Positions 1 to 64,000 of a DNA stretch of 64,000 nt are shown in pieces. Under the pieces are notes generated by a model. The model worked only from the letters and a program-made list of their open reading frames with translations, was not told the DNA's origin and did no database searches. Location of the stretch: NCBI GenBank assembly GCA_963701965.1, contig OY969695.1:3936001-4000000 (forward strand). The letters run 5' to 3'. The DNA comes from an uncultured Gemmatimonadales bacterium. GTDB lineage: Bacteria > Gemmatimonadota > Gemmatimonadetes > Gemmatimonadales > Gemmatimonadaceae. Positions within the stretch are counted from its first letter, which is position 1, and each line of letters begins with the position of its first letter. Both the position numbers and the translations under genes were made by a program.

Positions 1-116
1 AATTCGACATCGTCGGCCACGGTGATCGCGGTCGATGGGTTGAACCCGCCGGGAGGAGGGGGGAACCGGCGGTGTTCGTGCAGGAGAACGTCGATGTCGG
101 TCGTGCGATCGGCCAT
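1..116 (-). CDS. Partial CDS (N-terminus), probably acetyl-CoA synthetase; runs off the window
   Basis: Manual translation from ATG at 116: MADRTTDIDVLLHEHRRFPPPPGGF, resembling the I-x-x-LL-x-E-x-R-x-FPP N-terminus of acetate-CoA ligases. Only 38 codons are visible. Confidence 0.45.
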   Translation of the reverse strand, partial: MADRTTDIDVLLHEHRRFPPPPGGFNPSTAITVADDVE

Positions 117-215
117 GCCCCCGAAATCTCGCATCGCCGCCCGGTCTCTGCCACGACGACGGCAACTCGTAGGGATTTCTCATCTTACCCGCGCCCGTCG
201 TAGATTCCCCAGGCT

Positions 216-923
216 GTGCCACCCGCCATCGTCGCCGACCACCTCTCGCGCCGCTTTGGCCGTCGCTGGGCGTTGGCCGGTGTGAGTCTCTCGGTCGATG
301 CCGGCGACTGTCTGGCGGTGTTTGGACCGAACGGCGCCGGCAAAACGACGCTCCTCCGTGTGTTGGCTGGACTGCTCGTGCCCACTGGGGGCACCGCCAG
401 CGTCGCCGGGATCGCCCTGCCGGGCGGCGCGTCGCTGCGCGCGGCCGTGGGGCTGATCTCCCATCAGTCGATGTTGTATCCGGAGTTGACCGCGCGCGAG
501 AACGTCGAGTTTTCGGCGCGCCTGTATGGGGTACCGGATCCCCGCGCCGCCGCCGACCTGGCGCTCGATCGCATGCTGGTGCTCGACCGGGCCGACACGC
601 CGGTCCGCCAGCTCAGTCGCGGACTGGCCCAACGGGTGTCGATCGCGCGGGCGTTCGTCCACAACCCGAGCGTGGTGTTGCTCGACGAGCCATTCACCGG
701 ACTCGACGCGCCCGGCGCCCGCGCGCTCGCCGATGCCCTGGGCGCGCTGTCGCGCGCCGGCGCGGCGTTGATGCTCGTCACGCACAACATCGATGAAGGG
801 TTCGCGCTGGCCACGCGGGTCGCCGTACTGCGGGATGGGGCGTTCGTGCGCGATGAGCCGGCCGCTGGTCTTGACCAGGCCGCGTTTGCCCGGTGGTACC
901 GCAATGACGGACGTGGGACATGA
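216..923 (+). CDS. ccmA: Heme ABC exporter ATP-binding protein CcmA
   Basis: Walker A GPNGAGKT, signature LSRG, Walker B LLLDEP-like; adjacent to ccmB and ccmC. Confidence 0.9.
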   Translation: MPPAIVADHLSRRFGRRWALAGVSLSVDAGDCLAVFGPNGAGKTTLLRVLAGLLVPTGGTASVAGIALPGGASLRAAVGLISHQSMLYPELTARENVEFSARLYGVPDPRAAADLALDRMLVLDRADTPVRQLSRGLAQRVSIARAFVHNPSVVLLDEPFTGLDAPGARALADALGALSRAGAALMLVTHNIDEGFALATRVAVLRDGAFVRDEPAAGLDQAAFARWYRNDGRGT

Positions 924-1612
924 CGCGCCGGCCGCCGGGACTGATCGCCGCGGCGCTGCTCATCGCCCGGAAAGACCTCACGGTCGAGTTCCGCAACCGC
1001 AGCGCGTTCTTCTCGGCGGCGATCTTCGCCGTGCTGAGCGCCACGATTTTTTTCTTTGCCTGGGACCCGACCGCGGTCGGCCCTGGCGACTTGGCGCCCG
1101 GGGTGCTGTGGGTCATTTTTACGTTCTCGGGGTTGCTCGGCTTGCACCGCTCATTCGGAGCCGAGTCGGCCGACCGGGCGATTGACGGCCTGTTGGTCGC
1201 GCCGATCGAGCGGGAAGCCATCTTTCTCGGCAAGGCGATCGGGAACCTTGTGTTCGTCCTCGGCGTCCAGATCCTCACGATCCCCGCGGTCGGTCTCCTC
1301 TATCAGGTGCCGCTGCTCGGCATCGCGTGGCCACTGGCGGGCATCGCGCTCCTGGCGGCGATCGGCCTCGTCGTCGTCGGCACGCTGTTCAGCGCCATGA
1401 CGGTGAATACCCGGTTTGCCGAGCTGCTCCTTCCGGTGCTGTCGCTCCCGTTCTTCGTGCCGATCGTCATCGCGGCGGCGCAAGCCACGGCGCGACTTCT
1501 GAGCGGCCGCCCGGTGAGTGAGGTCAGCGGTTTTCTACAGCTGCTCGCGGCGTTCGATCTCGTCTTCGTGGCCGCGTGCACGGTGGCGTTCCCCTATATA
1601 CTGGAACGATGA
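920..1612 (+). CDS. ccmB: Heme exporter permease CcmB
   Basis: KDLTVEFR N-terminus, PGVLW, ELLLPVLSLP; multiple TM helices; ATGA overlap with ccmA. Confidence 0.9.
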   Translation: MTRRPPGLIAAALLIARKDLTVEFRNRSAFFSAAIFAVLSATIFFFAWDPTAVGPGDLAPGVLWVIFTFSGLLGLHRSFGAESADRAIDGLLVAPIEREAIFLGKAIGNLVFVLGVQILTIPAVGLLYQVPLLGIAWPLAGIALLAAIGLVVVGTLFSAMTVNTRFAELLLPVLSLPFFVPIVIAAAQATARLLSGRPVSEVSGFLQLLAAFDLVFVAACTVAFPYILER

Positions 1613-2295
1613 TCACCATGGAACGGACGCGGTTGTGGCCTTTCGATCTGACGGCGGTGCTCGCCGCGCTGGCCCTTATCGCCCTGGGAGTGTTGGCGGT
1701 CCTGTACACGCCGGTCGAGGCGGCACAGGGACCCGCCCAAAAGATCTTCTACGTGCACGCGCCGACGGCGTTCGTCGCGCTGTATGTCGCCTTTCCCATC
1801 ATGGCGCTCACCAGCGCGGTCTACCTGTGGCTCCATGACGAGCGCCTCGATCTCGTGGCCGAGAGCTCGGCGGAGGTCGGGCTCGCCTTCACCAGCGTCG
1901 TGCTCACGACCGGGCCGATTTGGGGGCGCACGGTCTGGGGCGCCTGGTGGACGTGGGACGCCCGCCTGACCTCCACGCTGTTTCTGTGGTTCCTGATTGC
2001 CGGCTACTTGGTGTTGCGCGGTGCCATCGAGGACCGGGCCATGCGCGCGCGCTACTCCGCGGTCCTCGCCCTTCTCGCCGTGCCGTTGATCATCTTCATT
2101 CACATCAGCGTCTATCTCTTCCGGACGCTGCATCCCATGCCGATCGTGCTCAAACCGTCGGCGCCGTCGCTTCCTGGCGAGATGCTGCGCACGATGCTCT
2201 TCGGGTTTGTCACCATGCTCTTGCTCTACGTGGCGCTCCTCCGGGCCCGATACCGTCTCGCGCTCGCGCGCGCCCAGGCCGAGGACCCGGTATGA
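1609..2295 (+). CDS. ccmC: Heme exporter / cytochrome c biogenesis protein CcmC
   Basis: KIFYVHAP, WWD motif TGPIWGRTVWGAWWTWDARLT, RTLHP; ATG at 1609 overlaps the ccmB stop. Confidence 0.93.
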   Translation: MITMERTRLWPFDLTAVLAALALIALGVLAVLYTPVEAAQGPAQKIFYVHAPTAFVALYVAFPIMALTSAVYLWLHDERLDLVAESSAEVGLAFTSVVLTTGPIWGRTVWGAWWTWDARLTSTLFLWFLIAGYLVLRGAIEDRAMRARYSAVLALLAVPLIIFIHISVYLFRTLHPMPIVLKPSAPSLPGEMLRTMLFGFVTMLLLYVALLRARYRLALARAQAEDPV

Positions 2296-2401
2296 CTCCC
2301 GAGAATGTCGCGTATCTCGAAGCGGCGTACATCATCGCCGCGGTGATCTATGGTCTGTATGCGCTCAGCATCGGTGGCGCGGACGGCGCTTTCGGCGGTG
2401 A
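2292..2401 (+). CDS. ccmD: Small CcmD-like protein with one apparent frameshift near 2372
   Basis: MTPENVAYLEAAYIIAAVIYGLYALSI (one TM helix), then a basic tail WRGRRFRR* in another frame; coupled to ccmC (ATGA) and cobA (GTGA). Confidence 0.6.
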
Positions 2402-3906
2402 CCGCGGTCCGCGGCACCGTCTACCTGGTGGGCGCGGGGCCCGGTGATCCTGGTCTCCTCACGCTCCGCGCGCACGCGCTACTGGAGAGTTGCCAGGCCG
2501 TGGTCTACGACGCGCTGGCCAATCCTCGACTGGTCGCCCAGGTGCCGGAACGACACGCCGTGGGCAAGCGCGGAGGAGACGACACCTCGGCGGCGCAGGC
2601 CGACATCAACGCGCTGCTGGTGAGACTGGCGCGGGAAGGGAAGAGCGTCGTCCGACTCAAGGGCGGCGATCCACTGGTGTTCGGACGCGGCGGAGAGGAG
2701 GCGCTCGCGCTCGCCGCGGCCAGCATCCCGTTCGAGATCGTGCCGGGCGTCACGGCGGGCGTTGCCGCGCCGGCTTACGCTGGCATCCCCGTCACGCACC
2801 GGGGCGTCGCCACCGCGGTGACCTTCGTGACGGGAAGCGAAGATCCCGCCAAGCCCGACGCGCAGACGGATTGGCGCGCGCTGGCCCGCGCCGGCGGCAC
2901 GTTGGTTCTGTACATGGGCGTGCGCCGATTGCGCGAGATCGCCGCCGCGTTGGTCGAGGGAGGGCGGAGCCCGGGCACGCCCGCGGCAGCCATCCAGTGG
3001 GGGACGCTCCCCGCCCAGCGCACGGTGATCAGCACGCTGGCCCAGCTCGCCGACCAGGTTGAAACGGCCGGGCTGACGGCGCCGGTCATCACCATCATCG
3101 GCGACACCGTCGGTCTGCGCGAGCAGATCGCGTGGTTCGAGCGACGGCCTTTGTTTGGCCGCCGTGTCGTCGTCACCCGCGCCACGGCGCGGGCTGGCGC
3201 GCTGGCCGACCAGCTCCGTGATCAGGGCGCCGAAGTACTGGCGATGCCCGCGACGCGGATCGAACCGCTCGATCCCCATCTCCTGCGCGACGTCATGGAT
3301 CGCCTGTCGACCTACGACCACCTGATCGTCACCAGCCAAACGACCGTTGACGTGCTCTGGGAGGCGCTCCGCGACGCCAAGCTCGACGCCCGGGCGCTCG
3401 CCGACCTCACCATCAGCGCCATCGGCCCCGCGACCGCGGAAGCGTTGCGGGCCATCGGCATCGTGCCCGACATCGTACCCGATCGCGCGGTGGCCGAGCG
3501 TATTGTCGCCGCGCTCGAGGCGCGGGGAGGGATGCGGCGCGCGCGGGTGTTGTTTCCGTGTGCCGAGGGAGCGCGCGACATTGTCGCCAAAGGCCTCACG
3601 GCCCTGGGCGCCATTGTCGACGTCGTCCCCGCGTACCGGTCCGTGGCCGATGGCGTCGACGCCGCGCCACTCCGGGAGGCACTGGCCGACGGCCGGATCG
3701 ACCTGGTGACGTTCACGTCCGCTTCGACGGTGCACGGATATGTGGAGGCCGTTGGCGCCGACCTGGCCCGCCGCGCGGTCGCCGCGAGCATCGGTCCCAT
3801 CACCAGCGACGCGGCGCGCGCCGCCGGGATCGACGTCGTTGTCGAGTCACCCGTCGCGTCGATCGACGCATTCGTCGGCGCCATTGCCGCGCACTATGCC
3901 GGTTAG
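2398..3906 (+). CDS. cobA: Uroporphyrinogen-III C-methyltransferase / uroporphyrinogen-III synthase fusion (CobA-HemD)
   Basis: VYLVGAGPGDPGLLT, RLKGGDP, VPGVTA; C-terminal HemD domain (PLFGRRVVVTR, FTSASTV, SIGPIT). Confidence 0.92.
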   Translation: MTAVRGTVYLVGAGPGDPGLLTLRAHALLESCQAVVYDALANPRLVAQVPERHAVGKRGGDDTSAAQADINALLVRLAREGKSVVRLKGGDPLVFGRGGEEALALAAASIPFEIVPGVTAGVAAPAYAGIPVTHRGVATAVTFVTGSEDPAKPDAQTDWRALARAGGTLVLYMGVRRLREIAAALVEGGRSPGTPAAAIQWGTLPAQRTVISTLAQLADQVETAGLTAPVITIIGDTVGLREQIAWFERRPLFGRRVVVTRATARAGALADQLRDQGAEVLAMPATRIEPLDPHLLRDVMDRLSTYDHLIVTSQTTVDVLWEALRDAKLDARALADLTISAIGPATAEALRAIGIVPDIVPDRAVAERIVAALEARGGMRRARVLFPCAEGARDIVAKGLTALGAIVDVVPAYRSVADGVDAAPLREALADGRIDLVTFTSASTVHGYVEAVGADLARRAVAASIGPITSDAARAAGIDVVVESPVASIDAFVGAIAAHYAG

Positions 3907-4837
3907 GATCGGCACGCGGGTGTCGGCGTTGGCGCTGGAGCAAGCGCGACTCGTCCTGGTCGCGCTGGCGGCGCGTGGCGTCCCGGCCGAATTGGTGCAG
4001 TTCACGACGACCGGGGACCAGCGCCTCGACGCGCCGCTCCGGGGCATTGGCGCCAAGGGCCTGTTCACGAAGGAGTTGGAGGTGGCCCTCGCCGACGGCG
4101 CGATCGACTGCGCCGTGCATTCGCTCAAGGATCTGCCCACCGAATCGCCGGCCGGGCTGGCGGTGGTCGCCGTTCTGGCCCGCGAGGACCCCCGCGATGT
4201 GGTGGTCGTCGGGCCGGCCGTGGCCGCCGTCGGCCTCGCCGGTCTCCCGGCGCACGCGCGCGTCGGAACGTCGAGTCTGCGGCGCCGGGCGCAGCTTCGG
4301 GCGCTACGGCCCGACCTCGATGTCGTCGAGCTGCGCGGCAACGTGCCCACGCGGCTGCGCAAGGTCGACGAAGGACAGGTCGCCGCCGCCATCCTCGCCG
4401 CTGCCGGCCTCCACCGACTCGGCGCCCAAGCGCGCATTACGGCGTACTTGGATACGCCGGGGTGGCTCCCCGCCGCGGGTCAGGGGGCGATCGCCGTACA
4501 GGCGCGGGTCGCGGATGCCGCCCTCTTGTCGGCGTTGGGCCCGCTCAACGATCCGGCGACGTTGACCGCGGTGACCGCCGAACGGGCGTTCCTTGCTGCG
4601 CTCGACGGCGGGTGTCAGGTCCCGATCGGCGCCGCCGTGCTCGGCGACACGCTGTACGGGATGATCGCCGACATCGACGGGCGCCGCGTGCTCCGGGGCC
4701 AGTCCCCGCTCGACCGCGCGGATCCGGCGGCCGCCGGCGTGGCGCTCGCCGACCGCTTGCGCGGCGAGGGCGCGACCGACATCCTGCGCGCGCTCCGCGC
4801 CGACCAGGCCGACCTGCCCGCGCCGCAGCCGGAGTAA
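3896..4837 (+). CDS. hemC: Hydroxymethylbilane synthase (porphobilinogen deaminase)
   Basis: RIGTR..LA..Q, KGLFTKELE, AVHSLKD, GTSSLRR, LRGNVPTR, LDGGCQVPIG. Confidence 0.95.
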   Translation: MPVRIGTRVSALALEQARLVLVALAARGVPAELVQFTTTGDQRLDAPLRGIGAKGLFTKELEVALADGAIDCAVHSLKDLPTESPAGLAVVAVLAREDPRDVVVVGPAVAAVGLAGLPAHARVGTSSLRRRAQLRALRPDLDVVELRGNVPTRLRKVDEGQVAAAILAAAGLHRLGAQARITAYLDTPGWLPAAGQGAIAVQARVADAALLSALGPLNDPATLTAVTAERAFLAALDGGCQVPIGAAVLGDTLYGMIADIDGRRVLRGQSPLDRADPAAAGVALADRLRGEGATDILRALRADQADLPAPQPE

Positions 4838-4846
4838 GTTTCGACC

Positions 4847-5830
4847 ATGATCGTGCCGACCGTCCGGCCGCGCCGCCTGCGGCGTTCCGCGGCGCTCCGA
4901 CGCCTGGTGCGCGAGACGCATCTCGACGCCGCGCAGCTCGTCCTGCCCGTTTTCGTGCGCCTGGGCGCGAACGTCCGCCAGCCCGTGGCCTCGATGCCCG
5001 GCGTCGCCCAGACGTCGGTCGACGAGATGCTGCGGGACGCGAGCGCCGCGGCCGATGCCGGCGTGGGCGGTGTGATCCTGTTCGGGCTGCCCGAGTCGAA
5101 GGACGCGGTGGGGTCCGAGGCGTGGGACGAGCACGGCGCGGTGCAGCAAAGCGTGCGGGCTCTCAAGCGGGAGTTTCCCGAGCTCGTCGTGATCACCGAC
5201 GTGTGTCTGTGCGAGTATACCTCCCACGGCCACTGTGGCGTGCTCCGCGACGGGAACGTCGACAACGACGCCACGCTAGCCTTGCTGGCCCGGGCCGCGC
5301 TCTCGCATGCCGAGGCGGGAGCGGACATCGTGGCTCCCAGCGACATGATGGATGGCCGCATTGCCGCGATTCGCGAGGCGCTCGATGCGTCGGGCCACAC
5401 CGATACGGTCCTCTTGAGCTACGCCGCCAAGTACGCCTCGGCGTTTTACGGTCCGTTCCGCGAAGCCGCCGAGTCCACGCCGCAGACCGGCGATCGCCGC
5501 GGGTACCAGATGGACGCCGCCAACGGCGATGAGGCGCTCCGCGAAGTCGCGCTCGACATTGCGCAGGGCGCCGACGCCATCATGGTCAAGCCCGCCGGAC
5601 CCTATCTCGACATCGTGCGGCGCGTCAAAGACGCCACCGGGTACCCCGTCGCCGCCTATCAGGTGAGCGGCGAGTACGCCATGCTGTGCGCGGCCGCCGA
5701 GCGGGGGTGGCTCGATTGCGATCGCGCCATGATGGAGTCGTTGATCGGCATTCGGCGCGCGGGCGCCGATTTCATTCTGACCTATTTCGCCACGACGGCC
5801 GCGCGGCTGATCCGGCAGGGGTGGGAGTAA
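4847..5830 (+). CDS. hemB: Porphobilinogen synthase (ALA dehydratase)
   Basis: [20 protein letters not shown]n site, [29 protein letters not shown]. Confidence 0.96.
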
Positions 5831-5831
5831 C

Positions 5832-6867
5832 ATGCGGTATCGCACGTTCCCGGGGACCGGCGTCACGGTCAGCGAGATCGGGTTCGGCAACTGGACGACG
5901 GCGACCGGCTGGTGGGGCGAGCACGACGATGCCTCGGCCGTCGCGCTGCATCGCCAGGCTCTGGACGACCACGGGATTACGTTCTTCGACACCGCCGATG
6001 CCTACGGCAACGGACGCGGTGAACGCCAACTCGCCGAAGCGTTTCGCGGCCGCCGCCCGGACGTCGTCTACGCCACGAAGATCGGGTACGACATTTATGA
6101 CGCCGAGGCGCTGCGCGCCCGGCGGGGCCAGTCCGAGCTGCCGATGCGGACGGACCCCGCGTATCTGCGTCATGCGGTCGAGCAGTGTTTGGGCCGGCTC
6201 GAGACCGACTACATTGACGTGCTGCAGATTCACAACGTGAAGATGGAGCACGTGCGCGACGCCCAGCTGTGGGACACGCTGCGCACGCTCAAGGCCGAGG
6301 GGAAGATCCGGGTGTGGGGCGCCGCGTTCGGTCCCGCGATCGGTTGGCTCTACGAGGCCGTCGAGCTGTGCGAGCGGGAGACGGACATCGGGATGATCCA
6401 GATGATCTGGAACGTGCTCGAGCAGCACCCCGGCACGGCGATGATCGACGCCGCCCGTCACACCGCGCCGGAGTGCGCGTTCACCGTGCGCGTGCCCCAC
6501 GCGTCGGGGATGCTCGAGGGGAAATACACCGAGGACACGGTGTTCCCGGAGAACGACCATCGGCGTCATCGGCCGCGCTCGTGGCTGATCAACGGCCTGC
6601 AGAAGATCCGGACGCTCGATTTTCTGACGACCGACCGGACGCTGGGGCAGGCCTCGTTGGGCCTGGCTCCTGCGCGAGCCATTGGTCGTGTCGGCGTTGC
6701 CGAACATTGACGACGCCGGGCAGCTCGCCGAGTTCGCGGCGGCGGCCGATCAGCCGGCGTTGTCCCCGGCGCAGCTCCAGCACGTGGCGGCGCTGGCCGA
6801 GAACAATTTCGGGGTGACGGAGCCGCCGATGGCGTACAAGGGCACCATGCAGCGGGCCGGCGTGTGA
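5832..6867 (+). CDS. Aldo/keto reductase with one apparent frameshift near 6660
   Basis: VSEIGFG, FFDTADAYGNG, LGRLETDYIDVLQIH; C-terminus (AWLLREPLVVSALPN...) continues in another frame after an extra G. Confidence 0.8.
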
Positions 6868-8550
6868 AAGGCTTCGCTCTCGGTGCGGCCCTCGTTCTGG
6901 CGGCCTGCGCTCCGCGCTCCGACGGGTATGATCTGATCATTGCCGGTGGGCACGTCGTGGACGGCACGGGGAATCCGTGGTTTACGGGCGACGTGGCCAT
7001 TCGCGGGGACCGCATTGTCCGCGTCGCGCCAGCCGGCGTCCTGGCCGGCGCGCCGGCGGCGCGGCGGATCGACGCCACCGGTCTGGTCGTCGCGCCGGGC
7101 ATCATCGACATCCAGGGCCAGTCCGATTCGGCCTTTCTCCTGGGCGATGGCCGGGTCGTCAGCAAGGTGACCCAAGGCATCACCACGGAGATCCTGGGCG
7201 AAGGCGACACGCCGGCGCCCGCGAATGCCCGGACCCTGGCGCTCGATGCCGCGAACGACACGACCATGGCCCGCGTGGACGCCGGGTTTGCCGGCACGCA
7301 TGGCTTCGATCGCTGGCTCACGGCCATGGGTCAGCACGGCATCTCCGGAGAACGTGGGCTCGTTCGTCGGCGCGGCCACGATCCGCAAGTATGGCAAGGG
7401 GGCCGACACGGGCGCGGCGACGCCGGCGCAGCTCGACACCATGCAGGCCGCCGTGCGGCGCGCGATGGTCGACGGCGCCTTCGGCCTCGGGAGCGCCTTG
7501 ATCTATCCGCCGGGCGCGTACGCGTCGACGGACGAGCTCATCGCCGAAGCCAAGGCGTCGTCCCCGTATCACGGCGTGTACATCACGCACATGCGGTCCG
7601 AAGGTGATCATTTGCTGGACGCCGTGGCCGAGGCGATGCGCATTGGTCGCGAAGGGAGCGTCCCGGTCGAGATCTATCACCTCAAGGCCGCCGGCGTCCG
7701 CAACTGGCCGCTCATGACAAAGGTCATCGCGGCCATCGACTCGGCCCGCGCCGCGGGACAGGACATCGGCGCCGACATGTATCCGTACGAAGCCGGAGCC
7801 ACCGCGCTCGTCGCCTGCCTGCCGCCCTGGAGCGCCGCGGGCGACAGCACGCTCGCCAACATCGCCGATCCGGCCACGCGGAAACGCATCACGGCGGACC
7901 TCTTGAACACGCACACGGCGTGGGAGAGCCTCTGCCAGCTGGCCACACCCCAAGGCGTGATGGTGGTGGGTCTCCGCGCGCCGGCCGACCAGCCGTACGA
8001 AGGGCTCCGCCTCGCCGAGATCGCGACCCGCGAGCACACGACGTGGACGGAGGCGCTCATGAACGTCGTGGCCCGCGAGAAGGGGCTGGCCGGGGCCGAA
8101 TTCTTCATCGCCAGCGAGAAGAACATCACGCTGCAGATGCAGCAGCCGTGGCTCAAGTTCGGCACGGACGCCGACGGCACGGACCCGGATTCGCTCAAAG
8201 GCCTGGCCCACCCCCGGAGCTACGGCGCGTATCCGCGCATCCTCGGCCGCTACGTGCGCGACCAGCACGTGCTCGGGCTGGAAGACGCGGTGCGCAAGAT
8301 GACGTCGGCGGTCGCCGAACGGCTGTCGATCTTCGACCGCGGCACGCTCCGCGAAGGGGCCTACGCGGACGTCATCGTCTTTGATCCGGCCACCGTCATC
8401 GACCGGGCCACGTACGACAAGCCGAATCAGATCTCGGTTGGCATGCGCGAGGTGTTGGTGAATGGCGTCGAGGTCGTGCGGGACGGCAAGCACACGGGCG
8501 CCAAGCCCGGCCGCGTCGTGCGCGGACCGGGCTACACTCCGCAGGCCTGA
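6864..8550 (+). CDS. N-acyl-D-amino acid deacylase (amidohydrolase family) lipoprotein with one apparent frameshift near 7346
   Basis: Lipobox LAAC, GGHVVDGTGNPW, IDATGLVVAPG, ITHMRSEG, IYHLK, FGTD, HPRSYG.YPR; two ORF halves join by removing one base. Confidence 0.82.
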
Positions 8551-8553
8551 CCG

Positions 8554-10646
8554 TTAGCGGGCGGCCGCGCGCTCCGACGTTCCCAGGTGCCGGTCGAAGT
8601 ACTCGGCGGCCGCGTTGAGCACCCGCACCCAACTCCGATAGAGGAGCAGATCGTGCACCTCATTGGGGATGATCATCTGCTCGAAATCGATGCCGTGCGC
8701 GCGGAGGCCCTCGATCAGCTCGGGCGCTTGCGCATACGGCACGTTGCGATCGTCATCGGCCTGGATCACGAGCACCGGTGAGCGCCAGTCCTTGATCGAG
8801 GCCATGGCCGAGGACTGCCAGGCCATGCGCGCGGGAGCGACCGTGGTGTCCGTGGGCGGCGGGAAGAGCATTGCCCGCCAATCGTGCACACCCGCGTAGT
8901 CCACGCCGGCGGCGTACAGATCGGAGAAGCGCGCCAGCGCCAAGGCGGTCATCAGCCCTCCGTAGCTCGCGCCCCACACGCCGAGCTTTCCCGGGTCGAC
9001 GTCCGCGCGGGTGCGGAGATAGAGGCCCGCGCCCTGGATGTCGTTGGCCTCGCTGGAGCCCGCGGGACCGAAGTCCGGTGGCCGGCGGAAGTTCAAGCCG
9101 TAGCCGATGCCGCCGCGATAGTTCACCGAGAGCACGACGTAGCCCCGGCTCGCCAGGTACTGATTCATGGCGTACATGTAGCTGTAGGCATCCATTCGGT
9201 GCCATCCCAGGAGCATTTGCCGGATGGGGCCCCCGTGGAAAAACACGATGGCCGGGTGTCGCGCGGCCGGTCCGTTCGGCACGAACAGTTGCCCGTGGAT
9301 CATGAGGCCGTCCGCCGACGAGAAGACCACCTGCTGCGGCACCACCAGCTTCGGCGCCGGGAAATCGGCCGGGATCGCGTCACTCGCCAGGTCGGTGATC
9401 TGGCCATTCGACGTCACGATCGCGACGTGCATCGGGCGTCGCGCATCGGACCGCAGGATCGCGGCGGCTTTGCCGTCGCTGATCCCGGCCGGATACGTCT
9501 CGATCCCCTGTCCTGGCGTCAACTCCGCCGGAGCGCCGCCCGATAGCGCGACCCGCCACACATGCTGGCGGTCGATGTCGCCGGCATTGCCGGCATAGAG
9601 CATGGCCGACCGGTCGGCCGTCATTGCCGCGGCGAAAATCTCGCACTCACCGCTGGTGAGCGCGACCGGCGCGCCGCCCCGCGCGGAAATCGCGTACAGC
9701 TGGAGCCAGCCCGTGCGCTCCCACGGGAACACAATGCGGTCGCCGGCGCCCCACGCCAGCTGCTGCTCGGACTGCAGGGGCTGAAAGATGCTGCCGGCCT
9801 GTTCGCCGGCGTGCCACAGCTCGTGCCCCTGACCCGTGGCCGCATCGGCGATCCAGATCGACCAGGGTCGCCCGGTGCGCGACTGCAGGAAGAAATCCTC
9901 GTGACCGACCGGTACGCGTACGAAGGCGAGGCGCGTCCCATCGGGCGACCACTCCGGGTGCGCGTCGCGGTCGACGCTGGGCGCCATCCAGACGACGGAC
10001 TTCTGTGCCACGTCGTAGACGCCGACGAGACTATGGTCGTTGCGCTGGCTCACAAACGCGAGGCGCGCCCCGTCCGGCGACCACGCCAACGAGAGCATGT
10101 GTCCCTTCTCGACGATGAGCGCCTCCGCCTTGCCACTGCCGTCCAGGTGCGCGGCCCAGATTTGCCCCTGGGCGAGATACGCGACCAGGTCCCCCTTGGG
10201 CGACACGGCGGGTGCGCGGCCGTCGCCGAGCTTCCTCGGCGTCGGATCCGAGACGGCAGCCGTCCAGAATGCTCTGGTCAATGTCGCCTTTGGGTGAGCT
10301 CAGGAGGTTCGTGCGGGTCCCGGCACCCAAGCTCCCGCGCACGTAGATCACCCGCTCGCCATCCGCGCTCCACGCCAGGTCACCGATCTCCTGGCCGTCA
10401 TCTCCGCTGTACGCGGTCAGGGCGCGGCCGTGATACGATCCATCGGCGGACGGCTCGGCGATCCAGACATTGCGGCTGCCTTTGGCGTCGAACACCCAGG
10501 CCACGCGGTTCTTGGCCGGTGCGGCGATGAGATCCGACGGGAACGGGGCGCTCAGCACCTGATCGATGGTGAATCCACGATCCTGCCCCGCGGCGATCGC
10601 TGGGGTCAACAGGACGCCGATAGCGAACCATTCTCGCGAGCTTCAT
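8554..10646 (-). CDS. S9 family (prolyl oligopeptidase-like) peptidase with TolB-like propeller; apparent frameshifts near 10622 and 10268
   Basis: FHGGP, NYRG, nucleophile GASYGG, DDRNV, NEVH; WSPDG repeats; N-terminus with signal peptide lies in two other frames; ATG at 10646 overlaps the upstream stop. Confidence 0.85.
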
Positions 10647-11765
10647 GTGAGCATCTCCTGGCGTACGGTCAGGTTCTCGATGCGATCGGCATCCACGGTC
10701 ACACCGAGACCGGGTCGATCGAGTGGTACGTGCACCATTCCTTCGGCGTCCATCGTCCACTCCGGCGTGACGACGTCACGTTCCCAATATCGCGCGCTGG
10801 GACTCAGGTCGCCGGGCAGTGAAAAATTGGGCAATGAGGCCAGCGCCACGTTGTACGCCCGCCCAATGCCGCTCTCCAGCATGCCGCCGCACCACACCGG
10901 GATGTCCGAGCGCTGACACAGATCATGAATCGCGCGCGCGGCGGCGAAGCCGCCCACGCGGCCGGGCTTGATATTGACAATGCGGCCGCTGCCGAGGGTG
11001 ATCATGTCCTCGGCGCGGTCGAGGCTCGTGATCGACTCGTCGAGGCACAGGCGCGTCCGCAGGCGCCGTTGGAGCGCGGCGTGCCGCACCAGATCGTCCT
11101 GGCCAAGCGGTTGCTCGATCATCAGGAGATTGAACGCGTCCAGCTCCGCCAGGTGATCCGCGTCGCCAATGGTGTAGGCCGAGTTGGCGTCGACCATGAT
11201 GTCGGCCTGGGGCCCAAGCGCGTGGCGAACGGCGGCCACGTAGGCGAGATCTTTGCCCGGCGCGATCTTGAGTTTGATCTTCTGGTAGTGCGCGTCGCGC
11301 GCGGCGCACGCGCGCGCGACCAAGGCGTCGGGCGTGGCTTGGATGCCGAGGGAAATGCCCGTGACGACGCGGTCGCGGGTGCCGCCCAGGAGACGAGAGA
11401 GGGGCACGTCCGCGCGCAGCGCGGCGAGAGCCCAGGCGCCCATCTCCACCGTGGCCTTCGCCATGTTGTGCCCGCGGAAGTCGCGATCGAGCGCGACCGA
11501 TACGTGCGCAGGGTCGGGAAACGCGGTGTGGAGGACGCGGGGCGCGATCCATTCGCGGATCGCGTACCACGCCGTGTCGATCGTCTCCGCCGTGTACATT
11601 CGGTTGGTCGAACGCGACGCATTCGGCCCAGACCGAGGCGCCGTCGCCATCGGCGATCTCCAGCACGAGAATGCGGCGCTCGCTGACGACGCCGCACGAG
11701 ATGCGGAATGGTTCCTTGAGCGCGAGGCGGATCTCGCGGAGGGCGAGCTGTTCGATCTGGAACAT
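10643..11765 (-). CDS. menC: o-succinylbenzoate synthase / N-succinylamino acid racemase (NSAR/OSBS, enolase superfamily) with one apparent frameshift near 11597
   Basis: EPFRIS, KIKLKI, MVDANSAY, IEQP, CLDES, NIKPGRVGG, WCGGMLE, PGDLSPS (typical of the NSAR/OSBS subfamily). Confidence 0.85.
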
Positions 11766-11770
11766 GAGCG

Positions 11771-12548
11771 TCAGGTTCGGGACAGCAGGTAGTACGCGTG
11801 TTGGGTCGCCTCGTCCCGGAGCAGGGACTCGACGCGGAAACCGTGGGCCAGCGTCCATTGGAACGCCGGGCGCGTGCGGGTGCGCCAGGCGGCCGCCGCA
11901 GGCGCGTCGGCGCGGAGGACGGCGCCAATGTCGAGGGGGATGGCGATGCGGACGTGCGTGAGGCCATCCAACGCCGGGTTGTCCACCGGCTCGGGACCGA
12001 CGAGCGGCGCATCGGCATCGGTGGCCGAGGCGCGCCGGGGGCGGGGGGCGCCCGTGAGGTCCCAGGAGACGATGAGGCGGTCCGTGTCGTTCAGCCCTTG
12101 GAAGAGCGCCGAGTGTGCGGCACCGTACATGTTCGGCACGTACTCGACGACGTCGACGCCGAGGCGATTCAGATTCAGGTGGGCGTTCTTGGCCTGGAGT
12201 GGGTCGAACGTCCAGTCAGATGCGCCGGACGCCGAGCGTGCACAGCACCTGGCGCTGGTATTCCTTGAGCTGTCGCCCGATACCGCGATTGCGCGCCGTC
12301 TCGCGGACGCCGAGCTGGTGGGACCAGTGGACGATCTCGCCGCGCTCGACGCCGGTGAGGCCGAAGATGAACCCGAGGAGCGTACCGTCGGTGTCGAAGG
12401 CGCCGGCGGCAATGCCGCCGACCTTCTGCACGATCTTGAGAATCACCGTGGGGACGACGTCCGAGTAGTCCGCGCCCCACACCGCCTGCTGCAGGGCGAC
12501 GCAGGCGAGCTGGTCCTGGGTCGTTTCCAGCGGGCGGATGATCGTCAC
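11771..12548 (-). CDS. GNAT acyltransferase (NSAR-associated succinyltransferase type) with one apparent frameshift near 12217
   Basis: LQQAVWG, HWSHQLGV...RNRGIG..LK, then WTFDPLQAKNAHLNL.RLG, YVPNMYG, TDRL in the next frame. Confidence 0.8.
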
Positions 12549-12589
12549 GGCGTGCGTGCCGCTGTGAAGGTGGCTTGACGGGGAGCATC

Positions 12590-12610
12590 GCTGTATACAG
12601 CAAGTATACC
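12590..12610. promoter_or_regulatory. Candidate GntR operator: palindrome GCTGTATACAGC plus a second GTATAC core
   Basis: Perfect 12-bp palindrome at 12590-12601 and GTATAC at 12604-12609, in the divergent GNAT/GntR spacer; resembles TGTATACA-type GntR sites. Confidence 0.55.
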
Positions 12611-12661
12611 TGGAAGGCCGCCGTTTAGCCGATATTATACGGTATCCCTTCCCGTTACCCG

Positions 12662-13393
12662 ATGCCGAGTCGCTCAACAATCCGCACATTGGCGGCTCAT
12701 AAGCCGGGTCGTGGCGATCGGACGGCGTACGCGTATACGCAACTGAGGGAGATGATCGTGCATGGCCGGCTCGCGCCGGGCATGCGGGTCATCGAGAACA
12801 ATGTGGCCGCGCTCCTGGACGTCAGTCGCACCCCCGTCCGGAGCGCGCTCCATCGACTGGAGCAAGAGGGCTACATTGTGAGCGCCGGTTGGGACAACGA
12901 GCGCCGGCTGATGGTGGCGCCAATGACCGAAGCCAATGTGCGCGAGCTCTTTCAGATCATCGGCGAGGTCGAAGGTCTCGCGGCGCGCCTGGCGGCGAAA
13001 CGGCCGCCCAAGCAACGGGCGGCCCTCAGCGCCCGCCTGCGGAAGATCAATGAGGAGCTGGCGGTCATCGAGCGGGCGGCGCGTCTGGACCCGGTCCGTT
13101 ACTTCCAGCTCGACCTGACATTCCACCGGACGTACGTCGAGGCCGGCGCCGGCCCGCGGCTCCTGGCGCTGCATGACGCGATCAAGCCACAGTCGGAACG
13201 CTACAACCACCTGTACACGACCGCCCTGACGGCGGCCGCCAAGATGTCGGTCGTCGAGCACGAGGCGATCATCAAGGCGATCGAGGCCGGAAAGGCCCCG
13301 GCGGCCCACGTGGCCGTGCAGCGGAACTGGTGGCACGCCGCGGCGCGCCTGGGGAGTGTGATCGCGTCGCTCAATGAGCAGGGGCCGTGGTAA
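12662..13393 (+). CDS. GntR family (FCD domain) transcriptional regulator
   Basis: AYTQLREMIVHGRLAPG, VSRTPVRSAL wHTH; FH and EH motifs of the FCD domain. Confidence 0.92.
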   Translation: MPSRSTIRTLAAHKPGRGDRTAYAYTQLREMIVHGRLAPGMRVIENNVAALLDVSRTPVRSALHRLEQEGYIVSAGWDNERRLMVAPMTEANVRELFQIIGEVEGLAARLAAKRPPKQRAALSARLRKINEELAVIERAARLDPVRYFQLDLTFHRTYVEAGAGPRLLALHDAIKPQSERYNHLYTTALTAAAKMSVVEHEAIIKAIEAGKAPAAHVAVQRNWWHAAARLGSVIASLNEQGPW

Positions 13394-14644
13394 TCAACCC
13401 GCTCGCTGAAAGACCAAGGACGCGTTGATCCCGCCGAACCCGAACGAATTGGAGAGCACGTAGTCGACGCGCCGTGGCCGGCCGGTCGCGGGGATGTAAT
13501 CGAGATCGCACGAAGCGTCGGCCTGTTCCAGATTGATCGTGGGCGGCAGCCACTCATGCTGCAGGCTGAGCGCGCAGATCGCTGCCTCGATGGCACCCGA
13601 TGCGCCGAGGGCATGACCGTAATAGCCCTTGGTGCCACTCACCGGCATGCGATACGCCCAGTCGCCGAACACCTGCTTGATCGCCGCCGTCTCCGTCGGG
13701 TCGTTGAGTGGCGTCGAGCTCCCATGCGCATTCACGTACCCGATCTCCTGGGGCGTGACCTCGGCGTCTCGAAGGGCCAGGCGAATCGAGCGGGCCGCCT
13801 GCTCTCCGGAGGGGAGCGGCGCCGTCATGTGATACGCATCATTGGTCGTGCCGTAGCCAATGATCTCGGCGTAGATCGGCGCGCCGCGGGCCACCGCGCG
13901 CGTGTACTCTTCCAGCACCAGCACCACGGCCGCCTCGCCCATGACGAACCCATCGCGGTCCTTGTCGAACGGTCGCGACGCATGCGTGGGGTCGTCGTTC
14001 CGCGTCGACATCGCCCGGATGAGCGCGAACGCGCCGTAGCAGAGTGGGGCCAGCGGCGTCTCGGCGGCGCCGCACAGCATGATGTCGGCGTATCCATCGC
14101 GGATCTGCCGAAAGGCCTCGCCGACCGCCATCGTCCCCGACGCGCAACTCATCGCGTTCGTCGAGTTGGGCCCCGAGATGCCGAACTCGATCGCGATGTT
14201 GCAGCTCGACGCGCCGCCGTACACGGCGAGCGCGACGATCGGGTCGACGGCGCGCAGGCCGGCGCTCAGGAAGCGCCCCAGTTGCTCCTCGGCGAACGCG
14301 ACGCCGCCCAACGCCGATCCCATCATGGCGCCGGCCCGGTCGCGATCCTCGCGCGCCAGGTCGAGTCCCGAGTCGGCCAGCGCCATGCGGGCCGCGACGA
14401 CGGAAAACTGCCCAAACCGGTCCAGTCGCTTGGCCCGCTTCGACTCGACGTGGTCACTGGCCACGAAATCCCGGACTTCGGCGGCCGTCTTGCTGCGGAA
14501 CGGCGTGGCATCGAACCGGGTGACCGGCCCGACGGCCGATCGCTCGCCGCGGAGACCCTCCCACAAACCGTCCCGCGTGAGGCCAATTGGTGTCACGGGG
14601 CCGATGCCCGTGACGGCCACGCGGCGGCGGCGGCCGTTATTCAT
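13394..14644 (-). CDS. FabF-like beta-ketoacyl synthase
   Basis: RRVAVTGIG, catalytic SCASG, SRPFDKDRDGFV, YVNAHGSST..ND, GHALGA, SNSFGFGG. Confidence 0.9.
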   Translation of the reverse strand: MNNGRRRRVAVTGIGPVTPIGLTRDGLWEGLRGERSAVGPVTRFDATPFRSKTAAEVRDFVASDHVESKRAKRLDRFGQFSVVAARMALADSGLDLAREDRDRAGAMMGSALGGVAFAEEQLGRFLSAGLRAVDPIVALAVYGGASSCNIAIEFGISGPNSTNAMSCASGTMAVGEAFRQIRDGYADIMLCGAAETPLAPLCYGAFALIRAMSTRNDDPTHASRPFDKDRDGFVMGEAAVVLVLEEYTRAVARGAPIYAEIIGYGTTNDAYHMTAPLPSGEQAARSIRLALRDAEVTPQEIGYVNAHGSSTPLNDPTETAAIKQVFGDWAYRMPVSGTKGYYGHALGASGAIEAAICALSLQHEWLPPTINLEQADASCDLDYIPATGRPRRVDYVLSNSFGFGGINASLVFQRAG

Positions 14645-15154
14645 GCGCCCTCTCCGCGCTCAGCCACAGCGGCCAGGCCCGCCAGAGTGCGCGATGCGAT
14701 GCCGTGCACGAAGATCGGTCCGACCACGGCGCGCGCGGCCACCGGGCCGATGACCGGCCACGGCGGCCCGTTCCAGACGTGCGTGATGCGTACGTGCGTG
14801 TGGCGCGAGTCGGCCAGCGGTTCAAACGACCAGAGAACGTCCATGCCCGTGGTAATACCCTCAATGTGACGGAACCGGATGGAGACGTCGAGATCGTCTC
14901 CACCCTCTCCCCGACACGTTTTCATTCTCAGATACCCACCACGTTGGCCAATTAATCCATCCGCCCCCGAATGGACGGTTCGCGGACATCTCTACAATGT
15001 CCCGGTTGCGAAACCGGACGAACCGATAATGCGGCAGCAGAGCCGGCCAACGTTCAACGTCTCGAGCTAGTGCGAATATTCGTGCCCGCGGCGCGCGAAC
15101 GACCAATTCGTCGATGACCGTCATGCGACGGTCGGTAGGCATGGGTCCGATCAT
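14641..15154 (-). CDS. SRPBCC / polyketide cyclase-aromatase family protein with one apparent frameshift near 14926
   Basis: IFALARDVERWPALLPHY...WWVSE, then IRFRHIEGITTGMDVLWSF...HVW in another frame; ATGA-coupled on both sides. Confidence 0.75.
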
Positions 15155-15867
15155 GGCGAGCCCGGAGACCAGCTCGCGGTAATGCGGAATCCCGGATGCC
15201 GCCGGACACTGGCCGCACACCCCGTCGCGTTCTGGATCACCGCACCGAGCTCGTCCGGAGAAAATCCGCGCCGGATCGAGACCATACCGTCGTGCCGGCT
15301 CACGGGATGAAATCCCAACACGAAGGACGAGAGCCACAAGCCGACAATGGCGAGCTCGGATCGCACCAGGTCGCTCACGATGACGCGGACGCGGGCTACG
15401 CGGTCGAGCTCCTGTACCAGGCGCCGGGCGTCATCCCCAAAGAAATGGTGGAGCACCTGGGAGCAGATGACGATGTCCACACTGCGATTGGCGAAAGGCA
15501 AAGCACGACCATCGCCCACCACCGCCGTGGTGGTGTCGGCTCGCCCTGCCGCCGCCAACCATTCCGCCGCTTCCAGCCCAATGGTCTGCAGCCCGACGCC
15601 ACTGCGGGCCGCCATCTCCCGGGCGCGCTTCGGGATGTCACCGAGACCGGTGCCGACGTCCAGCAGTGACGCGCACCGCGGGAGTCGTGGCAAGCGTGGC
15701 AGGGTGTCCGAGAGCTCGGACAGCACCGCCCGGGTGCCTCCGAACAAGGCGTTGGCGAGCGCGACGTCGCGCAGCGAGCGACGCGCCAGCCCGGGATCGA
15801 TGTCCGGGTCATCCAGTACTTCGACCCCTTGGGGCCGTCGCTCACCGTTCGATCTGTGCGTACCCAC
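15151..15867 (-). CDS. Class I SAM-dependent methyltransferase
   Basis: E.LDD...SLRD..LAN.LFGG N-terminus, LLDVGTGLGD, VLHHF, SDL.R, HDG..SIRRGF. Confidence 0.85.
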   Translation of the reverse strand: MGTHRSNGERRPQGVEVLDDPDIDPGLARRSLRDVALANALFGGTRAVLSELSDTLPRLPRLPRCASLLDVGTGLGDIPKRAREMAARSGVGLQTIGLEAAEWLAAAGRADTTTAVVGDGRALPFANRSVDIVICSQVLHHFFGDDARRLVQELDRVARVRVIVSDLVRSELAIVGLWLSSFVLGFHPVSRHDGMVSIRRGFSPDELGAVIQNATGCAASVRRHPGFRITASWSPGSP

Positions 15868-16318
15868 CTCGGTAGTACAGCAGCGGCGTCGCCGCGCGGG
15901 TCTCCGCGCGCTCCACCTCTCCGATGAATATGGTGTGGTCGCCGCCCGGAATGGCTTGCGTCAGTCGGCATTCGAGGAAGGCGAGTACGTCGTCGAGGAT
16001 CGGGGCGCCCGACGCGCCGCGCGAAAACCCCACGCCCTCGAACCGATCCGTCTCGGGCGCCGCGAATCGCCGGCCGATCGCTTCCTGTGCCTCTGACAGA
16101 ATGTTGACGGCGAAGTGCGTCGCGGTCTCGAGCGCGGGCAAGAGCGACGCGTCGTGGTCGATGCACACGAGCACGAGCGGCGGTTCCAGGCTGAGCGAGG
16201 CGAACGCGTTCACCGTCAATCCATGATCCTGCGCCTGGGCGTCGCGGGCGGTCACGACGGTGACCCCAGTTGCGAAGCGGCCCAGCACGCTGCGAAACGC
16301 ATCGGGGTCGAGAGTCAC
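15842..16318 (-). CDS. Flavin reductase (HpaC/RutF-like)
   Basis: FRSVLGRFATGVTVVT, SLSLEPPLV, FAVNIL, GGDHTIFIG, PLLYYRG; GTG start overlaps the upstream stop. Confidence 0.9.
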   Translation of the reverse strand: MTLDPDAFRSVLGRFATGVTVVTARDAQAQDHGLTVNAFASLSLEPPLVLVCIDHDASLLPALETATHFAVNILSEAQEAIGRRFAAPETDRFEGVGFSRGASGAPILDDVLAFLECRLTQAIPGGDHTIFIGEVERAETRAATPLLYYRGGYAQIER

Positions 16319-17520
16319 GAGGCGAGCAGTTTGAGCAGGTAAGAGGGGCGGAGGACCTCCCGTGCCGGCACGAAGTCGCCGGCGACGCCCACCAGCAGAT
16401 CGGCCATGTCCGGGTGCCGGGACAGCGCCAGGGCCGCGCGGTTCATGACCGCCGGATAGTGGACGGCGACACCGATGGCCCGTTCGACCAACCACTTCGC
16501 GCCGAACTCGTGCTGCCGGCAGCGCTCGTACGCCGCGAGCGCGATATCCGCGCGCCGTGCCGTCGTCGCGCGCGCCGCTTCCACCGCGTACGGGAGCACG
16601 AGCTCCCCGCCACGCAGGGCGGCATAGATGCCCTCGCCGGTAAACGGGTCGAAGAAATCGGCGGCGTCGCCCACGAGGGCTGCCCCCGGCGCCCACGCTC
16701 TCAGCGCATGCTGCGCGAATGGTCCGGTCACCCGCACTGGCGAGACGCGCGTCGCGCCGTCGAACCGCGGCGCCAGGTGGGGGCGGCGGGCCAGCCACGC
16801 CTGGAGGAACGCCGCCGGCTCGCCGCGGATGAGCCGCGCCGAACGCGCGGGCACGACGAGCGCGACGTTCGTCGCGCCATTCCCCACATTGGCGAGCCCC
16901 ACGTAGCCATCGCGTTCCACGTGCATCTCGCCGCAGGCGCCGATGCGCGACACGCCCCGGTAGTGCGTCACCAGCGCGATCCGCCGCGGCCAGGCGCGCG
17001 CGTGGGCCAACTGCAGCCGCCGCGCGACCGTCGATCGCAGCCCATCGGCGCCCACGACGAGGCGCGCACGCATCGTCCCCGTGGCTGTCGTGACTCCCAC
17101 GACCCGGCCGCCGTCTCGCCGCACGTCCATTACGCGGACGCCTTCGGCGACGCGCGCGCCCAAGGCGCGCGCGCGAGAGAGGAGCAGGGCGTCGAGATCG
17201 TATCGCCGCAAGGCCAGGCCCCGATCGCGAAAACCGCGGAAGCCGTGAGCGGCGGCGAATTCCCCGTGGATCTCCGCGCCATTGGGCGCGCGCACGACCA
17301 TGCCGGACAGCTGCGCGGCGCCGAGGGCTTCCGCGTGCTCGAGCGCGCCCATGTCCGCGAGGATACGCGAGGCCTGCGGACTCAAGTACTCGGCGCACGC
17401 CTTGTCGCGCGGAAAATTCGCCCGGTCGAGCACCAGGACGTCGACGCCGGCGCGCGCCAGTGCCCACGCGGTTGCCGCCCCCGCCGGTCCACCGCCCACG
17501 ACAATGACCTCGGCTTCCAT
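16315..17520 (-). CDS. FAD-dependent oxidoreductase, geranylgeranyl reductase / aromatic hydroxylase family
   Basis: VIVVGGGPAG, FPRDKAC, VGADG.RS, LVGDAA.F.DPFTGEGI. Confidence 0.88.
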   Translation of the reverse strand: MEAEVIVVGGGPAGAATAWALARAGVDVLVLDRANFPRDKACAEYLSPQASRILADMGALEHAEALGAAQLSGMVVRAPNGAEIHGEFAAAHGFRGFRDRGLALRRYDLDALLLSRARALGARVAEGVRVMDVRRDGGRVVGVTTATGTMRARLVVGADGLRSTVARRLQLAHARAWPRRIALVTHYRGVSRIGACGEMHVERDGYVGLANVGNGATNVALVVPARSARLIRGEPAAFLQAWLARRPHLAPRFDGATRVSPVRVTGPFAQHALRAWAPGAALVGDAADFFDPFTGEGIYAALRGGELVLPYAVEAARATTARRADIALAAYERCRQHEFGAKWLVERAIGVAVHYPAVMNRAALALSRHPDMADLLVGVAGDFVPAREVLRPSYLLKLLAS

Positions 17521-18317
17521 CAGCGTGCGATCCCTCCCCAGACACTGGCCGCCGCGCCGAGGGCGCTACTCACGGTGTTGACGCCATTGTTCGTAAGCCA
17601 CGGGACCCCGCCCACGACCGTCGTCGCGGCGCCGCAGGAGTGCACGGCACGTTCCGTCGCCGCCCCACATTTGGCGCACCATCGCCGCGCTTGTACGGTC
17701 GCTCCCAGGATCGAGTCCACGGTCGATCCGATTACACCGCCCACCACCGCGGCGATGGCTATCAAAAGCGGCCAACGCATCGCGACGGCCGTTCCGGCCA
17801 CAAAAATGGCGCCGGCGACCGCGGCCAGCGTGCCCGGGAGACTCACGCCACCAGATGTGCCGGGCGGCACGACGCGACCCGTACGAATCGAGCGCGGCCG
17901 GGTCGCCACCAACGTGCCGACTTCGGTAGCCCACGTGTCGGATGTCGACGCGGCCAGCGCCCCGGCGCCCAGCGCCTGCCAAACCGGCGCGGGATGGACG
18001 ATAAACGCGACGGCGCAGGCCGTGAACACACCGCCGTTGGCCAACACCTGGACGGCGTCCCGCGCGCCGCCTTTCGCGACGACCGATCCGGTGCGCGCGT
18101 CCTTTACCGCGCGGCCGAGACGCGAGAGGAGCGTGGACGCGAGAAAGAACGCGATCAAGAGCGCGCCCCAGTCCCAGCCGGCGGCCACGCACAGGGTGCC
18201 GACGATCGTGGCGCACGCCGCACCGGTCGCCGAGAGCGCGTGTGCGCGCCGCGCGGCGAGCGCGATGGCGAGCGCCACGACGAGTCCACCCGCGGCACGG
18301 ATACCGAGCGCGCTCAC
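17520..18317 (-). CDS. DUF92 (TMEM19/VTE6-like) membrane protein
   Basis: R...QVLANG, SDTWATEVG, PGTSGGVS..GT, DSILGA..Q, CxxC...HxC, NNGVN. Confidence 0.88.
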   Translation of the reverse strand: MSALGIRAAGGLVVALAIALAARRAHALSATGAACATIVGTLCVAAGWDWGALLIAFFLASTLLSRLGRAVKDARTGSVVAKGGARDAVQVLANGGVFTACAVAFIVHPAPVWQALGAGALAASTSDTWATEVGTLVATRPRSIRTGRVVPPGTSGGVSLPGTLAAVAGAIFVAGTAVAMRWPLLIAIAAVVGGVIGSTVDSILGATVQARRWCAKCGAATERAVHSCGAATTVVGGVPWLTNNGVNTVSSALGAAASVWGGIAR

Positions 18318-18387
18318 GCTCCAAGTATAACGGCGCTCAAGTCCGCTTGAATGCGCTGCAGCGCGGCCTTAGCTTCGCACCATCGGT

Positions 18388-19014
18388 ATGCCGCCATCGA
18401 CGGTCGACGCCTTACTCCCTCTCAGTTTTCTCGAAGCCGTTCGGAACGTCGACTCCCCGCAGGACGATCTGGAAGCGGAACTCGTGCCGGAGTTACGGAA
18501 CAAGCGCCTGGGCCTGAGCGAAACGGTCTATGCGCAGATCCGCCGGTATACGGCCGCGGCCAAGCGCAGCCATCGCACGCCTCAAGAGGAGGCGGTGGCG
18601 CTGGCGCGCCTCATTGGCCGCCGGTCCGACGCGGCCGAGGTCTTCGAGTCGGCGGGCCGCATCCTGGCTCGCGAGTCCTTGGCGACGACGTCGCCCATGA
18701 CCCGCCAAGTCATCCTCGTCCTGCCATCGCTCCTCGCCCGACCGCTGGCGCTCCGTCAGGCGCGGCGGATCGCGACGCGGTTCCTGAACGGCACGATCTC
18801 CCGGGTCGGCAGCGCCCTGGTCCTCGACGTGCCGGTGTCGGTGACGCTCGACTCGGCGCCCAACGAACGCGGTTGCGCGTACTACGAATCGGTGCTGCGG
18901 GAGCTCGTGCGCCTGCTCGTCGGGGGCACGGGCGCCGTGGAACACGTGCGGTGCGCCAGTCGGGGCGAAGGCACGTGCGAGTGGCGCGCCGAGTGGCGCT
19001 CGACGGAGCGGTAG
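18388..19014 (+). CDS. Hypothetical protein with a V4R-like C-terminus
   Basis: GCAYY...L and VEHVRCASRGEGTCEW match the V4R Cys pattern; coding-like codon usage. Confidence 0.6.
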   Translation: MPPSTVDALLPLSFLEAVRNVDSPQDDLEAELVPELRNKRLGLSETVYAQIRRYTAAAKRSHRTPQEEAVALARLIGRRSDAAEVFESAGRILARESLATTSPMTRQVILVLPSLLARPLALRQARRIATRFLNGTISRVGSALVLDVPVSVTLDSAPNERGCAYYESVLRELVRLLVGGTGAVEHVRCASRGEGTCEWRAEWRSTER

Positions 19015-20187
19015 TTGCTGAGCCCGGCCACGCTTCCCGCGATCCAGTCCGCGCTCGCCGAGATGGGCGTCGACGGCTGGCTGCTGTTCGATTTTCGCGG
19101 GGTCAACCCGATCGCCGCCGCCGTCATCGGGCTCGACGGCTTGGTGACGCGCCGGGTGTTCGCGTTCGTCCCGGCGACCGGCGCGCCGGTGGCGATCACG
19201 CACGCGATCGAGCAGGGGCCGTGGTGGCGATGGCCCGATGGCTGGGGGCGGGAGGTCTACAGCGGGTGGCGCACGCTGGAGGCGGTGCTGGCGCGGTGTG
19301 TTCAGGGGAAGCGGGTGGCCATGGAGTACTCGCCCGGCGATGGCGTCCCCTATGTCGACCGCATCCCAGCGGGGGTGCTCGACATGGTCCGGGCGGCGGG
19401 AGCGGAGGTCGTGTCGTCCGCGGATCTGGTCACGCGCTTTTATGCCGTGTGGACACCGGCGCAGATCGCCGACCATAGCCGCACGGCCGAGATCCTGGCC
19501 GCGGTGGCGCACGAAGCGATCGCGCTGGCCGGGGCCCAGAAGATGACGGAATACGCGCTCCAGCGCTGGATCCTGGAGCGCTTCGCCCGCGCGGGATTGG
19601 TGACGGACCACGGTCCGATCGTGGCGATCGGTCCCAATGCGGCCAATCCGCACTACGAGCCGGCCGAGGAAAGCGCGGCGGCGATCGATCGTGGGGATGT
19701 GCTGCTGATCGATCTGTTCGCCAAGGCCGCTGGCGGCATCTACGCGGATCAGACGTGGATGGGCGTCCTCGGCGCGCCTGACACCCGGACCATCACGGTG
19801 TGGGACGCGGTGCGCGATGCGCGCGACGCGGCGATCGCACTCCTCGGCGCCCGGATCGCCAGCGGGCAGCCCGTGCGCGGCGGCGAAGGGGATGATGCGG
19901 CGCGGGCGGTGATCACCGCGCGCGGATTCGGCCCGCACTTTACGCATCGGACCGGGCATTCGATCGACGCGTGGGATTTGCATGGCTCCGGCCCGAATCT
20001 CGACAACCTGGAGTCCCGCGACGACCGCTTGCTGCTTCCGGGTTCGGCGTTCTCGATCGAACCGGGCGTGTACTTGCCCGGCACGCTGGGCGTCCGCAGC
20101 GAAGTCAATGCGATCGTGCCCGTTTCGGGAGCGACGAATCTGCTGATCACGCCCGCGGCGCCGCAGCGCGATCTCATTATCGCCTGA
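19015..20187 (+). CDS. M24 family metallopeptidase (Xaa-Pro peptidase-like)
   Basis: DGWLLFDFRG.N, NPHY, LLIDL, YADQT, HRTGHS, FSIEPGVY, GVRSE. Confidence 0.9.
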   Translation: MLSPATLPAIQSALAEMGVDGWLLFDFRGVNPIAAAVIGLDGLVTRRVFAFVPATGAPVAITHAIEQGPWWRWPDGWGREVYSGWRTLEAVLARCVQGKRVAMEYSPGDGVPYVDRIPAGVLDMVRAAGAEVVSSADLVTRFYAVWTPAQIADHSRTAEILAAVAHEAIALAGAQKMTEYALQRWILERFARAGLVTDHGPIVAIGPNAANPHYEPAEESAAAIDRGDVLLIDLFAKAAGGIYADQTWMGVLGAPDTRTITVWDAVRDARDAAIALLGARIASGQPVRGGEGDDAARAVITARGFGPHFTHRTGHSIDAWDLHGSGPNLDNLESRDDRLLLPGSAFSIEPGVYLPGTLGVRSEVNAIVPVSGATNLLITPAAPQRDLIIA

Positions 20188-20262
20188 CGCGCCGCCTATA
20201 GTCGCGAGAAGTCGCCTCCCGGGGCCGCGCCTGTGCGCGGCGCCGGGCGGTAGTCTCCCGGG

Positions 20263-21546
20263 ATGCGCTGGCTGGCCTTGGCCGTCGTCATCGCGGCGGC
20301 GCCGGCGTGGGCCGTCGCCCAGACGAGCAGCCATTCGCACGCGCATCTGCGCGTGTTCCTCGACTGCTCGGAGACCGTGACGTGCGACTCGGCGTACACG
20401 CGGGTGGCGATCGGGTTCGTCACCTACGTGCGGGATCCGGTCGCCGCCGACGTGCACGTGTTGCTGACGGCCGAGCCTACGGGCTCGGGGGGGCAGGTGA
20501 CGACCGCGCGGTTCATGGGGCGGGCGGCGCTATCCGGGCTCGCGGACACGCTGGATGTCGCGACCAATCGCGGGGCGACGGACGATGAGCAGCGGCGGGC
20601 CATCGTGCAGCTGGTCAGCGTGGGGTTGGTGCGCTTCGCGGCCCGCGCGGGGTTGGTGCCGGATCTGACGATCGGCTACGCGCCGATCGGGTCGACGGCG
20701 CCGCGCGGCGGTGGGCCCGACCCGTGGCACGCGTGGGTGTTCGGTCTCGGCATCGTGGGGCAGGCCAGTGGACAGCAGTACGCGCAGGCCTCCGTCCTCC
20801 AAGGGTCGTTGACCGCCGATCACGTCACCGAGGGCTGGAAAATCGATGTGGCGTTCGCCGACGCGTACAGCGCCAGCGCGGTGCACGTGGACAGCGTCCA
20901 GTCGACGACCATCCAACGCACTTTGATCGGGACGGCGCAGGTCGTGAAGAGCATGACGGCGCACTGGTCGGCGGGCTTCGTCAGCTCGGCGTCGTCCTCG
21001 ACGTTTCTCAACGAAGAACTGGCCGCGCATTTCGCGCCGGCGGTCGAATACGACCTCTTTCCCTACGCCGAGGCGACGCACCACCAGCTCACGTTCCTGT
21101 ACGCCATCGGCGGGACGTATTTCCGGTATGACTCGCGGACCATCTTCGACCGCCTCGCCGAGACGCGGCCCGATCAGACGCTGACGGTCGCCCTGGGCGC
21201 AACGGAGCCCTGGGGCTCACTCACCGCGGCGCTCCAGGCCGCGGCCTTCGTCGACGACATTCGTCAGAATCGCCAGGTGCTGTCCGGGGATTTTCGCGTG
21301 CGGCTCTTCTCCGGGTTGAGCCTCACCGTCGACCCCTCGGTCTCGTCCATCCACGACCAGATCTATCTGCCCGCGGGCACGGCGAGCCGCGATGACATTC
21401 TCCTCGCCCGCCGCCAACTGGCCACGGCCTACCAATACACGGTCAGCGTGGGTCTCACGTTCACGTTTGGCAGCATCTTCAACGGTGTCGTCAACCCCCG
21501 CTTCAACCGGGCAATGACGGCGGGAACGGCGTATTCGCCCTACTGA
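20263..21546 (+). CDS. Secreted / outer-membrane beta-barrel-like hypothetical protein
   Basis: Signal peptide; VFLDC, YVRD...ADVHVL, DPWHAWVF, EYDLFPY, FGSIFNGVVNPRF; amphipathic beta strands. Confidence 0.65.
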   Translation: MRWLALAVVIAAAPAWAVAQTSSHSHAHLRVFLDCSETVTCDSAYTRVAIGFVTYVRDPVAADVHVLLTAEPTGSGGQVTTARFMGRAALSGLADTLDVATNRGATDDEQRRAIVQLVSVGLVRFAARAGLVPDLTIGYAPIGSTAPRGGGPDPWHAWVFGLGIVGQASGQQYAQASVLQGSLTADHVTEGWKIDVAFADAYSASAVHVDSVQSTTIQRTLIGTAQVVKSMTAHWSAGFVSSASSSTFLNEELAAHFAPAVEYDLFPYAEATHHQLTFLYAIGGTYFRYDSRTIFDRLAETRPDQTLTVALGATEPWGSLTAALQAAAFVDDIRQNRQVLSGDFRVRLFSGLSLTVDPSVSSIHDQIYLPAGTASRDDILLARRQLATAYQYTVSVGLTFTFGSIFNGVVNPRFNRAMTAGTAYSPY

Positions 21547-21580
21547 CGTAGGGCGATACTCGCTGCGCACAGCTGCGCGC

Positions 21581-22540
21581 TCAGCGCCAGACGGCGGGAT
21601 CTTCGAGTCCGAGCCGCCACAGCGCCAGCGTGGTGACGCCGAGTCCACGGACCCGCCGGGCGAGCGTATCGAGGAGCACGGCGTCGGCGACCCACACGGC
21701 TGACGAGTCGGGCCCGGTGGCGTGGAGATTGAGCGACGCCGGATCGCGCGCGAGCGCCGTGTGCCAGGTGCCCGCCAGCCGCTGGGCGTCGTCAAGGCCG
21801 ACGACAATACCCGCGCGTCGCGACGGCCAGTGGTATCCGTACACCGGGAGCGCGACGACGACGTGTTTGACGCGAGTCGGCCCACCCGCCTCGGCCAACC
21901 GCGCGCGGACCAGGTTGACCGTCCAGTCGGGCGAGGCAATGGGTCCGGGTGGCGCCGTCTGCCAATGCTCGTCGTATGCCATGACAATGACGCGATCGGC
22001 GTGCGACAGGATCGCGCGGACCGGATACGCCGCCGAGTCCACGCCGACCACGGTGACACTCACCGGCGCCACATGCCGCGCGTGCGCGGCCCGCGCCAGC
22101 GCTCCCACCGTGGCCAGATATGCGCCCGTATCGGCGGGCTTCACGTCCTCGAAGTCGATGACGAGCCCCTGATAGTGTCCGGCCGCCAGCATCCCGGCGA
22201 CTGCCTCGGCGGCCCGCTCCGCCAGCGTCGAGTCGGCGCCGAGGCGCCTTATGACCTCCGGCCGAAACCGTCCCCCGGAGGCGTTCGTCACCATCGCGAA
22301 GCGTGGTGCCGGCCCGCTCGGCGCGCTGTCCGGGTAGAGAAGCGACGGCTGGCCGGCGCTATCGAGCCCGATCCACGCCGAGATCACGGCGCCCAACGCC
22401 GCATCGTGCTGGCGGACGCTGGCTGTGCTGCGCGCGTCCCAGGGCGCGGTGAACCCCCAGTACCTCGTGGTGGCGGAGGCCAATGTCAGCGTCAACACAA
22501 CCGCGAGCCCCCCTCTCCGCGCCCACATCCACCGGCTCAT
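21581..22540 (-). CDS. Glycoside hydrolase family 18 protein
   Basis: GLVIDFE catalytic strand, VMAYDEH, PGPIA, LPVYGYHW, ALWRLGLED. Confidence 0.82.
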   Translation of the reverse strand: MSRWMWARRGGLAVVLTLTLASATTRYWGFTAPWDARSTASVRQHDAALGAVISAWIGLDSAGQPSLLYPDSAPSGPAPRFAMVTNASGGRFRPEVIRRLGADSTLAERAAEAVAGMLAAGHYQGLVIDFEDVKPADTGAYLATVGALARAAHARHVAPVSVTVVGVDSAAYPVRAILSHADRVIVMAYDEHWQTAPPGPIASPDWTVNLVRARLAEAGGPTRVKHVVVALPVYGYHWPSRRAGIVVGLDDAQRLAGTWHTALARDPASLNLHATGPDSSAVWVADAVLLDTLARRVRGLGVTTLALWRLGLEDPAVWR

Positions 22541-22554
22541 ATTTGCTCGATCGC

Positions 22555-23358
22555 ATGCGTGTACAGCTGCTGCTCGCCGGTCTCGCGCTCGTCGCGTGTT
22601 CGCCCGCCGAGTCGACCCCCGCCTCTACGGCTGCCCACAATGGCGTGCGGCAACCCGTCGACCCATCTCCCATCGCGCCAGGACGGCGGCCGTACGAGTT
22701 GGCGTCCGCGACGACCTACGGCCGGCTCGCCGGCGCCGTGACCTTCTCCGGCCCGACCCCGGCCGACACTGTCACCCACGTGGTGACCGACGTCGACGTG
22801 TGCGGCGCGACCCTCGTCGACGTCTCGGTGCGCGCGCGCGGCCCACGCCTGGCTGGCGCGGTCGTGTGGATCTCGGGCGTGCCCGCCGGCAAGCACCTGC
22901 CGTTCACCAAGCGGTTCGACGTGATGACCCAGGGCTGTCGCCTCAATCCCCGCGTGCAGGCCGCGGTCATCGGCGGGACCGTCAATGTCCGGAGCGCCGA
23001 CGCCACGACGCATCGCACGACCTTCGCGCGCAACGGCGATACGGTGGCCACCGTGAGCGAGACCGAGGACGGCCAGATCGTGCCCAACGAGGCCATCTTG
23101 GCCAAGGCCGGCCTCGTGGAAATCCGCTGCGCGCTCCACCCCTGGACGCACGGCTGGATCGCCGTGTTCGATCATCCCTACTTCGCGATGTCGAATGACG
23201 ACGGCGCGTTCACGATCGACTCCGTCCCGCCGGGGCGCTATCGCGTCACCGTGTGGCACGAGCGATTCGGCACCGTCGACGACAGCGTGACGATCGGCGC
23301 CGACGTTACCACCACGCTCAACTTGGCGTTCCGGCCACCAGCTCACCGCTCCCCCTGA
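22555..23358 (+). CDS. Lipoprotein with cupredoxin-like and carboxypeptidase-regulatory-like domains
   Basis: Lipobox LVAC; Q.GC...P.V, CALHPW, HPYFA...DG.F.I..VPPG.Y....WHE. Confidence 0.7.
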   Translation: MRVQLLLAGLALVACSPAESTPASTAAHNGVRQPVDPSPIAPGRRPYELASATTYGRLAGAVTFSGPTPADTVTHVVTDVDVCGATLVDVSVRARGPRLAGAVVWISGVPAGKHLPFTKRFDVMTQGCRLNPRVQAAVIGGTVNVRSADATTHRTTFARNGDTVATVSETEDGQIVPNEAILAKAGLVEIRCALHPWTHGWIAVFDHPYFAMSNDDGAFTIDSVPPGRYRVTVWHERFGTVDDSVTIGADVTTTLNLAFRPPAHRSP

Positions 23359-25099
23359 ACTGTCCCCGATAGAGGCGCGCGTAGGTACCATCGCGCGCCA
23401 GCAACACCTCGTGCGTGCCCTCCTCGACCAACCGTCCCCGGTCCAGCACCAGGACCCGGTCGGCCCGGCGCACGGTGCTCAAGCGGTGCGCGATGATCAA
23501 CGTCGACCGGCGCACGAGCAGCTCTTCCATGGCCTGTTCCACCAGGCGCTCGCTCTCGTTGTCCAGACTCGATGTCGCCTCGTCGAGCACCACGACCGCG
23601 GGATCTTTCAGGAATACGCGGGCGATCGCGATCCGTTGCCGCTGGCCGCCGGAGAGCTTGACGCCCCGTTCGCCGACGCGCGTCTCCAGTCCATCGGCCA
23701 GCCGCTCGATGAACTCCCAGGCGTGGGCGGCGCGGGCCGCGGCTTCCGTGTCGGCCTCCGACGCGCCGGGGCGCGCGTAGGCGATGTTCTCGCGGATCGT
23801 GCCGCTGAACAAGGCCGGCTCCTGGGGCACGATGCCGATCGTGCCCCGCAGGTCGGCGAACGACAACACCCGCACGTCGTGTCCATCGAGCGTGACGCGC
23901 CCTCCGGTCACATCCCAGAACCGCGGCAGCAGCGACGCGATCGTCGTCTTCCCGGCGCCGGACGGACCGACCAGGGCCACGACTTCGCCGGGCGCGATCG
24001 TCAGCGACACGTCGTGCAGCGCGTCGCTCGACTCCGGCGCATAGCGAAACGACACCCGCTCGAACTGCACCAGCCCCCGCACCGGACGGATCAACGGTTC
24101 GGGCGTCTCCGGTTCGGCGACCGTCGGCGTCATGGCCAGGAGCTCGAACACGCGCGTCGCGGCGCCCGCCGCCTCCTGATAGTTGCCGAACTGCGCGACC
24201 AACGTCCCGATCGCCGCGGCGACGGTGAAGGCGTAGAGGAGGAACGCCACCAACCCGCCGGGACTGAGCGCGCCGGCGAGCACGAGACGCCCGCCTTGCC
24301 AGAGCACCGCCACGACACCGGCGAACGACACGAACCCGACGACACCAAAGAACAGGGCGCGCAACATCGACCAATGCACCGCGGCGTCCACGACGACGCT
24401 CAACAGGGACCCGTAGCGCCGCGCTTCCTCTTCTTCGCGCACGAACCCTTGCACGGTCCGGATCTGCGAGAAGGCCTCGTCCGCGTGCCCCATCGCCTCG
24501 GCGACCTTGTCTTGCACGCCAGTGCTGGCCCGCCGGAGCGTCCGGCCGATGGACCAGGCGGCGAACACGACGAGGGGCGTGACGGCGAGGGTCGTCAGCG
24601 CCAGCGTGGGATGCGTCTGCGTGAGGAGTATCAGTCCGCCAATGAGAAAAATCACCTGGCGGGACGCTTCCGACACGTTGGTGTTGAGCAGCGCTTGCAA
24701 GATGGCGAGATCGGCCGAGAGGCGACTCGTCAACTCGCCCGTGCGGCGTTCCGTGAAGAACGAGGGCGAGAGGTGAATGACGTGCGCGAACACATCCTCG
24801 CGCAGCTGCGCGATCACGCGCTCCGTCGTGCTCGACAGCAGGTAGACCTGCACGAAGGTCATGATGCCCTGAAACGCGAACAGCGCGACCAGGGCGAGCG
24901 CGACGCCGTTCAGGAGATGCGCGTCGTGCCGCTGGAATGCCGCGTCGAGGAGGACCTTCACCTGCTGGGGGAAGATCAGCTGGACGGCGGCCGCGGCCAG
25001 CAGACACACTCCGGCGATCGCCAACCGACCCGCGTACGGACGAATGAGCGGCGCGAGCCTCTTGAGCGGCTCGGGCGACGCGACCCGCTGTCGGGTCAG
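23318..25099 (-). CDS. MsbA-like ABC transporter (fused permease/ATPase); start uncertain
   Basis: Six-TM domain, GELTSRL, GPSGAGKTT, LSGGQRQR, LDEATS, IAHRLST. Confidence 0.88.
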   Translation of the reverse strand: MTRQRVASPEPLKRLAPLIRPYAGRLAIAGVCLLAAAAVQLIFPQQVKVLLDAAFQRHDAHLLNGVALALVALFAFQGIMTFVQVYLLSSTTERVIAQLREDVFAHVIHLSPSFFTERRTGELTSRLSADLAILQALLNTNVSEASRQVIFLIGGLILLTQTHPTLALTTLAVTPLVVFAAWSIGRTLRRASTGVQDKVAEAMGHADEAFSQIRTVQGFVREEEEARRYGSLLSVVVDAAVHWSMLRALFFGVVGFVSFAGVVAVLWQGGRLVLAGALSPGGLVAFLLYAFTVAAAIGTLVAQFGNYQEAAGAATRVFELLAMTPTVAEPETPEPLIRPVRGLVQFERVSFRYAPESSDALHDVSLTIAPGEVVALVGPSGAGKTTIASLLPRFWDVTGGRVTLDGHDVRVLSFADLRGTIGIVPQEPALFSGTIRENIAYARPGASEADTEAAARAAHAWEFIERLADGLETRVGERGVKLSGGQRQRIAIARVFLKDPAVVVLDEATSSLDNESERLVEQAMEELLVRRSTLIIAHRLSTVRRADRVLVLDRGRLVEEGTHEVLLARDGTYARLYRGQFRGSGELVAGTPS

Positions 25100-25986
25100 A
25101 GGGGTACCCGCCGGTCGATGACCATGGCGACGAAGAGGAGCGCCAGGTAGAGCAGGGAGTACTTGTATACGGACCACGCGGGCTTCTGGAAGTCCGCGGC
25201 CCGTCGTACGGCCAGCACGCCGGCGAGGAGGATGGCCCAGAGGACGAGCGCGCTCACGAGATAGACCAAGCCCAACGCGCCGAACGCGACGGGGAGGACC
25301 GTCACCGCGCCCAACACCAGCGTGTACCACAGCATCTGGGACTTGGTCTCGGCCTCGCCCCAGACCAGTGGCGCCATCGGCACGCCGGCCCGCGCGTAGT
25401 CGCGCTGTTTGAGGAGCGCCAGGGCCCAGAAATGCGGGGGCGTCCAGTAGAACACGATCAGAAAGAGATACAGCGCGGCCAAATCCAGGCGGCCGGTGAC
25501 GGCGGCCCAACCGACCAGTGGCGGGAACGCGCCCGCGGCGCCGCCGATGACGATGTTCTGCGGGGTCGCGCGCTTGAGCCACCGCGTGTAGATGAAGACG
25601 TAGAAATAGAAGCCGGCGAGCGCCAGGGCGGCGGTCAGCACGTTCACGAAGTGCGCGAGGAGCCCCGTGGCCGCGGTGGCCAACGCGATGCCGAAGGCCA
25701 GCACCGCGGGCGCCGCCATGCGGCCGCTCGGGATCGGGCGCAGGCGCGTCCGGGCCATGAGATCGTCGATGTCGCGGTCCAGGTACATGTTGACCGCGTT
25801 GGCGCCCCCCGCCATGAGGTAGCCGCCCAGCGACACGATCAGCACGAGCCCCACGCTCGGATGTCCAGCGACGAACATCGGCGCCACGGTCGTCACCAGC
25901 AGCAGGGAAATGATCCGCGGCTTGGTGAGGGCGACCAGGTCCGCGAGCATGGACCGCGGCCGGTCCTGAACGTCGGCCCGGATCAC
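25096..25986 (-). CDS. ctaB: Protoheme IX farnesyltransferase (heme o synthase)
   Basis: LTKPRI, NMYLDRDID..M.RT..RPIPSG, YTRWLKR, NIVIGG.AG, WTPPHFWAL. Confidence 0.95.
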   Translation of the reverse strand: MIRADVQDRPRSMLADLVALTKPRIISLLLVTTVAPMFVAGHPSVGLVLIVSLGGYLMAGGANAVNMYLDRDIDDLMARTRLRPIPSGRMAAPAVLAFGIALATAATGLLAHFVNVLTAALALAGFYFYVFIYTRWLKRATPQNIVIGGAAGAFPPLVGWAAVTGRLDLAALYLFLIVFYWTPPHFWALALLKQRDYARAGVPMAPLVWGEAETKSQMLWYTLVLGAVTVLPVAFGALGLVYLVSALVLWAILLAGVLAVRRAADFQKPAWSVYKYSLLYLALLFVAMVIDRRVPL

Positions 25987-26903
25987 GTGGCGCTCCAGGT
26001 CAACGCCGCCGCCGGCTCGGGCGTGGCGGCCGGCACGCCGCGGCGCGCCAACGCGGCGCTGCCGAACGCGCTGATCCAGACCAGCGTTCCCACGGCCTGG
26101 TGCAGTGATTGGAACGGCGCCGGCAGATGCAGCTCCACCATCGCGGCGGCGACGACCACTTGGAGGACCACGACGAAGAACGTCCAGCGCGTGGCCAGCA
26201 CGATCGTACGGCCTTCCTGCCGCCGGCGGGCGCCGAGGGCGACGCCGAACAGGTGGAAGAACAGCACGACGGCCAGGACGCGGTGGGTGACCTGGAGCGC
26301 CAGCGGTGTCCCGCCCGCCAGGACACTGCGACACCACGGGAATCCCTGACACGACTGGGCGGCCGCCGGCACGTTCGCTACCAGAGCACCGAAGACGACG
26401 ACAATGAATGCCATCACGGCTCCGGCGCGCGCCGCGCGATACGTGCGCGGCGCCGCGTCACCCGGCGCCACCTGGGCTGCGCCGAGGCCGCCGCTCCGCA
26501 TCGCGGCCAGCATGAGCGCGGCCAGGAGCAACATGGCGAGCCCGTAGTGGACGACGATGATGTACGGGTTGGACAGGGAGAGCTCGACGATTACCGCGCC
26601 CACGCCGGCCGCCGTGATCGCCGTGCCCAGCGCCAGCGCCGCGGGCCGGAACGCACTGGCGCGCTGCCGGTAGGCGCTCACGCAGAGGGCGACCAATGCC
26701 ACGATCAGCGTCGCCGCCAGCAGCCGGTGCGTGTACTCGATCACCGTGGCAGTCTGCGCGAAGCTGGGTACCAGGGCGCTGTTGCAGTCCGGCCAATGCT
26801 CGCCGCAGCCCATGCCCGAACCGCTGATGCGCACGATGGCGCCGACGACGATGTGGGCGTAGGCGACGCCCAGCGCCAGCGAGGCGAGAGACCGCAGACG
26901 CAT
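25983..26903 (-). CDS. ctaA: Heme A synthase (COX15/CtaA)
   Basis: GAIVRISGSGMGCGEHWPDC, IEYTHR, second CxxFPxC, THR, LH; upstream of ctaB. Confidence 0.9.
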   Translation of the reverse strand: MRLRSLASLALGVAYAHIVVGAIVRISGSGMGCGEHWPDCNSALVPSFAQTATVIEYTHRLLAATLIVALVALCVSAYRQRASAFRPAALALGTAITAAGVGAVIVELSLSNPYIIVVHYGLAMLLLAALMLAAMRSGGLGAAQVAPGDAAPRTYRAARAGAVMAFIVVVFGALVANVPAAAQSCQGFPWCRSVLAGGTPLALQVTHRVLAVVLFFHLFGVALGARRRQEGRTIVLATRWTFFVVVLQVVVAAAMVELHLPAPFQSLHQAVGTLVWISAFGSAALARRGVPAATPEPAAALTWSAT

Positions 26904-26915
26904 GCCGAGTCGCCG

Positions 26916-27122
26916 TTACGTCGCCGTCGCGGCGCGCAGGACGTGCCAGGTCCAGATCAGGACGCCGAGGAGGCCGATCGCCGGGACGGCCGCCCACGTG
27001 GCGTCGACCAGCCAACGCGAGTCGCGGCGGCCGCGGACGACCGACCGGACGATCGCCGCGTGCGCGATCAGGCAGCCGGTGGCGGCAATCCAGAAGAGCG
27101 TGTGGAGCAACGTCGTTCGCAT
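26916..27122 (-). CDS. Small two-TM protein resembling the cytochrome c oxidase subunit II transmembrane segment
   Basis: FWIAATGCLIAH...DATWAAVPAIGL; first gene of the ctaA-ctaB operon. Confidence 0.5.
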   Translation of the reverse strand: MRTTLLHTLFWIAATGCLIAHAAIVRSVVRGRRDSRWLVDATWAAVPAIGLLGVLIWTWHVLRAATAT

Positions 27123-27196
27123 GACCACGGGAAAGATGGTCGGCCACGACGCGCTTTCCCAGTTTCGGCTCGCCCTTTTGTCCAGTATGCTCCGGG

Positions 27197-28573
27197 ATGG
27201 CAGATGGCGCCCCTGGCGCTCAGCTTCGCCGGCGCCTCGGGCTCGGGAGCGCCACCGCGGTGCTCATCGGCTCGACGATCGGCTCCGGGATCTTCCGGAC
27301 CCCCGCCGGGGTGGCGGCGCGCCTCCCGGGGCCGCTGCCCATGCTCGCCGTGTGGGCGACCGGCGGCCTGTTCGCGCTCTGTGGCGCGTTGACGCTCGCC
27401 GAAGTCGCCGGCGCGCTGCCGGAGACCGGCGGTCCCTATGTGTTCATTCGCGAGGCCTGGGGTCGGGCGGCGGCGTTCGTCTTCGGCTGGTCGGAACTGG
27501 TGATCATTCGCGCCGCGTCCCTGGGTGCGATCTCCACGACGTTCGCCGAATATCTGTTCCGCTTGATCGATCAGGTCACTGGCCGCGCCCCGCATCCCCA
27601 CCCGATCCACGCCGTGGCCGCGATCGCGATCGCCGTCACCGCCGTGTTCAACTACCTGGGTCTGGGGCTCAGCGCGGCGGTACAGAACGTCACGACGCTC
27701 GCCAAGTACGGCGGACTCCTGTTGCTCGTTCTGGTGGCCGCCGTGGTCGGCTTCGGCTCCGGGGGTGCGCGGCATTTCGCGCCCGCGGCGCCCGCGGGCA
27801 GCTTCACGCCGGCGGCCTTCGGCTTGGCGCTGGTGTCGGTCCTGTGGGCGTTCGACGGCTGGGCCGACCTGTCATTCGTGTCGGGGGAGGTCGCCGATCC
27901 CCGCCGCGTCCTCCCCCGCGCCATCATCGGCGGGACGTTGGCCGTGATCGCGATCTATCTCCTGGCCAACGTGTCGTACCTCGCCGTGCTCCCGATCGGA
28001 GACATTCGCGCCTCGCCGCTGGTCGCCGCCGACGTCGCCCAGCGCACCGTGGGCGGCTGGGGCACGATCTTCGTGTCGGCGACGGTCGTCGTGTCCACGT
28101 TCGGCACGCTCAACGCGACCCTCATCACGGCGCCGCGCATCTTTTACGCGATGGCCGCCGACGGGCTGCTCGCCCGGCGCGTCGCCGCCGTCCATCCGCG
28201 CTTCGGTACGCCCTACGTGGCGGTGGTTCTCGCGGCATTGCTCGGCATCGGGTTCGTGCTGCTCCGGACGTTCGACCAGCTGGCCGATACGTTCGTGACG
28301 GCGATCGTGCCGTTCTACGCGCTGAGTGTCGCCTCGGTCTTCGTGCTCCGCCGCCGTGCCGGCTACGCGCCGCCGTTCCGGGTGCCCGGCTATCCCTTGG
28401 TGCCCGCGCTCTTCGTGCTGGCCACCGCGTTTCTGTTGGTCAACGCCGTCGCCAGTCCGGCCAGCCGGTGGCCGACGCTCGCGGTGTACGCCGTCGTCTT
28501 GGCTGGTCTCCCCGTCTACGCGCTCACCGTCAGAAGATATGCACGTTCACGTATTTCCTCGGATGTTGCTTGA
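27197..28573 (+). CDS. APC family amino acid permease
   Basis: IGSTIGSGIF, GGPYVF..EAWG, WAFDGW, HPRFGTP, RVPGYP; about 12 TM helices. Confidence 0.9.
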   Translation: MADGAPGAQLRRRLGLGSATAVLIGSTIGSGIFRTPAGVAARLPGPLPMLAVWATGGLFALCGALTLAEVAGALPETGGPYVFIREAWGRAAAFVFGWSELVIIRAASLGAISTTFAEYLFRLIDQVTGRAPHPHPIHAVAAIAIAVTAVFNYLGLGLSAAVQNVTTLAKYGGLLLLVLVAAVVGFGSGGARHFAPAAPAGSFTPAAFGLALVSVLWAFDGWADLSFVSGEVADPRRVLPRAIIGGTLAVIAIYLLANVSYLAVLPIGDIRASPLVAADVAQRTVGGWGTIFVSATVVVSTFGTLNATLITAPRIFYAMAADGLLARRVAAVHPRFGTPYVAVVLAALLGIGFVLLRTFDQLADTFVTAIVPFYALSVASVFVLRRRAGYAPPFRVPGYPLVPALFVLATAFLLVNAVASPASRWPTLAVYAVVLAGLPVYALTVRRYARSRISSDVA

Positions 28574-29411
28574 AGTCGGCGGTGAGCGAGTCGAGCCGTC
28601 CGAGGAGGGAGTGCACGTCGTTGTAGAGCGCCGGGTCGTTCACCAGCTTGCCCGCGGAACCGCCGCCGGTGTCGATCTTGGCGACGACGGCGTCGAGGTG
28701 CGACGTCGTGTTGGCCAGATTGTTGGTGAGCGAGTTGAGGTTGGCGCTCGACGCGCGGAGATTCTGCACCGTGGAGTCGACCGCCGCCGAGTCGATCGCC
28801 GAGACGGCGCGATTGAGCGACGCCATGGTCTTGGAGAGTTGCTTCGACTGGTCGGAGGCGATCTGTCCCAGCATGCCGACGAGCTGATTGGTCCGATGGA
28901 GGGTCTCGCGCAGGTCGCCAATGGCGCCGCCCTGCACCAGCTCCACCTGCACGGCCTTTGACACGTCGCCCAACCGTCCGCTGATCGAGTCGAACTTGAT
29001 GATCAGGTCCCCGATGCCCGGTTGCGGCCGGCCCGCGGGCAGCGTGTCGCCGATCGGGATGTAGTTGCGCGACGGGCGATCGGGCTTGAGCGTCACCATC
29101 TGGTCGCCGAAGATCCCGTTGGCTTCGATGTTCGCCGTGGTGGAGACCGGGATGCGGTATTTCTTCTCGATGCTCAGGCGCACGCTGACGGTCCCGTCGG
29201 GCACCAGCTCGACGTCATCGACGTAGCCGACGCTCACGCCCGACAGCAGGACCGGCTGCCCTTGCTTGACGCCGGCGCCCCAGCGAAACCGGGCGTAGAG
29301 CGGATAGCCGGACGCGAATCCGCCGCGGACCAGCCATACGGTGCCGAAGACGAGGACCGCGATGGCCACGACCATGACGAGTCCCACCAGAACGGAATCG
29401 CGTCGATTCAT
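28530..29411 (-). CDS. mlaD: MlaD/MCE family protein
   Basis: N-terminal TM, MCE domain (GVKQGQPV.LSGV.VG.V), helical tail ending GKLVND..LY...HPRKY. Confidence 0.85.
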   Translation of the reverse strand: MNRRDSVLVGLVMVVAIAVLVFGTVWLVRGGFASGYPLYARFRWGAGVKQGQPVLLSGVSVGYVDDVELVPDGTVSVRLSIEKKYRIPVSTTANIEANGIFGDQMVTLKPDRPSRNYIPIGDTLPAGRPQPGIGDLIIKFDSISGRLGDVSKAVQVELVQGGAIGDLRETLHRTNQLVGMLGQIASDQSKQLSKTMASLNRAVSAIDSAAVDSTVQNLRASSANLNSLTNNLANTTSHLDAVVAKIDTGGGSAGKLVNDPALYNDVHSLLGRLDSLTADFKQHPRKYVNVHIF

Positions 29412-30232
29412 TGGAGATACTTGGCCAGGGCCGCGGCCGTGAGCGCGTCGAGCACGAGAATCCAGACCGAGGTGATGACGACCGCCTTGGCCGTCGAGCG
29501 TCCCACACCCTCGGCGCCCGCGCTCGTCACATATCCCTCGTACGAGCACAGAAAGCTGATGGCGCCCCCGAACATGAACGCTTTGACGAGACTATAGAAC
29601 ACTTGGAACGATGTGAATCCCAGCCGGAGCCCGTCGCGAAAGTCGAACCACTTGATGTCGGTGCCCAGGATCGCCGTGAGGTAGGCCGCCACGATGCCCG
29701 TGGCGTCGGCGAAAATGACGAGGAGGGGCAGCATGACCAACCCGGCAATCACACGCGGGACGACGAGATACGCCAGGGGGTCGTAGGCCAACGTCTCGAG
29801 GGCGTCGATCTGCTCCGTCACCCGCATGGTGCCGATCTCCGCGGTCATCTGGGCGCCGACCCGTCCCGCCAGCACCAGGCCCGTGAGCAGGGGACCAAGT
29901 TCGAGCACGAGACTCTGGCGGGTAACGAGGCCGACAACCGACAGCTGAATGCCCGGGAAGAGCTGGTAGCGGGACTGGAACGAGATGACGCTCCCGATGA
30001 ACGCCGACACCAGCACGACGAGGGGGAGCGAGTCGACGCCGACGGCCTTGAGCTGCTTGATCATCTCCGGACCGTAGGTCCGGGGCTCGGCCAAGGCGCG
30101 CATCATGTCGCCGGCGAAAAACGTCCGGTCGCCGACCCCGCGCAGCGTCCGCAGGACGGCGTCCGTCGTGCGCGTCCAGGCGCGCCATGCGATCCCCGGG
30201 GCGCGCGGTTGGGGCAGCGCGGCGCTGGTCAC
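29408..30232 (-). CDS. mlaE: MlaE family ABC permease
   Basis: ELGPLLTGLVLAGRVGA..TAEIGTMRVTEQIDAL, GAEGVG..T..AVV. Confidence 0.92.
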   Translation of the reverse strand: MTSAALPQPRAPGIAWRAWTRTTDAVLRTLRGVGDRTFFAGDMMRALAEPRTYGPEMIKQLKAVGVDSLPLVVLVSAFIGSVISFQSRYQLFPGIQLSVVGLVTRQSLVLELGPLLTGLVLAGRVGAQMTAEIGTMRVTEQIDALETLAYDPLAYLVVPRVIAGLVMLPLLVIFADATGIVAAYLTAILGTDIKWFDFRDGLRLGFTSFQVFYSLVKAFMFGGAISFLCSYEGYVTSAGAEGVGRSTAKAVVITSVWILVLDALTAAALAKYLQ

Positions 30233-31311
30233 GTGCGAACGCGGGCCAGGAGATAGGCGCCGGCGAGTCCGAACAGCAGGTTGGGCACCCAGGCCGCGAG
30301 ATCCGGGGGAATCAGCCCCTTGCTTCCGACGCCCTTGGTCAACTGGATGAGCATGAGGAACGCGATCGTGGTCGCCAGGCTGACGCCGACGCCATAGGCG
30401 GCGCCCCCGCGCTGGGTGCTGGTGGCCAGGGCGGCGCCGAACATCACGATGATGATGCAGGTGACGGGCACCGCGATCTTCTGCGCGCGCTCCACCCGCA
30501 GCTCGCCGGCGTCGCTGCCCGACCGCTCCGCCGCGCGGATATACCGCGTCAGGTCCTGATACCCCATGTCCTCGGGCTTGCGCGGGATCGCCATGAGATC
30601 AGCCGGGGTCTCTTGGAACCGGTTGTCGTGCACGGAGTCGAACTGCACCGTGAAGTTAGTGGTCGTATCGGGGACAATGTGCAAGACGCCGCGCGCCAGC
30701 GCCCACCCCCGGCCGTTGCTCCACGTGCCGTGATTCGCAGTGAGGATCACGGTAGGGTAATCCCGCCCGTTCCCTTTTCGTTCGATCTCGAGCCCGTCAA
30801 TGGTATGGCGTTGGGAGCTGAGGGCGCCGACGCGGTAGACGCGCCCTTCCGTCGCGGCATAGGTGAAGTTGTACCGGTCTGTGCCCGTCTTGAACTGGGA
30901 CTCTTCCAGGAGGTCGTTGCGCTTGGCGTTGGTGATCGGCACCAAGACGGAGAGGCCCAGACCGATGAGGCACGCGAAGGTGGCGCCGACATAGATGGGG
31001 GCGGTCATCCGATAGAAACTGATCCCCGTGGCCTTGGCGGCCGTGATCTCCGAATGGCGCGTGAACGCGCCGATCGAGAAAACCGTGGCGAAGAGCACCG
31101 CGGCCGGCAGCACGAGGAACATCGAGTCGGGGAGCCAGAACAGATAGCTCAACAGGATGTTGCCCGGCGGGATATTGCGGTTCAGATAGTCGTTGAGGTG
31201 GTCGACCAGGTCGATCACGATCACGAGGACCGGAAACCCGAGCCAGGTCGTCATGAAGATCTTCCACCACTCGGAGAAGACGTAGCGGTCGAGCGGCCGG
31301 GGACCCAGCAC
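30229..31311 (-). CDS. lptG: LptF/LptG family LPS export permease (LptG)
   Basis: LDRY, SEITA.KATGIS, AAWVPN; second of a tandem pair. Confidence 0.85.
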   Translation of the reverse strand: MLGPRPLDRYVFSEWWKIFMTTWLGFPVLVIVIDLVDHLNDYLNRNIPPGNILLSYLFWLPDSMFLVLPAAVLFATVFSIGAFTRHSEITAAKATGISFYRMTAPIYVGATFACLIGLGLSVLVPITNAKRNDLLEESQFKTGTDRYNFTYAATEGRVYRVGALSSQRHTIDGLEIERKGNGRDYPTVILTANHGTWSNGRGWALARGVLHIVPDTTTNFTVQFDSVHDNRFQETPADLMAIPRKPEDMGYQDLTRYIRAAERSGSDAGELRVERAQKIAVPVTCIIIVMFGAALATSTQRGGAAYGVGVSLATTIAFLMLIQLTKGVGSKGLIPPDLAAWVPNLLFGLAGAYLLARVRT

Positions 31312-33072
31312 CTAGACGCTCTCCGCGGACAGCGCGGCGCGCCGGCGGTGCCCCGGCACCAGCTTCGCGAGACGCCGGCCCATTCGGTCCCTGAACTCGG
31401 TCCAATCGCTCCCGCGCGACGTGCTGCTTTCGCGGCCGATGCGCGTGAGCAGGAAGAGGCCGATGGCGCCGAGCACGATGTTCGATGCCCACATCGCCAC
31501 CCACGGGGCGACGTCGCCCCGCTGGGCCAAGGGCTCGCCCGCGATCAGGCCGACGTAATACAGCGCGAAGACGCCCAGGCTCACGCCGAGGACCATCCCC
31601 ACTCCGCCGCGCGGAAACCGCAGCGCGATCGGCGCGCCGAGGATCACGAACGTCATGCAGGCGACCGAGATGGCGAACAGCTTGTGGATTTGGTTGTCGT
31701 ACAGATTCCGGGTCCGCTTCCCCTCGTCGACTCGCGCCCGCGTCGCCTCGATGCTGCTGGTGAGGGTCGTCAGCATGATCGATGCGGGGGACTGGATAAA
31801 AGGCGGCCGATAGACAGGCGTTGGGGGCAACGGCGCTTTCGGCAGCCGAATGGGAGGGCGCTGCGCCACTTGGTGCGGGGGTCTGACCAGTATTGGCTTG
31901 ACGGCCGGCTTTACGGCATGCCGGAGGGGCGGCGTAGCCGGTTTGAACACCGGCGGCGGCGCGGGCGCCGGTGCCGGGGCCGGGGCCGGTGGGGCGGCGC
32001 TGGCCGCCAGCACCGCGGGTTTGGGCGGCGGGGTGGTGGCGGAGTCGCCGCCGCGGAGCTTCCCGCTGATCTTCCCGCGGACTTTCCCGACGAAGTTGCC
32101 CACCCCGGCCAGGCCCTCGCAGTACGCGCGCCCAAGGCCCCACGCGGGGGCGGGCGTCTGCTGGGGCGGTCGCCGGGGGACGTAGACGCCCGTGGTCGCC
32201 GTGCGGACCGCGTCGACCAGCAGATTCCGCACTTCGCTCACCGCTTGCATTTTGGTCTGCTCGCCGGCCGCCACATCGACCTGGAGCTCGCAGACCGTCA
32301 TTTCCCGGTCGCTCTTGTAGTCGTCGTTGGTCGAGCGCGTGAGCTGATCCCCGACGCCTTTGACGCGGATGACGTCCACGAGATAGAACATCCGCTGGAG
32401 CTCCGACGGGGTAGTTTTCTGGACCTCGTTCATGGACCCATGGAACAACGTCAGCTCCAACTCCCCCGTGGCGGGGGACAGGGCCATGAGCCCACTGTCG
32501 GCGTAGATGGTCCGGTCCCGCGTCGGGTCGCCCAGATCGTAGATGGTGATCTCGCGCAGCTGGTTCGTCGCCGGATCGATGTGCGTGGCGTTGAGGAACA
32601 GTTTGCCGGGCGAGACTTCATTGATGACGCGCGGGCGCAGCGCGAACGTCGGCTTCTTGCGCGCGATGTCGCTCTGGAGCGTGCGCAGGCAATGGTTGGC
32701 CCGCGACAGCGCCTGATCGTTGAACGCCACCATGATCAGCGTCAGGAAGAACGAGGCGATGACGACGGGGACCAGGACGCGTCCGACCGACACCCCCGTC
32801 GCTTTGAGCGCCGTGATCTCGTTCTCGGCGGCCAGGCGGCTGAAGGCGTAGAGGACGGCCACCAGCACCGCCATGGGGGCCGTCAAGGCGAAGGTCAGCG
32901 GGATCGAAAGGGAGATGAACTCGACGATCACCGTCCACGGCAACCCTTTCCCTACCAGCTGCCCGATCTGCTTGGCGATGTAGTTGAGCAGCAGCAGGGA
33001 CGTGAGCGAGGCGACCGCGAACACCAGCGGCCCGGCGTGCTCTCGCAACACGTACCTGTTGATTATCTTCAC
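31312..33072 (-). CDS. lptF: LptF/LptG family LPS export permease (LptF) with a Pro-rich insertion
   Basis: IINRYVLRE, LAAENEITALKATGVS, IHKLFAISVAC..F..LGAP, AMWASN. Confidence 0.85.
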   Translation of the reverse strand: MKIINRYVLREHAGPLVFAVASLTSLLLLNYIAKQIGQLVGKGLPWTVIVEFISLSIPLTFALTAPMAVLVAVLYAFSRLAAENEITALKATGVSVGRVLVPVVIASFFLTLIMVAFNDQALSRANHCLRTLQSDIARKKPTFALRPRVINEVSPGKLFLNATHIDPATNQLREITIYDLGDPTRDRTIYADSGLMALSPATGELELTLFHGSMNEVQKTTPSELQRMFYLVDVIRVKGVGDQLTRSTNDDYKSDREMTVCELQVDVAAGEQTKMQAVSEVRNLLVDAVRTATTGVYVPRRPPQQTPAPAWGLGRAYCEGLAGVGNFVGKVRGKISGKLRGGDSATTPPPKPAVLAASAAPPAPAPAPAPAPPPVFKPATPPLRHAVKPAVKPILVRPPHQVAQRPPIRLPKAPLPPTPVYRPPFIQSPASIMLTTLTSSIEATRARVDEGKRTRNLYDNQIHKLFAISVACMTFVILGAPIALRFPRGGVGMVLGVSLGVFALYYVGLIAGEPLAQRGDVAPWVAMWASNIVLGAIGLFLLTRIGRESSTSRGSDWTEFRDRMGRRLAKLVPGHRRRAALSAESV

Positions 33073-33091
33073 TAGCTAAATTCCGCCGCCG

Positions 33092-34009
33092 TTGAGACCA
33101 TTTTCAAGACCGAGCCGCGTGGCCACGTTACTCTGCACGATCGCTTTACTCGGTGCGTGCAGCCGCGGGCGCGCACATACCGCGTTCGACGGTCGCGCCG
33201 CGCTCACGTTCGTCCGCGCCCAACTCGATTTCGGCCCCCGCATTCCGGGCACCGCGGGCGCGCGCCAATGTGGTGACTGGATCATCGCGCAGATGCGCGC
33301 GCGCGCCGACACGGTCATCGTGCAGAGTTGGACGCATACGACGGTGGACGGCAAGGCACTGCCCCTCCGCAACATTCTGGCGCGCTTTCGGCCGTCAGCC
33401 ACCGATCGTGTCCTCTACGTGACCCATTGGGACACGCGCCCGATTTCCGATGAGGCGCCCGACTCCGCGGAGCGGTTGTTGCCGGTGCCCGGCGCCAACG
33501 ACGGCGCCTCGGGCACCGCGCTCCTCATCGAGCTCGGGTCGGTCCTCAAGGCGACGCCACCGTCCGTCGGCGTCGATCTGCTGTTCGTCGACGGCGAGGA
33601 CTACGGCTCTTTCTCCTCCGACCGCAATGTGCTCCTCGGCTCGACGTATTTCGCGTCGCATCTGCCCGCGCCCGACTACAAGCCCCTGTTCGGCGTGCTG
33701 TGGGACATGATCGGGGATCGGGACCTCCAGATCTACGAGGAAGGGAATTCGCTCCAAAAAGCGCCCGAGGTCGTGGCCCGCGTGTGGCAGCAGGCGGCGG
33801 ATTTGGGCTACGCGAGCTACTTCATACCCCGCAACAAGTACACGGTCACGGACGACCACGTCCCCCTCCTCCGTGCCGGCCTCCGGGTCGTCGACGTCAT
33901 CGACTTCGACTACCAGGGCATCCACCACACGCCCCGGGACACGTTCGACAAGGTGTCCGCCGCCTCCCTCCAGATCGTTGGGGACGTGGCCACCAGCCTC
34001 GTCGAGTAG
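33092..34009 (+). CDS. M28 family peptidase / glutaminyl cyclase-like lipoprotein
   Basis: Lipobox LGAC; FGPRIPG, HWDTRP, GANDGASG, DGEDYG, DMIGD, DDH, HHT..DT. Confidence 0.88.
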   Translation: MRPFSRPSRVATLLCTIALLGACSRGRAHTAFDGRAALTFVRAQLDFGPRIPGTAGARQCGDWIIAQMRARADTVIVQSWTHTTVDGKALPLRNILARFRPSATDRVLYVTHWDTRPISDEAPDSAERLLPVPGANDGASGTALLIELGSVLKATPPSVGVDLLFVDGEDYGSFSSDRNVLLGSTYFASHLPAPDYKPLFGVLWDMIGDRDLQIYEEGNSLQKAPEVVARVWQQAADLGYASYFIPRNKYTVTDDHVPLLRAGLRVVDVIDFDYQGIHHTPRDTFDKVSAASLQIVGDVATSLVE

Positions 34010-34029
34010 AGCTCCGCGAAGCGGAGCTC
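34009..34029 (+). terminator. Hairpin directly after the M28 gene
   Basis: GAGCTCCGC-GAA-GCGGAGCTC, a perfect 9-bp stem; U-tract is weak. Confidence 0.4.
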
Positions 34030-34217
34030 AGTTCAACCGACGGGGTCACGGGGCAGGGGTGCGTTTTTCAGCACCCTGCTCGTGACCCACCGCCCCGACG
34101 CGGCGTCCTGCAAATGCGGCGCCCCGGTGAAACCGGGCGCTACGCGCACATTCGTTTGCTTCCCGCACTTGGCTCCGGGTCCGTGGATCATTCGCGCCTC
34201 TCACCCTGTCCACTGTT

Positions 34218-36038
34218 GTGCCGGCCCCGGTAACCGCGGCCGGCCCCGACCGGATTGGTGAAACCCTGCTTAAGGAAGGGCTGATCAGTAAAGATCAGCT
34301 CGCCGCCGCGCTACGCGAGCAAAAGCAGAACGGAACCAGTATTGGGTACAGCCTCGTCAAGCTCGGGTTCCTGCCCGAGCTCGAGATCACGAAGATGTTG
34401 GCCCGGCAGCACCGCATGCCGGCCGTCGACCTGTCGAAATTCGAAGTCGACCCCAAGATCGCCAAGCTGATCCCGTCCGACCTGGCGACCAAGCACCTCG
34501 TCCTCCCCTTGAAGCGCGACGGCCGGACGCTGACCGTCGCCGTCGCCGACCCCACGAACTTGGGGGTGATCGAGGACATCAAGTTCGTCACCCGCTACGA
34601 CATCTTCCCGGTCATCGCCGGCGAGTTCACGCTCCGCAACACGATCGAGCGCTTCTACGAGTCGTCCAATGCGGCGATGCAGAGCCTGCTCGAGGACATC
34701 GCCTCCGAATCCGGGGAAGACGTCGAAGTCGTCGAGGAGAACGACGATGAAGCGGGGGGCATGGCGCTCGACGACGCCCCCGTCGTCAAGCTCCTGAACG
34801 CGATCCTGACCGACGCCGTCAAGCGCGGCGCGTCCGACATCCATTTCGAGTGCTTCGAGCACGAGCTCCGCGTCCGCTACCGCATTGACGGCGCCTTGCT
34901 CGAGGTCATGAAGCCGCCAATGAAGATGAAGGCGGCGCTGATCTCGCGATTCAAGATCATGGCCTCGCTCAATATCGCCGAGCGCCGTATCCCGCAGGAC
35001 GGCCGCATCAAGCTCAAGCTCGGCAAAAAGGTCATTGATTATCGCGTCTCGACGTTGCCGACCCTGTTCGGCGAAAAAGTCGTTCTGCGAATTCTCGACA
35101 AAGGCAACCTGACGTTCGACCTGGAGAAGTTCGGCATCGAGCCCCGCGCCGAGCGCGAGCTGATGGAAGCGATCTCCAATCCCTACGGCATGGTCCTGGT
35201 CACCGGCCCCACGGGTTCCGGCAAGACGACGACGCTCTACTCGGCGCTCTCCAAGGTCAACAACATCGACGTCAACATCATGACCGCCGAGGATCCCGTC
35301 GAGTACAACCTGTTCGGGATCAATCAGGTGTTGGTGCGGAACGAGATCGGGATGACGTTCGCCGCCGCGCTCAAGGCATTCCTGCGGCAGGACCCGAACA
35401 TCATCATGGTCGGCGAGATTCGAGACCTGGAGACCGGCGGCATCGCCATCAAGGCGGCGCTCACCGGCCACCTCGTGCTCTCCACGCTCCACACCAACTC
35501 GGCGCCAGAGACGGTGACGCGCCTCATGGACATGGGGCTGGAACCGTTCAACGTCGCCAGTGCGCTCAATCTCGTCCTGGCCCAGCGTCTCTTGCGGCGC
35601 GTGTGCAGCTCCTGCAAGGAAAAGTACGAGCCGGAGGACACCGAATTCGCGGCCGCCAAGGTCAAGCGGACGACGACGCTGCGCGAGATGCGGTTCACCG
35701 ACATGGCGCTGGCCGACGCCAAGCCCCGGGCCATTAAAGAGGCGGTGCCGTTTCTCGAGCATCTGTCGCTGGACACGACGATCGGCGAGTTGCCGTTCTT
35801 TCGGGGCACCGGCTGCAATGCCTGCAACGGCACGGGCTACAAGGGGCGCCAGGGCGCCTACGAGGTCATGATGATGACCCCCGGGCTGCGCAAGCTGATT
35901 CTGCAGAACGTCGGCGCGGCCGAGATCCGCGACGCCGCGATCGACGAAGGCATGCTCACCCTCCGAATGGACGGGTGGCTCAAGATCCTCAAGGGGATCA
36001 CCACCATCGAACAAGTCGTCCGGGAGACGAGCGCATGA
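34218..36038 (+). CDS. pilB: Type IV pilus assembly ATPase PilB with N-terminal MshEN domain
   Basis: RIGETLLKEGLI...L...LREQ, ASDIH, PQDGR, GPTGSGKTTTLY, LRQDP, CSSC...CNAC. Confidence 0.95.
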   Translation: MPAPVTAAGPDRIGETLLKEGLISKDQLAAALREQKQNGTSIGYSLVKLGFLPELEITKMLARQHRMPAVDLSKFEVDPKIAKLIPSDLATKHLVLPLKRDGRTLTVAVADPTNLGVIEDIKFVTRYDIFPVIAGEFTLRNTIERFYESSNAAMQSLLEDIASESGEDVEVVEENDDEAGGMALDDAPVVKLLNAILTDAVKRGASDIHFECFEHELRVRYRIDGALLEVMKPPMKMKAALISRFKIMASLNIAERRIPQDGRIKLKLGKKVIDYRVSTLPTLFGEKVVLRILDKGNLTFDLEKFGIEPRAERELMEAISNPYGMVLVTGPTGSGKTTTLYSALSKVNNIDVNIMTAEDPVEYNLFGINQVLVRNEIGMTFAAALKAFLRQDPNIIMVGEIRDLETGGIAIKAALTGHLVLSTLHTNSAPETVTRLMDMGLEPFNVASALNLVLAQRLLRRVCSSCKEKYEPEDTEFAAAKVKRTTTLREMRFTDMALADAKPRAIKEAVPFLEHLSLDTTIGELPFFRGTGCNACNGTGYKGRQGAYEVMMMTPGLRKLILQNVGAAEIRDAAIDEGMLTLRMDGWLKILKGITTIEQVVRETSA

Positions 36039-37153
36039 GCGCCACCGCTGCCCCGCAAGCCGCCGCGCCGCCGAGCGGCGGCGTGAATCTTCGCTCCCTC
36101 CTCGAGGAGATGATCGAGCGGGATGCGTCGGACCTGCACATCACGGCCGGCGAACGGCCGAAGCTGCGCGTGGACGGCGAGATCACGAACTCGCGCAACG
36201 AGTACGTGATGAACCCCAAGGACACGCTGACGCTCGCCTACTCCGTCCTCACCGAGAACCAGAAGAAGCGGTTCGAGATGGAGGACGAGCTGGACTTCTC
36301 CTTCGGCATCCAGAACCTGGCCCGCTTCCGCGGCAACTGCTTCAAGCAGCGCGGATGCGTGTCCATGGCCATCCGGCAGATCCCGTTCTCCATCAAGACG
36401 TTCCAGGACCTGGGATTGCCCGCCGTGATCGCCAAGATGGCGGAGAAGCCGCGCGGACTGGTGCTGGTGACCGGGCCGACGGGGTCGGGCAAGTCCACGA
36501 CGCTGGCCGCCATGATCGACAAGATCAACCGCGAGCGCCGCGGCCACATTATCACGGTCGAAGACCCGATCGAGTTCATCCACCGCCATCAAAGCTGCAT
36601 CGTCAACCAGCGCGAGGTGGGGACGGACACGAAATCGTTCCAAGCGGCCCTGAAATACGCGTTGCGGGAAGACCCCGACGTGATCCTCATCGGTGAGATG
36701 CGCGACCTGGACACGATCCAGGCGGCGCTGACCATCGCCGAGACCGGCCACTTGGCCTTCGCCACGCTGCACACGAATTCGGCGGCCGAAGCCGTCAACC
36801 GGATGATCGACGTCTTCCCGGCGCACCAACAGTCGCAGGTGCGGGCCCAGCTGGCGTTCGTGCTGGAGGGGATCATTACTCAAACGCTGCTGGCGAAAGC
36901 CAAGGGGCGGGGCCGGTCGATGGCGGCGGAGATTCTCGTCGTCACCCCGGCGATCCGGGCGCTGATCCGCGACGACAAGATCCACCAGATCTACTCGTCA
37001 ATGCAATCCGGGAAGAAGTATGGCATGCAGACGCTCAACGACTCGCTGTACGGTCTGTACATGGCGCGCGATGTCTCGGTGGAAGAGTGCCTGCGCGTCT
37101 CCAGCGACCCCAATGAGTTCTTGCGCATGATCGGCCAGCCGCCGCTCGAATGA
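36035..37153 (+). CDS. pilT: Type IV pilus retraction ATPase PilT
   Basis: ASDLH, GPTGSGKSTT, EDPIE, LREDPD, AETGHL, AIRALIR, GMQTL. Confidence 0.95.
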   Translation: MSATAAPQAAAPPSGGVNLRSLLEEMIERDASDLHITAGERPKLRVDGEITNSRNEYVMNPKDTLTLAYSVLTENQKKRFEMEDELDFSFGIQNLARFRGNCFKQRGCVSMAIRQIPFSIKTFQDLGLPAVIAKMAEKPRGLVLVTGPTGSGKSTTLAAMIDKINRERRGHIITVEDPIEFIHRHQSCIVNQREVGTDTKSFQAALKYALREDPDVILIGEMRDLDTIQAALTIAETGHLAFATLHTNSAAEAVNRMIDVFPAHQQSQVRAQLAFVLEGIITQTLLAKAKGRGRSMAAEILVVTPAIRALIRDDKIHQIYSSMQSGKKYGMQTLNDSLYGLYMARDVSVEECLRVSSDPNEFLRMIGQPPLE

Positions 37154-37234
37154 CGGGCCCGGCGAGGCCAAAACTGCACCATCCGCCGGTAAGGCGGCGA
37201 ACGGCCGTCGTTAACTCTAGAGAGGACTGCTCAC

Positions 37235-38437
37235 ATGCCGAGCTTCACCTATACCGCGCGCGCGGTCAACGGCGAGCTGAAGACCGCGACGATCGACGCC
37301 GCTACCCGCGAGGACGTCGTCGCCCAGCTGCGGCGCCAGCGTCTCACGGTCGTCAAGGTCGACGACGCCGGTGACGCCAAGAAGAAACCGAGCGCTGGCC
37401 GGATCAAGATGCGGGACATCGTCATCTTCACCCGCCAGTTCTCGACGATGATCAACTCCGGTCTGCCGCTGGTCCAGGCGCTCGACATTCTGGCCAAGCA
37501 GAGCGAGAACAAAGCGCTGCAGTCGGTCACGCGCGCCGTGGTGTTCGACGTGGAGTCGGGCCATACCGTGGCCGACGCCCTCCGCAAACATCCCAAGGCG
37601 TTCACCGACCTGTACGTGAACATGGTCGCCGCCGGTGAGGCGGGTGGTATCCTCGATACCATCCTCATGCGGTTGGCGACGTTCATGGAAAAGAACGACA
37701 ACCTGGTGCGCAAGGTGAAGGGCGCGATGATCTACCCGGGCGTCATCATGACCGTGGCCTTCATCGCAATCGCGATCCTCTTGATCTTCGTGATTCCGGT
37801 GTTCGAAAACATGTTCGGATCGGTCGGCCTCGCGCTGCCGCTCCCGACCCGCATCGTCATCGGCCTCTCCAAGTTCCTGCGCGGCTTGGGTGGTCTGGCC
37901 GTCGCCGGCGGCGCCGTTGGGGGGTTCTTCCTCGTCAAGCAGTACTACCAGACGCCGAACGGCAAGCTGCAGATCGACAAGCTGTTGCTGTCGTTCCCGG
38001 TACTCGGTGACGTGCTCCGCAAGTCGGCCGTCTCCCGGTTCACGCGCACGCTGGGGACGTTGATCAGCTCCGGCGTCAGCATTCTCGATGGACTCGAGAT
38101 CACCGCCAAGACCGCCGGCAACCGCGTCATCCAGGACGCCATCATGGCGTCCCGCGCTTCGATCGCCGGTGGTGACACGATCGCCGCACCGCTGGCCAAG
38201 TCCCAGGTCTTCCCGCCCATGGTGATCTCGATGATCGCCGTCGGCGAGTCGACCGGTGGTCTCGACGAGATGTTGTCGAAGATCGCCGACTTCTACGACG
38301 AAGAGGTCGACGCCGCCGTCTCCGGCTTGCTCTCCTTGCTGGAGCCGGTCATGATCGTGTTCCTCGGCGTCGTCGTCGGCGGCATGGTGGTCGCCATGTA
38401 CCTGCCGATCTTCGACATGATCAACGCCGTGCAGTGA
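37235..38437 (+). CDS. pilC: Type IV pilus platform protein PilC
   Basis: FTRQFSTMI.SGLPL, AGE.GG.LD, YP, RF.RTL, GE..G.LD, LEP, YLPIF. Confidence 0.95.
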   Translation: MPSFTYTARAVNGELKTATIDAATREDVVAQLRRQRLTVVKVDDAGDAKKKPSAGRIKMRDIVIFTRQFSTMINSGLPLVQALDILAKQSENKALQSVTRAVVFDVESGHTVADALRKHPKAFTDLYVNMVAAGEAGGILDTILMRLATFMEKNDNLVRKVKGAMIYPGVIMTVAFIAIAILLIFVIPVFENMFGSVGLALPLPTRIVIGLSKFLRGLGGLAVAGGAVGGFFLVKQYYQTPNGKLQIDKLLLSFPVLGDVLRKSAVSRFTRTLGTLISSGVSILDGLEITAKTAGNRVIQDAIMASRASIAGGDTIAAPLAKSQVFPPMVISMIAVGESTGGLDEMLSKIADFYDEEVDAAVSGLLSLLEPVMIVFLGVVVGGMVVAMYLPIFDMINAVQ

Positions 38438-38474
38438 TCGCGAGCTCGCGGCGGTAAAGCCGAAGTAGTTCCAA

Positions 38475-38506
38475 CGGGGCGGCAGCCAAATTCGGCTGCC
38501 GCCCCG
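38475..38506 (+). terminator. Hairpin after pilC
   Basis: CGGGGCGGCAGCC-AAATTC-GGCTGCCGCCCCG, a perfect 13-bp stem. Confidence 0.65.
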
Positions 38507-38512
38507 CTCGCA

Positions 38513-38655
38513 TCTATGAATGCCTTAGGGTGCATATGGATTGTCCGGACGTCTATGACTGCCTTGGGATACATAAACCTTGACTTCGGTCAATGGCTGC
38601 CATAGGATACATAGAGCGTTGCCACGTATGATATGCATCCTATAGCGCGCATAGA
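38513..38655. promoter_or_regulatory. hipBA promoter with four 24-bp operator-like repeats
   Basis: Repeats at 38513-36, 38552-75, 38590-613 and (inverted) 38632-55, consensus TCTATGnnTGCCwTAGGATrCATA; -35 TTGACT (38580) with 17-bp spacing to -10 TAGGAT (38603). Confidence 0.75.
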
Positions 38656-38669
38656 TAGCGAGAGAGGAG

Positions 38670-38981
38670 ATGCCACGATCAAAGCAACCTGATCTCACCC
38701 AGCTCGCGGCGGCGCCCGCGGACGCCGTCAAACGCGGGGTAAGAGTCTTCACGCCAAAGGATGTCGGGGATGTGGTCCGCGTCGCCCGCGAGCGAACGCT
38801 CGGACGTCAAGTCAATGCCACACGAAGGCTTGGTGTGAGTCGCAGCATGCTCGGGGGACTGGAACGGGGCGAAGGGGGGTCGCAGCTCGACCTGACGCTG
38901 CGCGTCCTGACGGACCTCGGATTCGACGTCGTGCTCGTGCCGCGCGATCCATCCCTTTCCGTGCGCGGAGACGATGTCTGA
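38670..38981 (+). CDS. hipB: HipB-like XRE helix-turn-helix antitoxin
   Basis: VGDVVRVAR...Q......LGVSR..LGGLERG HTH; stop overlaps the hipA start. Confidence 0.8.
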   Translation: MPRSKQPDLTQLAAAPADAVKRGVRVFTPKDVGDVVRVARERTLGRQVNATRRLGVSRSMLGGLERGEGGSQLDLTLRVLTDLGFDVVLVPRDPSLSVRGDDV

Positions 38982-40258
38982 TGGTGCTCACGGTATGGCG
39001 CGATGCGCGGCGTGTTGGCTTGCTCGACACCGCGCCCGACGGCCAAGTGCGATTTACCTATGATGCCGACGTGGTCGCCGATCCCCATCCGGAATACGCT
39101 GTGGGTTGGCGGTGCCCGGTCCGGGCGAAGCCATATACCGGCCTCGCGGCCGCGGCGGTCTTCGAGAATCTCCTGCCCGAAGGCGCGCTCCGCAGCGCGC
39201 TTGGACTCGCCACGAAACATGACCCCAGCGACACGGTAGGCCTGCTCGGCGTCGTTGCCGGTGAATGCGCCGGTGCGCTACAGCTCTGGCCCGCTGCCGT
39301 ATCGCCACCCCAACAGGCGGAGTACGACGACGCGTCCGATGCGACACTCAGTGCCGCGTTCACCGTCGCAAACGCACAGCTCCGCCAGGTCATGGGGCGT
39401 GCCTCGCTCTCTGGCACGCAACCGAAGCTTGCCCTCTGGCGTATGCCTCCCGTCGGAGGCGAAGACCCGCGATATAGGCTCCCGAAGAATGGGGCGCCCA
39501 CGACCGTGGTCGTTAAGCGGCCCAGTCAGGGGTTCCCGCACCTGCTGGAAGCCGAGATGGTTGGCATGCGTCTCATGCAATCAGCGGGAGTGTCTACCGC
39601 ATCGAGCGCGCCCTGTCGCCTGGCGATGGACTGTCACGAATCCGCGCGCTTCGACCGCGTGCTCACCGCGGACGGGCAGGTGCATCGGCGCCACGCGGAA
39701 GATGGATGTCAGCTGACCGGGCGCCTGTCCCAGAACAAATACGCACGACAAAACGCCCCGACGTTCTCGGAGCTCTCTGCCGTACTCAATCGTTCCAGCG
39801 CCAATCCGCTCGAGGATCGCGAAGCTCTTTTCCGATGGGCGGTGGCGAACGCCGCCGTGGGGAACTACGACGCCCATGCCAAGAATATCAGTGTGGTGTA
39901 TGTGGCCGCCGACCGCGTGCGACTCGCGCCGGCGTACGACGTCGTGGTTACCGCTGTGTATGAAGGTCTCGACCGGGAGTTCGCGCTCCACTTTGCAGGC
40001 ACCACGGATCCGCAGGCGCTGGTGCCCGCGAGTCTCAGGGTCGCTGCGCGCGAGTTCGGATTGCCAGGCGGACGCGTCACCGAGATTGCCGACGACGTCG
40101 TGCGTCGCGTCCAATCCCAGCTCCCGGATGTCTTGCAAGAAGTCTCGCGCGGCAGTGCGGCGCCGGGGATGCTGGACCGACTGAGCGCATCGGTCTTGCA
40201 GACTTCGACTGAGCTCGCTGAGCGTCTCGGCCTATCGACGACGCGCGCCACCCGCTAG
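38981..40258 (+). CDS. hipA: HipA family Ser/Thr kinase toxin
   Basis: Couple_hipA N-domain (FENLLPEG, GECAGAL), SLSGTQPK, RFDR, EDGCQ, GNYDAHAKN, LAPAYD. Confidence 0.92.
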   Translation: MVLTVWRDARRVGLLDTAPDGQVRFTYDADVVADPHPEYAVGWRCPVRAKPYTGLAAAAVFENLLPEGALRSALGLATKHDPSDTVGLLGVVAGECAGALQLWPAAVSPPQQAEYDDASDATLSAAFTVANAQLRQVMGRASLSGTQPKLALWRMPPVGGEDPRYRLPKNGAPTTVVVKRPSQGFPHLLEAEMVGMRLMQSAGVSTASSAPCRLAMDCHESARFDRVLTADGQVHRRHAEDGCQLTGRLSQNKYARQNAPTFSELSAVLNRSSANPLEDREALFRWAVANAAVGNYDAHAKNISVVYVAADRVRLAPAYDVVVTAVYEGLDREFALHFAGTTDPQALVPASLRVAAREFGLPGGRVTEIADDVVRRVQSQLPDVLQEVSRGSAAPGMLDRLSASVLQTSTELAERLGLSTTRATR

Positions 40259-41277
40259 GGCTGGTGCGCCGAGTACCCGATCCCGTCCGACCACGCCCCG
40301 GTTGGCATCGTCGCGAGAGTCTTTCGCGCGGCGATGTCGACCGCGGCGACCAGATTTTGCCCCTGCAGGGTCACGAACGCCGTCTTGCCGTCGGGCGAGA
40401 CGATGACGCCCTCGGGACTCGGTGATCCCGGAAATTCCGCGGTCGACACGATACCGGTCGACGGGAACACCACGCTCCCCAGGAGCTTCCGGCTCCGCAC
40501 GTCGTAGAACCGCACCGCGCCGCCGGCGGGGTCCGTCACCACCATCGTCTTGCTGTCGGGCGTGACCGCCAGGCGGTAGGGGAAGCCGAAGCCCGTGATC
40601 GTGTCGGCGACCGTCCCCGTGGCCGTCATGACAACACTCACGATCTTGTTCTTGTCGCTCCCGGTCCAGACTTGATCCCCCGACGGCGTCACAGCTATTC
40701 CCTCGACCGCAGGGGCGACCGTCAGCGTCCGGACGAACGTACGATTGACGAGATCGAGCTCCGAGACAGTCCCATCACCGACGTTGGTCGTGAACGCCCG
40801 CCGTCCATCCCGCGTCACGGCCACCATGTGCGAGCCGCGCTGCTGCGTGGGAATCGCGGTCTCGATGGTGCCTTTCGCGAAATCGAGCACGAGCAATGAC
40901 TGGTTGGCCTCCGAGGTCACCACGAACAGGCTATCGCCCGGCAAGAACGCCGAGCCGTGCGGACGATGGTAGGTGCCGAGGTCGATCGTGCGTGTGACGG
41001 TCGGTTGGGTCGCGCCCAGGTGGATCACCGTCAGCGTGTTGCCCGGCGTGCCGCGCGGACCGTAGTTGGACACGACGGCCCACCGGCCATCATGAGAGAT
41101 CGCGACCTCGTGCGGCGCCTGCCCGGTCGGTAACGTCGCGACCGTGCGCTGGCCGGCCAGGTCGATAACCGTGGCCGTGTTGTCGTTCATGTTCGCCGCC
41201 ACGAGCGTCCCGTGCAACTGACACGCCCCACGACTGGCGAGGCCGAGTGAGAGTGCTACGATGAGAAAGAGGCGCAT
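40255..41277 (-). CDS. Secreted YncE/YVTN beta-propeller protein
   Basis: Signal peptide; repeated PH/EG.A.(S/T)PDG blades. Confidence 0.8.
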   Translation of the reverse strand: MRLFLIVALSLGLASRGACQLHGTLVAANMNDNTATVIDLAGQRTVATLPTGQAPHEVAISHDGRWAVVSNYGPRGTPGNTLTVIHLGATQPTVTRTIDLGTYHRPHGSAFLPGDSLFVVTSEANQSLLVLDFAKGTIETAIPTQQRGSHMVAVTRDGRRAFTTNVGDGTVSELDLVNRTFVRTLTVAPAVEGIAVTPSGDQVWTGSDKNKIVSVVMTATGTVADTITGFGFPYRLAVTPDSKTMVVTDPAGGAVRFYDVRSRKLLGSVVFPSTGIVSTAEFPGSPSPEGVIVSPDGKTAFVTLQGQNLVAAVDIAARKTLATMPTGAWSDGIGYSAHQP

Positions 41278-41300
41278 ACTCGTAGAGTATGCGCCCTTTT
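41267..41300 (-). terminator. Hairpin after gcvP that overlaps the YncE start codon
   Basis: GGCGCATACT-CGTAG-AGTATGCGCC, a perfect 10-bp stem with T-rich runs following on both strands. Confidence 0.5.
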
Positions 41301-41322
41301 CCCGCCAGGAGTCAGAAGTCTG

Positions 41323-44172
<2,850 letters not shown>

Positions 44173-44176
<4 letters not shown>

Positions 44177-45297
44177 AGGGGGGGGGATTTGGTCTTGGCG
44201 GGAGCGGGATGGGACGTGCGATAGAACGGGAGCGCCGTCACCGTGGCCGGCACGCGCCGGCCGCGAATGTCGATCGCGATGGTCGCGCCATTGGGCATGG
44301 CTTTGGGCACATACGTGGTACCGATGCCGAAGCCCAAGGTCGGGCTCATGATCCCACTGCGAACACAATCGATGACCGCGTCTCCCGAGAGCACGCCGTA
44401 CCCGTGGCGCGGGATGGCGCGGTCCACGAGACGAAACCCGGCCAGCCGTCGCGTGACGCCGGCCGCCTTCATGGCCACGAGCGCCTCGCGTCCGACGAAT
44501 CGGGGTTTGTCGAGCTTGGCGACCCACGACAGGTTCGCTTCGATCGGCGCGATCGTCTCGTCGATGTCGTTGCCGTAGAGCGCGAGCCCGGCCTCGAGGC
44601 GCAGGGAATCGCGGGCGCCCAACCCGGCCGGTGTCACATCCGGGTTGGCCACGAGGGCATCCCACACGGCCACGGCACGCCCCGCATCGAAGTACAACTC
44701 GAAACCGTCTTCGCCGGTGTACCCGGTCCTCGAGAGCAGGACCGGCGCGCCCGCGACATCCGCGTGCGTGAAGTGATAGTAGAGGATCTCGTCCAACGGC
44801 GCGGCCGTGAGCGTGCGCAGCACGCGGGCCGCCTCCGGTCCTTGGATCGCCAAGAGCGCGATCGTGTCGGAGACATCCTCGATCGCGCAGTCGAAGCCGC
44901 CCTGGAACCGCGCGATGTGCGCGATGTCTTTGGCCCGGTTGGAGGCATTCACGACGAGCATGATGCTCGACTCGAGACGATAGACAAGGCAATCGTCGAC
45001 GATCGTGCCGTGCTCGGTCAAGATCGTCGAATACTGCACTTGGCCCGGACTCAGCCGGCGCACGTCGTTCGATGTCACGAAGTCAGCGAACGCGACCGCG
45101 TCGGGACCCGTCACCATGAATTCGCCCATGTGGCTCACGTCGAACACGCCACACTGGGACCGAACGGCGAGATGTTCGTGGGTCATGCCCCGTGGGTACG
45201 AGACCGGCATGTCGTACCCCGCGAACGGGACGATTTTCGCGCCAAGCGCGACGTGCCGCTCATGCAGCGGCGTTCTTTTGAGCCCCTCTTCTGACAT
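44173..45297 (-). CDS. gcvT: Glycine cleavage aminomethyltransferase T
   Basis: KRTPL...[33 protein letters not shown]. Confidence 0.95.
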
Positions 45298-45449
45298 GCG
45301 TAAACAAGATGTGGGCCGCACGATCGCGAAACCAGTGTGGATGATCGACCGGACCGATCACTTCCGCAGCCCACCGCCTAAGTCGTTTGTATTTCGAAGT
45401 TTGCGCAAAACCGTCGGCTGGGGATGGAAATTTGCGTTGGGCGAAATTG

Positions 45450-46706
45450 ATGGATTCGCTCCTCTCCCTCAGCGCGCTTGGCCAAAAGCTCCTGACGACC
45501 GAGGACGAGCGCACGCTGGCGCGTGCCGTCGCCCACGCGGGCGTCGTGCTCCTGGCGGACGTGTGCCTGGTCGATGTAACGGACGCCGATGGGATGGTGC
45601 GTTGCGTCGCCACCGGCCACACCGATCCCGCCCGCGCCGAGATCCTTAAGTGTCTGGCGGAGCGATCCCGGGACCGCGGTCGCGTTTCGCCGCACCTCCT
45701 CGACATCACGCAACCCATCGTGCACGAGGTCGCCTCGGAAGTCCTCCTCAGCACGCTGGCATGCAACGACCGCGAGCTCGCCGCGCTCCTGGGCGAAGGT
45801 GGTGTCTCGTGCATCGTGACGCCGCTCCTGGCTGGTCACGGCCGGCGCGTGGGCGTGCTGACGTTGCTCGCCGGCGCCCAGCGGGGCCCATTCCAGGACC
45901 GGGATGTCGTCGTCGCCAAGGACATCGCGTGGCGCGCCGCGATCACGATCGACGCGCTCCGCATGGCGGCCGAGACGCGCAAAGCCGCGCGACGGGCCGA
46001 CGAGGCGAATCAGGCCAAGACGGACTTCCTGGCCACGATTTCCCATGAGCTACGCACGCCGCTCAACGCCGTCCTGGGATACACGGATCTCCTCTTGGGC
46101 GGCGTCCCGGCGCGTCTCTCGCCCGCGGCGCGGGCGCACGTCGAGCGCATCCACGTCGCCGCCCGCCAGCTCACCCAACTGATCGAGGAGGTGCTCTCGT
46201 TCACGCGCCTCGATGGGGAACGCGAGCGCGTGCACCTCGCGCTGGTGGAGCCGGCGACATTGCTGCGCGAGGTCGAGACCATTTTGCGACCCGTCGCCCA
46301 CGCCAAGGGCCTCGAGCTGGCGACGGCGCTCGACGCGGGCGCGCCGGCGTTCGTGACGGACGCATCCAAGGTCCGCCAGATGGTCGTCAACCTCGTGACC
46401 AACGCGGTCAAGTTCACCGACCGGGGCCGCGTGACCATCACGCTCCGCGCCGACGGCCAATCGGTCGGCATCGACGTGGCCGATACGGGCGTAGGCATCG
46501 AGGCAGCGTACCTCGAGGACATCTTCGATCCATTCTGGAAGATCCACTACCGCCCGACCGTGGAGGGCGGTACCGGCCTTGGCCTCACGGTGACCCGCCA
46601 ACTCGCCCGGTTGCTGGGCGGGGACGTCTCGGTGACCAGCATGCCCGGTCTGGGGAGCACGTTCACGATTCGCCTCCCCATGAGAAGTTTACCCGCGCGG
46701 CGCTAA
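45450..46706 (+). CDS. Cytoplasmic sensor histidine kinase (GAF-like input)
   Basis: SHELRTPLN H-box, NLVTNAVKFT, DTGVGI, GTGLGL; no cognate regulator adjacent. Confidence 0.88.
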   Translation: MDSLLSLSALGQKLLTTEDERTLARAVAHAGVVLLADVCLVDVTDADGMVRCVATGHTDPARAEILKCLAERSRDRGRVSPHLLDITQPIVHEVASEVLLSTLACNDRELAALLGEGGVSCIVTPLLAGHGRRVGVLTLLAGAQRGPFQDRDVVVAKDIAWRAAITIDALRMAAETRKAARRADEANQAKTDFLATISHELRTPLNAVLGYTDLLLGGVPARLSPAARAHVERIHVAARQLTQLIEEVLSFTRLDGERERVHLALVEPATLLREVETILRPVAHAKGLELATALDAGAPAFVTDASKVRQMVVNLVTNAVKFTDRGRVTITLRADGQSVGIDVADTGVGIEAAYLEDIFDPFWKIHYRPTVEGGTGLGLTVTRQLARLLGGDVSVTSMPGLGSTFTIRLPMRSLPARR

Positions 46707-47086
46707 GAGCGCCGGCGCCACTCGTCCATCCGCCGTCGATCCTTTTTCGTTGGCCGGCCCTCGCGCTCGTACGCCGGCGTCGGCGACGCACGGAGCTGCG
46801 CGGCGAGCTGCGCGCGCGCTCTAGCGCTTTCCGCGGTTTCCTCGTACAGGGCCGCCGCCTCGGCCGCCGGGCCGCGTCGCTCGGATAACCCGCGGACCAG
46901 GATGACAGTCTCAAAGGGTGGCTGCCTGACGCGCACGTGGTCGCCGAGGGTCAGCGCTTTCGCGCGTTTGGCGCGCTCGCCGTTGACCTCGACGCGCCCA
47001 CTGTCGATCGCCTGGACCGCCAACGTACGGGTCTTATAGAACCGGGCGGCCCATAACCACTTGTCAAGCCTTACTTTATCGTGCAT
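46703..47086 (-). CDS. hslR: Ribosome-associated heat shock protein Hsp15 (S4 domain)
   Basis: VRLDKWLWAARFYKTR, LYEET, GRPTKKDRR. Confidence 0.92.
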   Translation of the reverse strand: MHDKVRLDKWLWAARFYKTRTLAVQAIDSGRVEVNGERAKRAKALTLGDHVRVRQPPFETVILVRGLSERRGPAAEAAALYEETAESARARAQLAAQLRASPTPAYEREGRPTKKDRRRMDEWRRRS

Positions 47087-47101
47087 GGTATATTTACCGC
47101 G

Positions 47102-48388
47102 ATGACTGCCACCGCTTCACTGCCGTCCATAGAACACGCGCTGTTCCCGTCGGCCAATCAGACGGCCGCGTTTCGCCTCAATCTCGGTCGGAGTGAGCTG
47201 CCGCGCCAACGATTGCGGCCCGACGCGGAGATCGGCGTCCTCGACATTACCAAGTGGTTTGGTGATACGTCGGGCGGCGTCCGCACGTACCTGCTCCAGA
47301 AAGCCCGGTACGTCGAAGCCCGCCCCGATCTGCGCCAGGTGCTCGTGATCCCCGGGGCGCGCGACTCGATTACGAACGGGACCGGGGTTCGCTGCTACCG
47401 CCTACGCGGGCCGCGCGTACCGACGCAGCGTCCGTATCGGTTCATGCTGGCGACGCGGTCCATCCGCCGCATCATCCATCATGAGCAGCCGTCGATCATC
47501 GAAGTCGGGAGTTGCTTCCTCGTGCCGTGGATCACGGCCCGGGCGGCCAAGCGGGCCGATGTGCCGATGGTGTTCTTCTACCACAGCAATCTGCCGCGCA
47601 GTGTCTGCGCGTTCCCGGAGAGCGCCTCCAGCTCCAAGCGCTACGCCCACGAGCTGGCGTGGAAGTATGTCCGCAAATTGGGTGGCCTGTTCGATCTGAC
47701 GATCTGCGCGTCGCGCTTCGCGGCGGCGGATCTCCAGAGCAACGGCGTCGAACGCATCGAGCGCGTGCCCCTCGGCGTCGACCTCGATCACTTCACGCCG
47801 TTCCGGCGCTATCAGGCCCAGGAGACGCGCGAAGCGCTGGGACTGCCCACGGACGCGCCCGTCGTGGCGTTCATCGGCCGCTTTGCCCGGGAAAAGGAAG
47901 TGGACGTTCTGGTGAAGGCCTGGCCGGAGATCGCACGCCGCACGGATGCGTACTTGGTCCTCGTGGGGGACGGACCCCAGCGCGAGTACCTGCAGGGGCT
48001 GGCCGAGGGCCACAAGCGCGTGCTCTGGATGCCGTACGAGAACGATCGGGAGCAGCTGGCGAACCTGCTCGCGGCCGTCGACCTGTTCGTCGCGCCCGGC
48101 TCGATCGAGACATTCGGTCTCTCGGCGCTCGAAGCGCTGGCCTCGGGGACGCCGGTGCTGTCGGCGAACCGCGGTGGCGTGTTCGAGCAGGTGGAGGGCT
48201 CGGGCGCCGGCGCCACGTTCGCAGCCGGCGACCCGGCGGCGCTGAGCGAGGCGGCGATCGAGTTGCTGCGCGCCGATCTGGCCACGGTGGGGATGCGCGG
48301 CCGGGTGTACGCCGAGCGCGAACATTCGTGGAACAGCGTCTTCGACCGCATCTTCGAGATCTACCGCGGGGTCTTGGCCACCGGTTAG
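47102..48388 (+). CDS. Glycosyltransferase family 4 (GT-B)
   Basis: SGGVRTY, GVDLDHF, GRFAREK, ETFGLSALEALASG. Confidence 0.87.
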   Translation: MTATASLPSIEHALFPSANQTAAFRLNLGRSELPRQRLRPDAEIGVLDITKWFGDTSGGVRTYLLQKARYVEARPDLRQVLVIPGARDSITNGTGVRCYRLRGPRVPTQRPYRFMLATRSIRRIIHHEQPSIIEVGSCFLVPWITARAAKRADVPMVFFYHSNLPRSVCAFPESASSSKRYAHELAWKYVRKLGGLFDLTICASRFAAADLQSNGVERIERVPLGVDLDHFTPFRRYQAQETREALGLPTDAPVVAFIGRFAREKEVDVLVKAWPEIARRTDAYLVLVGDGPQREYLQGLAEGHKRVLWMPYENDREQLANLLAAVDLFVAPGSIETFGLSALEALASGTPVLSANRGGVFEQVEGSGAGATFAAGDPAALSEAAIELLRADLATVGMRGRVYAEREHSWNSVFDRIFEIYRGVLATG

Positions 48389-48398
48389 CGGATCACCG

Positions 48399-49115
48399 GT
48401 GGCTCTTCTCGTCAGCATTCACGATGTGACGCCGGCCTTGGCCTCACGCGTCGAGACGTTGTGGGCACTCTGCCGGACCCGCGGCGTCACGCCTGCGCTA
48501 CTCGTTGTACCGAATTGGCACGGGGACTGGCCTCTCGAGCGGCATACCGACTTCATGCAGTGGGTACGGGCGTGCGCCGATGCGGGTGCCGAGATATTCC
48601 TGCACGGTGAGCGGCATGACGAGGTCGGCTCCCCACGGGGGTGGCATGATCAGTGGCGCGCATTCGGGAAGACGGCTCGGGAGGGAGAGTTCCTGACCCT
48701 CGACGCCCCGGCGGCCCGGGAACGGGTCGATCGCGGGCTGGCGCTCTTTCAACGACTGGGGTTAGACCCGGTCGGGTTCGTCCCCCCCGCTTGGCTCGCG
48801 CGCGACACCTGCGCCGGCGTCGTCGGCGCTGCTGGCCTGTGCTATTTCGAAGACGACTCGTCGGTCACACTCCTGCGCAACAACCGACGCTTGACCTCAC
48901 CGGTGGTCCGCTGGAGCGGACGTACGCCTCTCCGGGCCGCGGGATCGGTGCTCGTCGCGCAAGCGCGCTGGCGCGCGCAGCGCGCCGCGCCGATCATGCG
49001 CATCGCCCTTCATCCGGGCGATCTCGACCACCCAGCGACCGCGCGATCGGTCGAGACCGAGCTCGATCGCTGGCTGGCGGTACGCCCAGCCACGCGCTAC
49101 GGCGACCTGACCTGA
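48399..49115 (+). CDS. DUF2334 / polysaccharide deacetylase family protein
   Basis: VSIHDVTP, LHG..H, EGEF, GFVPPAW, RIALHP.D. Confidence 0.82.
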   Translation: MALLVSIHDVTPALASRVETLWALCRTRGVTPALLVVPNWHGDWPLERHTDFMQWVRACADAGAEIFLHGERHDEVGSPRGWHDQWRAFGKTAREGEFLTLDAPAARERVDRGLALFQRLGLDPVGFVPPAWLARDTCAGVVGAAGLCYFEDDSSVTLLRNNRRLTSPVVRWSGRTPLRAAGSVLVAQARWRAQRAAPIMRIALHPGDLDHPATARSVETELDRWLAVRPATRYGDLT

Positions 49116-49121
49116 CGCACC

Positions 49122-50024
49122 GTGGTGCTGAGCACGCCCGTCGCGCATCTCCTCTGCCTCGGTCTCATCGCGGTCGACAACCTCACGCGCGCGTGGCGTA
49201 TCCAGGTGCTGGCGCGTGGTCTCCACACGCGGGTCCGATTTCTCGATGCGTTCACGCTCAACGCGGCCAGCGACGCTACCGCGGCGCTGACCCCGCTCCG
49301 CGCGGGCGGCGAGCCGGTACGATTCGCCGGCATGGTGAACGCCGGACTCAACGTGTCGGACACGATCGCGTTGATCAGCGTCGAGGGGATCATCGAGTGG
49401 TTGGTCGTGATCGTCGTGGGCGCATTCCTGGGATGGCGATTCGGCGGCGAATGGTGGCGCACCCAACAGCGCAGCGTAGGACCGCATTTGCGTCACGTTT
49501 TGTCCTGGATCCTGTTGATCATCGTGGGCGGCCTCGTCGCCTGGCTCCTCTTTCGGCGATTCCTGCCCCGCGTGTCCGTGCACGTCGGCGGCACGCTGCG
49601 GGACTCGTTGCGGTTGGCGCGCCGCATGCGCCCATGGGCCGTCGCCACGACGGTGCCGCTCACCGCGATCCATATCGTGGCCCGCATCCTCGTCCTGCCG
49701 GTCGTGGTGGGGACCCTCACCAGTCCACCGGCATTCGGCGCCGTCCTGATCGGCTCGTTCGCGCTCCTCTACGGCCAGAACTTCGTCCCGACGCCCTCGG
49801 GCGCCGGCGCGGTCGACTTGGGCTTCATCAATGGCGTGGCGGGCGACGTCGGACCCGAAGCCAGCTCCTTGTTGCTCATGTGGCGCTTTTATACGACGCT
49901 GCTCGGCATCATCTTGGGAATAGTCTTTGGCGTGCCACTCTACGCCGCCAAGGTACGCCGTTTTCTCCTACGGCGGCGCGATGCGCGCCGCACCGTTTTG
50001 CGTGACGACGACGCTCCAGGCTGA
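49122..50024 (+). CDS. Lysylphosphatidylglycerol synthase TM-domain (flippase-like) protein
   Basis: RAWR, TP.RAGGEP, PTPSGAGA, WRFYT; multiple TM helices. Confidence 0.75.
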   Translation: MVLSTPVAHLLCLGLIAVDNLTRAWRIQVLARGLHTRVRFLDAFTLNAASDATAALTPLRAGGEPVRFAGMVNAGLNVSDTIALISVEGIIEWLVVIVVGAFLGWRFGGEWWRTQQRSVGPHLRHVLSWILLIIVGGLVAWLLFRRFLPRVSVHVGGTLRDSLRLARRMRPWAVATTVPLTAIHIVARILVLPVVVGTLTSPPAFGAVLIGSFALLYGQNFVPTPSGAGAVDLGFINGVAGDVGPEASSLLLMWRFYTTLLGIILGIVFGVPLYAAKVRRFLLRRRDARRTVLRDDDAPG

Positions 50025-51240
50025 CACCACCGCGACCGGCGCCGCGCCGGCGACCGCCCGGCCCCTGAGGCTGGCGCTCTTCACCGACACGTATCCGCCG
50101 CAGTTGAACGGCGTGTCGCGGACGCTGGAGCGTCTGGTGCGCGCCGTTGCCGACCGCGGCGGCGAAGCCCGCGTCTACACGACGACCGATCCCGAGGCCA
50201 CGCAGGTCGATCCGGCGATCTGGCGGCGGCCGAGTATTCCGTTCTGGGCCTACCCGCAGCTGCGGTTGGCGCCGCCGGTGGGCGGGCGCATCTACAATGA
50301 TCTCATGGCCTGGCGCCCCACGCTGCTCCACGCGGCGACGCCGTTCGGCATGGGTCTCACGGGACGGGCGTGCGCGCTGCGGTTGGGGATTCCGCTGGTG
50401 ACGTCGTACCACACGTCGTTCAGCGAATACGCGAAGTTCTATCGTCTCGGGCTCCTGAGCGGCCTGGGCTGGACGTTCTTCCGTTGGTTCCACAATACGG
50501 GGCAGCGGACGTACGTGCCGACGCGCGCCATCGCCGACGAGCTCCGGCCGTTCGGGTTCGAGCGCCTGGCCGTGTGGGGACGGGGCATCGAGACGGGCCG
50601 GTTCAATCCGCGGTTTCGGTCGACCGCCACGCGGGCGGAGCTCGGCGCGACGGACGACACGATCGTCGTGGCCTATGTCGGGCGCCTGGCCGCCGAAAAG
50701 GGCCTCGACGTCGCGCTCGACGCGATGCATCGCTTGCGGGGCGAGGACGTGATCTTCGCGCTGGCCGGCAATGGCCCCTACGCCGGGGCCTGCCGGCGCA
50801 AGGCACCGGCCGGCACGCGCTTCACCGGGCGCATCGTCGGCGAGGCGTTGAGCGCGTTCTACGCGTCGGCGGATCTCTTCATCTTTCCATCGACGACGGA
50901 CACGTTCGGCAACGTGTTGCTCGAAGCCATGGCCTCCGGTCTTCCCGTGATCGCCGCCGACGTCGGACCGACGCGCGAGCTCATGGCGCGGGGCGGGGGA
51001 GTGTTGATCCCGGGTGGCAATGGCGCCGCGCTGGCCTCGGCCATTCAGGCGCTCGCCGCGGACCCCGCGCGCCGGCGCCGGCTCGCCGCCGAAGGCATCG
51101 CCGCGGCCAGCCTATGCTCATGGGAGCACATCTTCGACGCGCTCGTCGCCGACTACCGGCGCGTGCTGGCCGAGCCCGTGATGCCGCCACCGCGGCGCGC
51201 GATCACGCGGACGACGACCCGTCCGCTGTCTCCACGCTGA
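50002..51240 (+). CDS. Glycosyltransferase family 4 (glycolipid synthase-like)
   Basis: FTDTYPPQLNGVSRT, SYHT.F..Y, VGRLAAEK, DTFGNVLLEAMASG. Confidence 0.88.
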   Translation: MTTTLQADTTATGAAPATARPLRLALFTDTYPPQLNGVSRTLERLVRAVADRGGEARVYTTTDPEATQVDPAIWRRPSIPFWAYPQLRLAPPVGGRIYNDLMAWRPTLLHAATPFGMGLTGRACALRLGIPLVTSYHTSFSEYAKFYRLGLLSGLGWTFFRWFHNTGQRTYVPTRAIADELRPFGFERLAVWGRGIETGRFNPRFRSTATRAELGATDDTIVVAYVGRLAAEKGLDVALDAMHRLRGEDVIFALAGNGPYAGACRRKAPAGTRFTGRIVGEALSAFYASADLFIFPSTTDTFGNVLLEAMASGLPVIAADVGPTRELMARGGGVLIPGGNGAALASAIQALAADPARRRRLAAEGIAAASLCSWEHIFDALVADYRRVLAEPVMPPPRRAITRTTTRPLSPR

Positions 51241-51409
51241 CGTCGGCTCGCCCGCTCGGCCGGTAACGGACGTGCAGGCGCCACGGCTGGCAGCAGACCT
51301 GGCAGTCCTCTTCGTACACCTGAAGTCGCGCGCCGCCCGGGTCGAGCCCAATGTGGTTTGGCTCCCCGCAATACGGGCACACAATCATGGCCTCGTCATC
51401 GCGCGTCAT
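51203..51409 (-). CDS. CPXCG-motif cysteine-rich small protein
   Basis: CPYCGE...D......Y.EDCQVCCQPW. Confidence 0.8.
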   Translation of the reverse strand: MTRDDEAMIVCPYCGEPNHIGLDPGGARLQVYEEDCQVCCQPWRLHVRYRPSGRADVSVETADGSSSA

Positions 51410-51470
51410 GCTCGAACTTAACGCCAGGACGACGGCGGCGTCTCACGAGCGAAACTCTTTTGGAGGAAAA

Positions 51471-51968
51471 ATGTTTCGTTCGCCTTTCGTGGCTGGCATG
51501 CTCGTGCTGGCCGGTAGTTTCGCTGCGCTCCCGGTGGCGATGCGCGCGCAGGAAGCCAACCCGCTGACGTATACCAGCTCGGCGTCCACGCGCCACCCGC
51601 GGCATCACCGCGCGGCCCGCGCGCTCTTTCGCGGCGTGCACCTGACCGACGCCCAGCGCGCCTCGTTCCGTACCGTGCACGCCAAGTATTCGGCGCCAAT
51701 GCGTAGCGCGCGGCAAAACGGTGATCAGCAGACGCTGCGCACGCTGCGCAAGCAGCAGATCGACGAAATGCGCGGCATGCTGACGCCGGAGCAGCAGACG
51801 AGGTTCGACGCCAACCGCGCGGCGCTACGCGCCCGCGCGCAAAAGCATCACGCGAAGCAATCCGGCACGCAGCCAAGCGCGCAGCCGGACGGGCAACCGA
51901 GTGCGCAGCTCAACGCGCCGCCGGGTTCGCCGCCCAGTACGCAGCCGAACGCGCAGTCGAATTCCTGA
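51471..51968 (+). CDS. Spy/CpxP (LTXXQ) periplasmic chaperone-like protein
   Basis: GGAGG RBS, signal peptide, LTDAQ and LTPEQ motifs; QP-rich tail. Confidence 0.8.
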   Translation: MFRSPFVAGMLVLAGSFAALPVAMRAQEANPLTYTSSASTRHPRHHRAARALFRGVHLTDAQRASFRTVHAKYSAPMRSARQNGDQQTLRTLRKQQIDEMRGMLTPEQQTRFDANRAALRARAQKHHAKQSGTQPSAQPDGQPSAQLNAPPGSPPSTQPNAQSNS

Positions 51969-51982
51969 ACGATCCCTGCGCG

Positions 51983-52408
51983 CTAGTCGTCTCGCCGCCG
52001 CCGCTCCGCTTTGATCCGGGAGCGGCGGCGTTTGTCTTCGAGTCGCGCCGCAACCGAGGACGCGGTGGGTCGGGTGGCGCGCCGCGACTTGCGCACGGCC
52101 AGGGCCTGGCGGACGAGTGTGGCCAGCCGCTCCTCGGCGGCCTCGCGATTCCGGCGCTGGCTCCGCGAGTCGGCGGCGACGACGCGGACGTCGCCGCTCG
52201 AATCCACCCGCCCGCCGAGGCGGTCGCGCACCCGCTGGCGCTGCTGGTCATCGAGCGCCGTCGTCCGCAGCACGTTCCACACGATCTCGATCCGCGTCGA
52301 CGACGTGTTGACGTGTTGCCCCCCGGGGCCACCCGCGCGCGTCGCCCGCACGGTGAGCTCGGCGCGCCGGATCCGCACCGCGTCGGTGACCACGACGTCG
52401 TCGCTCAC
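51983..52408 (-). CDS. arfB: Alternative ribosome rescue peptidyl-tRNA hydrolase ArfB
   Basis: GGPGGQHVN, RSQ.RN, basic tail TRPT..S...RL..K. Confidence 0.9.
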   Translation of the reverse strand: MSDDVVVTDAVRIRRAELTVRATRAGGPGGQHVNTSSTRIEIVWNVLRTTALDDQQRQRVRDRLGGRVDSSGDVRVVAADSRSQRRNREAAEERLATLVRQALAVRKSRRATRPTASSVAARLEDKRRRSRIKAERRRRDD

Positions 52409-53277
52409 GACACGCGGGTCGCGCGCAGCACGCGAAGCGCGGCCACGCGCCGCCCGTCGATGGCAATGACCTCCAGTTCGCCATCGGGAAACGGCACGCG
52501 GTCCCCGATCTTCGGCAACCGACCGAGTTTGGCGAACGCATAGCCGCCGATCGTGGTCCATTCCCCGTCGGGGATGTCGAGATGGTGCTCCGAGCGCACG
52601 TCGATGAGCGACAGGAGTCCGGCCAGCTCCAGCACGCCCTCGAACTCGAATGAACGCCGCGTCGCCGGCTCGTCCTCATCGGCGATATCGCCGATGACCT
52701 GCTCGACGAGGTCTTCCATGGTGACGATGCCGGCGGTGCCGCCGTACTCGTCGAGCACGATGGCCATGTGGGCACGGCGCCGGCGCAAGTCGGTGAGCAC
52801 CCGCTCGGCGGGCACGGAGGCCGGCACATAGATCGCCTCGCGCAGCATGTCGCCGAGCACGAAAGGCGCCCCATCGTCCAGGGCCCAGAGATCTTTGGCC
52901 AGAAAGATCCCGACGACGTCGTCGAGCGACTCCCGGTAGACCGGATATCGGGAATACCGCTCGGTGCGGAGCACCGTCCGCACATCTTCGGCTGTCGCCT
53001 CGACCGGGACCGCGACGATCTCGGTCCGTGGCCGCATGACGTCGTGCGCCCGTTTGTGCTGAAAGTCGAGCACACCGCCGAGCATGCGCGAGTTGCCGGT
53101 CCGGGCCACGACGCGCCGCACTTCATCCGGCGACATGCCGCGCACCCACATGGCGGCCATGCGGCGACTGAGGCGCTGAGCCATATCCCGTGCCGCCGTC
53201 GCAATGGTGGCGACGACGGACCACACGACGTCGAGGAACGCGGCCCACGCCCGTCCCCGCCGAGCGGTTTCATTCAC
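52405..53277 (-). CDS. CBS-pair / CorC-HlyC domain protein (hemolysin family, lacking the DUF21 TM domain); start uncertain
   Basis: [43 protein letters not shown]. Confidence 0.85.
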
Positions 53278-53388
53278 GCGGAAACCCTGTGCCGACAAGC
53301 TCGTCTCATGATACAGCCCCTCACCCCACCGCGCACCCCGCCTGTCGTGACGTCGATCAGCCCTCCCCGGGCCAAGTTGCAGCTGGCC

Positions 53389-55038
53389 ATGACCGACCCC
53401 GGCCGCATCATGCGCGGAATCTACATCGGTCGATTCATTGTCTCGGCGGCGATCTTCCTGGCTGCGCAGTTTGCCTGGGAACGGACACCGACAGAGACGG
53501 CGCGGCTGGCGTCGCTGATCTTCGCCGTCGCGATCCTGTTCACGGTCGCGTCGGCCGCCTATAGCGAAGTCGTCCACAAGGGCCCCTCCGCGCGCGCCTT
53601 TTTGTATATCCAGACGGCGTTCGACATCGCTTTCGTGACGGCGGTCGTGCACGTCACGGGCGGCAGCCAGTCGCCGTTCGCCTGGCTCTACATCCTCGTG
53701 ATCGCCGGCGCCGCGCTCCTCCTCCCCGTCGGAGCAGGGCTACTGATCGCGCTATCATGCAGCATCTGTTATTTCGTCGAGGTGCTCTGGCTGAGCCACA
53801 CGACTCCCGACGTCGCGGTGTGGCTGCAGCTCGTGGTGTTTGGCACCGTCGCCCTCGGCAGCGGCTACATTGGCTCACGCCTGCAACAGGCCGGCGCGGG
53901 CACCGCGGCCGAGTTGGTGTTCGTCCGCCTACAAGGGGAGGATATCCTGGGCGCGATCCGCAGCGGCATCATCACGATCGACAGCCGCGGCAACTTGCTC
54001 TACGCCAATCCCGCGGCCATCGAGCTGCTGGGTCTTCCGGTGCGGCGCTCGACCGCCGTGCCAATCCTGCCGCTGATCGCAGCGGCCGCGCCGCGTCTCG
54101 CGCGCGCGCTGGAAGACGCGGTGACCCGCCGATTCCGGACGACCCGCGGAGAAGACATCGTCACGCTGCGGGATCGCACATTCCCCATCGGCGTCACCAC
54201 GACCTACAGCCAGCAGTCGGATTCAGCGACGGCGACGGCGATCTTCCAGGACATCTCGGGGCAAAAGCGCCTGGAGAGCCTGCACGTCCGCGCTGGGCGG
54301 CTGGAGGCGGTGGCCGAGCTGGGCGCGTCGCTGGCGCACGAGATCAAGAATCCGCTCGCCTCGATCCGCAGCGCCGTGGAACAACTGGCGCGGATGCCGC
54401 AGGCGGACGACGACGCGCGAACGCTGGGCGCGCTCATCGTGCGCGAATCCGATCGCCTGTCACGACTCTTGACGGAATTTCTGGATTTCGCGCGCGTCCG
54501 GGTAACGTGTCTCCGTCCGGTCGACTTGGGGGCGGTGGCCACGGGCGCCGCCAGTTTGGTCTCGGCGCACCCGGACCGGGAGCCCGGCGTCACCATTTCC
54601 TGTTCCATTCCGGACGTCCCGCTCGTCATCGACGGGGACGAGGATCTGCTGCACCGCGCCGTGTTCAATCTGGTGCTGAACGCGGTGCAGGCGGCGCCGC
54701 CCAACGGCACGGTTCGAGTCGATGTGGCGCCAATCGCGGCCGATCAACTCCCCAGTGGCGTGTCATTCGACTCGGGCGCGGTCGCCTTGCGGGTGAGCGA
54801 CGACGGACCCGGGATCGCGTCCGAGGTCCGGGATCGCATGTTCGAGCCGTTCATGACGACAAAATCGGGTGGCAGTGGACTGGGATTGTCCGTGGTGCAC
54901 CGGGCGATCGAGGCGCACCGTGGGGTGGTCCTCGTCGACACCGGAGCGCTGGGCACGCGTCTTACCGTCCTGCTCCCCTACGCCCAGATCACCGACGACG
55001 TTCCGGTGCAATTTCGGGTGCCGCAGGAGACCGCGTGA
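53389..55038 (+). CDS. pilS: PilS-like membrane sensor histidine kinase; start uncertain
   Basis: TM domain with TGG..SPF..LY, PAS region, AHEIKNPL, NLVLNA, DDGPG, GSGLGL. Confidence 0.8.
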   Translation: MTDPGRIMRGIYIGRFIVSAAIFLAAQFAWERTPTETARLASLIFAVAILFTVASAAYSEVVHKGPSARAFLYIQTAFDIAFVTAVVHVTGGSQSPFAWLYILVIAGAALLLPVGAGLLIALSCSICYFVEVLWLSHTTPDVAVWLQLVVFGTVALGSGYIGSRLQQAGAGTAAELVFVRLQGEDILGAIRSGIITIDSRGNLLYANPAAIELLGLPVRRSTAVPILPLIAAAAPRLARALEDAVTRRFRTTRGEDIVTLRDRTFPIGVTTTYSQQSDSATATAIFQDISGQKRLESLHVRAGRLEAVAELGASLAHEIKNPLASIRSAVEQLARMPQADDDARTLGALIVRESDRLSRLLTEFLDFARVRVTCLRPVDLGAVATGAASLVSAHPDREPGVTISCSIPDVPLVIDGDEDLLHRAVFNLVLNAVQAAPPNGTVRVDVAPIAADQLPSGVSFDSGAVALRVSDDGPGIASEVRDRMFEPFMTTKSGGSGLGLSVVHRAIEAHRGVVLVDTGALGTRLTVLLPYAQITDDVPVQFRVPQETA

Positions 55039-56405
55039 GCGACGGGAAGCCCACCGTCCTGGTCATTGATGACGAGTCAGGGATTCTCGACTCGTTGCGC
55101 ATCCTGCTCAAGAACGAAGGCTTCACGCCGCTCACCGCGCTGGGTGGGAAGCTGGCATTGGAGCAATTGGACAGGATCAACCCGGACATCGTCTTGAGCG
55201 ATGTCCGGATGCCGGCGGTCGGCGGCGTGCAGATCTTGAGCGCCGTGCGGGCAAAGTATCCCGAGACGCCCGTCATTCTCATGACCGCGCAGGCGACCCT
55301 GCAGTCGGCGATGCAGGCCGTCAACGAGGGCGCGTTCTACTATATTCAGAAGCCATTTGGGAACGACGAGCTCGTGGCGATCCTCAAGCGGGCGGCCGAG
55401 CATCGGCGCCTACGCGTGGAGAACTCGTCGCTCAAGCGGGAGATCAAGCGCCGCGAACGCCAGACCGACGGCCGGCCCGTAGGGTCCAGCAAGGTGTGGC
55501 TCGATGTCGTTACGCTGGCTGAAACCGTCGCCGCGACCGAGTCGACCGTCCTGATTCAGGGCGAGTCGGGCACCGGCAAGGAAGTCATCGCCCGCTACAT
55601 CCACCAACTCTCGAACCGCGCCGACGCCCAGTTCGCGTCGATCAACTGCGGCGCGCTCCCCGAGAGCTTGTTGGAGAGCGAGCTGTTCGGCCACGTCAAG
55701 GGCTCGTTCACCGGCGCCGTCAAGGACAAGAGCGGGTTGTTCACCGCCGCCGCGGGAGGGACGTTTTTCCTCGACGAGGTCGGCGAGACCACGCCCGCCA
55801 CGCAGGTCAAGCTCCTCCGTGTGTTGCAGCACCGCGAGGTGATTCCGGTCGGTGCGACCGATCCCAGTCCGATCGACGTGCGTCTGCTCGCCGCCACGAA
55901 CCGCGATCTCGAGGAGGAGATCAAGCGGGGCACATTCCGGAGCGACCTGTTCTACCGGCTGAACGTGATCGCACTGCATTTGCCGCCGCTGCGCGACCGG
56001 CGGGACGACATCCCTCTCCTCGTCGAGGCGTTTCTGCACCGCGCGGCCGAGGCGCGGTCGGAAAGCCCGAAGCGTGCCAGCGAAGCGGCGCTCGAGGCCA
56101 TGCGCAGCTTCTCCTGGCCCGGGAACGTCCGCGAGCTGGAGAACGCCCTGGAGCGCGCCGTCATTCTGACGCCGGGCGACGTCATCGATGTGTCCGCGCT
56201 GCCCGACCGTGTCACCGACCGGCAAGCCGAGCCGCTTATCTCCGAACGCACCGCGACGACGCCGACGCTCGACGTAATCGAGCGGGCCTATATCATGTGG
56301 GTTCTGCAGAGTGAGGGCGGCAACAAGACACGAGCCGCCGACGTGCTCGGCATCGACCCCTCGACTCTCTACCGCAAACTCTCCCGCTTCGGCGTCGAAG
56401 CATGA
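55035..56405 (+). CDS. pilR: PilR-like sigma-54-dependent response regulator
   Basis: Receiver domain, [30 protein letters not shown], Fis-type HTH. Confidence 0.85.
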
Positions 56406-58048
56406 CGCGCCGTTGGCTCCCGGCGGCGTCGATCGCGGCGCTCGCCTCCGTTGCCGCGAGCACGGGTCTCGGGAATGGATTCGCCTACGATGATCTGCCG
56501 ATCATCGCGCGGAACGCGCCCCTGCACGACTGGCACCAGCTGGCGCATCGTTTCGTCGAGTCTTACTGGCCGCTCGCGCAGGGAGGGACACTCTACCGGC
56601 CGCTGGCGACGGCGCTGTTCACCATCGAATGGACGGCCGGCGGCGGCTCGGCTCTGCCATTTCACGTGGTGAACCTCCTGCTCTACGTTGCCGTCTGCCT
56701 GGGGGTCCTTGCGCTCGCGAGAAGCATGCTGCCCGCCGGCATCGCGCTGGGCACGGCGGCCGCGTTCGCGGTGCATCCCGTGCACGTCGAGGTCTTCGCC
56801 AACTGCGTCGGACAGTCTGAGCTCATCGTGGCGGGCGCCGTGTGCGCGGCGGGGGCGCTCTACCTGCGCCGGCGCGCCGCCGGCCAGCTCCGCAGGCGCG
56901 ACCTCGCAACGCTCGCAATCCTCTTCATCGTGGGGTTGCTGGCCAAAGAGCACGCGATCGTGTTGCCCGCGCTGCTGCTGGCGGCCGAGCTCACCGTGGT
57001 CGCCGATCCCGCGCCCGCGCGCGCGCGGGCGCGATCGCTCGTGCCGCTGGGCGTTCTGCTCGCCGGGATCGCGAGTGCCTACCTGATCCTGCGGCGGTCG
57101 GTGCTCGGCGGCCTGGTCGGCGAGAACCCGGCGTTCGCATTCCGCGACGCGATGTGGACTACGCGGTCGTGGACGATGCTGGGCGTCGTGCCCCAGTGGG
57201 TCCGGCTGCTGGTATGGCCCGCGCACCTGTCGGCCGTCTATTCGCCGCCGGGGACCGCCGTCCGCGACAGCGCCGACATTGTCGCGATGGTGGGGCTGGT
57301 CGTTCTGACCGGGGGAGCCGTGCTGGCGGTCGCGGCGCGGCGCCAGCTCCCCGTGCTGTCCTTTGGCCTCGCCTGGTTCGGGATTGCCATCTTGCCCGTG
57401 AGCAACGTCGTGGTGCGCACGGGCGTTCTCCTCGCGGAACGAACACTCTTTCTGCCGAGCGTCGGCGCGATGCTGGCCGCCGGCGCGCTGGTGCCGGTCG
57501 TCGTCAACTGGCTGCCGCGCGCTGGCGTTGCGCGGCGCGCCGAGTTGGCCGGGGCGGCGACCGGCCTGACCATGCTACTTGTCGCGGGACTCGCCCGCAG
57601 CATGGTGCGCGCCCCGGTCTGGCACGACGACTCGACGCTGTTCCGTGCCGCGACTCAGGAGGAGCCGTTGAGCTATGCCGCCCACTACGGCTACGCGGGG
57701 CTGTTGTTCAACGCGGGCCAGCGCGGATCGGGCGAGCGCGAGGCGCGTCGCGCGCTTAGCCTCTACGGCGGCGACCCACGCGTCTTCATCGACTTGGCCA
57801 CCGAGTATGCGCGCGCGGGCGCCTGCGCGCCGGCGGAGCGGCTGGCCCGCCGTGCGCTGGACATCACCTCACACCTGGTGTCGGCCCGTGTCATCCTCGC
57901 CCAATGCCGCCTCGAAGCGCGCGACTACGCGGGATTGCGTTCCGTGGCGGCCGACGGTTTGTCCGACGGCGTGCGCCCCGCCCTCTTCCGCAAGATGCTC
58001 TGGACGGCCGATAGCGGGGCGCATGCAAGCGCTCTGGCCGGCCCTTAA
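56402..58048 (+). CDS. TMTC-like GT-C glycosyltransferase with C-terminal TPR region (copy 1)
   Basis: NGFAYDD, YRPL, FHVVN, FAVHPVHVE...VG.SEL, AKE, AERTLFLPS, W.DD; TPR-like helices. Confidence 0.8.
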   Translation: MTRRWLPAASIAALASVAASTGLGNGFAYDDLPIIARNAPLHDWHQLAHRFVESYWPLAQGGTLYRPLATALFTIEWTAGGGSALPFHVVNLLLYVAVCLGVLALARSMLPAGIALGTAAAFAVHPVHVEVFANCVGQSELIVAGAVCAAGALYLRRRAAGQLRRRDLATLAILFIVGLLAKEHAIVLPALLLAAELTVVADPAPARARARSLVPLGVLLAGIASAYLILRRSVLGGLVGENPAFAFRDAMWTTRSWTMLGVVPQWVRLLVWPAHLSAVYSPPGTAVRDSADIVAMVGLVVLTGGAVLAVAARRQLPVLSFGLAWFGIAILPVSNVVVRTGVLLAERTLFLPSVGAMLAAGALVPVVVNWLPRAGVARRAELAGAATGLTMLLVAGLARSMVRAPVWHDDSTLFRAATQEEPLSYAAHYGYAGLLFNAGQRGSGEREARRALSLYGGDPRVFIDLATEYARAGACAPAERLARRALDITSHLVSARVILAQCRLEARDYAGLRSVAADGLSDGVRPALFRKMLWTADSGAHASALAGP

Positions 58049-58057
58049 TGTTCCCCC

Positions 58058-58831
58058 ATGACCGAAATCACGCGCCCGGCCGAGCACCTGACCGGACCCA
58101 CGATTCCCCGCATGCGCGGCCGGACGCCGATTCCGCGACACGCCCTGCGGCTGTCCGTGCTCATCCCGGTCTACAACGAGCGGGCGACGATCGGCGCCAT
58201 CCTCGACCAGGTCCACGCGGTCAACGTCCCGAAGGAAATCATCTGCGTCAACGATTGCTCGACGGACGGGACCCGGGAGATACTCGATCGCCTGGCGGCC
58301 GAGGGACGCATCGATCGACTGATTCACCATCCGCGCAACCAGGGAAAGGGAGCGGCCATTCGGACCGCCCTGGCGGCCAGCACGGGCAACGTGGTGATCG
58401 TGCAAGACGCCGATCTCGAATACGACCCGGCCGATTGGCCGCAGATGATGGAACCGCTCATCGACGGCGTGGCCGACGCAGTGTTCGGCTCGCGATTTCT
58501 CGGCGGACCGCATCGCGTGCTCTATTTCTGGCACTCGGTCGGGAATGCCGTCCTGACGACGTTCAGCAACATCGCGACCAATATCAACCTCACCGACATG
58601 GAGACGTGCTACAAGGCGATCCGGGGCGAGGTCGCCCGATCGCTGGTGCTCACGTCGGACCGATTCGGATTCGAGGTCGAGGTGACCGCCCGGCTCGCGC
58701 AAGCGCAGGCGCGCATCTACGAGGTACCCATCAGCTACTCGGGCAGGACGTACGCCGAAGGGAAGAAGATCGGGTGGAAGGATGGGGTGGCGGCACTGTG
58801 GCACATCGTGCGCTACAACCTGCGTTCCTGA
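58058..58831 (+). CDS. Glycosyltransferase family 2 (polyprenol-phosphate sugar synthase / DPM1-like)
   Basis: LSVLIPVYNE, NDCSTDGT, NQGKG, QDADLEY, FGSRF, TDMETCYK, FGFE.E, EVPISY. Confidence 0.9.
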   Translation: MTEITRPAEHLTGPTIPRMRGRTPIPRHALRLSVLIPVYNERATIGAILDQVHAVNVPKEIICVNDCSTDGTREILDRLAAEGRIDRLIHHPRNQGKGAAIRTALAASTGNVVIVQDADLEYDPADWPQMMEPLIDGVADAVFGSRFLGGPHRVLYFWHSVGNAVLTTFSNIATNINLTDMETCYKAIRGEVARSLVLTSDRFGFEVEVTARLAQAQARIYEVPISYSGRTYAEGKKIGWKDGVAALWHIVRYNLRS

Positions 58832-60483
58832 CGCGCCGCGTCGCGGCGCGCGCGCCCGTCGTCATCGCGCTGATCGCCGCTCTCGTCTACGCCAATGGTC
58901 TGTCGAACGGCTTCACCCAGGACGACTGGCCGCTGATTGCCCACAATCCGATCGTTCAGTCCTTCACCGGCCTGTGGCGTGCGTTCGCGCACCCGTACTG
59001 GCCCAAGGCGTGGGGCTGGGGACAATACCGGCCGGTTGCCGTTGGCTTGTTCGTGTTGCAATGGGCGGCCGCCGGCGGGTCGCCCTCGGTGTACCACGGC
59101 GTGAGCATCGTCCTGCACGTCAGCGTATGCCTGTTGCTCCGCCGAGTGCTGATGACCATGGTGCCACCCCCCGGCGCGACGATTGGCGCGGCATGGTTCG
59201 CCCTCCAGCCCGTACACGTCGAAGCCGTCGCCAGCGCCGTAGGCCAGAGCGAGCTGCTGTCGACCGCGTTCGTCCTGGCGGCCTGGCTGGCGCATTGGCG
59301 CGAAAAGCGGATCGCCATGGTCTGGTTCGCCCTGGCGCTGCTGGCCAAAGAGACGGGGATCGTCTTCTTGGGTCTCGCCATCGTGCACGACCTGATGCAG
59401 GGAGGCGCGCGCGCCCCGCTGGCCCGCCGCCGCGCCCTGTACCTCCGCTACGGAGCGGTCGTGGTCCTCTACGCGGTGGTCCTGGCGACGATCTTCTCCG
59501 ACCAACCCCTGCGGGTGGTTGCCCAGACCTGGGACGGCGCCACGGCCGGCGCGCGTCTGCTCACGATGCTGAGTGTGGCGCCAGACTACGCGCGCCTGGT
59601 GGTGATGCCGTTCGTGCTCCGCACCAACTACGAGCCCCAGGTTATCGCGCTGCAGACCGCGTTGACGCCGCCCGTCTTCTTGGGCGGCGCCTTCGTGATC
59701 GCGGTGATCATCGCGGTGATCATGACCAGGCGGCGCGCCCCGGCGATATGCTACGGCATCGCCTGGTTCGTGATGGCGGTCGCTCCCGTGGCCAACGTGT
59801 TCTTCGCCACGGGCGTCGTCCTGGCGGAACGCACCTTGTATCTGCCGACCGCTGGTGCGGCCATCGTCATCGGCGGGCTCGCGGCGCGCGCCAGGCCGCG
59901 GCTTCGGGTGGCGGCGCTGGCCACCGCCTTCGGCCTGGCGTTCGCCGTACGCGTATGGACCCGGACGCGCGTCTGGCATGATGACCTCGCGCTGACGAGA
60001 AGCGCGCTGCATGACTCGCCGCGGTCGTACAAAGCGCACCACGCGGCCGCGATGTTTCTCGCTTCGACCGGACAGTGGACCGCCGCGGCCGGTGAATACC
60101 GGCTGGCTCGGCAACTGTTCCCCCGCGATGGCGACCCATACCGCGGAGGGGCGGAGGCCGCGCTGGCGGCGCGCGACTATGAGGGAGCGGCCGCGCTGCT
60201 CGACAGCGCGCGCCGTCTGGCCCCCACGCAGATCGGTCCCTGGCTCCGGCTCGCGGACGTGCGTGCCCTGCAACGCCGCTGGCGGGAAGCCGGGGCGCTC
60301 GCCTTCGCGGCGTATGAGCTGTGCCCCGATTCCGTGCGCGCGATTCGGGTCGCGGCGACGATGGCCGTCCGCTCGGGGAACCCCGTTGCGGCGCGCACGG
60401 CGCTGCGGCGCGGACTTGCCGACCACCCCGGCAACGCGGACTTGCATCGCGCGTATATCGCGGTGCGCGACACCGGGCCGTAA
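58828..60483 (+). CDS. TMTC-like GT-C glycosyltransferase with TPR region (copy 2); start uncertain
   Basis: NGFTQDD, YRPV, FALQPVHVEAV...VGQSEL, AKE, AERTLYLP, WHDD; TPR-like helices. Confidence 0.8.
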   Translation: MTRRVAARAPVVIALIAALVYANGLSNGFTQDDWPLIAHNPIVQSFTGLWRAFAHPYWPKAWGWGQYRPVAVGLFVLQWAAAGGSPSVYHGVSIVLHVSVCLLLRRVLMTMVPPPGATIGAAWFALQPVHVEAVASAVGQSELLSTAFVLAAWLAHWREKRIAMVWFALALLAKETGIVFLGLAIVHDLMQGGARAPLARRRALYLRYGAVVVLYAVVLATIFSDQPLRVVAQTWDGATAGARLLTMLSVAPDYARLVVMPFVLRTNYEPQVIALQTALTPPVFLGGAFVIAVIIAVIMTRRRAPAICYGIAWFVMAVAPVANVFFATGVVLAERTLYLPTAGAAIVIGGLAARARPRLRVAALATAFGLAFAVRVWTRTRVWHDDLALTRSALHDSPRSYKAHHAAAMFLASTGQWTAAAGEYRLARQLFPRDGDPYRGGAEAALAARDYEGAAALLDSARRLAPTQIGPWLRLADVRALQRRWREAGALAFAAYELCPDSVRAIRVAATMAVRSGNPVAARTALRRGLADHPGNADLHRAYIAVRDTGP

Positions 60484-60515
60484 CCTGGCGAATCCATAGG
60501 GCGTCCTTTGGGGAC

Positions 60516-62291
60516 ATGCCCCCAGCCCCCACGCACCAGATCGACGGACCGGACCAGCGCTGGCGGCAGTGGGCGATCGCCAGCATTGTGCTCGTCGCTG
60601 CCCTGTGCTACGCCAACGCGCTCGCCAACGGCTACGTGCAGGACGATCAGGGCATCATTCACGACAACCCGCTCGTCCAGACCGTCACGGGACTCTGGCG
60701 GGCGTTTGCCCATCCCTACTGGCCGGAGCACAACGGCGCCGGCCAATACCGGCCCCTGGTGATCGACTCGTTCGTCATCGATCGCGGCATCCTCCATCTG
60801 GGCGCTTGGTGGATCCACCTGGTCAATATCGGCTGGCATGTCGCCGTCTCGGTCTTGGTGTGGCGCGTGCTCTCGACGATGCTGTCGGTGTCCGGCGCGT
60901 GGTTCGGGGGCCTCTGGTTCGCGCTGCATCCGGTGCACGTGGAGGCGGTCTCCAACGGCGTCGGCCGGTGCGAGTTGATGGCTACCGCATTCGTTCTGCT
61001 CGCATGGCTCGCGCATTGGGAGAAGCGTCCGGTCGCCGTCCTGTACTTCGCGGCAGCCCTCGCGTCGAAAGAGGTGGGCATCGTCTTTCTCGGTCTCGCG
61101 GCGGCCCACGATCTCATCGTCGGCAGTTCGGCGCATTGGCGCCGTCCTTTCGTCGAGCGGCGTCGATGGTACGCCGCCTATGCCGGCGTGTGCGCGGTAT
61201 ACGCCGGCGCGTTGCTCTGGGTCTTCCGCAGCAAACCGTTCGTGGTGACGGCGGTGACGTGGGATCACGCCACGATGCTCCAGCGATGGTTGACCATGCT
61301 GCGGGTGGTCCCCGAATACGCCCGGCTCTTGCTCGCTCCCATCGATCTCAAGGTCGACTACACGCCGCGGACCATCGACCTCGTCACCGGCGTGACCCCA
61401 GCAGTGGTCGTCGGGTGCGCATTGTTAGCGGCAACGCTGCTCGTCCTCGTCGCGCTGTGGCGTCGGGCGCCCGCGGTGTCCTACGGCGTCGTCTGGTTCA
61501 TCGTCGCGATCTCGCCCGTCTCGAATGTACTCTTTCCGTCGGGCGTGGTGCTGGCCGAGCGGACGCTCTACTTGCCGAGCGTCGGCGCGGCGATCATTGC
61601 GGGCTGGATCTTCGAGCGGGCGCTGGTCGTGCGGCCCCGTTTCAGCGCCGTCTTCGCGACGGTGCTGTGTGTCGCGTTCGCCTTGCGGACCTGGACGCGG
61701 ACTCCTTTCTGGCACGACAAGCGCCAATTCCTGATGCGGGAAGTGTCCGAGCAGCCGGAATCCTATCGCGCGCACTACACCGTGTGCGTGCTGCTGTCAC
61801 TCGAGCATCATTGGTCGGAGGCCGCCACCGAGTGCCAGGTGGCCCGCCGCCTGCACGGGAGCGACGTCGGCCCCTACGTCACCGGTGCCCAGGTGGCGCT
61901 CGGCGCCCGGCAGACGCTCGTCGCCGACGCCTTGCTCGACAGTGCCAAGCAACTCAGTCCGGGGGATTACGCGACCCTGTACACGCTGGCCGAGCTGCGT
62001 CGGACGCAAGGGCGGCCGCGTGAAGCGATCGCGCTCGCGTTCAGCGCCTACGAATCCGCACCCGACAGCGTGCAGGCCATCGATCAGCTGACGAGCGCCG
62101 CGCAAGCGCTGCACGACTATGTGGACGCCGAGGCCGCGTTCCGTCGCGGTCTGGCCGACCATCCGGCGAACGTGCATCTGCGCGAAGGGTACGCGGCCAT
62201 GTTGATGGATCGCGGGGATAGCGCGGCGGGGCGGCAACAACTGGCGTTAGCCCATTCTGACGTGGTCCAGACGCTCTTCTCATCCCAATGA
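60516..62291 (+). CDS. TMTC-like GT-C glycosyltransferase with TPR region (copy 3)
   Basis: NGYVQDD, YRPL, HLVN, FALHPVHVEAV..GVGR.EL, SKE, AERTLYLPS; TPR-like helices. Confidence 0.8.
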   Translation: MPPAPTHQIDGPDQRWRQWAIASIVLVAALCYANALANGYVQDDQGIIHDNPLVQTVTGLWRAFAHPYWPEHNGAGQYRPLVIDSFVIDRGILHLGAWWIHLVNIGWHVAVSVLVWRVLSTMLSVSGAWFGGLWFALHPVHVEAVSNGVGRCELMATAFVLLAWLAHWEKRPVAVLYFAAALASKEVGIVFLGLAAAHDLIVGSSAHWRRPFVERRRWYAAYAGVCAVYAGALLWVFRSKPFVVTAVTWDHATMLQRWLTMLRVVPEYARLLLAPIDLKVDYTPRTIDLVTGVTPAVVVGCALLAATLLVLVALWRRAPAVSYGVVWFIVAISPVSNVLFPSGVVLAERTLYLPSVGAAIIAGWIFERALVVRPRFSAVFATVLCVAFALRTWTRTPFWHDKRQFLMREVSEQPESYRAHYTVCVLLSLEHHWSEAATECQVARRLHGSDVGPYVTGAQVALGARQTLVADALLDSAKQLSPGDYATLYTLAELRRTQGRPREAIALAFSAYESAPDSVQAIDQLTSAAQALHDYVDAEAAFRRGLADHPANVHLREGYAAMLMDRGDSAAGRQQLALAHSDVVQTLFSSQ

Positions 62292-62426
62292 CTCGTATCG
62301 GGACACCCATCGCGCCACGCAGTCTGCAAGTCGTCGTGCAAAACACACGGCACATCGGCGGCGAGCAGGTCGGGCGACTGATGCCCAACCCATTGGAGTA
62401 TTGATAGTTAGACGGCACAGTCCGCC

Positions 62427-62443
62427 ACGGCCCGTCCGTTGCC
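62427..62443 (+). promoter_or_regulatory. Candidate sigma-54 (-24/-12) promoter of pilA
   Basis: GG(62429-30)-N10-GC(62441-42) within CGGCCCGTCCGTTGC; PilR is encoded nearby. Confidence 0.5.
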
Positions 62444-62518
62444 TATGTAGTGGCCAGATGGCAGTTGCCCGGTGACCCGCAGTCACCACTTTTCTCCCCC
62501 CTCCGGAGTAGACACGTT

Positions 62519-62935
62519 ATGAAGACGGCCAAGAAAGGTTTCACCCTCATCGAGCTTCTGATCGTCGTCGTGATCATTGGTATCCTTGCCGCGATCGCGA
62601 TTCCGAAGTTCGCCGCCACCAAGTCGAAGGCGTATACCGCTTCGATGAAGACCGATCTCCGCAACCTGGTGACGGCGCAGGAAGCGTACTTCTCGGACAA
62701 CACGTCGTACGCGACGACCCTGGCCGCGCTCTCGACGTCGTTCCACCCGTCAGCCGGTAACGTGGTTGCGGATCCGAGTGCAGCGACCACGACCGGCTGG
62801 AGCACGACGGTGACGAACACGTTCGTCCCGTCCACGTCGACCGGTCATCTCTGCGCCGTGTGGGTTGGTGGCGCGGCGTCGGCCCCAGGTGGTGTCACGG
62901 CTGACACGATCGAAGGCGCGCCGGCCTGTTTGTAG
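62519..62935 (+). CDS. pilA: Type IVa major pilin
   Basis: Prepilin leader KKG|FTLIELL, hydrophobic helix, IAIPKF, C-terminal Cys pair; GGAG RBS; own terminator. Confidence 0.9.
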   Translation: MKTAKKGFTLIELLIVVVIIGILAAIAIPKFAATKSKAYTASMKTDLRNLVTAQEAYFSDNTSYATTLAALSTSFHPSAGNVVADPSAATTTGWSTTVTNTFVPSTSTGHLCAVWVGGAASAPGGVTADTIEGAPACL

Positions 62936-62957
62936 CCAGCGCGCGGCACGCAGGACG

Positions 62958-62990
62958 CGACGGGCCGGGTCCCAGTGACCCGGCCCGTCG
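62958..62990 (+). terminator. Hairpin after pilA
   Basis: CGACGGGCCGGGTC-CCAGT-GACCCGGCCCGTCG, a perfect 14-bp stem. Confidence 0.65.
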
Positions 62991-63107
62991 TGCATCCGGC
63001 AAGCAAGTCAGCGTTACCTTTGCGCCCCACGAGTCGTGTGACTGGGAGAAATGACCGGTCGGTAGGTCGATCCGACCACTCGTACACCACTAGCCCCCGG
63101 CACCCCT

Positions 63108-64000
63108 ATGGCGCTCTTTGGCCGCAAGAAAACCACGATCGGACTCGATATCGGATCCGGCCTCGTCAAAGTCGCGGTCATCGAGCACGGGCGCCAGCCC
63201 GAGCTGACGAAGGTCGCCATCGTGCCGCTGTCCGCCGACGCGATCGTCAATGGCGAGGTGATGGATCCGACGATCGTCGCCGATGCGATCCGGCAGACGC
63301 TGGAGCTCGCCGGGATCAAGAAAGCCAAACACGTCGTCACGGCCGTCGGTGGCCGCGACGTGATCATCAAGAAGATTCAGATCGAACGCGTCAAGGAATC
63401 GCAAGCGCGCGAGCTGATGCGCTGGGAAGCCGAGCAGCACGTGCCCTTCGACATGGAGTCGGTGGAGCTGGATTTCCAGATCCTCGATCCGGACGCCGAG
63501 GGCCTGGAGATGACGGTGTTGCTGGTGGCGGCCAAGCGCGAGCTCGTGGAAGCGCGGCTGCGCGTGCTGACCGATGCCGGTCTCTCGCCCATGACCGTCG
63601 ATGTCGAAGCGTTCGCGCTCCACAACGCGTTCGAGGTGAACCACCCCGACGCCATGACCGGTATCGTGGCCCTGGTCAACCTGGGACACGAAGTCACCAA
63701 CATCAATATCCTCGACGATGGCGTGCCGATTCTCACCCGCGATGTCGCGGTGGGCACCCGGCGCCTGCGCGAGGATCTGCAGCGGGAGCGCGGCCTGTCG
63801 CAGGAAGAGGCCGAAGCGCTGCTGCAAGGGTTCGATCGGTCGCCGCATCTCGACGCGGTGATCGAGTCGCGCGGTGAGGAGATCGCCGTCGGGATCGAGC
63901 GCGCCGCCGCGTTCCTGGCGTCGGCCTCGCGGTCCGCCGGACAGCTCCGCGCCGTGTTCACGTGCGGCGGCGGGGCCCGGATCCCGGGGCTCACTGAAGC
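63108..64000 (+). CDS. pilM: Type IV pilus assembly protein PilM (partial; absent from the ORF track because no stop lies in the window)
   Basis: Manual translation: MALFGRKKTTIGLDIGSGLVK..., WEAEQHVPFD, VLLVAAK, DVEAFAL.NA, CGGGARIPGL. Confidence 0.93.
   Translation, partial: MALFGRKKTTIGLDIGSGLVKVAVIEHGRQPELTKVAIVPLSADAIVNGEVMDPTIVADAIRQTLELAGIKKAKHVVTAVGGRDVIIKKIQIERVKESQARELMRWEAEQHVPFDMESVELDFQILDPDAEGLEMTVLLVAAKRELVEARLRVLTDAGLSPMTVDVEAFALHNAFEVNHPDAMTGIVALVNLGHEVTNINILDDGVPILTRDVAVGTRRLREDLQRERGLSQEEAEALLQGFDRSPHLDAVIESRGEEIAVGIERAAAFLASASRSAGQLRAVFTCGGGARIPGLTE

Follow-up and report, generated by a model that had tools for sequence, protein, structure and literature searches.

The question raised by this locus is what is encoded by four genes that separate a regulator of type IV pili from the gene of the major pilin. 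They lie in a window of 64,000 nucleotides (the whole stretch of DNA that was analysed) from an uncultured Gemmatimonadales bacterium, contig OY969695.1, and comprise three paralogous proteins (P1, P2 and P3) and one GT2 glycosyltransferase. Our analysis indicates that they probably constitute a pilin O-glycosylation cassette, in which GT2 would load one kind of sugar on polyprenol phosphate and the three paralogs, resembling the eukaryotic TMTC enzymes, would transfer it to Ser/Thr residues of PilA.

A four-gene cassette between pilR and pilA

The four genes have uninterrupted reading frames and, like their neighbours, are located on the + strand. They are preceded by a pilS-like sensor kinase gene (53347..55038, start approximate; 563 aa according to the gene caller, with Pfam 6TM_PilS, PAS, HisKA and HATPase_c) and a pilR-like sigma-54 response regulator gene (55035..56405; 456 aa, with Response_reg, Sigma54_activat and HTH_8). 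The cassette itself consists of P1 (56402..58048; 548 aa), a TMTC-like GT-C protein by its motifs with a short TPR tail; GT2 (58058..58831; 257 aa, PF00535), a predicted polyprenol-phosphate sugar synthase; P2 (58828..60483; about 551 aa); and P3 (60516..62291; 591 aa). P2 and P3 are also TMTC-like GT-C/TPR proteins, P3 having the fullest TMTC motif set of the three. Downstream are found pilA (62519..62935), a type IVa major pilin gene matching TIGR02532 over the cut-off and encoding a mature protein of 131 aa, and pilM (63108..64000), the first gene of pilMNOPQ, which scores 193 bits on TIGR01175 (cut-off 133) and runs off the window.

The layout described in the first-pass annotation was confirmed. 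P1 is translationally coupled to pilR, its ATG overlapping the pilR stop codon as ATGA, and the last paralog, ending at 62291, precedes the major pilin gene at 62519. P2 lacks an ATG start; its CTG at 58828 overlaps the GT2 stop codon as CTGA, GTG 58798 being the alternative, and relatives mostly carry ATGA at this position. Because start and stop codons overlap, the cassette is presumably co-transcribed with pilSR, while pilA would have its own sigma-54-type promoter. Pattern matching located a promoter-like site 5´ of pilA (62428..62442, + strand), which is of the sigma-54 (-24/-12) type judging by the consensus. The same pattern stands 5´ of 59 of 124 pilA genes, compared with 2.75 in shuffles. 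Scans of the locus for sigma-70 promoters and terminators gave matches at chance level only. A recent horizontal island was considered and rejected, the GC content being 0.66–0.72 in the cassette and 0.67 in the genome. A glycolipid-type GT4/LPG-synthase cluster is located 6–9 kb upstream of the cassette.

Three putative transferases and a predicted donor synthase

Each of the three paralogs contains exactly one NG-x-x-x-DD, YRP, (H/Q)PVHVE, KE and AERxLxLP motif, as initially read, and the TPR-like tails were recovered by Pfam TPR_14/TPR_19 over the cut-off in P2 and TPR over the cut-off in P3, with P1 below it. P1 shares 36% identity with P2 and 33% with P3, P2 and P3 are 48% identical, and trees assign P1 to a separate subfamily from P2/P3. 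A search of the 5.1 Mb genome with a profile built from P1–P3 brought up no further copy, so their clustering is not due to chance.

The AlphaFold model of P3 (pLDDT 93.6) displays the anticipated GT-C membrane fold plus TPR. The model can be read as eleven candidate membrane helices ahead of residue 400, followed by TPR hairpins, whereas a plain hydropathy scan gave only six to seven. Comparison with 48,161 chains placed AglB first (3waj; Z 21.3, rmsd 5.3, 334 residues aligned), together with STT3B (6s7t, Z 20.2), ArnT (5f15, Z 20.0) and Pmt2 (6p2r, Z 19.0) over 324–334 residues. Foldseek with the whole P3 model and sequence searches of the PDB returned TPR proteins only, and these searches yielded no solved TMTC for comparison. 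The AglB and STT3 folds, together with a single N-T-S sequon in the pilin, had suggested N-glycosylation. This was rejected as unlikely, since the sequon is not conserved among the aligned pilins shown and the relatives by sequence act as O-transferases.

ArnT among the top folds also bears on the nature of the acceptor, which could be a lipid or an envelope glycan (ArnT-like lipid A modification, or decoration of a glycolipid or polysaccharide). Other bacteria use pairs of GT2 and GT-C enzymes to decorate glycans, and the upstream glycolipid-type cluster would fit such a role. However, the fold scores of AglB, STT3, ArnT and Pmt fall within about 2 Z units and are uninformative on the acceptor. 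Moreover, the characterised sequence relatives, TMTC and TfpW, are protein O-glycosyltransferases, and the TPR domain and the pilin linkage point to a protein; a lipid or glycan acceptor appears very improbable.

The proposed kinship with TMTC1-4 (CAZy GT105) is borne out by the GT-C fold of P3, by profile matches and by sequence identity. P3 shares 31% identity with P0123 over 478 aa (E 2e-40). P0123 is an animal-type TMTC that, like P0126 and P0128, carries the animal signature SHKSYRP; all three are nameless in the database and were assigned to TMTC by motifs and DUF1736. Proteins with this signature match the TM-only profile with E values of 6e-70 and 4e-60. The TMTC_DUF1736 model matches P3 below the cut-off (21.7 vs 27 bits) and does not match P1 or P2. 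This model detects 4 of 77 family members at E<=1e-3 and has no match in 14 control genomes.

The motif scheme of the TMTCs includes M1 DD, M2 SHKSYRP, M4 KE, M5 DW and M7 ERxxY (PMC7801869). P1, P2 and P3 share with TMTC1-4 the two-part build, M1 DD, M4 KE, M7 ER and the YRP half of M2, which reads GAGQYRP, GWGQYRP and GGTLYRP in the three paralogs. The acidic DD lies in the first external loop; across 77 TM domains D24 never varies and D25 is conserved to at least 90%. The M7 Tyr is replaced by Phe in P1 and likewise in 36 of 77 family members. In contrast, the SHKS of M2, the modelled mannose contacts of TMTC1-4, is absent from P1–P3, and mannose as the sugar is therefore not supported by the sequences. 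P1–P3 further differ in their short TPR tail, the lack of a DUF1736 score over the cut-off, their bacterial donor lipid and their proposed acceptor, a pilin instead of cadherin domains. A sister relationship between the Gemmatimonadota clade and eukaryotic TMTCs was set aside: it had a support of 91 in a quick tree of 77 rows and was unresolved in one of 36 rows. Since both are quick trees, and their eukaryotic rows were picked with a Gemmatimonadota profile, no claim is made on origin.

The modelled metal ligand of TMTC1-4, M5 DW, is DY in P3, NY in P2 and VY in P1, with D or E present in 72 of 77 family members. Only P3 keeps both the R of M3 and the D of M5 (GQSE/AVY in P1 and GQSE/TNY in P2), which could reflect a division of labour on the pilin, with P3 alone adding the first sugar and P1 and P2 extending the chain or serving as non-catalytic heterodimer partners. 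Consistent with this reading, the closest homologues of P1 share its loss of the M5 acid, TfpW both polymerises and transfers, and relatives fill the same slot with other GT-C families and methyltransferases. Nevertheless, P1 and P2 keep DD, YRP, KE and ER, Gln is the commonest state of M3 in the family (48 of 77), and just one copy is present at 28 of the 58 pilus-linked loci. Such a division is rather unlikely, and transfer to the pilin by all three enzymes remains the preferred reading.

GT2 had been described as DPM1-like, and its best PDB match is indeed a dolichol-phosphate mannose synthase (5mlz, E 1.6e-15), with which its catalytic domain aligns over residues 28–250 (PF00535, 117.7 bits). 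This domain is shared with DPM1/PfDPMS, AglJ, PpgS and GtrB, and the nearest NCBIfam models (AglJ, DPhHxTase and PpgS) all represent polyprenol-P-sugar synthases. GT2 differs from that group in scoring under the cut-off of each specific model, no hydrophobic or transmembrane segment was found in it, and no GtrA flippase partner was found in the genome (95% complete). The missing GtrA, the M5 acid lost from P1 and P2 and the low DUF1736 score all count against the proposed cassette.

TfpW as a distant relative

Two earlier statements, one setting TfpW apart as another type of enzyme and one denying any characterised bacterial pathway of the TMTC type, were not supported. A profile built only from Gemmatimonadota proteins finds TfpW-type pilin glycosyltransferases with the pilA-tfpW-tfpX layout (E 4e-28); therefore, TfpW is a distant member of the same family. 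TfpW is the pilin D-arabinofuranosyltransferase of Pseudomonas strains with group IV pilins (Pa5196, PA7). It comprises 11 TM segments, a DDx motif and a C-terminal TPR, is encoded directly behind pilA, and glycosylates pilin Ser/Thr in a reaction that requires DDx and includes polymerisation as well as transfer (bioRxiv 10.1101/2020.04.19.049825). TfpW-linked pilin glycans increase pilus stability and block pilus-binding phages; by analogy, pilus stability and shielding from such phages are the likely purpose of the present cassette.

In the pilA-tfpW-tfpX-tRNA-Thr locus L219, the protein is TfpW-type by layout and motif and not proven to be the identical allele (alternative starts give 622–641 aa, compared with 646 published). 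It reaches 94 bits with the Gemmatimonadota profile, and its motifs include DD, RP, GRxD, KE and ER; the pilin of the locus has Thr at 65/67 (64/66 published). This protein is 28% identical to P3 over 198 aa and belongs to a separate group in both trees.

TfpW resembles P1–P3 as a GT-C plus TPR protein beside pilA, with 11 predicted TMs, a periplasmic DDx and a polyprenol-P-monosaccharide donor. However, that donor is D-arabinofuranose made via DPPR synthase/DprE1/DprE2, none of which is among the cassette genes, where GT2 is found instead. TfpW also has a YX6PFX7P motif and forms oligomers; reading P1–P3 by eye did not reveal this proline-rich motif, which is present in 8 of 30 Pseudomonadaceae hits, which form their own clade. 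Furthermore, TfpW is one gene downstream of pilA, whereas here three paralogs coupled to pilSR lie upstream of it. Judged from these sequences, the cassette is likely a variant of the known TfpW system using the same enzyme family; its new elements would be the predicted GT2-made donor in place of D-arabinofuranose, the presence of more than one paralog and a branch whose sequence is nearer to animal TMTC. A TfpW–TMTC link was not found in the literature searched. PilO/TfpO and PglL also O-glycosylate pilin in the periplasm, TfpO likewise beside pilA, but these enzymes transfer a ready-made Und-PP-oligosaccharide in one block, and no Pfam or NCBIfam match to O-antigen-ligase-type models is listed for P1–P3.

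Linkage to pilins, proposed mechanism and distribution

The neighbourhood survey revealed a conserved linkage to pilA, as the proposal had anticipated. In Gemmatimonadota, 53 of the 62 genomes with loci fetched have pilA within 6 kb, the linked genomes span 35 genera, and in 11 inverted loci the TMTC-like gene still adjoins pilA. No pilA occurs within 6 kb in 26 of 80 fetched loci, and no pilin was found at four loci from distant Gemmatimonadota families and three metagenome loci. TMTC-less genomes contributed 29 loci with pilR and pilA (21 of them less than 1.2 kb apart), only three of which have a GT2 orthologue, each with another GT-C. GT-C and the GT2 orthologue are both present in 31 of 58 loci, and both absent in 22, while GT-C occurs alone in 5 and the GT2 orthologue alone in none, a co-occurrence that is not significant with phylogenetically independent pairs (6 pairs, median p 0.125). 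PilA contains 28.7% Ser+Thr after residue 30. The pilin Ser+Thr fraction is 0.249 at TMTC loci (n=33) vs 0.205 (n=22), in the same direction in both large families and likewise not significant with independent pairs (5 pairs, median p 0.5). In Gammaproteobacteria, a TMTC-like gene lies at most 1 kb behind a pilin in 42 of 60 genomes, 17 of 60 having no pilin nearby, and in Pseudomonadaceae a full-size pilin stands immediately upstream at 26 of 30 loci and a GT2 immediately downstream at 13 of 30.

Family members away from pilins, some near a Big_2/LVIVD protein, would suit a general periplasmic O-glycosylation system acting on many exported proteins (minor pilins, adhesins, Ig-like domains), with the pilin as one target or a mere neighbour. 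Animal TMTCs modify folded Ig-like cadherin domains (PMC11292533), and P1–P3 are the only copies in the genome; therefore, no other enzymes of this kind would be available for a different substrate. Against this, gain and loss occur exactly between pilR and pilA, the gene stays beside pilA after inversion, and pilin linkage arises independently in Gammaproteobacteria, which leaves a general system improbable.

In the dedicated pilin pathway that we favour, GT2 would make the polyprenol-P-monosaccharide at the cytoplasmic face and some other protein would flip it. The sugar would then be moved at the DD/YRP/KE/ER site onto the membrane-held pilin in the periplasm, with the TPRs choosing the substrate. 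One sugar type would be added as single residues at several sites, and not as a chain, because the cassette has one donor synthase, many relatives manage with one copy of the enzyme and the proline-rich motif of TfpW is absent. The candidate PilA sites are Thr59/Thr60 in the alpha-beta loop first, then Ser88/Thr90/Thr92 on a beta-strand. Should this pathway hold, a family of such enzymes that is unstudied and often sits in a variable cassette at pilA would be carried by 95 of 300 sampled Gammaproteobacteria (about a third) and by 85 of 151 sampled Gemmatimonadota (more than half). This four-gene bacterial system would allow direct tests of how TMTC-type enzymes catalyse transfer, choose their donor and select sites through the TPRs, and it links TfpW with the TMTC family, which is associated with human disease.

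More tentatively, pilin glycosylation might be the main job of the TMTC family in prokaryotes, with GT2 supplying single sugars for Ser/Thr in the beta-strands and loops of folded pilins, much as TMTC1-4 modify cadherin strands, and TfpW as an arabinose-using offshoot. If so, it would be among the commonest bacterial protein O-glycosylation systems and a small bacterial model for the working of the human enzymes. The family was not found in 80 named Pseudomonas nadC loci or in E. coli K-12, and plasmids gave a single weak match. The bacterial branch is very large, with 98,568 clusters at 50% identity (E<=1e-10).

The pilR–pilA cassette and its predicted sugar-donor synthase

On the forward strand, pilS and pilR precede P1 (56402–58048), which is followed by GT2 (58058–58831), P2 (ending at 60483), P3 (60516–62291), pilA (62519–62935) and pilM. 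This four-gene observation is real and well supported by its context. Each motif named by the first-pass annotation was found once in each of the TMTC-like paralogs P1, P2 and P3, and the start of P1 overlaps the pilR stop (ATGA), as it had claimed. P2 lacks an ATG, its candidate starts being a CTG overlapping the GT2 stop (58828–58831, CTGA) or a GTG at 58798; the GT2-to-transferase junctions of relatives (n = 16) are mostly ATGA, with CTGA in one other (L002). A sigma-54-type site precedes pilA; such a site stands before 59 of 124 pilins, where 2.75 would be expected. It is therefore likely that the cassette is transcribed along with pilSR and that pilA has a promoter of its own. Searching the 5.1 Mb genome with a profile built from P1–P3 detected no further full copy of the family.

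The best solved relative of GT2 is dolichol-phosphate mannose synthase (E 1.6e-15), and its nearest NCBIfam models, all under cut-off, are lipid-sugar synthases. No GtrA was found in the genome, while five PF03706 matches over cut-off lie elsewhere in it, without a link to the evidence on the cassette. On the same strand of the window, 47081–51240 encodes a cluster of GT4, DUF2334, LPG-synthase-TM (PF03706) and GT4 proteins, probably a separate glycolipid module whose PF03706 protein could be considered an unsupported candidate flippase.

Fold and kinship of the paralogs

The structure model of P3 (122-row alignment, pLDDT 93.6) best matches GT-C enzymes: AglB (Z 21.3, rmsd 5.3, 334 aligned), followed by STT3B (Z 20.2), ArnT (20.0) and Pmt2 (19.0); Foldseek returned TPR proteins only. 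A profile of the TM part alone (77 Gemmatimonadota sequences, run against longer proteins) picked out two proteins bearing the signature of animal TMTCs (E 6e-70 and 4e-60); to one of these animal-type proteins P3 is 31% identical over 478 aa. A eukaryotic DUF1736 cluster at 0.92 in the ESM Atlas is a lead only.

According to the motif table in PMC7801869, DD, YRP, KE and ER are common to eukaryotic TMTCs and P1–P3, whereas the SHKS residues, modelled there as mannose contacts, are absent from the paralogs. The Asp of motif M5 is retained in P3 but not in P1 or P2. The proposed TMTC/GT-C kinship is supported; DUF1736 scores below its cut-off. Prokaryotic homologues that are full-length but uncharacterised were already noted in PMC7801869. 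The TMTC-like family comprises 98,568 of 1.84 billion 50%-clusters (E<=1e-10); named relatives are labelled Gemmatimonadota, and many of them already carry the JGI auto-annotation 'protein O-mannosyl-transferase'.

Pilin linkage in Gemmatimonadota

The family is present in 85 of 151 sampled Gemmatimonadota genomes. Leaving aside the genome studied here, 80 loci were cut from 62 of the 84 remaining carriers, starting with the best-ranked matches and omitting some short contigs, so distant members are under-sampled. The suggested TMTC-like/pilA linkage was borne out, pilA lying within 6 kb at 54 of the 80 loci, which belong to 53 of the 62 genomes and span 35 genera and six families. The commonest order is pilS-pilR-cassette-pilA-pilMNOPQ; at 11 loci the TMTC-like gene adjoins pilA but is inverted. 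Pilus-linked loci (n = 58) carry one (28), two (24) or three (6) TMTC-like genes.

Cassette content varies, and a methyltransferase and two GT-C-like families of other kinds also occur in it. Among the 80 loci, the pilR–pilA slot holds a family of ~507 aa (no TPR or Pfam match, DDG-x-Y first loop) at 33 loci and one of ~653 aa (no TPR, weak PMT_2) at 22, with a SAM methyltransferase and a spermidine-synthase-like membrane protein of 1000 aa also occurring there. These families take the place of the TMTC-like genes in three genomes, where they lie next to the same GT2. Of 66 control genomes lacking a TMTC-like match, 61 have pilM; 40 of these loci were cut, 29 having pilR and pilA (less than 1.2 kb apart in 21), and three a GT2 orthologue, each beside another GT-C. 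Across 58 loci, GT-C and GT2 occur together in 31, neither in 22, GT-C alone in five and GT2 alone in none; independent pairs never ran in the opposite direction, without reaching significance.

Counting against the linkage, no pilin was found at three metagenome TMTC-like loci or at four loci of distant families of the phylum. Three of the latter (L279–L281) are tandem triplets of long TMTC-like genes (~770–850 aa open frames), which likely have another substrate, since neither pilin nor GT2 was detected nearby. In one genus, four loci have a second TMTC-like gene behind guaA, followed by a lone pilin gene in L072, with no pilin detected there in L068, L078 and L079. Outside the window, the genome carries a second pilA-like gene (C1:2841355–2841774, minus strand; 54% identical) without an adjacent transferase. 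It also carries, at a distance from the pilus genes, a single member of the 653-aa family (C1:2622930–2624918, minus strand; 530 bits), which could use the same lipid-sugar donor as the cassette.

TfpW, the proposed pilin acceptor and the proposed pathway

TfpW is a known case of a GT-C/TPR enzyme that glycosylates pilin using a polyprenol-phosphate sugar. As described in 10.1101/2020.04.19.049825, it is a 646-aa protein with 11 TMs, a DDx that is essential, a TPR at the C terminus and the motif YX6PFX7P, and its gene follows pilA immediately. In Pseudomonadaceae, 38 of 401 genomes contain a match to the Gemmatimonadota profile; at 30 loci cut, a full-size pilin lies directly upstream in 26, a GT2 directly downstream in 13, and YX6PFX7P is found in eight. 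At L219, pilA is accompanied by a YX6PFX7P-bearing gene, tRNA-Thr and a gene whose TfpX/TfpZ-family match exceeds the cut-off. In a scan of 50 selected neighbours, three further YX6PFX7P loci have a DPPR-synthase-like gene, two of these with DprE1/DprE2-like genes, and two have a GT2 nearby instead. Profile matches, pilA layout and motif together argue that TfpW-type enzymes are, judged by sequence, distant members of the TMTC-like family, which overturns the earlier statement that no characterised bacterial TMTC-type pathway was known. A TfpW-type protein is 28% identical to P3 over 198 aa, against 31% over the 478 aa aligned with the animal-type protein, and Gemmatimonadota, eukaryotic and TfpW groups each form one clade in both quick trees. 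What appears new is the predicted form that has several paralogs, would draw its sugar donor from a GT2 and is more TMTC-like. The literature searched yielded no paper that connects TMTC with pilins or with TfpW; subscription papers and bioRxiv supplements, outside its coverage, may bear on the point.

We consider it probable that GT2 makes a polyprenol-phosphate monosaccharide, that some flippase would carry it across the membrane, and that P1–P3 place single sugars on several Ser/Thr of PilA. Division of labour among the paralogs is the weakest step, priming by P3 with extension or assistance by P1/P2 being a live alternative. The cassette enzymes might instead glycosylate proteins broadly; this is unlikely, and the pilin reading is favoured by pilA linkage in Gemmatimonadota and in Gammaproteobacteria, where at least 95 of 300 genomes have a TMTC-like match and the gene follows a PF00114 pilin at a distance of no more than 1 kb in 42 of the 60 best-matching genomes (one unpublished genome among the 95 was left out of this check). 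A lipid or glycan acceptor is less likely than the pilin by far.

Ser and Thr make up 28.7% of mature PilA after residue 30. Mean Ser+Thr of first pilins is 0.249 at TMTC loci (n = 33) versus 0.205 (n = 22), in the same direction in both large families but not significant in an independent-pair test. The Thr59 column (alpha-beta loop) holds Ser/Thr in 41 of 77 versus 4 of 42 pilins, kin not being independent, and Thr59 may occupy a chain region similar to that of Thr64 and Thr66, the main TfpW sites in 10.1101/2020.04.19.049825. The pilin model (pLDDT 90.9) places Ser88–Thr92, columns only weakly enriched in Ser/Thr, on a beta-strand, a predicted position that recalls the TMTC1–4 sites on cadherin strands described in PMC11292533. 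TfpW glycans help to keep pilin stable and protect against phages (bioRxiv 150227), and by analogy the cassette may serve these functions. Finally, a second pilA-linked Pseudomonadaceae branch, distinct from TfpW and ordered pilA-TMTC-like-GT2 (13 of the 30 loci, L163–L192), has hosts that can be cultured, in which the GT2-type system could be tested.
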